Part shown: one piece after another, positions 1 to 64,000 of the stretch
How positions within the stretch are numbered: the stretch's first letter is position 1
Layout of the letters: each line of letters begins with the position of its first letter
Made by a program: the position numbers and the translations under genes
Assembly (NCBI RefSeq): GCF_009914755.1
Contig: NC_060936.1
DNA from: the human T2T-CHM13v2.0 reference genome, Homo sapiens
DNA: 64,000 bases
Reading direction: 5' to 3' (one strand)
The notes under the pieces: model-generated
The model's database searches: none
What the model saw: the letters and a program-made list of their open reading frames with translations, nothing else
Told to the model about the DNA's origin: nothing

Positions 1-1474
1 ATAGTCCCATATTTCTTGGAGACTTTGTTCATTTCTTTTTACTCTTTTTTCTCTAAACTTCTCTTCTCACTTCATGTCATTCATTTGATCTTCAATCACA
101 GATACCCTTTCTTCCACTTGATTGAATCAGCTACTGAAGCTTGTGCATGCATCACGTAGTTCTCATGCCATGATTTTCAGCTCCGTCAGATCATTTAAGG
201 TCTTCTCTATGCTGTTTATTCTAGTTACCCATTCGTCTAATCTTTTTTCAAGGTTTTTAGCTTCTTTGCAATGGGTTTGAACATCCTCCTTTAGCTCAGA
301 GAAGTTTATTAGCAATCATCAGAGGCCTTCTTCTCTCAACTCGTCAAAGTCATTCTCCATCCAGCTTTGTTCCATTGCTGGTGAGCAGCTGCGTTCCTTT
401 GCAGGAGAAGACGTGCTCTGATTTTTAGAATTTTCAGCTTTTCTCCTCTCGTTTCTCCCCATCTTTGTGGTTTTATCTACATTTGGTCTTTGATGATGGT
501 GACATACAGATGGTGTTTTGGTGTGGATGTCCTTTCTGTTTGTTAGTTTTCCTTCTAATAGTCAGCACCCTCAGCTGCAGGTCTGTTGGAGTTTGCTGGT
601 GGTCCACTCCAGACCCTGTTTGCCTGGGTATCCCCAGCGGAGGCTGCAGAACAGCAAATATTGCAGAACAGCAAATGCTGCCTGATCCTTCCTCTGGAAG
701 CTTCATCTCATAGGGGCACCCAGCTGTATGAGGTGTTAGTCGGCCCCTACTAGGAGGTGTCTCCCAGTTAGGCTACTTGGGGGTCAGGGACCTACTTGAG
801 GAGGCAGTCTGTCCATTCTCAGATCTCACACTACATGCTGGGAGAACCACTCCTCTCTTCAAAACTGTCAGACAGGGACGTTTAAGTCTGCAGAAGTTTC
901 TGCTGCCTTTTGTTCAGCTATGCCCTACCCCCAGAGGTGGAGTCTACAGAGGCAGGCAGGCCTCCTTGAGCTGTGGTGGGCTCCACCCAGTTTGAGCTTC
1001 CAGGCAGCTTTGTTTACCTACTCAAGCCTCAGCAATGGTGGACGCCCCTCCGCCAGCCTTGCTGCTGCCTTACAGTTCCATCTCAGACTGCTGTGCTAGC
1101 AATGAGAGAGGCTCTGTGGGTGTGGGACCCTCCGAGCCTCGCATGGGATATAATCTCCTGGTGTGCCATTTGCCAAGACCGTTGGAAAACCACAGTATTA
1201 TGGTGGGAGTGTCCTAATTTTCCAGGTACTGTCTGTCATGGCTTCCCTTGGCTTGGAAAGGGAATTCCCTGACCCCTTGGGCTTCCCGGGTGAGGTGATG
1301 CCCCGCCCTGCTTTGGCTCATGCTCCTTGGGGGCTGCACCCACTGTCCGACAAGCCCCATTGAGATGAACCCCATACCTCAGTTGGAAATGCAGAAATCA
1401 CCCATCTTCTGCGTTGCTCATGCTGGGAGCTGTAGACTGGAGATCTTCCTATTTGGCCATCTTGGAACTTCCCC
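1..1474 (-). mobile_element. L1PA (about L1PA5-7) 5' end: 5'UTR and N-terminal ORF1; continues off the left edge of the window
   Basis: Collinear with 46260-47730 of the full-length L1 in this window; ends in the L1 5' terminus ...ggccatcttggaac; antisense ORF1 remnant. Confidence 0.93.
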
Positions 1475-1619
1475 TGAAAAGAAAAGATTTAACCAGCATA
1501 TTTAGCTACACAAAGAATGAATCCACACTTTAAAGCCAAACAAGTAATAGAAATAAACTTGCATTGATCTTTGAGTCACCCTTGGCTCTTCTCTTTCTCT
1601 TATACACCATATCAAATCT

Positions 1620-2116
1620 GGATTAATATTTTATTGCTGTTGCCACAAATTACTACAAAATTAGTAGCTTAAATAACAACAAATTTCTTATCCTACTATT
1701 CTGTAGGATTGAAGTCTGACACGGGTCTCACCGAACTTAGATCCATAAGTCTAGATAGGATGCTTTAAGGGGCAACCTATTTCCTTGCCCTCTTTGGTTT
1801 CTAGAATCTGCTCACTTTCCTGGGAACATGCAGCCCTTCCTCCATTTTCAAAGTCAGCAGCAATGCATCTTTGTTTGGTAGAAACTTCTTCCTCTGCCTC
1901 ATTCTTCTGCCTCATCCATTTCTAAGGACCTTTGTGATTACATTGAGCCCTCTAGAATTGTCCAGCATAGTCTCTTTATTTTAAGGTATGCTCATGTGTA
2001 ACCTTAATTCTATCTGCAACCTTAATTCCCATTTGCTATATACCCAAACATATTCATATGTTCTGTTCTGAGGATTAGACAGGAACATTTGGGAGGCCTT
2101 TATTCTGCTTTCCACA
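1620..2116 (-). mobile_element. MaLR solo LTR (MLT1C/D-like)
   Basis: attgctg..acaaattactacaaa..tagtagcttaaa start; ends ..ggcctttattctgctttccaca. Confidence 0.75.
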
Positions 2117-2257
2117 CAGCAAATTGCTACCAAAAGCAAAAACTTTTACTATTTTTTTTAAATACATTACTGTGCCACCACTTTTCCTAACACAACTGCT
2201 GTCACTGTGGTTCAGCATCATCTCTTGCCTGAATTATTATATCAATCTTATAACTGG

Positions 2258-2857
2258 TGTCAACAAAAAGAGCCAAACTGTAAAATATTTGAAGAAATTT
2301 ATTCTGAGTCAAATATGAGTGACCATAGCCTGTGACACAGCCCTCAGGAGGTCCTGAGAACATGTGCCCAAGGTGGTCAGAGTGCAGCTTGGTTTTATAC
2401 ATTTTAGGGAAGCATGAGCCATCAAATACATTTAAGAAATACATCGGTTTGGTCCAGAAAGAGAGGACAATTTGAAGTGTGGGGAGGTGCAGGAGGTGGG
2501 ATTCCAGGCTAAAGGTAAATTTAAACATTTTCTGGCTGACAATTGGTTGAGTTTGTCTAAAGATCTGGGTTCAATAGATAGGAATGTCTGGGTTGCAAAA
2601 GAGGTTGTAGAGACCAAAGTTTTACTATGCAGATGAAGCTTTTAGCTAAGAGGCTTAAGAAAGAATAGGTTGTAAAATGTTTCCTATCAGATTTAAAGTC
2701 TGTATTGATGTTGAGAAGTATAATGAGGCATGTTTGAACAGCACTTCCCATCAGGGCCTGAAACAGACTCTCAGGTTAAATTTTAAGAGCCCTGGCTGAG
2801 GAGGAAGTCCATTCAGATGGTTGGGAGGGGGGCTTAGAATTTTATTTTTGGTTTACA
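2258..2857 (-). mobile_element. ERV1 solo LTR, MER4A-like (600 bp)
   Basis: TG...CA termini; minus strand begins tgtaaaccaaaaataaaattctaagcccc; near-TSD ctgg/gtgg. Confidence 0.8.
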
Positions 2858-3492
2858 GTGGTCTTATTGCTTTATCCTTGCCTCTGTAAGCCATAAATAA
2901 AATATAAGCTTTCCAACCAACTGAATGGACCCCCTCTGAAAAACTAAATTCTGGATTTTAACAGGAAGTGGGGGTCAGACATGCCTCATTATGCCTCCTC
3001 CTCTTTGGAGCTTAGGCACAAATGACTAGTATTGACATTAAAATAGGGATCCTAAGACTGACAAAACAGATTCTTTGTAGTAATAAGATACCAAATTGCA
3101 CTCTGGTATGGCATGACGTGACAGATGTTGCAGACTCTGAAAGAAATCAAAATATTTTACTCCCAAATATATTTCATTGACATATTTTGAAATGGTCCTC
3201 CAATGTTGCCATCTGTAGGGGAAACTTGGCATCTGTAGAGGATATCTATTAGTGCAGCTAGGTCTTTCCCATATCTAGAAGGGATTTAGAGTCTGACACC
3301 TTCTAAGATGCTAAAAAAAGACAGCATCTATTCTCTCTGAAGCCTGTTACCTGGAAGCTTCATCTACATAACAAGAACCTTGGCTTCCACAACCCCCCCC
3401 CCCCTTATCTTAACTCAAGCATTTCTTTCTAGTGATTTCAAGTCTTTAGCTTAACTCTTTCAACCAATTGCCAATCAGAAAATCTTTGAATT

Positions 3493-3800
3493 GGCCAGGC
3501 ACAGTGGCTCACACCTGTAATTCCAGCACTTTGGGAGGTCAAGATGGGAGGATCACTTGAACTCATGAGTTTGAGACCAGCTTGGGCAACATAGGGAGAG
3601 CTTATCTCTACAGAAAATTAAAAAAAATAGAAATAGCCAGGTGGGTTGATGTGCATCTGTAGTCCCAAGTACTCAGGAAGCTGAGGTGGGAGAATTGCTT
3701 GTGCCTTAGAAGTTGAGGCTACAGTCAGCCATGACTACACCACTGCACTTCAGTTTTGGTGGCAGAGCAAGACCCTGTCTCAAAAAAAGAAAAAAGAAAA
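3493..3800 (+). mobile_element. AluJ element
   Basis: Dimeric Alu with A-tail; TSD agaaaatctttgaat on both sides. Confidence 0.93.
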
Positions 3801-3878
3801 AGAAAATCTTTGAATCCACCTCTGACTTGTAAGCCCCCCACTTTGCCATCTTTCTGGGCTGAAATAGTATACACTTAT

Positions 3879-4488
3879 TTTCATGCGTGTCCATGTGAAG
3901 AGACCACCAAATAGGCTTTGTGTGAGCAACATGGCTGTTTATTTCACCTGGGTGCAGGTGGGCTGAGTCCAAAAAGAGAGTCAGCGAAGGGAGATAAGGG
4001 TGGGGCCGTTTTATAGGATTTGGGTAGGTAAAGGAAAATTACAGTCAAAGGGGGTTTGTTCTCTGGCGGGTAGGAGTGGGGGTCGCAAGGTGCTCAGTGG
4101 GCAGGAGTGGGGGTCACAAGGTGCTCAGTGGGGGTGCTTTTTGAGCCAGGATGAGCCAGGAAAAGGACTTTCACAAGGTAATGTCATCAGTTAAGGCAAG
4201 GACCGGCCATTTACACTTCTTTTGTGGTGGAATGTCATCAGTTAAGGTGGGGCAAGGCATATTCACTTCTTTTGTGATTCTTCAGTTACTTCAGGCCATC
4301 TGGGCGTATATGTGAGTTAAGGCAAGGACCGGCCATTTACACTTCTTTTGTGGTGGAATGTCATCAGTTAAGGTGGGGCAAGGCATATTCACTTCTTTTG
4401 TGATTCTTCAGTTACTTCAGGCCATCTGGGCGTATATGTGCAAGTCACAGGGGATGTGATGGCTTGGCTTGGGCTCAGAGGCCTGACA
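3879..4488 (-). mobile_element. HERV-H solo LTR (LTR7 family) with an internal 126-bp tandem duplication
   Basis: Minus strand tgtcaggcctctgagcccaag...catgaaa; exact 5-bp TSD cttat (3874-3878 / 4489-4493). Confidence 0.93.
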
Positions 4489-4901
4489 CTTATATGTGTT
4501 GATTTATGTCTTGTCTATAACTTCTGTCTCCCTAAAATGTATAAAACCAAACTATAACCTGACTGCCTCAGGCACACTTTCTCAGGACCTCTTTAGACTT
4601 TACTGTGGGCCATGGTCACTCATCTTGACTTAGAATAAACCTCTTAAAATATTTCACAGAGTTTGGCTTTTTCATAACACCACTGCAGACTATTTTCCAC
4701 ATAGCAGCCTGGTTAATCTTTTAAAATAGCAGTCATAATTTGTATCACTTTCAAAACTCTTCTAATGCTTCCCAACTCACTTAGAATAAAATCCACAGTT
4801 CTTAGAGTGATCCAGTACACCCTCCAAAATCAAGTTATGTCCCTGTCCTCATCCATATCACTCTCTTTCTACTCACCCTGCTTCAACCACACTGACCTCT
4901 T

Positions 4902-5329
4902 TGTCTCACACATCCATGTAAAGAGACCACCAAACTGGCTCTGTGTGAGAAACAAGGCTGTTTATTTCACCTGGGTGCAGGCAGGCTGAGTCCAAAAAGA
5001 GAGTCAGCAAAGGGTGGTGGGATTATCATTAGTTCTTATAAGTTTTGGGGTAGGCAGTGGAGTTAGGAGCAATGTTTTGCCAGCAGGGGTTAGATCTCAT
5101 GAAGTATATTCTCAAGGGTGGGGAGAATTACAAAGAACTTTCTTAAGGGTTGGGGAGATTATAAAGAACATTGATCAGTTAGGGTGGGGCAGAAACACAA
5201 TGGTGGAATGTCATCAGTTAAGGCTATTTTCACTTCTTTTGTGGATCTTCAGTTGCTTCAGGCCATCTGGATGTATACGTGCAGGTCACAGGGGATATGA
5301 TGGCTTAGCTTGGGCTCAGAGGCCTGACA
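4902..5329 (-). mobile_element. HERV-H solo LTR (LTR7 family, LTR7C-like)
   Basis: tgtcaggcctctgagcccaag start on minus; exact TSD ctctt (4897-4901 / 5330-5334). Confidence 0.92.
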
Positions 5330-5558
5330 CTCTTGATGCTGTGGCAATAGGCCAAGCTTATTCCCATCCAGGGTCCTTGCACTTGTTATTCCTTCCACCT
5401 AGAATCTTTTTCTTCAGATGTCTGTATGTTTCACTCCTTCAGAATTCTAACTAATGAGATTTTTCCCTGAATATCTCTATCTAAAATAGCACCCTTGTAC
5501 TGTCCCAAACTCCCTGTGTTATTTTGCTTTTTTTTTTTTTATTCTCAGCACTCATCAC

Positions 5559-5993
5559 TGTCACACACGTCCATGTGAAGAGACCACCAAACAGGCTTTG
5601 TGTGAGTGATAAAGCCTTTTAATTACCTGAGTGCAGGTGGGCTGGGTCCAAAAAGAGACTCAGCGAAGGGAGATAGGGGTGGGGCCATTTTATAGGATTT
5701 CGGTGGGTAGTGGAAAATTATAGTCAAAGGGGGTTGTTCTCTGGTGGACAGGGGCAGGGGGTTACAAGGTGCTCAGTGGGAGAGGTTCTGAGCCAGGAGA
5801 AGGAATTTCACAAGGTTAACCTTTCAGTTAAGGTGGGGCAGGAACAAATCAAAATGGTGGAATGTCATCAGTTAAGGCAGGAACTGGCCATTTTCACTTA
5901 TTTTGTGATTCTTCACTTGCTTCAGGCCATCAGGATATATATGTGCAGGTCACAGGGGATATGATGGCTTAGCTTAGGCTCAGAGGCCTGACA
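5559..5993 (-). mobile_element. HERV-H LTR7, 3'-LTR type (left arm of the inverted HERV-H element)
   Basis: LTR7 on minus strand preceded by the polypurine tract aagaaggcaggaa (5994-6006) and HERV-H env/3'UTR sequence. Confidence 0.93.
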
Positions 5994-6206
5994 TTCCTGC
6001 CTTCTTATATTAATAAGAAAAATAACATAAAATAGTGTTGAAGTGTTGGGGTAGCGAAAATTTTTGGGAGGTGGTATGGAGAGATAATGGGCGATGTTTC
6101 TCAGGGCTGCTTCGAGTGGGATTAGGGGCGAAGTGGGAACCTAGAGTGGGACAGACTAAGCTGGAGGAAGATTTTGTGGTAAGGGGTAATATTATGGGGG
6201 TGTTCG

Positions 6207-9200
6207 TGTAGCAGGACGAGCCGCAGACAAAAGCTCTCAGACACCGAGTTGTAGAAGGAAGGGCTTTATTCAGCTGGGAGCATTGGCAAGCTACTGTCTT
6301 AAAATCCGAGCTCCCTGAGTGAGCAATTCCTGTCCTTTTTAAGGGCTCACAACTCTAAGGATTTCACACGAAGGGGTCATGATTGATTTGAGCAAGCAGG
6401 GGGTACATGACAGGGGCTGCATGCACCAGTGGTCAGAGTGGAACAGAACAGAGAAGGGAGTTTCACAATGTTCTTTTATACCATGTCTGGAATCTATGGA
6501 TAACAATGGTTTCTAAGTCATGAGTTGATTTTGAACTACTAGGTTTAGGCCAGGCAGGCCCAGGCCTGGTTTTGGGCCTGGCACCAGGCTGCCTGTCTTT
6601 GATTTCACTTCTTTGTTTTTTTCTTAAAACAGGTATTGAGTATAAAACAATATAAAACAGTATGAGAAGGTCTCTTTCTTCCCTCATTTCCCCCCTTTGA
6701 GACTCTCACTTTTTATTAGTGGGAGTTCTCACTCTTATTTTCACTATATATGTCTTCTTGTGCAATAGATTGATAGTGATTTATATAGTACACTTGTGCT
6801 GAAGCATTCTGGTGAACTAAGGTAATGATGAGGCTTTGTATCATTTGAAGAAGTACAGGTAGCAAACAAGGGAGCAGTAAGCAGGTTCTTATTACTATTA
6901 TAACTTCTATTATAAGAGTTTTAAATCCTCCTAGTGCTGGGAACTAATTTTTAAACATGGCTTCAGGGTCGAATTCATGCTACACTTGTACGGGCACATG
7001 TGTCAGTTTTGTCATATTTTTAACTATGTCTTTAACTACTTGCCTTGCTTATCTATATGTAGACAGTAACTAGTAAGGTTAAATTTCTTATAGACCTCTC
7101 TTTCAGCTGCTAGTAAGTAGTCAAAAGCCAATCTATTTTGATAGATGGCATTTCTTATCTGAGTTTCTTGCTGGGCCAAAATAGTCAAGGCTTGACCGGT
7201 TTTATTAGTGATTATTTCTAAAACAGCTTGCAACCATATGATTCGGTTGAGCATGTAAATGGGGGTATGGTAACCCTATGAGCTGTCTTGTGTCTAAGTG
7301 GCAGGCCTATAGTATTGTATAATTTTTTTTTTAGGAGGTCATTTATCATCTTTCTAATTACCTATGGCTATGCTTCGTTTTCCGTGGGAAGCATAGACAG
7401 GGAAGCCTAGGAGTTTGCCTGTTTTTATGGGCAGTAGGAAGAAAGATGGTTTAATGGTGCCAATTACACAGCTACTTATCCACTGATCAGGCAGCTTAGC
7501 ATAGGCTCTATGTCCACATATCTAGTATAATCTGGTGGGGGCAGTCTAGTCCTGGTGGAATTCTGGGTGGGCCTAGACAGGCTGCAACCTTGGAAATTTA
7601 GTGAATGGATCTCTTTCTGTGTAATTGGAACTCCACCACATAACTGTTATTTTTTTTGGGGGGGTACTATTATACAGTTTTTGTCCTAGGCAACTAAGTC
7701 ATCTTACAGAATCAGTGAATTATTTTCTTTTTCTAGCTATGCAGTCTTGTCTAATAATTGAGACTTTTAGAACCTAGAAATGATCAGGGTGATTCTTTTG
7801 TGCCAGGAATTCATCAGGAACTGGGTCTGCAGGCACTAATTCTCAGGCTTCTTATGGCCATTGATCTCTTATTACAGTTTTTCTACAAACATAACATGAA
7901 GTGACATTTAAAGACTGGGCTACGTGCTTGGCTAACTGCACAAACAAATTTCTGGTTTTTCCTGGAGTCTCAGGTACTAGCACATTTAATTCATCATAGA
8001 AAGTCTGAAATACTGGTTCTGGAGAGCGTCTTTGAACCTCATCTTTTACTAAGATATTTACTCTAGGACCTAGTCCTTTCCTATTGATGCCCAGAGATAT
8101 GTGTTCTTTTTTTCTACCTTGGGTTTAAGGGATTTGTAATTATTAATTTTAAGGGGTTGCAGCTTCCACTCATACAGGAGGGGCTGCCTTCTCCTTTTTG
8201 GAGCTAAACAGAATCTTTTTCATCTTTTTTTAAAGTAGTCTAGATGACACAAGACCAGTAATTACACACACTTGCGCATGAGCATCTTATTCTATGCCGA
8301 TTGCTATTGATAGTGGCACAAGCATTAAATTTTAGGGTTATATGCTTGGAGACCCCTCTTTCTTCTGTCCTAGCTATTACTTCACTTGTGTCACCTAGAA
8401 AAGGACCAGTCCTTAATTTTATTTTAAAAATTGTGATTATGGGAGGCTTAAAATTGGTCATAATACGCATCAGGTTGGTTATTTCCTGGGCTACATACTT
8501 TGGATAGAATAGCATTATACAAACAAGTTTCTTTTAGAGTCCTGGTACACTTATAATAACTATAAAATAATAGGACTATAGCAATCTTTTTGTCCTACCT
8601 TAGCGACTTGATGTATATACTGGGAACAGTTCTCAGTCTGAGGAAGGTCAGTTGAAGTCCTTACTGTAGAAGTCCAAATTTTAAGGAAAATGAGTCTCGG
8701 AATGAGTTTCCTCATGCTTTGGCCATGCGTGGCCCAGTCAGCTTCCGGGTGTGACTGGAGCAGGGCTTGTCAACTTCTTCAGAGTCACTTTGCAGGGGTT
8801 GGCAAAGCTACTCCTCTCCACGTACAGCTCCTAGTCTACTGATGTTTAAGGATGGTCTCGGAGGTTGGGCCCACTAGAATAAACTGAGTCCAATACTTCT
8901 ACACAGTTATGTTTGACTGGGCTCACTGATACCAGGAGCAAGGTGGCAGGGTTTAGGGTGTTGCAAACTTCAATGGTTATGCGGGGATTTTCACAGAGCA
9001 AGGTTTGGTATCTAGTTAGTCTAGCATTCATTAGCTAATTGTGTCCTTTGGTATTTATTAAAATCACCACCGCATGGGGGGACTTTATGTTTAGGTTTTG
9101 CCTACGAGTTAGCTTATCTGCTTCTTGTGCTAATAGGGCCATTGCTGCCAGGGCCCTTGGACATGGGGGCCAGCCTTGGAAACCCCATCTAGTTGTTTTG

Positions 9201-12200
9201 AGAGATAGGCCACTGGCCTTGGCCAGGGCCCTACAGTCTGGGTTAAAACTCCAACTGCTATTTTTTTTTTTTTTTTTGACACATAGAGTGTAAAAAGTTT
9301 TGTCAGGTCAGGTAGCCCCAGGTCTGGAGACGACCTGAGTTGTTTTTTTTTTTAACTCATGAAAAGCTTGTTGCTGTTGGTTGTAATACATGTAGTATTA
9401 CAGTATTACAATAAAAAATTATATTTTTATTGACTGTAATCTACTAAAATATTGACTTAAATCCTGTAACTATTTGATTTCAAGCTTTAAATTGATCTGG
9501 TATTCCTTGCGGGGCTCCAATTGCATCTAAATAGATGCGAGAGTTGAAAAACTTATAAGGGGCTTCTCTTGCTTCTCGATGTCTTATTTTTTATTTTTCC
9601 TCTTGTTGATGACATGCCAGGGTGAAAGGGATAGCCAATTGGACCAAAGTACAAGTGCCACTCTAGTTATTTGGCAGAGTGCCTAGTAAAGGTCCATCAC
9701 AATACCACCACACATCCACTCAGGGATGAACAAGAGATGACTGATTGATAAGCTCTTGAAAATTCTTAAGCTCACTGCATCCCTTCAGGTCTCCAAGGAA
9801 TGCTAAGTCTCCTCCCTGCCATGAGAGACATGAAGTGAACTTAGTGTTGGGAGACAGAAGCTGGATGGCCCTCGGGGGCTGACTCGAAGGGACTTCGGGA
9901 TATAGCAGAGAGAGCTTGGCATGACTTATTACTCCAGACTGTAGAATCCTGGAAAAGAGCTACCATGCCACCCACGCCTGGTCGACTGGAGGACCACCTT
10001 AGTGGAAGGGGGACAATCAGGGCCTCTGGCCTGCCATGTGCACAAGCATAACAATTGCTTTTTTTTAACATGCAGATGGAATATTTGATCCATTTCAACC
10101 AGGCATTTGTATCTTGGTATGCTCTCTTAATTGCCAAAGTTTGTTTGAAGTCTTTAACTTCTATGATCCTCTAGTAGAATGAATGTTTCCTTTAGCACCT
10201 ATTTTTATTAGTTTTTAGACCAAAGAAAGCTAAACACCATTTTATATTTAATAATGCTTCTTGTATGATTTTTATACCAGATAAGTTAAATTTTACCTTT
10301 ATATTAGTGTGTTATTGATGTTAAACTTAATTTTAATAAAATCTTGTAGACATATTTATCCAACTTTTCATGTTTCACCATAAGGTAAGATTTTATAGAC
10401 TCTTTTTAACTTTTTATAATTTTTGTTAAAGAGCAGGTTGGTGCTTTAAGAAAAACTTGTTGCATTTTTACTTTAATGTCCAGTTCACAGAAAAACTGGA
10501 TGGTACATTTTTAACTTTAGCTAATATGTTTAAACACATAATTTTTTTTTTACAATTAATGTTTTAAAACTTGCTTAAACTTTTAAAACAATAATTTTTT
10601 TTAACTTTTTAATGTAGGTAAAAATCCACATTCTTATGCCTCCTTATGATCTTTTTACCAAAGGTATATTTTACTTTTTTTAGACACCTTGCACATAAAC
10701 TATTTCTTCAATAGTACTCAGGAGGCCTTATTACTTTTAAATTACACAACATTTTTTGCATAAATTTGTCTTTTATAACATTTGTTCTTTCATGACTTTT
10801 GTAGACAATTTTTCGACATGTCTTAACTTTCTGACTTATTAAAAACATTTTTTTTTCTTTAAACAACCAGTTAATTTCTTTCAGGACAAGAATTTACCAT
10901 ATAACACTCTTTTTATATAAATTCTGCCTCCCCCTTTTTTTTTTCCTTTTTTTTTTTTTCTGAAGATAACCATTTTTTTTTAAAGTGAACTTCCTTTATG
11001 TCTGTGGACTAGACTATCTAAGGCCACAAGATTAGGAGTTACTATAATACATGTGACACTGTTAACTTTTAGCAAACTTCACTTTTGTTGAAAACCTTGT
11101 AAGTTTGGGATTTCAATTATCCTTTGCTATTAATAAGAGCTTGTTTAGTCTAAATTAACTTAGAATAGGTATAGATGGCCTCTTTTTCTCTCTGCTTGTC
11201 TTTCTTTGCCTCTTCCAGCCGCTTATGCTGCTGTTCTCTTAACTACTGTGGGGGGGAAGGGGGTCTAAAACCAGCTGTAACTGTGTATGTATGGAAACTG
11301 GTCTGGGTGCTTTGGCTTACAGGTTACCTTGTGCCATACCTTTTAAACAAGGAAACTGTCTAGGCTTCCTTCTGATGGCCAACCCACCTCTAATGCTGGC
11401 CAGTCTATTTCACACAAAGTTTTAAGTTTTCCTGGTGCCATAGAACAACTGTAATATCCCTTAAATCCTTTCTTGAAATTTTTCAACATAGTGGCTTGGG
11501 CTTACTTTGATCCTGATCCATGCTTCTTTGAGACAAAACACCATGATCACACCACAAGCACACCACAAAACAAAGAACAAGTAAAAAAGGGCACCCACAC
11601 ACTTTTGCAGTTTACACCAAACCAAAATCAAAACCAAAATCAGAGTATCCAGAAATCCAAGCCAGGTCAAAAACTGAAACCAAAGTATCAAGCAATCTAA
11701 GTCAAGTCAAAAACAAAAACCAAAGTGCCAGTACAGGCACACCGTTGGTGATCAGGCCACGCTTCCACTCAAATGGAGTGGGCAAGTTCCCAAGACCAGT
11801 CCTGTCAAGCAATTCAAACCAAGTCAAAACCAAAACCAAAACCAAAGTGCTGATAAAGGCATGCTGTGGGTGATCAGACCACGCTTCCACTCAAACAGAG
11901 TGGGCAAGTTCCAAAGACTAGTCTTACCAAGTTTCAGATGTCCAGACTCCAAGTGCCAGTTCCTTCCCGGTGTTCAGCCACTGTGTTAATCCTCCATGGG
12001 GGCCTGCTACTCGCTGCTCTGGTGAGGCGTTCCACTGGGACAATTGCCTACCTGGGAGCGCTACTTGGATTGCATCACTCAGGCTGGCTGGAGTCCCCTG
12101 CAGGGATGCTCCACAGGACAGGCCTAAGCTGCCTAAGGGGCTGCCTTGGCCGTCCGTCAGTCACCTTGCTTCCCGGTCAGGGAACCAAGAAATGTAGCAG

Positions 12201-12691
12201 GACGAGCCACAGACAAAACCTCTCGGACACCGAGTTGTAGAAGGAAGGGCTTTATTCAGCTGGGAGCATCGGCAAGCTACTGTCTTAAAATCCGAGCTCC
12301 CCAAGTGAGCAATTCCTATCCCTTTTAAGGGACACACAACTTTTTAAGGGCTCACAACTCTAAGGGTTTCACAGAAAGGGTCGTGATTGATTTGAGCAAG
12401 CAGGGGGTACGTGACGGGCTGCATGTACCAGTGGTCAGAGTGGAACAGAACAGACCAGGGAGTAATTTCACAGTGTTCTTTTATACAATGTCTGGAATCT
12501 ATGGATAACATTAGTTTCTAAGTCATGAGTTGATTTTTAGCTACTAGGTTTAGGCCAGGCAGGCCCAGGCCTGGTTTTGGGCCTGGCGCCTGGCTGCCTG
12601 TCTTTGATTTCACTTCTTTGTTTTTTTCTTAAAACAGGTACTGCATATAAAACAATATAAAACAATATGAGAGGGTCTCTCTCTTCCCTCA
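6207..12691 (-). mobile_element. Two-LTR Harlequin/HERV-E-group provirus: 3' LTR2B 6207-6686, internal 6687-12192, 5' LTR2B 12193-12691; non-coding mosaic internal region
   Basis: Two direct LTRs (TGAGGGAAG...TCCTGCTACA on minus); PBS-Glu; PPT aaaggggggaaa at 6687-6698; env TM relic [14 protein letters not shown] (7036-7254); pol relic NARLTRYQTLLCENP (8846-9031); near-TSD ttcg/ttag. Confidence 0.9.
12170..12187 (-). promoter_or_regulatory. Primer-binding site for tRNA-Glu
   Basis: Minus strand TGGTTCCCTGACCGGGAA just downstream of the 5' LTR; complementary to the tRNA-Glu 3' end. Confidence 0.88.
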
Positions 12692-12911
12692 TTAGAAGGA
12701 GCATTTGTCATATAGAATGATTGGTGATGGCCTGTATATGGTTTTGGATGAATTGAGAAACTAAATGGAAGACACAAGGTCTGAATAAGAGAAGGAGAAA
12801 AACAGGTATTAAAAGACAAAGAAATGGGAGCACCCAGGACATCCAATTAGAGAATGACCAAGGGGGTGCAGCGTAATTACTTTCTTGTTGGTGAGTTTTT
12901 TGGACTCTATC

Positions 12912-14276
12912 AAACTTTATCAGTCCTTCAGACCCAAGTTGATTCTCTAGCTGCAGTTGTCCTCCAAAACTGCAGAGGCCTTGACTTACTCATTGCTGAA
13001 AAAGGAGGACTCTGTATATTTTTAAATGAAGAGTTTTGTTTTTACCTACATCAATCTGGCCTGGTGTATGACAACATAAAAAAACTCAAGGATAGAGCCC
13101 CAAAACTTGCCAACCAAGCAAGTAATTATGCTGAACCCCCATGGTCACTCTCTAATTGGATATTCTGGTGTTACTGGGGGTCCTTGCTCCCAGAACTCCC
13201 AAGATGATGGCTAGCACTTACAAAATGGCGGCAAGCCTCGTGTTCTGTGACCTGGGGTTCTTGGCCTCACAGGTTCCAAGGAATGGAATCTTGGGCCATG
13301 CGGTGAGTGTTATAGCTCTATTAGAAGCCATGGGTCACGGAAGAGAACCGTGGAACCCAGTGACTAGTGTTCAGCTCGATTAGGACGAACCCAGGCACTT
13401 AGCTGTGCAGGAACAATGGCAAGCCTTTAGACCGATCGGGAGCGGCAATGGGTGCCTCGCTGGATCAGGAGCACAGCAGACACCCTGCTGGATTGGGAGG
13501 GATGGAAGTCAGTGGCGGGTCTGCGATAGCAGCAAACAGCAGTGGTAGACGGCGAGCAAAAGCTCAGCTTGAGCTGTAACAAACATGGACCAAAAGAGAG
13601 TGCAGTTGCAAGATTTAATAGAGTGAAGACAGAGCTCCCATACAAAGGGAGGGGACCCAAAGAGCGTAGCCATTGCCACCTCGAATGCCTGGGTTTGTAT
13701 CCTGATCATTGTCCCTCCCGCTGTGCTCTCAGGCAATAGATGATTGGCTATTTCCTTACCTCCTGTTTTTGCCTAATTAGCATTTTAGTGAACTCTCTTT
13801 GCTATCTGATTGGTCGGGTGTGAGCTAAGTTGCAAGTCCTGTGTTTAAAGGTGGAAGTGGTCACCTTCCCAGCTAGGCTTAGGGATTCTTAGTCGGCTTA
13901 GGAAATCCAGCTAGTCCTGTCTCTCACTGGGTCCTCCCAATTCTTTGTCCTTTAATACCTGTTTTTCTCCTTCTCTTATTCAGACCTTGTGTCTTCCATT
14001 TAGTTTCTCAATTCATCCAAAACCGTATCCAGGCCATCACCAATCATTCTATACACAAATGCTCTTTCTAACAACCCCACAATATCACCCCTTACCACAA
14101 AATCTTCCTTCAGCTTAATGTCTCCCACTCTAGGTTCCCACGCCACCCCTAATCCTGCTCGAAGCAGCCCTGAGAAACATCATGATCTCTCCATACCTCC
14201 CCACAAAAATTTCTGCTGCCCCAACACTTCAACACTATTTTATGTTATTTTTCTTATTCATATAAGAAGACAGGAA
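12912..14276 (+). mobile_element. HERV-H env TM fragment and 3'UTR, plus arm (split by LTR17)
   Basis: Translates QTLSVLQTQVDSLAAVVLQNCRGLDLLIAEKGGLCIFLNEEFCFY (gamma-type TM with immunosuppressive domain); PPT aagaagacaggaa 14264-14276. Confidence 0.92.
13169..13926 (-). mobile_element. HERV-W solo LTR (LTR17)
   Basis: Minus strand starts tgagagacaggactagctggatttcct..., ends ...ggacccccagtaaca; exact 4-bp TSD ctgg. Confidence 0.92.
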
Positions 14277-14635
14277 TGTCAGGCCTCTGAGCCCAGGCCT
14301 GCATGTATATATCCAGATGACCTGAAGTAACTGAAGAATCACAAAAGAAGTGATAATGTGATAATGGCCAGTTCCTGCTTTAACTGATGACATTACCTTG
14401 TGAAATTCCTTCTCCTGGCTCAGAACCTCCCCCACTGAGCACCTTGTGACCCCCACCCCTGCCCGGAAGAGAACAACCCCCTTTGACTGTAATTTTCCAC
14501 TACCCACAGAAATCCTATAAAAAGGCCCCACCCCTATCTCCCTTGGACTCAGCCCACCTGCACCCAGGTGATTAAAAAGCTTTATTGCTCACACAAAGCC
14601 TGTTTGGTGGTCTCTTCACACAGACGCGCATGACA
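14277..14635 (+). mobile_element. HERV-H LTR7, 3'-LTR type (right arm of the inverted HERV-H element)
   Basis: tgtcaggcctctgagccc...cgcgcatgaca directly after the PPT. Confidence 0.93.
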
Positions 14636-17163
14636 TTCACCACCTGATATATAGCATTTTATGTGTTTCCTTACAACAGAACATAAGCTCTGTGAGGACA
14701 GATAATTTTGTTCATTGCTATATCCTCAGCATCCTGAAGAGAACCTGGCACAAAGTGTATGTTCAATAAAAATTTGTTGAATAAATGAAGTTATGGCAAT
14801 GAAGAAATTCATTATATGGAAACTTTCCTCTGTGGTTCTTCTTGAAAAATTTTAAACAAGTTCTGACTACCAGCTTTCAAATAGGTATTGGCTCTTATAT
14901 ATATATATATATTTTTAATCAATCCCTTAATATTTTGTCCACTCACTAAGGTAGAGTCTAACATCTTGCTTTTTATCTAGGTCCCTATATACCACAGTTC
15001 ACATTCTTCTTTAGTTGATGGAAAAAATGTCCAGTAGATAAATCTGAATTTGTGTGCAGACATGTTTTATTGTATTTGCATTACACTCTGGTATAATTAA
15101 TCCTAACCTGAATCACTGGAGTAAATTAGTTTGTTATTATGATTATAAATGAATTTTATTTGTTTTTCTTCGATATAAGATCATTTTGGATGATCTAGCC
15201 AATTCCTTCCTATCAGATGAATTTAGAAATAAATAATCTAGGAAAATTGTCCCACAATTTAAAAAAAAAACAGATCTGAAACAAGACTTATGATCAACAT
15301 TCCAGTTTGTTCTCTAACACATTTAGTGTGCTAAACATTCTGGGAACCTATTAATAATCTATAAGGGAGTTATACATATTTTATACTAAAGTATGTCTGA
15401 AAAGGCTATACCTTTATAGGTAATAAGCTCCTTACAAAAACACTTTCATGAATTTTTTATATTTATTTGGAAAAACAAAAATCTTCTCTCACTTTAGAAG
15501 GTCAGATATGACACCCAACTATTAATAAAATAGCGTTTGGTCTTGGATTCAGTAGTTGGGTAGCTTCCAATCAATGTCGAAAGATAGTTATCTGTTATAA
15601 TTTAATCAAGCAAGACATTGATATATAAAGTATAGTACAGCCTCTTATTCTTCACAGATAAATTAAATGAGTAAAGGAATAAAATGCTTACAAAAAGAAT
15701 CTCTACCTGAAGAATGACGATATTAGATAATAGAAAGACTATTAAACTCAATGTGTATTTTGATAACCTTTTTGGATGAGTGGGGTCAACCAGCTTATTC
15801 ACATTTCTTTAAACCTTAGTTTATTCATCTGTAAACAATGTGATTGGACTAGCTATCTCTAAAGTTCTTTCCACCTCCAGAATTTCTCATTTCTCAATTT
15901 GGCTTATTGTTATTATTTCCACAAGATATATTTTCTTTACACCTTGTATTTCCAGACATCCCTACAAAAATGTAAAGATGAAAAACAATGAATGCTAATA
16001 AACGCAATGCTGATAAAATCTTAAGACATCTTAAGAAATAATTATTTTCCTAAAACTTAATCAAATTATTCAAAAATGGAAAGAATAATGCATAATTTAA
16101 AGTAAAGCTGGCATGTGTAATGGAAAAATAATAATCCATGTTTTACTGTTTATCTTTTGATATGAAATATCTGAAGGCTGCTTACTGTGATAGGGAAAAG
16201 TTTTGTTGACTTAGTTTAGTTTGTTGGAAATGATTTTGAAGTTAATATCTGTATATATTCTGTCTGTAAGTGGAAGGATTTGGAGGAGCCCTGTTAAGAA
16301 GGCAGTGACATATAAAAATCTCTTTACAGCAACAACAAAACTCACTTCAAGAGAAGGAAAAACTTTCCTTATTTTTCTTTTTGTATCTGCTCACTGCCTT
16401 AAAACCACTGCTTCATTGTTGAAACTTTATCAGATTAATTAACATTTTGAGATTTTGTGATTACCATTACATGTTTTCAACATTAACTCAGCCTGTATGT
16501 CAACATGAGCTAGTTCTAAGTCTTGTGACTAAGTTAAACTTAACTACAGATAAAGTTATAATATCTTGTGAAATGGTAGTTTTAAAGGTGTCATCCTAAC
16601 CTTTTATATATCATTTTATTTTAACAAAAATTGTATAGGAACCCTTCTGGATTTCTGAGTAGTTCTATGAGTTTTGACTCAGTGTATGAGTTTCAGTTAT
16701 TCACACATATTCTTTCTCTTTCTATCAGCATTCTAGAGGTGCTTTGAATAGATTACCTGCTGCTTCTCATTTCCTCATTCTATTGTGATAGTACAGAGAG
16801 CTACATACATACATACATCGAAGCACATAGAATTTTTTTCTGAGAAAATGTGAAGCCAATTACAAAATACATTGAATTTCTGCATTAAGAGCCTATTCCT
16901 GAATCATAGTGACATGAGCAATTAGAAAAAATTGCCTGAAAATGAAGTACTCTTGAGAATATACCTTAGAGCTCCTGGCTGTTAATAATTTCTTAAGTAG
17001 ATGTGGACAAACAGTGAAAGATTGTGACATCCTTATGAGGAACAGTTTGTCCATTACAATATTTTATGCTATCAAACTCTTTGGTAATTTCCATGGCAGA
17101 GTAAATGTTACACAAAAAGCTCTCCAGAATTCTTAAGAATAATAAATGAATTTCTGTAATACA

Positions 17164-17483
<320 letters not shown>

Positions 17484-18635
17484 TAGGTAACAGGGACAGC
17501 CAAGTTTATAAGCTTCACAATCAGATAATGCAGGTTCCTATTCATTTTAGCAATTAGAATAGTGTCTACAAACTAAGTTCAGTAGCATGAACTTGAGAGT
17601 TAGTCTGGATTCAAATCCTAGCCCTACCTCATTTTAGCTGGTGAAACTTCTTAAGCTTCTTCATGCAAATATAACATCAATAGCTCTCAGTTCCATTGCT
17701 GTATTCTTGAACTCCATGAGAGAAAACACAAACCCCCAGCAATATTTTTACAATTTAATTTTTCCTGGTAGTCTTGCCTTTACATGCAGAAGCTGCCTCT
17801 CAAGCTATTTCCTCAGTGACCCTTCCCTGTCCACCTACATAAAAGAGATCCTCCTTGAGCCCTTCACCCTAAGGCATTTATGTTGTCCTCTTTCTTTTCA
17901 CTCTGAGTTTCTGTCACAAATATCTCTAACAGTTGACACTGCGTATTGTGCTTCAAGGGTTAGAGGACAAGAAAACTGCACCACTCAACTTGAAACCATC
18001 AAACTCCTCTTAATAAGTACTTTATGAGTACCTATTGTTAAGATTAAATGAGGTAATGGTCTTGGAAACAGCTGACATGTAGTTAAGGTCTTTATAAAGG
18101 CTAACTATTATTATGAGACAAGTTTATTGCATTGGCTGAACTTAATAAGAGTACAAAGAGAAAATAGCTCTATTTTATTTTTCCAAATATGGTCTTTTAA
18201 GAGGTTAGGTCATTCTCCTGTGCTCACCCCAGTATAATGAGTCAGGAAAATGTCACCTTTTTTCCAAGTGTGTTGGGGATGTGAGAACAGATTTAAAAAA
18301 ATCGAGTCAAGTATAAAATCATCACTTCAATCTGTTGTACAATTTAAAGCCTGAGCCCAAACCCTGCAGGTCAACAGCAGGTAAAGTTCTGCTTTACTGT
18401 TTTCCTTACTCCACTTTCTTTGCACGAATTTTGCTCCTTCTGGCTCCTAGGATGCTGATGGGTCAAGATCCATTCAAAGTTTATACTGAATTTAATTGAT
18501 TATGAACATATTGTGAAATTAAGTTGATTAGCATAAATTTACATAACACTTTATATTTTATCTTTTACAATAAAGATATGCATTAATTGGTGAAATTTTA
18601 ATTCTGTCCCTCAGCAACATTTCACAAAGAGACAG

Positions 18636-18681
18636 AAGGAGAGAAAGAGAGGAGAGAGAGTGAGAGAGTGTGTGTGTGTGT
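18636..18681. repeat. (GA)n/(GT)n microsatellite
   Basis: Direct reading. Confidence 0.85.
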
Positions 18682-19707
18682 ACCGGATTGCCATGTAAAG
18701 CGTATTTTATGCCATAGGTTATGATGTAAGAGATTTCAGTAATTTAAAGACCATTGGATTATTGGTGCTGGATATTAATACCTTCTGTCTTTGGAACATA
18801 GGGCTTTGTCTCTCCTGGGATGTCTTTCGTCTCTTCAGAGACCTCTCACAGAACATACTACATTGTGTTCTCTGGATGAGGTGCTCTCCTGTTGACCACT
18901 TATTATTTCCTTGCTACTGTCTCCAATGGTACATCCCTGGCCTCTTCATCCTAACAGGCAGCCCTTTCTAACAGCCTCCTTTCCAGCTGAACTGGGCTCA
19001 TGGGACACACTCACTCTTGCCCAGGCAGCAGTGGAATGCAGGCTGCCTTCACTGCAACCTTGTTCATTCAACTTTCTACCTTTAGATTTCTGTAGATGAA
19101 AGTCTGGGTCTAGTCTCTGGCTCCCAAACTCCAGGAGACTCAAGTTAGAGGAATTCTCTCATACTCTATTCTAGCGCTAGGAGGGCTTATATGGTTAATA
19201 GACTCATTAATTGTCTTACCAGAGAAAGAAATTGTAATCTCTTTTGCTTATTGTCAAACACCATCACTATGAAGGTTGTCATGGGTCTCCTAACTTGGCA
19301 CATGAGCTGAGGAAGCGAGAGAAGAGAGGGAAAGGACATAGCTCACTTTAAAATTATTAATTATCTTCAAAGGATACTTGATGTTATTTCTACTCAATAT
19401 TTTGGAAACACTTGTATAGATTGAAGGTAGAATTTGTTAGGAGTCATAGGTTACCTCTGTGTAGTTTCTGTGGAGATATGTCTTAAACTCTGCAATCATT
19501 ATCAGTAAGTTATTGATTACTAACTGCTCTCAATTTTGGGGCCTTTGTAAATCTCCAAGACAATAGGAAATGTACCATTTACTGTCTTGTTGAACTTTAT
19601 TATTCTTCTGCATTACCTCCTTTTCCTTGAAGCTCTTTTCAGGGACTTTTATACTGTGCTGATGGCCAGGAGATTCTGAGTGAGCACTCAGGGGATTCTG
19701 AATATTA

Positions 19708-19764
19708 AATATATATATATAATATATATGTGTGTGTGTGTGTGTGTTTATTTTAATATATATA
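19708..19764. repeat. (TA)n/(TG)n microsatellite
   Basis: Direct reading. Confidence 0.85.
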
Positions 19765-19980
19765 TTCCCCTGTTTCCCTTAAAGTTGTGGGAAAATACTG
19801 CCATAGTCTGAGACTTTTGATTGGTCCAAATGTGGGTACCTAATTTAAGCTGGATCAACGAGTCTCTTTTCGAGTATTTTTTGAAGAACGTGGATTTAGA
19901 AAATGTGCTTCTAAATCATCGTGTCTCTCTAGTAAATGAGTAAGATTTTCTAAATTAGGGGTGGCTAGTTATTATTATAA

Positions 19981-20546
19981 TGCAGTGACCCCACCATGGT
20001 GCCCTGATGACCTTGCACATGCCTGCCCAGGCCACACAGACAAATGCTTGTGCCAAGACTCAGAATAGCAACTCCAGCAATTCTGAGTCTTGGCAGAATG
20101 CCTTCCAAGTCTCCCAGAACAGGATGCGAGGCCTATAAGGAGCTACTACGAAACCGTCACCCCCTTGCTTCCCCATCTTTACTAGGAGTCTGTCATGAGA
20201 CAGTTTCTCATCCACACTTTGCTGCTGATGCCTTGCCCTTTTCTCCTCCCCTAGGAATAGAGCTGCAGATTGTAAAAACACTTAACTGCTGTCTAGAATT
20301 GGCTCTTCATCAACAGGGTATCTCACAACTCACACTGTAGTCATCTGGTCCCCTCATGCTTCAGTGTCTTGCTTTTTGGTGAGTGCTACAAAACCCTGGG
20401 GAGCTGGCACCTTTGACTTAACTTTTCCTTTCACTGTCAATGTAAGTCATAAACTGTGTGAATTTAAAAGTGGCTTGCTGTAACTTTACCTGTCGAATCA
20501 GTCAGGCTTTGGCCTTGGCCTTGATTTGCCTTGCACATGCTTGCAA
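19981..20546 (+). mobile_element. Old solo LTR (ERVL-type, MER74/MER76-like)
   Basis: TG start, polyA-signal-like cataaa near 20448, ...ggccttggccttg...gcacatgcttgca end; family assignment tentative. Confidence 0.5.
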
Positions 20547-21103
20547 GTTATATGTCCTGTCCACTGGCGGTGGGGAAGGGGCTGTTTGATCAATCTTCAA
20601 TAAAAGAGAATAAAATAGAGACAAGAAAAGAGAGTCTAAAAGTGTTCTGGTTGCTGCCCCTCCAACCTTGCTATATCTTAATTATTTAAGCCTTTCCTAA
20701 TTCTGCATATTATTAGTTTACGTTGTATTTCTGTTTCTGGAAGTCAAATAAGTCTTGACTCATCTACATGAAATTCCCCTACATTTCTCCAACCCTGGTA
20801 TCCTGGTGTCAGCAGTTACTAAATTGATTTAAATGAGTCAAATTGTTCTGTGACTCCATTACCCCAATTCCTACTACAGAACACATGCTCTTTTAATCAA
20901 TGAGTGCTCATTATTTTCCTGTTCACATCTATTTCTGGGGAATTGTTGTGGACAGTGATGGACCAATTACTTATCTAGGTCTGTTCTCAGATGCTACTTT
21001 CAGGAGGATTTGGAGTCCTTGATTCCAACCCAGAACAAATTAATCAATTCATATCGGTAAACGGTGAATTGACAAATACAAATTAAAAAAAGATAATTAT
21101 CTC

Positions 21104-21763
21104 TGTCGAAAATATGTAGACATTTTCCTCCCTTCTATTTTCTTAAAGCATTTACTTTAGAAAACTTTTAAGTTCTTTCTTCTTTTGGTTTAAACATAAA
21201 TAAATCCTTTTAATAGCTAAATAAGTCTCTTGCCACTTTTAAAACTCAGGAATGTCTTTCTTAAGTACTTGGGACCATTTCTTTGAAATGTAAACATCAA
21301 GTGAGATAGTGCCAACATCTCCCAGTGTCTGTGGAAGGATAGGAGCCTAACTTCCAGGAGCTCTTTGCTCCAACATCCAAAATTACCTTCTGTCATAAAG
21401 ATAGGAGAAATTTGTTTTTTCTTTGTATAAAGTCAATTAATTAACACATATAGTATCTTAATTACCAGGTGAATTTAGGGTGAATTATGTGTATTAAAAA
21501 CATGGCATTGTCTAGTCCTCTTATTTAAAGACTAGTTATTGTTTATCTTGAAGACATATATATAATGGGCTGTATCTACCTGCCTAGATAAAAAGGTAAG
21601 ATTTTTTTCTGTCTTTGCAGTCTCTTGGTGGATTGCCTGTGATACTCATCACATTCTGATTTAATGTTTCTTTCAGTAGCAAATTTCTTTTTTCTTTACT
21701 ACTTTTGTGGTAATCTTTTCTGTGTTAGGAGAAGACTTTGTTTTTATCTATATTTCTTCAGTA
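21104..21763 (+). mobile_element. ERV1 solo LTR (MER34/MER65-like)
   Basis: ctttgaaatgtaaacatcaag...ggataggagcctaacttc motif, ggattgcctgtgatactcatcacattct 3' part. Confidence 0.6.
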
Positions 21764-22035
21764 ATGAGTCTGAGCAATTACGTTTTAAAAACGTCACAGA
21801 TATCTTTTTAGGCACACCTAGCTAATGCTTTGTGTCTTGTATAGGAGTGGATGAGGCTGCCTACCTCCCAGCAACAATTGATCTAAATTCCACTTGTCAA
21901 GCATGAGTACAGTCCTTCTCACAAAGCAGAACGGATGGTCTTTTGTACTAGATAAGATACGAAGGACAATATTAAGAAAGGATAAGGAAAAATAACTTAT
22001 AAATATGCTCACTATGTAACCAGCTCCAAATCTCA

Positions 22036-22310
22036 GGAGGCAGCATAGTACAAGAAAGGCATGAACTTCAGCCAGCCAGTCTGAGCAGGGTTCTCTTTCT
22101 AGCTTCTCTACCTACTGTGTCTGACCATGGGCCTGTCACTTAACCACACACAGCCTCAGTTTCTTCACTTAGAAAATCAGCTTTCCCTATGTATACACTC
22201 TGTACTTTACTGTACCTATCTCACTGGTGTACTCTGATGATGAGATAATCTGAAGTGTTTCATTCAGAACCTGGTGAATAGTTAGTGCTCAACATTAAAT
22301 TGTTATAATT
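22036..22310 (+). mobile_element. MIR element
   Basis: MIR core tcacttaacc..agcctcagtttcttcact; tail atagttagtgctcaac. Confidence 0.65.
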
Positions 22311-22967
22311 TCCAGCGTGCCAACAAGTTTCTTGCTTCTTTCTAATTTCACAATCAGAACTTCAATATTGTTTTTTGTCTCAAAGGCCATTCAATCACTA
22401 AGCACCATTCTTAAGTTGCAAATATCCCTGGAGTAAGGTAACCTTTTGAACTAATTTTAGCACCTTGTAAGTAATAGTTTCAAATGCACTCGCTATCTAA
22501 AAGTGAAATGTCTTGAGCGAAAAAGGAGAAGGGATGGGATTGATGACTTGGTTGGTGTTACAACGGTGGAGATTGGAAGAGATCTAAAGGAGGATGTGAA
22601 CTGGAGATGTGAGGTCCATCCTTATAATGGAACCAAGCCAGATAGTATAAAACCCCCAAAGAATCGGCTCTTTGACAACACGAATGAAGATGATATACTC
22701 CTCTAGGCATTTTGAATGCATCTGGTCATTTAATACTCACAACATCCCTGTAGTGTACAGAGTAGTGCCCCTGTTAGAGATGAGAAAACTCAATATATTT
22801 AGGGCAACTAGTGCAGCTACAACCCAAGTACCCCCAAATCTCAGTAGCCTAACACATTAATTATAATAATGTATTTCTCACTTTCTGTAAGTCAGAAGTA
22901 GGACAAGAGTCTCTCCTTGGCAAATTTCTCGCAAGCTGGGACCCTGGGATCCAGGAACCAGTCATAG

Positions 22968-23600
22968 TGTTACTGGAAAAGGGTCCCAATCCAGACCCCA
23001 AGAGAGAGCTGTTTGGACTTCGTGCAAGAAATAATTCAAGGTGAGTCCATAGAGTAAAGTGACAGAAAGTTTATTAAGAAAGCAAAGGACTAAAAGAATG
23101 GCTACTGTATAGGCAGAGCAGCCCAGAGGGCTGCTGGTTGGCTATTTTTTGGTTATTTCTTGATTATATGCTAAACAAGGGGTGGATTATTCATGAATTT
23201 TCTGGGAAAGGGGTGGGCAATTCCCAGAACTGAGGGTTCCTCCCCTTTTTAGACCATATATGGTAACTTCCAGACATTGCCATGGCATCTGTAAACTGTC
23301 ACGGCACTGGTGGGGGTGTCTTTTAGCACATAATGCATTGTAATTACTCTATAATGAGCAGTGAGATGACCAGAGGTCACTTTCTTCGCCATCTCGGTTT
23401 TGGTGGGTTTTGGTCACTGGCTTCTTTACTGCATCCTTTTATCAGCAAGGTCTTTTTGACCTTTACCTTGCGCCCACCTCCTATCTCATTCTGTGACTTA
23501 GAATGCCTAACCTCCTGGGAATGCAGCCCAGTAGGTCACAGACTTATTTTACCCAGCCGCTATTCAAGATGGAGTTGTCCTGGTTCAAACACCTCTGACA
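22968..23600 (-). mobile_element. MER41B-like solo LTR, inserted in an older MLT1 LTR (about 22805-23840)
   Basis: Minus start tgtcagaggtgtttgaaccagg..actccatcttgaata; 633 bp; tandem GAS motifs; near-TSD atag/attg. Confidence 0.88.
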
Positions 23601-26096
23601 ATTGTGAGAGTCAGCAGTTTCAGGATTCACTTTCAGTCACACACAGCCTGGAAAAAGGAAGGGAGCTGAATTGCCCCGAAGATTTTAGAGACTGGGTTGG
23701 GAAAAGATATACAATATCCGCTCATGCTTCATGGGCATTTTAACCCTAACCTAACTGCAAAGGAGATTGGGAATTGAAATCTTCTTGTGTACCCCTGATG
23801 AGGAAACAAGATCTGTGAGGCTATAACCTGTTTTTACCACCCTAGGAAAGTTAGGGTGTCAGTCTGGAACCTCTAATAAGGGCAATAAAAGTGTTGTAAT
23901 ATTCATGAAATCAGTACCTCATACAGAATCATGTAGGAAACCCTCAAGCGGGGGGAAAAAAACCCCAAAAATATTTGTGTTGCTGAAAAGAACAGTAACG
24001 TTTTTCTTAGAAAATCTGCAGATTGTTAGATTTACTATTTCTAAGATTTGTTCATGTTCTAAGCATAGGTGAAGTCCAAGAAAGCAATGAGCTATGTTCT
24101 GAGTGAGTAATCTTGCCAGTAGCAAATAATTCCCTTTATTTAGAGCAATAATGTTCTCTATGTTGCTGTAGATGCTACTCTGCAATTTTGTTAGTCTTCT
24201 GTAAACATAAATCCTGAGTACATTATGGGAGCATGAGAGAGGCAGGATTAAGTAACAGACTGGGTGGATGTGTCTCTTAGCCTGGAGAGAAAGAAGAGAT
24301 GTACACCAGCTGCAGACCTCCCAAGGGAAACAGAGAAAGATTGGATTTCTTCACCTAGTATTCTAGTGTAAATAAGACTGAGCCCATACTTCCCCAGTAA
24401 TTAAACATTTGCTTTCATTCTGAAAATCAAAGGTACCTCTGAGAACATCTAAGACAAATTCTTAATGACTGTCATTTGTGAGCTTTGGGAAATAGCATAT
24501 CACACTTGGGGATATGGCCTCGAAATAGCTGGTGGGGAAACTCCTATCTCATCTTATTCTGAGTCACTGGTGCTAATTTTGCAGTGAGATCAATTTCTGG
24601 AAAGCTTACTATGGAAGTCAGGAACAGATAACTGTTGCATAATTACTGAGATTAGAGCATATTCATTTTCCTCATTGCGTGATTTTAATTTAGTCCATCT
24701 TACCACAAATGAGAAACGTTGTCAAAGAGTAGTTTGTCATTTCAAAATTAAGGGCCTGGTGTTTTGATTGAGGGGCATAGATGAATGGAATGGGGGGCCT
24801 TGATCACAGTGGGGTGTTCCTACAAGAATTTCAAATAAGATGTTAATTGTTTTAATATTTTACTTTTCTCTTATTTCAAGATAATGCAGGTTCATCTGAA
24901 AAATTTAACATAAAATTAATATAAGCATTATTCATAAATCTATCTCACAGATAACTACTAAAAGCATTAGTTGTCTATTCTCACAATTATTTTTGCTTCT
25001 GTATGTCCCTCTTTCTCTACAGAAATGCACCACACTATATATACTTTGACTTCTGAAAGGAAAATTCACCTAATAGTTTATTTTGGACATTTTCCTTCAA
25101 TAAATCTTCTGTGATCTCTTTAATGACTGCATGAAATTTCATAGATAATAATATTATTTCCCCTGCCTGAAATATTCTTTGCCCTGGTTTTTGTGGGACT
25201 ATCTCATTTTATATTATTCACATCTCAGAAAATGTCAACATGCTGAAACCCTGACTATTGAATCCAAAGGAGCCAGCTAGTCATCCTCTATCATATCACT
25301 CTTTAAATTTTCTGTACACCCTTTCATCATTGTCTGGTATCTCCTTTCATTTATTTTTCTCTTCTTTTTATATCCTTCCTTCTCTATTTCATTGTTTCCT
25401 TCTTTATTTTTTTATTGTCACTTTTCTTAACTCAACTATAAGATTTTTTTCTTCTTACCAGAACAGCTTACTGTAATTATCAGACCATAACATTTATTTG
25501 TTACTCGAGTTTTCTGCTTCCTCTTTGGTTTTTGGTGTCTGGAGATGTCCCTCACCTTCTCACAAGTTTAATTGTGTATTTTAAAGGTATTAAGGATACA
25601 TTATGTGTATCAAAACATCACTGTGTACCCCATAAATATGTGCATTATTGCTTGCCCATTAAAAAATAAAATAAAAAATATCAGTTAATTATAAACAAAA
25701 TTTTTAGATACTTTATAGCAATAAGGATTTTTTTGGGGGGATAATTATTCTATTTTGGAGAGTGTGCTTTATAAGACTCTGTTCCATTTTTACATTGTCA
25801 CCTGATGTAGAGTTAATTTTCCATGTTTTTCTCCAGATGTGTTTTAAAAATTAAGTAAATGTTAGGAAAATACACATGCACTTCAGAAATTGGTGGTAGG
25901 TTGTCTAGAATCTACTGAAAGAGATTCAATTTCTCTCTGGGTCATTGAATAAAATTTATTTCATATAGGTAAGACATGGGCTCCTTTTCAAAACCTCAAT
26001 ATTTAATATTTCTTTATAACATTATTGAAGAATAACAAATTCTTAGATGAGCAAACAATTGGGGAATAAGGTAATAAAAATGTATTAGAAAATTTG

Positions 26097-29000
26097 GAGA
26101 GGGCCAAGATGGCTGACTAGAAGCAGCTAGTGTGTGCCACTCTCATGGACAGAAGAAAAAGTGGCGAATAAATACTGGCTCTTCAACGGGTACATCTAGG
26201 TGGACAAATTGGGATTGTTCAAGGAAACAATTTAACCCATGGAGAACAGAGGAATGAGACAGGATGATTGCTTACCTGGGAATGGCACAGAGACCGGGGA
26301 GGCCTGTCCACTATTGGAAAATGGTGAGTGAGTGAGAGTTTTTAGGGACCCACACTTCTGCCATGCGACTTTGCAACCCTGGACTCAGGAGATCCCCTGT
26401 GAGTTCCCCAGGTGGGGCTTCCAGACTGACCCAGAGAGCTATGTGAATTCTGGGTAGAGACACTGCTCCTGCATCTGTGGAATTCTGAGATCCTTGCATC
26501 CCTGGGCATCATGGCATTAGCAGCTACAGATCCAGCAGTAGGGGAGGTCAGGCTCCCTCTCATGTCTCTAGGAAAGGGGTCAAATCTATGGGGCTAAGCA
26601 GCAATGAACTGCAAGCCTCATGCTCACTGCACCTTACAGGATAAGGACCACTGACCTGGGATCCTAGTGTGACCACATCAGCCCCACCTGGACTCTCAAG
26701 CTGGTAGCAGCTCTGCACTTCCCTGGGACAGAGCTCTTATGGGGAGAGGCAGGCTGCCTCTTTTGCTGCCCTGCAGCCCTTGCCACTTGCTGTCCTCAGG
26801 CTCTGGAGGGTGAGTAGTGATTAGGGACTGGCATGGATTCCCAGCACAGTGCAGCTGCCCCAAGGAAACACAGCCAGACTGTTTCCCACGCAGGTCCCCA
26901 TTCCTGCTTCTGCTCACTGGCTGGGGCCTCTTGACCTGGGACCTCAGGACAACTACCTTGCCCCTGCTGGAACACTTCAGTCAGAGATGGCTCCACATTT
27001 CTCTGAGGAGGAAATCCCAGAGACAACCCATAGCCCCTCCACCATTGCAGCTGCATGATGGTCCCACCCTAACCACCCTCAGGCTGGGGAAGGAGCAAGG
27101 GGCCTGGTTGCTACACTGGCACTTCCAGCATACCACAGCCACCATACAGAGAGGAGTGCAGTCTCTTCCCTGTGAGATTCTATTCCTCATTCTACCAGGC
27201 AGGGATCCTGGCTCAGGACTGCAGAACAGCTGCCCCACTCTTGGCTTAACATACCCACTGGTAGTTGCTTTGTGTTTCCCTGAGTAAAGGCTACCAGAGG
27301 CAAGCAACAGCCCCTCTGCCACTGCCACAGCAGCAGTTCTGACCATGCTGCCATTCATCGGGGGACAAAACAAAGAGCCTGGGGGCTTCATTCACATTTC
27401 TAGGACTTGACAATCACCATACAGAAGAGTTCAGTCTCTCCTCCCTGTGAGTTCTCAATCTCCTGATCCTTAACAAGTGAAGCCCCAGGTCAGGCCAGAG
27501 GCACAGCCACCCAACCCATGGCTGAACATTCTCGTTACCAGTGGCTCCATGTTTCTCTGAGTTGGAGCTGCAGAGTTAACCAAAAGCCCTTCTGCCATGG
27601 CCACTGCACTGGTACTGCCCATGCTGCCCTTGGACTGGGGAAGGAGCAAAGACCCTGAGTGCTTTAAAAACCATACTGCCAGCAAGCTGCAGTGGCCCAA
27701 AGGAGAAGGAACCACTCTATCTCAAACATGACATCCCTGAAGCCCTGCTTATCACCAGGCAGGCCTCCCGTTCCCTGGCTTGGGCCCACAGTACATCTGC
27801 TTCCTCCTAGGCTGATCACAGTGATTGATAACAGCTCTGCATCTTGCTGGGGTGGAGACACAAGAGACAAATAAAAGGCCCTCTACCACAACCACTGCCA
27901 AGGAGTCTTCTTCCTCTGCCTCCAAGCTGGTGGGGAACATAAAGCCTGAGCTCATCCCAGAGCTGCAATGTGTAGCCTGGGAGTGCCAAGCCAGGATCTG
28001 CAGCCAGCAGTGAAGTGGGAGAGGAGCCTACACTTTCAGCACATTGAGAGGGAGCATGGTTGCAATGATGAGAAATACAGAGGAGCCAAGTGGCTAAGCA
28101 AGAGCCTATATACTGGGCAGTATGCTTATGTACCATCTACTGGATCACAGCCCAAACTTCAACACCCAAAATACTTGAATAATATACCCCCCCGTGAAAC
28201 CAAGGACAAGGATTCAGCTACAAATAAAGACTCTGCACTAAGCCCTGGCCCTCTGAAAAACATCCAGAAAGGAAGTCTACTCACTGCATTCAAATGACAA
28301 AGCAGTTAAAGGAACATCAGCCTACAGAGATGAGAAAGAGCCAGTGCAAGAACTCTGGAAACTTAAAAGGCCTGCCTGTCTTTTTTCTTCCAAATGATCA
28401 TCCTAGTTCCCCAGCAAGCATTCTTAATCACACTGAAATGTTTGAAATGACAGAAATGTGATTCAGAATATGGATAAGAATAAAGACCATCGAGATTCAG
28501 GAGAAAGCCAAAACCCAGTGTAAGGAATCTAAGAGATTACAATGAAATGATAGAGGAGCTAATAGACAAAATGGCCATTATAAGGAAAAAAACAAAATGA
28601 TCTGATAGAGCTGAAAAACACTAAAAGAATTTTCTAATGCAATCACAAGTATTAACACCAGAATAGACCAAGGTGAGAAAAGAATCTCAGAGCTCGAACT
28701 GAGCTCTCTGAACTGACTCAGTCAAACAAAAAGAAAGAAAAAAGCATAAAGAAGAATGAGAAAAAACTTTAAGAAATATGGGATTCTGTAAAGAGACCAA
28801 ATTTATAACTCACTGGCAACCCTGAAAGAGAAAGGGAGAAAGCAAGTAACTTGGAAAACGTATTTCAGGATATTGTCAAGGAAAAGTTCTCAAACCTCAC
28901 TAGAGAGGCCAACATTCAAATTCAGGAAATGCAGAGAACCCCTGTGAGGTACTACACAAGATCTGTTTCTTGGCCACCTCCAATATAGGCCCCCAATCTC

Positions 29001-32000
29001 TTCTAGCTTGTAGAGTTTCTGCTGAAAGGTTTGTTGTTAGCCTGACTTGGTTCCCTTTGTAGATGATCGGGGGCCTATATTCAGTATTCTTAAAGACAGA
29101 AATTTCCAATCAAGAATTTCATATCCAGCCAAACTAGGCTTCATAAGTGAAAGAGAAATAAGATCTTTTTCAGACATGCAAATACTGAGGGAATTCATTA
29201 CCACCAGAACTATCTCCTGAAAAAGCACTAAATATGAAAAGGAAATACTGTTACCAATCACTACAAAAATGCACTTAAATACACAGACCATTGACACTAC
29301 AAAATAACCACACAAACAAGTCTGTATAATAATCAGCTAACAAGACAATGACAGAATCAAATCCTCACATATCAATATTAACCTTGAACGTAAATGGGTT
29401 AAATGCCTCAAGTAAAAGGCAGAGCGTGGCAAGCTTGGTAAAGAATCAAGACCCAATGGTATGCTCTCTTCAAGAGACTCATCTCGCATGCAGTGACACC
29501 CATAGGCTCAAAATAAAGAGATAGAGAAAGATCTACGGAGTAAATGTAAAACTGAAAAAAGCAGGGATTATAACCCTAATTTCAGACACAACAGAGTTTA
29601 AACCAACAAAAATCCAAAAAGACAAAGAAGGGCATCACGTAATGGTAAACGGTTCAATTCAACAAGAAAAGCTAACTATCTTAAATATATACGCACCCAA
29701 CAGAGGAGCACCCAGATATATAAAGAAAGCTCTTAGAGACCTATAAAGAAACTTAGATTTCAACACTATAATAATGGGAGACTTCAATACCTGAGTGACA
29801 ATATTAGAGAGATCATTGAGATGGAAAATTAACAAAGATGTTCAAGACCTGAACTCAACACCAGACTAAATAAGCCTAACAGACATCTACAGAGCTCTCC
29901 ACCCCAAAATAACAGAATATACATTCTTCTCATCATCACATGGCACATACTCTAAAAGTGGCCACACAATCAGACATAAAACAATCCTCAGCAATTTAAA
30001 ACAAGATAAAACAAAACACTGAAACCATACTAAGCACACTTTCAGACCACACTGCAATAAAAACACAAATTAATATTAAGAAAATCACTCAAAGTCATAC
30101 AATTTCATGGAAATTAAACAACTTCCTTCTGAATAACTTTCAGGTAGATAATGAAATAAAAGCAGAAATCAAGAAAACATTTGAAACTAATGAGAACAAA
30201 GATACAACTTACCAGAATCTCTGGGACACAGATAAGGCGATGTTAAGAGGGAAGATTATAGCACTGAATGCCCACATGAAAAAAGTTAGGAAGATCTCAA
30301 ATTAACAATATTACATTACGCCTAGAGGAACTACAGAAACAAGTGCAAGCCAATCCAAAGCTAGCGGAAGACAAGAAATAACCAAAATCAAAGCCAAACT
30401 GAAGGAAACTGAGATGAGAAAAACCAAACAAAAGATAAAAAATTCCAGGAGTTTGTTCTTTGAAAAAGTTAACAACATGGACTGTTAACTAGAATAATAT
30501 GAAAGAAAGAGAAAAGATTCAAATAAACATAATCAGAACTGACAAAGGGGACATTACTACTGACCCCACAGAAATACGAAGAAATAATCAGTGACTACTA
30601 TGGACATATATCTGCACACAAACTAGAAAACCTAGAAGAAATGAATAAATTCCTGGATACATACTACCTCCCTAGACTGAACCAGAAACCAGGAAGAAAC
30701 TGAATCTCTGAACAGACCAACAATGAATTCCAAAATTGAACAAGTTTTACAACACCTACCAATCAAAAAAGTCCAGGACCAGACAGATTCACAGTCAAAT
30801 TCTGCCAGATGTATGAAGAAGAGCAGGTAATATTGCTACTGAAACTTTTTATTGCGAACTTTTTTATTCTAAAAAATTGAGGAGGAACTCTTTTCTAACT
30901 CATTCTATGAGGCCAGCATTATCCTGTGAGAGACACAACAAAAAAATAAAACTTCAGGCCAATATCCTTGATGAACATAGACGCAAAAATTCTCAACAAA
31001 ATACTAGCAAACCAAATAAATACACACATCAAAAATCTAATTCACCAAGATCAAGTAGGCTTTATCCCTGGGATGCAAGGTTAGTTCAACATATGCAAAT
31101 CAATGAAAGTGATTCATCACATAAAGACAGCTAAAAACAAAAACTGCATGATTATTTCAACAGATGTAGAAAAGGCTATCAATAAAATATAACATCACTT
31201 CATGTTAAAAACCTTGAACAAACTAGGCACTGAAGGAACATGATTCAAAATAATAAGAGCTATCTATGTTAAGCCCACCGCTAACATCATAATGAATGAG
31301 CAAAAGCTGGAAGCATTCGCCTTATAAACTGGAACAAGACAGGGATGCCCACTCTAACTGGATATCCTGGCCAGGGCACTCAGGCAAGAGAAAGAAATGA
31401 AGGTATTTAAATATGAAGAGAGGAAGTTAAACTATTCTTTCTTACAGATGATATGAGTCTGTAATAGAAAACCCCATAATCTCTGCTGAGGAACTCTGTG
31501 ATCTGACAAACAACTTTAGCACAGTTTCAGGATATGAAATCTATGTACAAAATTCAGTATCATGCCTATTCACCAACAACATCCAAGCTAAGAGCCAATT
31601 TAGGAACACAGTCTCATTCAAAATAGCCACAGAAAGAATAAAATACCTAGGAATACAGGTAACCGAGGAAGTGAATGATCTGTACAAAGAGAGGTGAAGA
31701 ACACATTTGAAAGAAATCAGAGATAATACAAACAAATGGAAAAACATTCCATCCTCATGAATAGAAAGAATCAATATTGTTAAAATGGCCATACTGCCTA
31801 AAGAAATTTATAGATTCAATGCTTTTCCTATCAAACTACCAATGACATTCTTCACAGAATTAGAAAAACCTCTTTTAAAACTCATATGGAACAAAAAAAG
31901 AGCCCAAATACCCAGAGCAATCCTAAGACAAAAGAACAAAGCTTGAGGCATCACATTACCTGACTTCAAACTACATTACATTGCTACAGTAATCAAACAG

Positions 32001-33430
32001 CATGGTACTGGCACAACATCAGAACAACAACACAGACCAATGGAACAGAATAGAGACCCCAGACATAATGCTGCACATCTATAACCATCTGATCTTTGAC
32101 AAAGTTGACAAAAACATGCAATGGGGAAAGGACTCTCTATTCAATAAACGCTGCTGCAATAACTGGCTAGCCATATGCAGAAGATTGAAACTGGACCCTT
32201 CCTTATACAATATACAAAAATTAATTCAAGATGGATTAAATACTTAAATGTGGAACCTAAAACTATAAAAACCCTGGAATATACTCTAGGAAATACCATT
32301 CTGGACATAGGGCCTGGCAAAGATTTCATGACAAAACACCAAAAGCAATTGTAACAAAAACAAAAATTGACAAATGGGACCTAATTAAACTAAGAGCTCC
32401 TGTGCAGCAAAAGAAACTATTGAGTAAACAGACAACCTACAGAATGGAAGAAAATATTGGCAAACTATGCATCTGGCAAAGGTCTACTATCCAGAATGTA
32501 AAAGAAACTTAAACAAATTAATAAGCAAAAAGCAAACCACCCCATTAAAAAGTGAGCAAAGGACATGAACAGACACTTTTCAAAAGAAGACATACACATG
32601 GCCAACAAGCATATGAAAAAAATGCTCAACATTACTAATCATTAGAGAAGTGCAAATTAAAACAATGACATACCATCTCACACCAGAATGGCTATCATTA
32701 AAAAGTAAAAAAATAACAGATGCCACCAAGGTTGTGGAGAATCTGCTGGTGGGAATGTAAATTAGTTCAGCCATTATGGAGAGCAATGTGGCAATTCCTC
32801 AAATAACTTAAAACACAATTACCAATCAACCCAAAAATCTCATCATTGGGTAAATACAGAAATAAATAGAAATCATTCTACCATAAAGTCACATGCACAC
32901 ATATTCAGAATATTGATTGAACAATATTAAACAATATTCAGAATATGTGTGCATGTGACTTTATGGTAGAATGATTTCTATTTTGCACAATTCACAATAT
33001 CAAACACTTGGAATCAACCTAAATGCCCATCAATGGTAGACTGGAGAAAGAAAATATGGTACATATACACCATGGAATGTTATGCAACCATAAAGAAGAA
33101 TGAGATCATGTTGTTTGCAGCAACATTGGTAGAGCTGGAGGCCATTATCCTAAGTAAACTAATGCAGGAGCAGAAAACATACCACATGTTCTCACCTATA
33201 AGTGGGAGCTGAACAATGAGAACACATGGACACAGAGGGGAACAACCGACAAGGGGCCCACTTGAGGGTGGATCGTGGGAGGAGGGAGAGGAGAAAGACA
33301 TATTGAATACTATGCTTATTCCCTTGGTGACATAATAATCCATATTACAAACTCCCATGACACACAGTTTATCTAACAAACTTGCACATATACCCCTGAA
33401 CAAAAAATAAAATTTAAAAATAAAAAAGGA
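26097..33430 (+). mobile_element. Full-length old L1 (L1PA13-16-like): about 2.2-kb 5'UTR, ORF1 relic from about 28310, ORF2 relic about 29348-33190; heavily disabled
   Basis: 5' gggccaagatggctgactagaagcagc; ORF2 start atgacagaatcaaatcctcacatatcaatattaaccttg; 3'UTR and A-rich tail; gaaaatt repeated at both flanks. Confidence 0.92.
32864..32983. repeat. Perfect 43-bp inverted repeat (fold-back) within L1 ORF2 relic
   Basis: 32864-32906 is the exact reverse complement of 32941-32983. Confidence 0.95.
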
Positions 33431-33841
33431 AAATTACAGATAGGTCAGATTGACAGTTGTTGCAGATTTCTTGAACTATTGTTTACATCCATCATTACAT
33501 TATACTTATTGGACACTCAGCTCTTGTTATTTAATGTATCAATAAATAAACCTACAATTAGTAACTGTATCTCAAAATTGTATCAATAAAGAAACATACA
33601 TTTGGCCGGGCGTGGTGGCTCACGCCTGTAATCCCAGCACTTTGGGAAGCCGAGGCGGGCGGATCACGAGGTCTGGATATCGAGACCAAGGAAGGTTGTT
33701 TTCTTATTCGTAACAGCAGTAAGAGGAAAAGAATTCTGTTTGATGTAAAGATTGGGTAATATCTATCATGCAGTCATTTTTGTTTGCTACAAAGACAAAG
33801 TTTTTAACCAAATGATCTAAAGGAAAAAAAAGTATATTTAC

Positions 33842-33877
33842 CTTGCTGGCACTTAATCGCTTCCGATTTGACCAACG
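33842..33877 (-). pseudogene. MCTP2: Orphan 36-nt coding exon copy, [12 protein letters not shown] (MCTP2 C2A-C2B linker)
   Basis: tctttag|CGTTGGTCAAATCGGAAGCGATTAAGTGCCAGCAAG|gtaaat; peptide matches my recollection of MCTP2 ...[24 protein letters not shown]...; no neighbouring MCTP2 exons seen in the window. Confidence 0.8.
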
Positions 33878-35931
33878 CTAAAGATTTGTGTCCGCGGAAT
33901 GGTGAAAATGGCAAAATAAAACAGAGGAAGATAGAATCATTATCAATGTAATTATATTATGTTAGATGGTCCAGGTTACATTCAGATAATTAATATCCAA
34001 GTTCTGAGGTTATAGAGAAAGCATATTTGAGCAAGAAAATAGAAACAACAACAAAGAGTCACATGTATGTGGTTGTGTTACATCATTTTCTCTAAGTATT
34101 CAGTATGAAAAAGCCATGACATAAAAATACTGTTCAATCTTTAGAAGTACATTTTTAAAAATTATCTTAAAACACCATATTATTCTCTCTAAAAAAGCAG
34201 AAAGGTTTCTTCTGCTTGAAATACTCAGATATTATAAAAATGTTTAAGAAATTCATGACCACTGATAGTTGATGTTTAGGTTTCCATAGTTTTAGATGCT
34301 AGAAAAAAATAATTCCATTTACTTCAAGTAAATCTCAGTATTCAAAACACTAGACAAAATATGAATAATTATTGCATAATTAAGCAAATGTGCTAATGCA
34401 GTATCTAAGGAAAAGGAAAAAAATTTCTAAATAGCAAGAAACTTCACCACTGTTCTCTTCTGATCTCTCCTCTGTCATGCTAAGGCTGCTGAATTTGGTC
34501 TACAAATTCTCTCCAAGCAAAACCCTCTCATCACTCCTGTCACCATTCAGTACTGCAAAGCTCTACTGTGGCTGGTTAACAAGCTAACTGGTTGTTACAA
34601 CTTGGATAAATTTGGGAGGTTACAACTCAATTATAAACCTAATTGAGCAGACCACATTTACTATTTTTCTTAAGAAAAAAATACCTTTAGGTAAATGACC
34701 AATCCACTTTGCCAATATGTCTTCCCAATACATTAGAAACCAGAAAATTAATAATCTTCAGGGGAAATCCACTTACATTGCATTGACCAGCAACTAGAAA
34801 TGTTGGTACAGAAATGACTGAAAAATATTCTTCATTAATTACATGTCCCCCAGTGATATTGGGAGTTCAACATTCAGCCTATGACAGAGTTATAGGTACT
34901 ATTACCTGGATATTAATATCAGGGTTTTGTTTTTTTTTTTGTATTTTCCTGAAATAGTGACAGATATTTTCACCCAAACCAACCACCAAAATTAATTACC
35001 ATCTTTTAGGTACACAGGGCTATTTAGGCCTTTTGACACATAGGAACGCATTTGATATTTTTTAACAATTACACAAGATAAAGCATGTAAATAAATTAAT
35101 GGAAAATGACTATTACTATTCACTTCCTACAATGCTACCAACTACCATATATTGAGTGTCTCTACCCAATTCCAAGCACCATATTTGATAATTTCAATCT
35201 TCACAACCCTATAAAACAGACACTCTTTTTATCCTTGTTTCACATATGAGGAAATTATAGCTTAGAGAGGTTAAATAATTCTTTGAGTTAACCAGACCAC
35301 TGGTGGATCTAGGATTCAGACCCAGGCAGTCTGAGAACAGAGCTCCTAATTTTAGCTACTATTTTTTTCCTGTTTTTTGCCACAAAAAAAGAACACAGAG
35401 TATGTTTGTCAGCCTTGCAGCCAGTGTCTTCCCTTCTGCCTGCACCATTCTCATATACATTTAAGTCCCTGGACACAAGAGTAAATTCATAAACATTTTG
35501 TACATACTGAGATTTTTGTCAGCTTGGTTCTAAAGCAACAAAGGCTACCTCAAAGATGACTGGAAGAAAAAGGGGTAAAAAACTGAGAATTTAAACTGAA
35601 ATCTCTCCATCAGAGTTTAAATTAAAATGGAAATTTATAAACAAATTATCTCACTCAAATAATCTACTGATTTCCAGTCCCAAGTGCTAGTTATTCCCAC
35701 TTAAAATCCCAATATAAAAATCTCTTTAAATATTAACTCAAACTCAATGAAAAGAACAAAGATTCTGATAATCTATTTTACCCCAAGGCTCCCAATATGC
35801 ACTGTTAGCTGAATAACCACACATGGCCCAGAATAAATTATTCCTCAATTAATTTTCTTTGATCAAATATATAAATGGAAAAAAACTACCAATCAGAAGA
35901 GATAAGAGTAGGCAGTTGTCTATATTTCCAT

Positions 35932-35954
35932 TATATATATATATATATATATAT
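35932..35954. repeat. (TA)n tract at the insert junction
   Basis: Direct reading. Confidence 0.9.
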
Positions 35955-35959
35955 TTTCA

Positions 35960-36241
<282 letters not shown>

Positions 36242-36895
36242 TTATCTTAGACAAGTGAAACTTGGCCTCTCTGTGCTGTTGTTCTCTCATTTGGAAAAAT
36301 GATGAAGATAAGCAAGATATTTACCAATATGACTTAACAAATGGCAGTGACTGTTGTCAGTGGTCAAAAGTATTCACGGTATCTTGTAACTTTATCATGA
36401 CCTAGCTCTGCTATAGATTATCTGTTTTATAACATTTTATATTCTTGAAATATCATGTGAGTTTTAATGCTATTAGTCATTAGTATTTGTTTCTATAACA
36501 CTCTACAGATTTCTTTATTTTACAGTTCTCTTGATTAAACAATGTGTTTGTAAGTATTTCTGGAGAAACATTGTTTACATGAGACCAGGAAAAAAACACT
36601 AAAATTTAAGTTTCTGAACTGACAATTTGGCTAGCCTTTCTGAAAGACATACTTGCAGAAAAGATATATATATGTGCCCTCCTTAGTCAAGCATATTATT
36701 TGCAAAATAACTGAGTAATATACTGTTATATTAATGGAAAATGTCAGCAAGAAAGTCCTTTACCTGAAATTTATGACTCCAAAGTTTTTACACATATATG
36801 AAGTTTAAAATAAACATATTTTCGGTTACTATTTAGGCACAAATAAATCCAGGAAAAGCTTTGACTAGCTAGAGGTTGCCTAAACAGAAAGTTAA

Positions 36896-36896
<1 letters not shown>

Positions 36897-36927
<31 letters not shown>
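36897..36927. repeat. (ATT)n microsatellite
   Basis: Direct reading. Confidence 0.9.
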
Positions 36928-36929
<2 letters not shown>

Positions 36930-38725
36930 TACTGATTTGAGCAAGTTAGAAACACCTAGAATGTCCTTTGTGAATTATTTGGCCAGCATGTTCGTGGTTC
37001 ACCACCATAAAAATTAGGTGTACATACTAGGGAAGTGGAAGGCAGTTTTAGCCTCCCCAAAACATATTCTCCAATAGTTTACTCAAAAGACAATCCAAGA
37101 AAATATTTCATCTAAACAAATCAGTATACTTGCCATGAAAGTGCAGTTTCAAAACATCTCCAGTCTATTCTATCTTCCCTTTTCCCCTTTCCAACCAATT
37201 TCTACCTCTAAACCACAATTATAAGAAAATCTGGGACCCTAGTATTGATTGCAAGATTTTAATTCAATGTCAAAGATTATAAGATTTTAATTTAATGGCA
37301 AATAACCTTATCAGTTCATAGAATAAACAGGTACATATGAACTTGACAGCACTCACTAAGATACCATTTTTTTGCACAGTGAAAAGGGGCGGTGGGAACA
37401 AATAGGAACTACAAAAGAGTTAGGTATGTGTATGTCAAAAAACACAACTAATAAACTTATTGATATACTTGTGTGTATGTGTTTACTTATTGTTAATTAG
37501 GAACACCTTATACTTACCTATTAATATTGCAAGTGTTTCAAAATCCTTCTTCAATATATATGGAGATATATTTCTACAAGGATATTTTTATTTTCATAAC
37601 TCACAGTCATACATTCACTGTTTTGTTTATATTAGTGTACAGGCTATAATTATAATTGCAAGAGATATAGATAATGTCAATAGCCCTTGGAAAACCAGTC
37701 ACTTAAATCTCTATTAAGAAATATTCTATTACGATTTTATAGATTTCAAAATACAGAAATGTCCCTGTAAGCTATGATAGTGTCTCTGTGGAAATCAGTA
37801 GTCATAGTGAGAAATTAACCTGTCTGTTGAGAAGCTTCTGAAAAAACCATTCCTCTGAATGAAATTTCTCTGAACTTAAAACATCCCTCCTATAATCTAC
37901 TCACATCTGAATATTAATATTTTGTTCTCTGAAGAGGATGTAAAATTTTTTGTGATTATTATTTTTGCCTCTTTTCAATCAGTTAACAAATATTTGTTCC
38001 TTTGCTAATGGCGTGCAAAGCATTTGGTTGGGTGCTTAGGGATTGCAAAGTAGCAAGATGCTGGAGTTCGGCAAAATTATAATTCAGTTGGAATGCCAAG
38101 GTGCCTCTAACCTTAGAAGAAAAATAATAGTAAAAAGCAATGGTGCTTCATGACCTACGATTAATTACCCTATCTTTAGTGGAAGTTCAAGTTGCACTGA
38201 GTACTGAGGAGGATAAGTTTCTCTTGTTGGAGATATTGGGCAGCACTCTCGGATATAACATAATTTGTAGGGATTTTGAAGACTGGGAAGAATGCTTCAC
38301 TATGTTAGATGTAAGCCACTAGCTCTGTAGCAGTTGGCATTGACAAGGGACTTATTGAGTGTATGCATTTATCCTCCAGGAAAATGGAAATGTAGTATTT
38401 GAATTTCGTAGATCTTAACTGTGGTAATAATAATAACATTAATTAATATTAGTAGTTAATAAAATTAGTAATATCAAGAAAAATAATAAACTACTCTTGG
38501 AAGATTTACTATGTGCCGGACACCATAATAAACAGTGTATATAGGATCTAAATTGAGCCACCCATTATCTAAATATGGGGGGAAGCATAATGACTAAAGC
38601 AATAAGGCTAAAAAATAAACTTTGAAGTCAAACAGACTTGTTTTACTCATAACTCTTCCATTTACTGCCTGTGTAACCTTGGTAAAGTTACCCAACCCTT
38701 GAAATTTTTGTTTCCTCACTTCTAA

Positions 38726-39091
<366 letters not shown>

Positions 39092-39351
39092 ATGACATTA
39101 ATGATTTTAAGTAAGATAATTAATGTAAAAGTAATTAATCCAGTGCCAAACCCAGATTACTTACTTAAAACTAGCTATTGATATTTTTAATAACTATATG
39201 AAGTGAGGATTATTGTTTCCTTAGTATAGATGGGGAGACTAGGAGAGACTACCCATGTAACTAGTAAGCATAGAGCTGGAATTTGAACTGCAGTGTATCT
39301 GACTTTAGAGAGTTTGTTCTCTCAATGATTACATTATTATGTTTTTGTTTT

Positions 39352-40960
39352 TCTTCATTCATTTAATAAACAATTTTTGGTACTGATTAAGTGCCATGTC
39401 GATGGCCTTCAGCTAGAAATGCAATGGTGAGAAAATATAAACTCTCCCTGTTCTAAAGGAGACTACAAATGAAAGGTGTAGGCATTAATAGATATTTAAT
39501 TAAAAACTGAGGGTACTCAGAAGGAAGAAAATATGATTCCCTGAGAAGATAAAATAAACCAAGTTCACTAGGATTGTGAAGTTAAAAAATATTTCCGTGA
39601 CAAAAGGAAGATCTAAAAGGATTGTGAGATTAAAAAATATTTATCTGAGAAAAGAAGATCTGAAAGATAAGACTAAAAAGATGGCAAGGGTCAGATAATA
39701 CAGGACCTTGTAGGCAAAAATAAGGATCTTGGGATTTTTCCTAAGGACAATCTAAAGTTATTGAATTTTAAGCAGAAAGTGACCTGATCAGATTTATTAC
39801 TGGAAAAACCATTGCCTAGTTTGAAGAATAGTGGGAGGCATCTAATATGGATGAAGGCAAAGCAGTTAGTAGGTTAACTAATAATTATAATAATATTAAT
39901 TTATATTTTTAATACATTATAAATATTACCCAGGAAGTAGATGAGAGTAGCTTGGATAAGGACTGGTTTCAGATGAGATGGTAATAAGAATAGAAGTTTA
40001 AAATATATTTGGGTGATTAACTTAAATAATTTAATGATTAAATAATTATGAAAGAATGAGAGGTAATAATAATGACTCCTAGGCTTCTGGTTCATGCATC
40101 TGCAGGACGTGTGGCACCTAAAGTGTGAAAGAGTATCAAAGTTTAGAAGGAAGATAATATGCTGAACCTTGGATATGAGGAGTTTGAAATGCTTTTGGCA
40201 TCCAGGTAAGTTGAGCAGGCAGTTAGATGTGTAGTCCAGAGAAGAGACTTCAGCTGGAGCCACAAAGATGGAAGTCACCAGCATCTAGATGGTATTTAAG
40301 GGCATGGGTCTGATTGCTTAGAGAGAGAGAATCAGAGAGAAGAGAAGACATCCAGCCATGAAAAATTGCACCATTAAATAACCACATCTAGGAGAATGGA
40401 CATAAGCAAGAGATTGAAAAGAGAACAAAGATACAGTTGGGAAACAAAGAGTGGGTTATGTCACAGAAACCCAGAAAAGAGAAGGATGATATCGGGGACA
40501 CTAGACATTATGGACTGGGCAATATTGTCAGGTGCTGTGGAAACTTTAATAAGACAAGAAGAGAATAATATTCATAAATTTTTTGGCATGAAGGTCAGTG
40601 GTGTGGTGACATCAGGGGAAATTTTCACTGTAGACAAGAGTGAAAGCCATTTTGGAACACATTGAGGAGTGACTGGAGCTGAAGAAACAGAGATAGCAAT
40701 TATGAACAATTATTTCTTAAAGTTAGACGTAAAGAAGAGTGTGGAGATAAGCTGGAGGCAACTTTGGAGTTTAAGGATGACTTTGTGTAATTTTATGTTA
40801 CAGAGATGGATCCAGGCAATAGGAACTGGCACACAAATAGGAATTAAAGACAATAATTAATTGCATAAGGATCATCAGAATGCAAAAGTGAAGAGGTCCC
40901 AAAGCAGATTATTAAAGGACTATGCTTAGAAGGGAGAAACCATCTCTTCTAACTCAAGAG
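39352..40960 (-). mobile_element. L2 element fragment
   Basis: ttcattcatttaataaac start; purine-rich antisense L2 text (gagtttgaaatgc..ggcatccaggt..agttgagcaggcagttagat). Confidence 0.75.
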
Positions 40961-41524
40961 GGAAAAATATGTTATATGCTGGCATAAATAGGTTTGTAAG
41001 TTTTGTGTTTTGTGGGAGCAATTTAAGAAAGTCCCTGTTGGATTTCAGTTTTCTCTGTTCACTGTTGTCTCCCTGAAAATCAACTTGTCTGCCTTTTAGG
41101 ATTTAGAATAAAGTTATTATTTATTTATTTATTTGTCTTTTGTTACCATATATGCCTATAAACAACTGAAACTACTGAATGTGGTATTTAAACTATTTTA
41201 ATGATTGAACAATTTACTTATACAAAGTTAGCCTGAAGCCTTAGGGTAAAGGTTATATACGAAAATCAATAATAAAGGCTAGATCTAACTGGTTTAATGG
41301 AAAGAATCAATATGTTGTAAAAGAGCTTTTGAAAGTGGAATTTGTACACTGAAAAAGGGAAGTTTGCTTTTAGCAAAAAAAAAATCCATTATTTTCTTAA
41401 TTTCTTAAAGAGTAGATTTTTAATATTTTATTTTTTACATGTACATATGTGTATAAATGCATACATATTTAAATGTTTTAAAATCATATAATTTTGTGAA
41501 CCTTTTGTATCCTAAAAATTTTCT

Positions 41525-47736
<6,212 letters not shown>

Positions 47737-48445
47737 AAAAATTTTCTAAAATACGCCCTCCCACTTGATTTTCCTACCTCTACATTATTTACCCAATGAC
47801 CATGTCATAAACATAAGCATATGTATTCTTCTGCATTTTCTTTATTTTCCAAAGTTATAAGAAAAAATGCTTATATTAATATACCTACTGGGTTTTTAAA
47901 ATAAATTATTATTTTTCAGCAATGGGTCATAGTATACACTTTTTTGTGAATTTAGATTTTCTTTTTTGCACTCAACTATAGCTTATGGAAATCTTTCCAA
48001 GTCAACTGGTAAAGTTCTAATTTAGTCTTTTTAATATTTTAGATTGAGGTTTGTATTACAAATTATTCAGCCATTCCTATACTGGTGCTAATTTACATTT
48101 TTAGTAAAGTTTTTTCATTTTTGCTTCTGTAATCAATACTGCTAGACTAATCTTTTTATAAAATCTTTATACTAGTGTCATGTTACATATTTATATGTGT
48201 GTATGTGCATGTGCATATCATATGGTGGATAAATTCTTCTCAGAAAAGCAATTTCCAAAGTGTCTAGGTATTTTTTATTTTAATATAGTAGACTTAGGTT
48301 GTATAAAAACATGGTTGTAACAGTTAACATTTTTACCAGCAAGGCATAAGAGTGCTTTTATCCTTGCATCTCTACTAAACCAAAATGCAAGTTTTCAAAA
48401 GATATTGAGAAAAGTAGTCATCGATAAAGTTGATTATTTAATTTT

Positions 48446-48745
<300 letters not shown>

Positions 48746-49099
48746 TAAAATATTTTAAAGAGTGGAGATTGGTAGATTTGTGAAAAGGATTTTTCCTTTT
48801 TGGTATAAAGCTAAGAGATCCATGCATACCATCACTCAAGGAGAGTGCTGAGGACGTCCCTCTCTACCTAAAACCATTGCCTAGTTTGAAGAATAGTGGG
48901 GCAGTGATGACTACAGAAGTATTAGGAGTAGGATTTCCTAGTAAACCCTACTAAAAGGTTTAAAGATAAAATATGGGATACCCAAGCTGAATTAGAATGG
49001 CTGAATAATGAACGAATAGTCTTTTAGTAAGAATATATCCAAAATGTTTCAAAGCACACACTTATATTAAAAATGACATCTGACACTATAACTTATTCC

Positions 49100-49530
49100 T
49101 TATATTAAATCATATTTCTGTACACATTAAAAACTCCCCTTTATCCCCTCCTCCACCCCACACCCTTCCCAGTTTCTTGACATCCATGAGATCAGATTTG
49201 TAGCTCCCACATATGAGTGAGAATGTATGATATTTGTCTTCCTGTGTCTGGCTTATTTCACTTAACATGATCACCTTAAGTTGCATCCATATTGAGGGGA
49301 CTATAATTAACATTAATATTTTGTATATTTCAAAGTACCTAGAAAAGAATATTTAAAATAGTTCCTATTCAAAGAAATTATAAATGTTCAAGGGGATGGA
49401 TGGCCTAAATATCCTGATTTGATCATTACACATTTATACATTGTATGCATGTGTCAAAATATCATATGTACCCCATTAATATGTACAAATGCTATATATC
49501 AATTAAAAAATACAATTTAAGAGCAAAAAA
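49100..49530 (+). mobile_element. L1MA 3' end with an inverted 5' part (minus about 49100-49290, plus about 49290-49530)
   Basis: Antisense L1 3'UTR text abuts sense text ending ..aaaatatcatatgtaccccattaatatgtac..aattaaaaaa. Confidence 0.65.
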
Positions 49531-49822
49531 TAACATAATGCATAGGTATAAGCATATTTAAAATAGTTTAAACTTGGAGACTCTCTAAATGCCTATCAAT
49601 AAGAAAATAGATAAATTGTGATGCATTCATACTATAGAATACAACACTGCAGTTAAGGGTAATGAGTGTAATCTTCATATACTGACATGAAAACATATCC
49701 TTGAATAGAAAAAGGGTCTAGAAGAATACTATTAATAGTGACTGCTCTTTGAGGGAGTGACTTTCTTTTTTAACTTATATACTTCAGTATATTACTATAG
49801 TTTCATCAAAATAAGCATGTAT

Positions 49823-50148
<326 letters not shown>

Positions 50149-52633
50149 TTATTTTGAATTTTTGCATAATTAGTATTTAGAAAACATAATAAATACAAAC
50201 CAAATTTATAATTTAAAAAACATCTGTTATTTATCTAAAGTTCAAATTTAACTGAAAGTCCTATACTTTAAAGTGCTAAATCTGACAACCCTAACCAGGA
50301 GAGTGTGATATCTACACTCTTAGTTATGGCAATACAATTGACTAATCTTTCACACATGCCTTGGAAATCTAGATGGGCTAGTCACCTGCTTAGGGTGGGA
50401 TTAGCCTTACATTGGTCATTTGCCTGAACAGAGGATAGGTGTTTTCTCCCATTGACCAGATGTAGAACATGGGCAAAGGAAAGCAGTGCGGGGTGTGTGT
50501 CCTGCTCTGGTGCACTCCTAGAGGGACACTCCCCTGCTGAGTCCAGTTCACACCTCTACGGGCATGTCTGAACTCAGCAGAGGAACCAGAAGCAGAACAC
50601 TAATTCCTAGAACCTGAAGAAGGAATAGGCAAACCCCAAAGTAGAGTGCATTTGTGTGAGTCAAGGAAACTTCAGGTAAGAGAGTAATAGTGAGATTTCC
50701 AAAGAACCCACAAAAATAGCGAGGAGTGAGAAAGTCAGCATTTTTTTTTAAACCAAACAGACCAAAGAGTGTGAGGCTTCCCTATGACAGTAAGTAAGGT
50801 GCTTCATGTCTTACTTCACTTCTATTTTGCTTTGATTTGGACAGGGGCACAAACTTTGTCTTCTAAATGGTATTAATTCCAAAAACTTTCAATATAAATT
50901 ATTGAGGGTAGTTTAATTGATGTTAAGAAGAAGGAAGACAAAATGATAAAATCCTCAGGGTGCTGGGGTAAGAGTTACAGCTATTTATGTGTCCTATTCT
51001 GAATCCCAAGAATGCTAAATGTAATTTATCCTTTAAAATTTTCATGATGGGTCTTTCCAAATTGTAGGTCCTTAAAATGATCATATCTTTTGGTTCTTTG
51101 AATTCCCAACGTAAGGCCAAGTACTTTCTGCATGGTAGGTTAAACATATTTAATAATTGATTGGTGTCTGCTGGTGACCCTTGAAGGATGAGAAATAATA
51201 GAAAATCCAAGTCAATGGAACAGACAATAAGATCCCTGGGAAACCAGAAGCAGAGAGATTGGTTTTAGGACAGCTGAAGAAAGTCTAATGGAAAGAGTGG
51301 GGGGCCATGTGAGTTTTGCAGGAAAAATAGTCTTTAGGGAAGTTTTGCATGCAGAATGCTTTTCAGGCACATGTAGAATAGGCAAATGGAGGAGGTGTGA
51401 ATACATGGGTTGTACTTAGTAATTAAAGAGCAGTTGTCTTCGGATGAAGCACAAAGGACTGTACGGATGACTACTGAGAAACTTAAGAAACACATTAAAA
51501 TAGGTTGTAGTCATACAAATTTGAAATTTCTGCTATAACTTTTAAAGGTATTTGAGAAAAGAGGTGATTTACACAAAAATGATTTATTTATTTTTTTAAA
51601 AGTAAGTCCCAGTAAATTCTGAACTGGGAGAAGAGAAAGAGCAAGAGGTTAGAGGCAACAGGAGGCTGGAGCTGGAGTAATGGCCACATAGAGTGTTATT
51701 ATTTCAAGAACCCTGGAAGAAGTAGGTAAGGATTTGAATAGAACAGTGAAGTGAAACAGAAGAAATTCACATGAAAGGCACTGCAAAGAAGAGACTAATA
51801 CGATGGCAGAAAGAAGTAGAAATAAAAATTGGCAGGATAGATTGGAGCTGGGGAACATGATGGTCTCATTTTAAGAAATAAAATCTGGAAAGAGAAGAGA
51901 TTTAAAAGTCTATATGGTGTACTTTATTAAATGAAAAAAACTAAATTGTATAGACTTAAAAGATACTCACTCACTAGATACAAAAATATTTTGCAAATAA
52001 ATTTTGTTTTATATCTACGAAAAATGTAAATGCCTTTCCAAATTTATTTTTTAAATAAAAAACTGTTTCTTTTTAAAAGTGAAATACAGCTGTCTTTTTT
52101 TTTGTTCTTATGTAATAATTCTGCTGTTTTTAGTTCTCAGTCAGCAGGCAAGCAAGACCCTCAGTATATGTGTTTTCTTTATTTGGTTAGGTTTTGTTGG
52201 AATAATTTTTGTATTAAGTCTTATATTAGAATATGAATGTAAATGCTTTGAGAGATCAATTAGCAGTGAATTAAACATGACAGAAGATTTATTTCTCCTC
52301 TGCTTAAAAATCTAAGCTGGTATATAATCAGGTTTGAAAACGTTGCTTATTCATCATCAGCATAAATTTCATCCTTGGATTCAAGGTGATTGTTCTGCTT
52401 GTTGCTATTTCTCAGCTTAGGAGGAAAAAAGAATACGTAGAAGGCAAGTAGCCTTCCTCTTTTAAGAATGTGATCTGAAAGTTGCTCATATCCATTGGCT
52501 AAAACTTAGTCATATGGTTTGGAAAATGTTATGTCTAGGTGGGCATTGCAACCAAAATTGGAAGTAAGAGGAATTTGTTTCTAAAACAAAGAAGGATAGC
52601 CTTGTGTTAGAAAACTCATATCTGCTTATATTT

Positions 52634-52790
52634 CTTAAGAAAATTTTTGGTTTACTTTTGTATTTCTGTAAGAGCTGGGGTCTCACTATATTGCCCAGGC
52701 TGTTGTCAAACTCTTGCCTTCAAGCAATCCTCCTGCCTCAGCCTTCCAAGTAGCTGGTATTACAGGCATGAGCCACCGTACCAGGCCAAG
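52634..52790 (-). mobile_element. Free Alu monomer (FLAM-like)
   Basis: Single antisense Alu arm; TSD tctgcttatattt. Confidence 0.8.
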
Positions 52791-53724
52791 TCTGCTTATA
52801 TTTTATGTATTGCATTCTGTCCTATTAATGTATATTCATTATCTGTCTTTTTCTTTTCATTCTTTATGCTTTTTAAATTATAGATATTCTTATGAAATTT
52901 TAATTTATTATGTATAGCAGAAAGATGCCAAGACACTCAAGGACAATATCCTCTTTGGTAATTATTTGGATTGAAAGTAGTATGAAGCCATATCACTTGT
53001 CCAAATAAGAGTCTTTAGATTTACTCAAAATGATAATTTTCTATTTGATAGCCTAGATATATTAATTACAAGAGATAATTTCTGCTAGTCTGTAGTCTCC
53101 CTTACCTGAAGTGTTTTTTACATGATTAAACATGCATGGGAGGGTTTATTTGTTTATTTATTTTTGACTAAAGGGGATTCTTTTGGGGTTGATGTTCTTG
53201 GGAAGAGAAAAAAAGCTATGAGGGTGATAGAGATGAGGAGAATGCACACACTTGCTCCATAAACTGATCTTGAGCCATTTGAAAAGTGTTTCTAAATGAA
53301 AAGATGAATGAGCTGTGTATATGGACAAACGTGTTTGACCCTGGGCACAAAGCACTGCTGCTGAGAGACCCAGGGTTAATGGTGACATGAGTTCTAGATA
53401 TTCATTTTTCATCCATTCCTCAACCCCGACACAGACAGTAAGATGTATTTGTGGTCCCAAGGACTAACAGAGGAAGGAAGAAGGGGTCACTGTGCCTGAA
53501 GATCATGGAGTATGGGGAAAGTCAAGAGTAGTGTGTTAAAGTTGAAGAAAGATAAGTGTATTTATTGTGTTCCTACACGGGAGTCCCAGAAACACCTGGG
53601 TGATCGTGATGGTGGTAAATCTGGTGGAAGTCCTCATTAATGGATAGGTGTAGACTTGGAGCAGGGGACCATAATGGATTATTTCCAATGTAACTTAATA
53701 TGCGCTTAGAGATAAAGTTTAGGA

Positions 53725-53887
53725 CAGTACTTCTGAAACTTTAATGTACATATGAATCACCAGGAGACCTTGTTAAAAGGCAGATTCTGATTTAGTAGCT
53801 GGGGTGGGGCTGAGATTGTGCCTTTCTAATAAATTCTCCGGTGATGCTGTGCTGCTGTTCCACAAACAACACTTCCAGTAGCAAGGG
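53725..53887. mobile_element. MER5A-like hAT MITE
   Basis: gaatcaccaggagaccttgttaaaaggcagattctg..ggggtggggctgaga..tttctaataaattctccggtgatgctg. Confidence 0.8.
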
Positions 53888-54070
53888 ATTAGTAATATTG
53901 AATTAATCAAGGTCTCATCCTCACCATCTGCTAATTCTTATTGCTTTCTTTCCTACAGTCAGAAAAGCCTGAATTTCAAAACTGACTATGCTACTTACAA
54001 GTGTCATTGAGTAAGTTATTTAACTTCCCTGAGGCTTAGTTTCACTACTCAAGTAGATTTTTATTAGCAT

Positions 54071-54425
54071 TGTAGTATTTGCTATTTCTATCCAGCAGAT
54101 ATTTCGATTTTCTTCCTGTGCACCTGGTTGGATTGCATGATTAAGCCCGTTTGGAGTTAGGTGAGGCTACATATATGCTTTGGTCATTAGTATGTAGGCA
54201 AAAATTTTAATATATCACTTGTGTGGTTTGTTACCTTCTCTTTTTGTCTGCTATGATCATTGGTAATGTTCTAGTAAATGTTTTATCATGGGAACCACTA
54301 GAGTAAAGCCCTTAGCAAACCCTTGGTGGACATGTAACATGCAAATAAACTTTTATTGCTTTAAGCCATTGAGATCGTGGAGTATGTATTATTTCAGTGC
54401 AACATGGCATACTCTGACTGATAGA
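54071..54425 (+). mobile_element. Old MLT1 LTR
   Basis: 3' part aaataaacttttattgctttaagccattgagat..actctgactgata. Confidence 0.6.
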
Positions 54426-55375
54426 AGCATTAAATGGAAAAAGTCACATACATTGGTTATGACACAGATATTCTTTTCCCATTGTTTTCTGCTTCCAACC
54501 TCTTATAATCTAGCTTTTTGTCATCTCTCTGTGTATATATAATAAGAGTAACAAGATAATTTAGAAATTGGCTAAAAGCTACATTTATGTTTTTTAAAAA
54601 ATCCTTTTTCATTCTTATAAAGTAATAGTAATTCAAAAATGCAGAACTTGCAGATAAATAAGGCCTCTTTTTCTCCATGATCATGTCACGTCAGCTAGAC
54701 TGTTCCAATGAATTCTAATCTGTTGGGTGATATGTAACAGTAACTGATTGGGAAGCACAACAACTGATGAAGCAGGCCCATGAAATGGACACTTAGTCAG
54801 AGGGATGGCTGTTTTCTATTTATAATATTGCATTTTTATTTCTGCATTTTTTTGTTTGCAAAAAGAATGTCATTTTTATTATTTCTCTGGAAACCAATTT
54901 GAGTTTGGCATGAATGTAGCAAATGCTCTTCTATTCTTGAGCTGTTAGTTCTTTTAATGTTTCCTCTACCCTAAGAAGAAAAGTGCTAAGCAGCATTTCT
55001 TTGACCTTTTTGCTGGGTTATAATTTAAATGTCTGGTATTTCTTTTTCTGCTCACCTTTCATCCTGCTCTATAATCCATGTGACAGAACAAGAATCACTA
55101 GCGAATCAAAATAGAGACAATTTACAAGTAATGTTTAAACCAATCTGCCTTTGAACTTTCCTTGTAATTATTCTCTGTCATTTCTCCTTTTTTTTCTAAT
55201 TTATATACTAACTCTCTCTCTAAGGGAAGTTTTTTCTTTATCTCTCATTGTACTTATGTTGTTTTAAAAATATATCCCTTAACTCTTGAAAATATTAATA
55301 TATAAGATTTCTCTTTTCATGATTCCACTTAACATATGTAATATCTTGAAATTCAAGCGCAATGCCCAATAGCCA

Positions 55376-55760
55376 TTTATTCATTCATTCATGCATTCAA
55401 CAAATATTCGTTGTAGCATTCTATTTAGTTATGAGTACATAGCGTTGAAAAAAATTGTAGCTCATGAGGGATGAGCTTCATCCTTCATGAAGCATATATT
55501 CTAGTAGATAGAGCCAGGTAATAGACAACAAAAGAAGTATGCAAGAAAGTAATGTTATAGGAGAAAAATGAATCAGAAGAAGAAGGCACAGAGTGTCCTC
55601 AAGTATGCTGCTACTTTAAATAAGATATACTGGGAAGGCCTTGTCCATAAAGTAGTATTTAAGCAGAAGCCTGACAGAGGTAGAGGCAGAATTATGAGAT
55701 ATCAGTGGAAGAACTTTCAGACAAGAGGAAATAGCAAGTATAAATGGCAACATTGTCACT
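55376..55760 (-). mobile_element. L2 3' fragment
   Basis: ttcattcattcatgcattcaacaaatatt start. Confidence 0.7.
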
Positions 55761-56383
55761 AGACTCAGGTTGATGTAGGATTTGCCAACTTCCCTTTTGA
55801 CTTTGAAGGTTGCTCTGGGAATCAATAATGAGTGACAGATGGAAGAGGAGAGAGGGTAGCTGCATGGAAAGTTTTATGAATTAGTCTTGGGTGTGGAGTG
55901 CCTCACTTTTTCTTCATTCCATTGACCAGGAATTACTTAGATGACCACATCTAAATGCATGGGAGGTTAGGAAATAAACTATAGCCTGGTATTCAGGAGG
56001 GAAAGAATAGGGAATTGAGAAATAAATGAGTAGTTTCTGACTTAGCATATACAATACTGTACTGAATTTTTTATATTATTTATAATTTGCTATCTCTGAG
56101 TATCAAAATACTGAACACATCCAATGAATGAAATTCTTAGAATAATTATAGGACTATCCATTAAGACATCATGTTATTACAATAAACAAACAGTACTTTG
56201 TTCTAGTGAGCAGTATATTGAGAGAGTATGATTCCTTTGGATTGCAAATGACCCACTGCGGCAGCCAAGTCTCATAATACTTGGGATGTCTTTCACATAA
56301 CTCTGCTTTGACTGTACCTTTGTGGTTAAAGGAGGCCTCCTTGAGATATTCCTTTGGGTCCCATTAGTGGAAAGCAGGGCATC

Positions 56384-56783
56384 TGTATTAGTCTGTTTTC
56401 ACACCACTGTAAAGAATATTACCTGAGACTGTGTAATTATAAAGGAAAGAGGTTTAATTGACTCAAAGTCCCGCAGGCATAATAGAAGCATGGCTAGGGA
56501 GACCTCAGGAAACTTACAATCATGGCAGAAGGGGAAGCAGCCTCCTTCTTCACAAGGCAGCAGGAAACAGCATGAATGTGAGCACAGAAAAAAACTGCCA
56601 CTTTTAAAACTATCAGATCTCGTGAGACTCACTCACTATCATGAAAATAGCATGGAAGAAACCTCTCCCAAATCCTATCACTTTCCTCTCTCTACCCATT
56701 GGGATTACAAGTCCCTCCCTCCACATGTGAAGATTACAATTTGTGATGAGATTTGGATGGGGACACAGAGCCAAACAATATCA
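56384..56783 (-). mobile_element. MaLR solo LTR (MSTA/THE1D-like)
   Basis: tgtattagtctgttttcacac...ggggacacagagccaaacaatatca; exact TSD gcatc. Confidence 0.9.
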
Positions 56784-57050
56784 GCATCCAAGTTTACTGT
56801 TCCAACAAGACCACTCTTTACTTGAAATGGGTAATTTTTCAAAATAAATAAAGCTGCTTTTAGGGAAAATGGATAATGAAGAATGCAAATGATAGATCTT
56901 CACTGTTTTATACATACATATGTGTTTGTTTACATATATATAACATAAAATGTACTAAATAATATATTGTACATAGCAAGCAGTATGTAATATATAAGAT
57001 GTGATCTGTGTGTATATATACATATACCTATGTAAATATGTATACATATA

Positions 57051-57276
57051 CAGTTTGAGCATCTCAAATCTCAAATCTGAAATTGTACAAAATCTGAAAC
57101 TTTTACTGAGCACCAACGTGATGCTCAAAATAAACGCTCATAGAAGCATTTCAGATTTCAGATTTTGGGATTTGGGATGCTCAACCAGTAAATAAGGCAA
57201 ATATTACAAAATCTGAAAAAATCTGAAATCCAAAACACTCTGGCCCTAAGCATTTTGGATAAGGGATACTCCACCT
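57051..57276. mobile_element. Tigger4a/MER46-like DNA transposon
   Basis: cagtttgagcat... / ...gatactccacctg termini; repeated aaatctgaaa. Confidence 0.8.
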
Positions 57277-57629
57277 GCATATATGTCTGCCATATTTGAT
57301 TCGCATAATGGAAAAGAAGAACAATAACTCTTATTTAAGTTAGGCAGAGTTCATTTAGCATATTAAAACGCTTGTTTTCTGTCTAATCATAATTGGCTAA
57401 AAAACAAAGAAAAAGATCACATGTCATGATTGTATTTATTTTCATTTGCTATGTGATTTGGTAGTTATGGTATAAAAACCTTGGAGATTTTATTAAATAG
57501 GTCAGGTCCACATTCAAATAAGCAGATTTCTATTATATGTTAATCTGCTGAGCATATTGCTGTTCATATTTGCTTCACTACTTCTTGAATGAATAGAAGA
57601 GTTAAGGGGTAGATGGGGATTAAGGGGTA

Positions 57630-57870
57630 GATGAAGCTTCTGAGAACAGAGTGCCTGGGTTTGAGTCCTGGCTCCACTATTTACTAGCTGGTTGATCTTG
57701 TGTAAAATACTAATCTCGGCCTCAGTTTCCTTATCTGTAAAATGGGGATGAAAACAGTATCCCTCTCATAGGACTATTGTGAGGATTAAGTGAGTTAATA
57801 TATGCAGAGTACTTGGAACAGCATCTAGTACATAGAAGGCACGATGTAAGTGTTAGCTGTTTCTGTTAAT
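57630..57870 (+). mobile_element. MIR element
   Basis: gcctgggtttgagtcctggctccact..gcctcagtttccttatctgtaaaatgggga. Confidence 0.85.
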
Positions 57871-58128
57871 TATTTATTTTTTCAAACTCTGGAATAAATC
57901 ATAAGCCCTTGAAGATAAAGATCACGTCTTAAAAATTATATTTAGCCCTTAACACAGTGTCCTATAAGGTACCTAACACATGTTTTTGAATGAATAAAGT
58001 AATGAGCAAACAGTTACACATTCTAGCATTCATGTTGTATGTTTAATGTAGCCCATTCCTTACTTAACTCAAACTACCTTTGTTACTTTGTGACTAAACT
58101 GTTATTTTTCAATAATAAAGATAAAATG

Positions 58129-58427
58129 CGCTGGGGTAGGTGGCTCATGCCTGTAATCCCAGCACTTTGGGAGGCTGAGGTGGGCAGATCACTTGAGGTC
58201 AGGAGGTCGAGACTAGCCTGGCCAGCATGGCAAAACCCTGTCTGTACTGAAAATACAAAAATTAGCCAGGCATAGTGGTGGGCACCTGTAATTCCAGCTA
58301 CTCAGGAGGCTGAGGCAGGAGAATTGCTTGAACCTGGGAGGCGGAGGTTGTGATGAGCTGAGATCATGTCATTGCACTGCAGCCTGGGCGACAGAGTGAG
58401 ATTCCATTTCAAAAAGGAAAAAAATAA
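58129..58427 (+). mobile_element. AluS element
   Basis: Dimeric Alu; TSD aaagataaaatg. Confidence 0.92.
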
Positions 58428-58739
58428 AAAGATAAAATGATATATTTTTTAATAAAACTACGTAGCTGTTAATGATTTGTTTCAATTGTGTGTGCCCCGC
58501 ATTGTCAGTGGGAGTACAGTTGAACTAATCTTGATGGGAAAAAAATGACATTATTCTATACAATTGACTACTCACATATTTTCCCAGAAATTCTACACCT
58601 AGTTAAGGATCTAAGATAACTTCTTGCACCTATAAACAGAAGACATACAAAAGCATTCATAATAAAACTGTTCATAAAAACAAATTCCAGGAACCATCTA
58701 AATGTTCAGAAGAACACGGATAAACAAGCTGTGGTAATA

Positions 58740-59070
58740 CAGTCATCTCTATTTGTTGTTTGAGATCGGTTCCAGACCTCCCTTGGATACTGAAATTTGC
58801 AGTTGCTCAAGTCCCTGCTACCAAATGGTGTAGTATTTGCATATAACCTATGCACATCCTCCTGTAAACTTTAACTTATCTCGAGATTACTTATAATACC
58901 TCACACAATGTAAATGCTATGTAAATAGTTGATATGCTGTATTGTTTAGAGAATAGTAACAATAAAAATGTCTGTCAGGTTCAGTACAGACATAATTTTT
59001 TGAAAAGTATTTTCCACCTGTGTTTGGTTGAATCCACAGTTGAGGAACCCACTGATACAGAGGGCTGAGT
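58740..59070. mobile_element. MER2 (TcMar-Tigger) element
   Basis: gctcaagtccctg..aaatggtgtagtatttgcatataacctatgcacatcctcc; ggaacccactgatacagagggctga. Confidence 0.85.
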
Positions 59071-59104
59071 GTATATAGAATAAAATAGAAAAGTATAGTA
59101 GATT

Positions 59105-59615
59105 GTAGCAGTAAAAATCCCAACTTTTATTTATCCCTTCCTTAATCCATGTGTTTAGATAGCACCTTTGCTTACTGACTCTGGGCCTTACCACATGCTT
59201 TGGCCAATGGGACAACAGCAAACGTGTTTCAAGAAGAAACTTAAAAAATGCTTGTTTATTGGAGCTTGTGGCTCATGGAAACTCTGTGACTGCCACTGTT
59301 TGTACAAGCCCATGCCAACTGGCTGAAAACATGTTTTTCCAGTTAACGTTATAACCTGAGCTGACAGCCATCACTTACCGACAGCCAGCACGTATCGCCA
59401 AACATGTAAGGAATGCCATCCTTGAGTGTCCAAGTTCCACATAAGTCTGTGAGGTGATTCTAGCTGTACATGTGTGCATAGGGAAACCAGCATAATAAGT
59501 ATTGTCCATTTAAGCCTAACCTAAGTTGTTGACCCACAGAATTGTGAGCTTATCCTTGAACGCTCTTTTAAGCCACTGAGTTTTGATATGGTTTATTATG
59601 CAGCAAAAACCAACT
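59105..59615 (+). mobile_element. Old MLT1 LTR
   Basis: gacccacagaattgtgagc..ttttaagccactgagttttg..tatgcagcaa 3' end. Confidence 0.65.
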
Positions 59616-59638
59616 CTTGTGAGAGTAAAGGGAAATGA

Positions 59639-59987
<349 letters not shown>

Positions 59988-61837
59988 GTACTGTTAATTT
60001 TTTAAAAAGCAAGTAGCAGAGGTCTACCTGAAGTTTGCAAACCTATTAAGAAGTAAATATAAATAAACATTGCCAAAATAAAGATAATGCTTAAGCATTT
60101 ATATATTATGTATGTTAGTAATTAAGCAAAAATTAACCACAATTTCAGAATATAAAGATGACAGTGTTTAATATTTTAATGTTCTTAACTAGCATATTTC
60201 TATACATAAAGGTAACATAATTGAATCGTAAAATGAATTAAAATGTACATATTTTTATACCTTAACATGCTATTAAATTCTCCAAAAATATAATTGAAGA
60301 CTGCTACTAATTCATCATATCAAATAATGTATATATTTAATCAGTCTCTCATTCTTGGCATTTGGGTTATTTATAACTTTTTATTAACAAATGCAGTAAA
60401 CAGCTTGGTATATAATTTTATACATTTTGAGACACAATCCCCATAGAATAACTCCTTAAAAGTAGTTTTAATAAAAATATTATAAATATACTCAAAAGTT
60501 ATTAATACATTTTTATTAATTGCATTTTGGAAAGGGCAAAAATTTATATTCCAGCAGAAATGTGTGAGGTTACTTTCAATGTTTAACTCATGCAAGCATT
60601 TGGTATTATTCTATTGATAAACTGACAAATTGATAGGCAAAAATAACATCTCATTTTTAATTAAGTTACTAGATGAACGTACAATCTTATTCATTAGTCA
60701 TTTGTATTTTCACATATCTGAATTATCTTTTCATGTACTTTACTCTGAATACCTTCTTTTGACCGTTTATAATACAGTTGATTGGGTTCCACCTTTCTTA
60801 ATTACAATCACATTCTAGTACCTGCTATAGAGATTATACCCTCATCACCTTGATTGTACTTCAGTGTTTCTGCAGTTTTCAGTCACACATTTAAAACCAT
60901 ACTTTTCTCATGATTAACCTCTTATTTTATGAGTATCTTATTATTCATATATTTGTACAGTGAGTTTTATTCCTTTGAAATACAAGACCAAGCTGAGATG
61001 GCTCATTTTGAGTTGGTTCTTAATAACTATATAAGGCATAATTATTTCCATAATTAAAGAGCACCTCAGTAGTTCTTAAAGAAATTAGAAGAAAAAGTTA
61101 TAAAAAAATTTATATCACTTTGTTTCTACATAGACTCTACCATTTGGTTTAAGAATTTGCCAATTGTGGAATGAAATTAGTGTGATCACAGAAGATAACA
61201 CTATTTGAAAACTTCAAGTGAACGAAATGTGGTTTCAAGATGATAGATTAATAACAAAATTAAAACAAATGGTATCTTGGTAAACTTCCTTTTGGTAGCC
61301 AAACTTGGATACAAATGGTCTTTCATTTTGTAAGTTAAAGAAAATGATAAATGTGAAATGCCCACTAGTCTAATTCAAAGATCTATTGGGTCACTCATTC
61401 TGTTTTGTTTTTCAATGACTAAATAAAGAGGAATCAAAACTATATTTAGGAAAACATAAAAGACGGATTAAAGTGAAACGAATAAAAATGGAAATAACAC
61501 CAAAAGGTGAAAATTCAAGGAAATTATATTATTAGGCTCCTGACTGTAAAGACATAGAGTATAATGAAGCTAATTCTTTCCAAGTGGCAATAATTTCCCA
61601 ATGAGTTTATTTTGAAGTCTAACTTAAAACAAAATCACATTTGCTTTTTCTTCTGAGTTAAAACTTTTTGGATGTATTCATATTTTTCTCTGTTAACACT
61701 GTAAAGGTACAGTGAGCACACAGGATGAGTTATATGTAGAAGTGTTCAGGTTTGAAGCCTAAAGCTTTTGGCTACCGCAAGTCATTCATTAGGTTGGGAT
61801 GCCATAATAAACACCCTTGAAACAGCACATTTTTCAT

Positions 61838-61920
61838 TATATATATATATATATATATATATATTTCATTATATATATATTTATTTTTATTTTTCTCCAT
61901 ATATATATATATATATATAT
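61838..61920. repeat. Interrupted (TA)n microsatellite
   Basis: Direct reading. Confidence 0.9.
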
Positions 61921-62779
61921 TTCCTTACAAAACTGAGTTTAGACCTGTAGGCAATTGAGAGTGCATGAAAACAAAAGTATTTTTGTTTTTAGAAAGGCCA
62001 TCAAATTAGTGCTAGAAGACACCCCTCCCTTTAGGCATACGTGTTCCAAGACTTTATCCCTAAAGGGTTTATTTAGGACAATATTTTGACTTCCTAGACT
62101 ACCATTATGCCATTATTCCCATAGTACTGATAGGTGGAAATAGTATTAAAATGGATGTAGCTAATCAGGAAATAGGCTCTACATATTACAATAGTTCTTA
62201 AAGATATTAAAGATAATAACTTGACATGTGAAAAATTGTTATAAGAGCACTGCAACAGTAGCATAATTAAATACAATTTAGATTTGTCCTGAATCTGCCT
62301 ATCAAAACTATTTGTTTGAAAATCAAGTCCTTTATATCTCTCTGAATATGCAGCAAGTTCTTTTCAGTCAGTAATACAATAGATGAATATTGTACTACTC
62401 ACAGAAATCTTTAGCATTCATTAGGATTTCATTATGGAGTTAAGGAGGAAATAGAGAAAAGGAATTGCCTTCTGTCAAAAGAATTTACATGTAGTTTGCT
62501 TCAGGAGACTGATTGCTACAGAGAGAAGGGGAAGATAATGTGATTTGTTAATGATAACCAAACAGTATTGCGGACAACCTCATCATTTGTAGCTTTTATT
62601 AGATTGTCATTATTCAATGCTAAGAATACTTTGCATTTCCATTGTTACTCACACTTTCAGAGAGTCTGACATGCTTCATTCCTACAGCCCTTCTGCCTTT
62701 CAGTTGAAATAACCACTTGGAAATAAGTAGCTGTAATTAAGGTAAAGGGTGACAAATAAACATTTGCTTAAACACATAC

Positions 62780-62896
62780 GCATATACAGAAGTTGTTCCT
62801 CTGAAAAGCTGTAATGCTCTGGGACACCTGCTGGGTAATTGTCGGTTTGATCCGGGAGGTGAGTGCAGGAATCGTCATCAGTCTTTGTTTTCCACT
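62780..62896 (-). other. Candidate 117-nt internal exon of an unidentified minus-strand transcript
   Basis: tctttcag|AGTGGA...TATATGC|gtatgt; length divisible by 3, two open frames, locally raised GC/CpG. Confidence 0.35.
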
Positions 62897-63132
62897 CTGA
62901 AAGATTTACAATTTGCATGTTATTGTTTTTGTTGGCAAAGGCATACTCATAAATCTATGAAGATCATTTAAGAGGCAAATTGAGATGGCTCAAGAGAAAT
63001 GTTTTGTAAAATATAATTTGTAATTTTTTTTTTTGTAGTTTGTTTAGAGTTCAAGCCTAGAACAGTAGATTCCCAAAGCTACAGGGTCTTAAGAACTATC
63101 TGGAGATTGGAAAAGATCACTACAAATCGTAG

Positions 63133-63560
63133 TGACAGAGACAGGAGACAGCCAGGGGTCTCCAGGGAAACCCTGCCTTCAAGTCTACAACAGCCTGAAG
63201 GCTGAAAAACTGGACTGCTGGTTCTGGATGAAGCCCACCCTTTCCTGACTGATTCTCCCTGAGCAATGCCCACCTGCGCACTGGGAGGACAGGGTGGAGC
63301 TTCAGGAAGTTTGCGCTGGTTCGCAGTGGGGAGGAGCCTGGCCTCTTCAGTTCCTGGGTGGTGACCTGGAATTCAATCTGTGAGGCAGGAAACATGCTAG
63401 CGGGACTCTCTCTTGCTTTGCTGAGAGTTATTTTTCCATTATCCTTTTCACCCAGTAAATTCCATTTTCCTCACCCTTCTTTATGTCCGCAAGCCTTATC
63501 TTTCCTGGTCGTATGACAAGAGACTGGTTTTAGCCAAACTAAGGAGAAAATTCTGCAACG
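63133..63560 (+). mobile_element. ERV1 solo LTR (MER61-like)
   Basis: tgacagagacaggagacagcc...aactaaggagaaaattctgcaacg; exact TSD gtag. Confidence 0.8.
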
Positions 63561-64000
63561 GTAGCAAGAGATAGAATCTATTACTGCCACTTCTTCCAAC
63601 CCTCCAAAATGACTGTGCATTCCTACCCATTACCTTGTGATTTGCAATGCTTCCAGTGGGAGGATCATATATTCCTTCCACATTAATGGCATGTGAGCAA
63701 CACTGAACAGATTTATGAACCAAAACATACCTTTATCACCTCTCTTACTCTTTTTCCTTTACCCTGAGATCAGTGTTGTCCAAGTAGAGCTTCGGTTTCT
63801 GTCTTGGTCCCAGACTTCATGGAGCAGAGAAAAGCTGTTTCCATAGTGTCTTACCTGATTTTCTAGTCAACAGTTGCCGTTTTATACCACAAAGTTCGGA
63901 ATATTTTTATGGAACAATTAATGGCAGAATATTAATTCACTTATATGTAACACTGAGCATGTATTTTAAATTTGAAATATGTTTTGTTTCTTCTGAAAAC

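What the first reader, a model, noticed from the sequence alone, without database searches (positions are those of the whole stretch)
5554..14640. HERV-H element made of two 3' ends with inverted LTRs, apparently integrated as one unit (U5-out at both ends)
Seen: after removing the later LTR2B provirus (6207-12691) and LTR17 (13169-13926), the structure is LTR7(-)/PPT/env-tail(-) | junction at about 12911 | env TM(+)/PPT/LTR7(+). Both LTRs are preceded by a polypurine tract, and there is no PBS, gag or pol. It was therefore a roughly 1.8-kb imperfect palindrome with a spacer of about 180 bp (12912-13090). The flanks are atcac (5554-5558) and ttcac (14636-14640), a 4/5 match at the 5-bp TSD length seen for the other LTR7s here, and the host L2 reads straight through the site. 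The two LTRs differ structurally (435 vs 359 bp, three block indels). Known: normal proviruses have direct LTRs with one U3 and one U5 end joined to the host, and recombination between nested proviruses does not flip the outermost LTR. Inference: either integrase joined two U5 ends from two different cDNAs at one target site and the inner ends were fused by repair, or a fold-back reverse-transcription product integrated. Either would be a rarely described germline integration class. The later insertions into each arm may have stabilised the palindrome.
Basis: partly seen in the sequence, partly recalled or inferred. Interest (0 to 1): 0.88.

Follow-up and report, generated by a model that had tools for sequence, protein, structure and literature searches.

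The report
Two inverted HERV-H tails, one site
Two back-to-back, oppositely oriented tail ends of the ancient human retrovirus HERV-H sit at what looks like a single insertion site, and they come from two different virus lineages, so this is most likely a fossil of one faulty reverse-transcription and integration event.

Summary
The layout is LTR7(-) 5559-5993, PPT and env tail(-), junction at 12911|12912, env TM(+), PPT, LTR7(+) 14277-14635. A younger provirus (6207-12691) and a solo LTR (13169-13926) sit inside the arms. No HERV-H leader, gag, pol or SU is present. Both outer ends are complete U5 termini, flanked by atcac and ttcac.

New result: the two LTRs belong to different structural LTR7 lineages. 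The right one shares two block deletions, at identical edges, with 29 of 29 relatives. The left one keeps both blocks. This argues strongly against a same-template fold-back and against a later inverted duplication. It leaves two templates.

Best reading (0.58): one aberrant event inserted a DNA with two U5 ends made from two HERV-H templates.

Main rival (0.25): two separate insertions at almost the same nucleotide, followed by an inner deletion. This rival gains from the setting, because three HERV-H-family insertions lie within about 632 bp of ancestral DNA.

Weak points: the flanks match only 4 of 5, and copies of the host repeat cannot resolve 5 bp. No outgroup genome was available, so the empty site is untested.

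Verdict: a new variant of a known kind, of moderate interest.

The parts
5554..5558 (.). Left flank 5-mer atcac, the putative target-site duplication copy
   Evidence: Read. Solo LTR7s make 5-bp duplications: 16 of 21 match 5/5, 4 match 4/5 and 1 matches 3/5.
5559..5993 (-). Left LTR7, 435 bp, U5 end outward. It is the long structural type that keeps both blocks.
   Evidence: 39 other genomic copies at 89-91% identity over about 420-437 bp; alignment.
5994..6206 (-). Left arm: polypurine tract and the distal part of the HERV-H env tail / 3' region
   Evidence: Inverted repeats I2 and I3. 88% identity to the right arm and up to 90% to other copies.
6207..12691 (-). LTRs at 6207-6686 and 12193-12691. 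A purine tract in reverse complement lies at 6687-6698. A PBS-like 18-mer lies at 12170-12187 (match to tRNA-Glu is recalled). Flanks ttcg/ttag.
   Evidence: Direct repeats D1, D2 and D5-D7 at 91-94%; K2P 0.062; read. Six of its nine stop-to-stop ORFs of at least 90 aa were scanned and gave no Pfam match.
12692..12911 (-). Left arm: proximal env tail. Its inner end corresponds to right-arm position about 13090.
   Evidence: 84-91% identity to 39 other HERV-H loci.
12911..12912 (.). Central junction of the two arms, with 1-2 nt of overlap and no filler
   Evidence: 20 of 21 plus-sense alignments start at 12911, and 34 of 39 minus-sense alignments end at 12911.
12912..13168 (+). Right arm: env transmembrane-subunit fragment. 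The part 12912-13090 is the spacer that has no partner in the left arm.
   Evidence: Pfam TLV_coat E 1.2e-24; 91-94% identity to 39 genomic copies.
13169..13926 (.).
   Evidence: Read. It interrupts the arm homology: I7 ends at 13168 and I1 restarts at 13927.
13927..14276 (+). Right arm: env tail and polypurine tract
14277..14635 (+). Right LTR7, 359 bp, U5 end outward. It is the short structural type that lacks a 23-bp block and a block of about 50 bp.
   Evidence: 39 other copies at 84-88% identity. Both gaps have identical edges in 29 of 29 relatives.
14636..14640 (.). Right flank 5-mer ttcac. Its first two bases, TT, equal the dinucleotide that follows U5 in 5' LTR loci.
   Evidence: Read. 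Eleven 5' LTR loci have TTTGGTG after U5.
3879..4488 (-). Neighbouring solo LTR7 with its own 5/5 duplication, cttat. It is part of the local insertion cluster.
   Evidence: Read; 73% match to the right LTR.
4902..5329 (-). Neighbouring solo LTR of an LTR7-related family with its own 5/5 duplication, ctctt
   Evidence: Read. 39 genomic relatives at 90-93% identity, about 432 bp.

Best explanation
This is a fossil of one aberrant HERV-H insertion. The inserted DNA had a U5 terminus at both ends and was made from two different HERV-H templates, one carrying the long LTR7 type and one the short type. The templates were probably two RNAs packaged in one particle.

Inferred steps:
1. In reverse transcription, the right-hand LTR (U3-R-U5, U5 outward) is the first double-stranded end to be made.
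2. Two stalled or truncated products, each carrying such an end, became joined tail to tail inside env. Either a growing minus strand switched onto the other minus strand, or repair joined the inner ends. The join shows 1-2 nt of overlap.
3. Integrase inserted the two U5 ends at one target, giving a 5-bp duplication, one copy of which later mutated. A sub-variant: integrase inserted only one end, and host repair joined the other, unprocessed U5 end. The right flank begins with TT, which is what an unprocessed end would carry.
4. Later, a second provirus and a solo LTR landed in the arms.

Shown: the anatomy, complete U5 ends, different lineages of the arms, and the absence of every 5' part.
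Inferred: a single event, the role of integrase, and co-packaging.
For: 1. Both outer ends are complete LTR termini ending in CA. Each LTR is preceded on its inner side by a purine tract and env tail. No HERV-H leader/gag or pol/SU exists in the window (0 hits for 10 probes).
2. The flanks match 4 of 5 at the 5-bp length that HERV-H uses. Among 21 solo LTR7s, 20 show at least 4/5, while mismatched pairings reach that in 5.5%.
3. The flanks belong to one old host repeat in one orientation. Local alignments of 5 of 9 fetched paralogous copies run across the site.
4. The arms come from different sources. The right LTR shares both block gaps at identical edges with 29 of 29 short-type relatives. 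All 8 long-type rows displayed (of 29) keep both blocks, as the left LTR does. Gapped identity between the two LTRs is 75%, against 84-91% to their own kin.
5. Both LTR types look contemporaneous. Median terminal branches are 0.059 and 0.051, and the arms are 0.072 and 0.095. Private substitutions of 7 and 13 in 350 shared columns do not differ significantly.
6. The arms are older than the nested provirus, whose LTR pair has K2P 0.062.
7. Recombination between LTR7 subfamilies, which implies co-packaging, is documented (PMC8912925, passages read). TSD-flanked complex elements made from two packaged RNAs are documented in plants at 2 of 400 and 2 of 4704 insertions (PMC1950507, passages read).
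8. The left arm's inner end, at about 13090, falls within a group of env-deletion breakpoints seen in other copies at 13082, 13086 and 13098. These lie just 3' of an A7 run. This hints that the end was made during reverse transcription.
Against: - The duplication is imperfect, and by itself gives a likelihood ratio of only about 4 for exactly 4/5.
- Paralogous host-repeat copies cannot tell whether 5 bp are duplicated. Alignment scores for the versions with one or two 5-mers differ by 5 units or less, in both directions.
- My recollection that the repeat consensus fits the one-5-mer version is recall, not a test.
- The locus is an HERV-H insertion cluster, with three sites in about 632 bp of ancestral DNA. 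This makes two nearby independent events less improbable than elsewhere.
- Substitution data do not separate the arms. A tree with the two arms as sisters is not rejected (AU p 0.486), and the quick tree placed them in one weak group. Only the block indels separate them.
- No second example was found. The only two minus-then-plus LTR7 pairs within 3 kb among the first 100 of 2129 U5-motif matches are ordinary. Three of their four LTRs carry their own 5/5 duplications and the fourth is a 5' LTR followed by a PBS.
- The independence of the clustered env breakpoints is not established.
Confidence: 0.58

Rival explanations
1. Two independent HERV-H proviruses, one of each LTR type, integrated head to head at the same or an abutting target in a local integration hot spot. 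A later deletion from env of one to env of the other then removed both 5' portions and anything between them.
For: - The locus holds three HERV-H-family integration sites within about 632 bp of ancestral DNA, each neighbour with a perfect 5-bp duplication.
- Elsewhere, close LTR7 neighbours in opposite orientation are not rare: 2 pairs within 3 kb among the first 100 U5-motif matches.
- The arms come from different lineages, as this model expects.
- The flank match is only 4 of 5, and 5.5% of unrelated flank pairs do as well.
- A head-to-head pair of 90%-alike proviruses would be a large near-palindrome prone to central deletion (established knowledge, not tested here).
Against: - It needs a second integration within a few bases of the end of the first. 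The three sites in the cluster are 408 and 224 bp apart, not abutting (read).
- It also needs the right orientation, plus a deletion that leaves both 3' ends intact.
- Both chr1 control pairs kept separate duplications or a PBS and about 1.5 kb between them.
- The host repeat runs through the site with no detectable loss.
- My rough estimate (inference) gives about 0.001-0.01 such structures expected genome-wide.
Confidence: 0.25
2. A same-template fold-back (self-primed) reverse-transcription product, or a post-integration inverted duplication of a single HERV-H 3' end. Either way the arms were identical at first.
For: - The geometry fits a fold-back: the short arm stops about 180 bp short of the long arm's start, with 1-2 nt of overlap.
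- In the 350 shared LTR columns the arms are 90.9% identical, and sisterhood is not rejected (AU p 0.486).
Against: - The two block indels that distinguish the LTRs have exactly the family-specific edges seen in 29 of 29 short-type copies. They were therefore inherited, not acquired afterwards.
- Only 1 shared-rare site was found in 350 columns.
- The other arm ranks 39th of 39 and 34th of 39 in the env segment, 14th and 17th of 39 in the distal tail, and 54th of 62 and 65th of 77 in the LTR.
- A later duplication would not end exactly at a U5 terminus beside a matching 5-mer.
- Conversion of the left LTR by the neighbouring LTR is not supported. It is 71% like that neighbour but 89-91% like distant long-type copies over its full length.
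Confidence: 0.04
3. An assembly or alignment artefact, or a chance juxtaposition with no common history.
For: None found. Only one assembly was examined.
Against: Each arm carries its own old insertion with its own duplication. The arms carry 7 and 13 private substitutions. The junction is embedded in unique, diverged sequence.
Confidence: 0.02

Closest known systems
TSD-flanked complex LTR-retrotransposon insertions made by aberrant template switching between two packaged RNAs (Sabot and Schulman 2007, PMC1950507; passages read)
   Same: One integration event, flanking 5-bp duplication, and two parental sequences fused before insertion. It is also a rare class: 2 of 400 and 2 of 4704 insertions.
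   Different: Those complexes are tandem. They have three LTRs in direct orientation, complete internal regions and near-identical outer LTRs. Here the two parts are inverted, both are 3' ends only, and the outer LTRs are of different types. The word 'inverted' does not occur in that paper.
Aberrant retroviral integrations in cell culture, where one end is inserted by integrase and the other by host enzymes (ASLV and HIV-1 work; PMC5041404, passages read)
   Same: The aberrant end can be joined to additional viral DNA in either orientation. The viral DNA is often truncated. The TT at the right flank would fit an unprocessed end joined by repair.
   Different: Those events usually show large host duplications, deletions or rearrangements rather than a short repeat. 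Here both ends are complete to the CA and the host repeat is continuous across the site. This one is also a germline fossil, not a culture product.
Concerted integration of two U5 donor ends from separate DNA molecules in vitro (standard integrase assays; recalled, as a listing only)
   Same: Two U5 ends suffice for a concerted reaction that yields the virus-specific duplication.
   Different: That is known as a test-tube reaction with short donors. Here it would have happened in a germline cell with reverse-transcription products.
Internal inversions in HIV-1 proviruses (2 of 78 distinct proviruses; PMC9278108, passages read) and LINE-1 twin-priming inversions (recalled)
   Same: Inverted segments created during reverse transcription.
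   Different: In those cases the outer ends stay normal (one U3 and one U5 end, or a poly-A end for LINE-1). Here the outermost LTR itself is inverted.
Neighbouring independent LTR7 insertions in opposite orientation (chr1 loci L091 and L092)
   Same: A minus-strand LTR7 followed by a plus-strand LTR7 within a few kilobases.
   Different: Three of the four LTRs there have their own perfect duplications and the fourth is a 5' LTR followed by a PBS. Host DNA with an Alu-like repeat lies between them. Here there is no host DNA between the arms, and only the outer flanks match.

Membership tests
HERV-H (LTR7 / HERVH-int) sequence | LTRs homologous to genomic LTR7 copies, with TG...CA ends | tested here: met
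   (39 other copies each, 84-91% identity); ends read.
HERV-H (LTR7 / HERVH-int) sequence | Gammaretrovirus-type env TM and HERV-H env tail next to the 3' LTR | tested here: met
   Pfam TLV_coat E 1.2e-24; 91-94% identity to 39 genomic copies.
Normal provirus | Two LTRs in direct orientation, one U3 end and one U5 end facing the host | tested here: not met
   The LTRs are inverted and U5 is outward on both sides.
Normal provirus | PBS, leader, gag and pol between the LTRs | tested here: not met
   0 hits for 10 probes in the whole window.
Normal provirus | The two LTRs are identical at integration, so they share the same structural type | tested here: not met
   435 bp against 359 bp; two family-specific block indels.
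Single integrase-mediated insertion | 5-bp target-site duplication flanking the whole insert | tested here: inconclusive
   atcac and ttcac match 4 of 5. Calibration: 20 of 21 solo LTRs reach at least 4/5, chance 5.5%. Host-repeat paralogs cannot resolve 5 bp.
Single integrase-mediated insertion | An empty orthologous site with one copy of the 5-mer and no other change | not testable with these tools
   No primate genome other than the window's own assembly is held. The left flank is unique in this genome.
Template-switch complex insertion (Sabot and Schulman type) | A shared internal LTR, direct orientation, and near-identical outer LTRs | tested here: not met
   No internal LTR7, arms inverted, outer LTRs of different types.
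One-ended aberrant integration (Hughes laboratory type) | One normal end, and one truncated or irregular end with a large host duplication, deletion or rearrangement | tested here: inconclusive
   Both ends reach the terminal CA and the host repeat is continuous to within about 10 bp. The right flank starts with TT, as an unprocessed end would.
Post-integration inverted duplication / palindrome | Arms are each other's closest relatives and share structure | tested here: not met
   Ranks of the other arm are 14th to 65th in three of four segments; block indels differ. Substitution-only sisterhood is not rejected, AU p 0.486.

The most novel reading that the evidence does not exclude
A germline record of a retroviral intasome that engaged two U5 ends supplied by two different genomes of one heterozygous HERV-H particle. 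It would have inserted a tail-to-tail chimeric reverse-transcription product with a normal 5-bp duplication. That would define a class of 'double 3'-end' integrants that repeat annotation splits into unrelated fragments and that may exist for other ERV families.
Probability: 0.45. Interest if true: 0.68.

Novelty: new variant of a known kind. Interest (0 to 1): 0.55.

Why it matters
If this was one event, it shows that a germline-invading gammaretrovirus-like element could integrate a DNA with two U5 ends and no U3 end, built from two co-packaged genomes of different subfamilies. It would then be direct structural evidence for heterozygous HERV-H particles. That same process is inferred only indirectly from the mosaic LTR7 subfamilies.

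It also gives a concrete search image: an inverted LTR pair, PPT on both inner sides, one duplication on the outside. This image could be used to count such events across ERV families and to estimate how often reverse transcription and integration go wrong in this way.

Separately, the locus is a dense HERV-H insertion cluster. This bears on whether resident LTR7s, or the chromatin they sit in, attracted further integrations.

If instead it is two events plus a deletion, it is an ordinary rearranged ERV nest.

Tried and rejected
1. Resolving the 5-bp duplication with paralogous copies of the host repeat.
- Nine copies were fetched.
- Multiple and pairwise alignments cross the site in 5 of 9, but scores for the one- versus two-5-mer versions differ by 5 units or less, in both directions.
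- A profile of six copies found only 4 further hits in about 330 kb of held DNA.
- An anchor-spacing script mis-anchored 4 of 6 copies.
- A second genome search with a more typical copy gave alignments that mostly start 20-25 bp to the right of the site.
- I gave this up as inconclusive.

2. A genome-wide scan for other cases. The pattern search counts 2129 U5 motifs but lists only the first 100, all on contig 1. The two candidate pairs there proved ordinary.

4. Pfam on six ORFs of the nested provirus gave nothing.

5. The substitution-only phylogeny of 77 LTRs is poorly resolved (13 of 74 branches starred) and cannot place the arms.

6. Gene conversion between the arms, or from the neighbouring LTR, was considered and dropped. 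The 94-96% stretch between the arms is equally conserved in other copies. The left LTR is 71% like its neighbour.

7. Literature. Eight answered full-text searches on inverted or aberrant structures listed no title or abstract describing a TSD-flanked inverted LTR pair. I opened only a few of the listed papers. A ninth search was for LTR7 subfamily background. The library lacks most subscription journals, and supplements were not opened, so older retrovirology papers may describe such structures.


Full report
**What is there.**
The window is human chr12 (hub note). The tool named the window's own assembly as G000, contig 12, and it was searchable.

Repeat finding over 5000-15500 gives nine inverted arm pairs. 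They link 5559-6204 to 14070-14635, and 12711-12911 to 13091-13168 plus 13927-14053, at 81-96% complementarity. It also gives direct repeats at 91-94% that mark the two LTRs of a nested provirus.

Reading the sequence fixes the parts:
- Left LTR7 on the minus strand, 5559-5993 (435 bp).
- Its purine tract and env tail, 5994-6206, continuing at 12692-12911.
- Junction at 12911|12912.
- Right arm env TM, 12912-13168.
- Env tail and purine tract, 13927-14276.
- Right LTR7, 14277-14635 (359 bp).

Both LTRs begin TGTCAGG and end in TGACA in their own sense, so both outer ends are complete U5 termini.

The stretch 12911-13168 is an open frame that matches Pfam TLV_coat positions 441-506 of 560, E 1.2e-24.

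Ten probes taken from other HERV-H loci found nothing anywhere in the 64-kb window. Six came from downstream of 5' LTRs and four from upstream of env TM. There is therefore no PBS, gag, pol or SU.

**Later insertions.**
The nested provirus is 6207-12691, with LTRs 6207-6686 and 12193-12691 (K2P 0.062).
- It lies on the minus strand. A purine tract in reverse complement follows the first LTR, and a PBS-like 18-mer precedes the second. Its match to tRNA-Glu is my recollection.
- Its flanks are ttcg and ttag.
- Six of its nine stop-to-stop ORFs of at least 90 aa were scanned and gave no Pfam hit.

The solo LTR 13169-13926 is flanked by ctgg on both sides. Both insertions interrupt arm homology exactly where expected. 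The names LTR2B, LTR17 and L2 could not be checked, because no repeat library was available.

**The junction.**
Against 21 loci with a complete env TM, plus-sense homology of the right arm starts at 12911 in 20 and at 12908 in one. Against 39 loci, minus-sense homology of the left arm ends at 12911 in 34. The join is therefore direct, with 1-2 nt of overlap. The left arm stops at the equivalent of right-arm position about 13090, leaving 12912-13090 as an unpaired spacer.

**Are the arms copies of one template? No.**
The right LTR's 39 best other genomic matches are copies of about 341-372 bp at 84-88% identity. The left LTR's 39 best are about 419-437 bp at 89-91%. Neither arm appears in the other's list. 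The two LTRs align at 75% once gaps are counted.

In a 77-row alignment, the right LTR lacks a 23-bp block and a block of about 50 bp, with exactly the same edges as 29 of 29 short-type copies. The left LTR has both blocks, as do all 8 long-type rows displayed (of 29) and all 6 displayed env-sampled rows.

Published work defines LTR7 subfamilies by just such blocks. It infers repeated recombination between subfamilies, which needs co-packaged RNAs (PMC8912925, passages read).

Segment by segment, I ranked the other arm among the HERV-H copies that cover each segment:

| Segment | Rank of the other arm |
|---|---|
| env | 39th of 39 and 34th of 39 |
| Distal tail | 14th and 17th of 39 |
| LTR | 54th of 62 and 65th of 77 |
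| Proximal tail | 4th and 1st of 40 |

The proximal tail is about equally conserved in all copies (93-96%).

A same-template fold-back or a later inverted duplication is therefore not tenable. Conversion of the left LTR by its neighbour is not supported either. It is 71% like that neighbour but 89-91% like distant long-type copies.

**Results that cut the other way.**
- Apart from the blocks, the two LTR types differ little.
- In 350 shared columns the arms are 90.9% identical. There are 7 private changes on the right, 13 on the left, 1 shared-rare site and only 2 clearly diagnostic sites.
- The quick tree put the arms in one weak group. The careful tree did not.
- An AU test does not reject the arms as sisters (p 0.486).
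- So the case for two sources rests on the block indels and the segment ranks, not on substitutions.

**One site or two?**
HERV-H makes 5-bp duplications. Of 21 solo LTR7s in my loci, 16 have 5/5, 4 have 4/5 and 1 has 3/5. Mismatched pairings reach at least 4/5 in 5.5%. The outer flanks here, atcac and ttcac, match 4 of 5, which is compatible but weak.

The right flank resembles many copies of an old repeat. The left flank is unique in the genome. For 5 of 9 fetched paralogs, a single local alignment runs from the left flank into the right flank. So the flanks are one host element in register, to within about 10 bp.

The paralogs are too diverged to say whether 5 bp are duplicated. By my recollection of the repeat consensus, the one-5-mer version fits without a gap. 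That is recall, not a result.

The right flank begins with TT, the dinucleotide that follows U5 before the PBS in eleven 5' LTR loci. An alternative reading is therefore an unprocessed U5 end joined by host repair, with a 3-bp overlap.

**Context: a hot spot.**
Two more LTRs of the family lie just upstream on the same strand: 3879-4488 with duplication cttat, and 4902-5329 with duplication ctctt. Both are 5/5 (read). The second belongs to a family of about 432 bp at 90-93% identity.

Removing the insertions, the three sites lie 408 and 224 bp apart. At about one LTR7 per megabase this is far from random (inference). It raises the prior for independent events.

A U5 16-mer occurs 1070 plus 1059 times in the genome. 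Among the first 100 listed, two minus-then-plus pairs lie within 3 kb. Both are ordinary. Three of their four LTRs have their own perfect duplications, and the fourth is a 5' LTR followed by a PBS. So close inverted neighbours exist, but they keep their own duplications and host DNA between them, unlike this element.

**Mechanism.**
The most economical account is one aberrant event. Two HERV-H templates of different type each gave a product carrying the early-made, U5-outward 3' LTR. The inner ends were joined in env by strand switching or repair. The two U5 ends were then inserted at one target.

Supporting points:
- Both LTR types have similar terminal branch lengths (medians 0.059 and 0.051; arms 0.072 and 0.095).
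- The arms are older than the nested provirus.
- The left arm's inner end lies among env-deletion breakpoints of other copies: 13082, 13086 and 13098, with others at 12960, 12967 and 13127. These lie next to an A7 run. That is a weak hint of a reverse-transcription pause site. I could not show that those breakpoints are independent.

Known relatives of the idea:
- TSD-flanked tandem complexes in plants (PMC1950507).
- Aberrant integrations in culture, in which a truncated end is joined to extra viral DNA in either orientation, though usually with large host changes (PMC5041404).
- Internal inversions in 2 of 78 HIV-1 proviruses (PMC9278108).
- Heterodimeric packaging in LTR elements (PMC6894440).

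I read passages only in all of these.

**Rival.**
The rival is two proviruses inserted head to head at abutting targets in this hot spot, followed by a central deletion. It explains the two lineages and tolerates the imperfect flank match. It also needs near-nucleotide coincidence, the right orientation, and a deletion that spares both 3' ends. My rough estimate is 0.001-0.01 such structures genome-wide (inference).

I give the single event 0.58, the two-event rival 0.25, same-template or duplication models 0.04 and an artefact 0.02. The rest is unassigned.

**Novelty and verdict.**
Eight answered full-text searches on inverted or aberrant structures listed no title or abstract describing a TSD-flanked inverted LTR pair. 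I opened only a few of the listed papers. The library omits most subscription journals.

I rate this a new variant of a known kind: an aberrant product of reverse transcription and integration. Interest is moderate. It is a clean and unusual fossil, but the single-event claim awaits the orthologous empty site and a genome-wide count.

Noticed in passing
window 3879-5558 (with 5559-14635): Three HERV-H-family insertions, each with a 5-bp duplication and each with U5 to the left, lie within about 632 bp of ancestral DNA. The sites are 408 and 224 bp apart. This suggests a local integration hot spot, or attraction of new integrations to a resident LTR7.
   Followed up: partly
window 3879-4488: This solo LTR7 is about 610 bp long because a stretch of about 124 bp (roughly 4190-4313) is repeated in tandem (roughly 4314-4440). 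This was seen by reading and was not run through a repeat finder. The RefSeq enhancer 3894-4314 lies inside this LTR.
   Followed up: no
window-equivalent 13082-13098 (loci L039, L048/L060, L058, L007, L005, L054): The 3' breakpoints of env deletions in other HERV-H copies gather within 17 nt, just 3' of an A7 run. The inner end of the left arm (about 13090) falls among them. This may be a template-switch hot spot. The independence of these breakpoints is not established.
   Followed up: partly
window 14636-14637: The first two bases after the right U5 end are TT, the same dinucleotide that separates U5 from the PBS in eleven 5' LTR loci. The single mismatch in the putative duplication could therefore be a retained unprocessed viral end.
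   Followed up: no
window 12834-12911: The 78 nt of the left arm next to the junction are unusually diverged. Against the right arm there are 15 differences, 9 of them transversions (K2P 0.22). Identity to any other copy is at most 90%. The same segment of the right arm reaches 94-96%.
   Followed up: no
L091 (contig 1: 94505300-94508600) and L092 (contig 1: 116870380-116873480): Two unrelated loci each hold a minus-strand solo LTR7 and, about 1.5 kb to its right, a plus-strand LTR7. Three of the four LTRs have their own perfect duplications (GTTTC and ATAAC in L091, GAAGC in L092). The fourth is a 5' LTR followed by a PBS. That makes two close pairs among only 100 listed motifs, which suggests that clustering of HERV-H insertions is general.
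   Followed up: partly
window 12170-12187: The nested provirus has an 18-nt PBS-like sequence 5 nt from its LTR. By my recollection it is complementary to the 3' end of tRNA-Glu, which would fit an HERV-E-type element. Six of its nine stop-to-stop ORFs of at least 90 aa were scanned and gave no Pfam match.
   Followed up: partly
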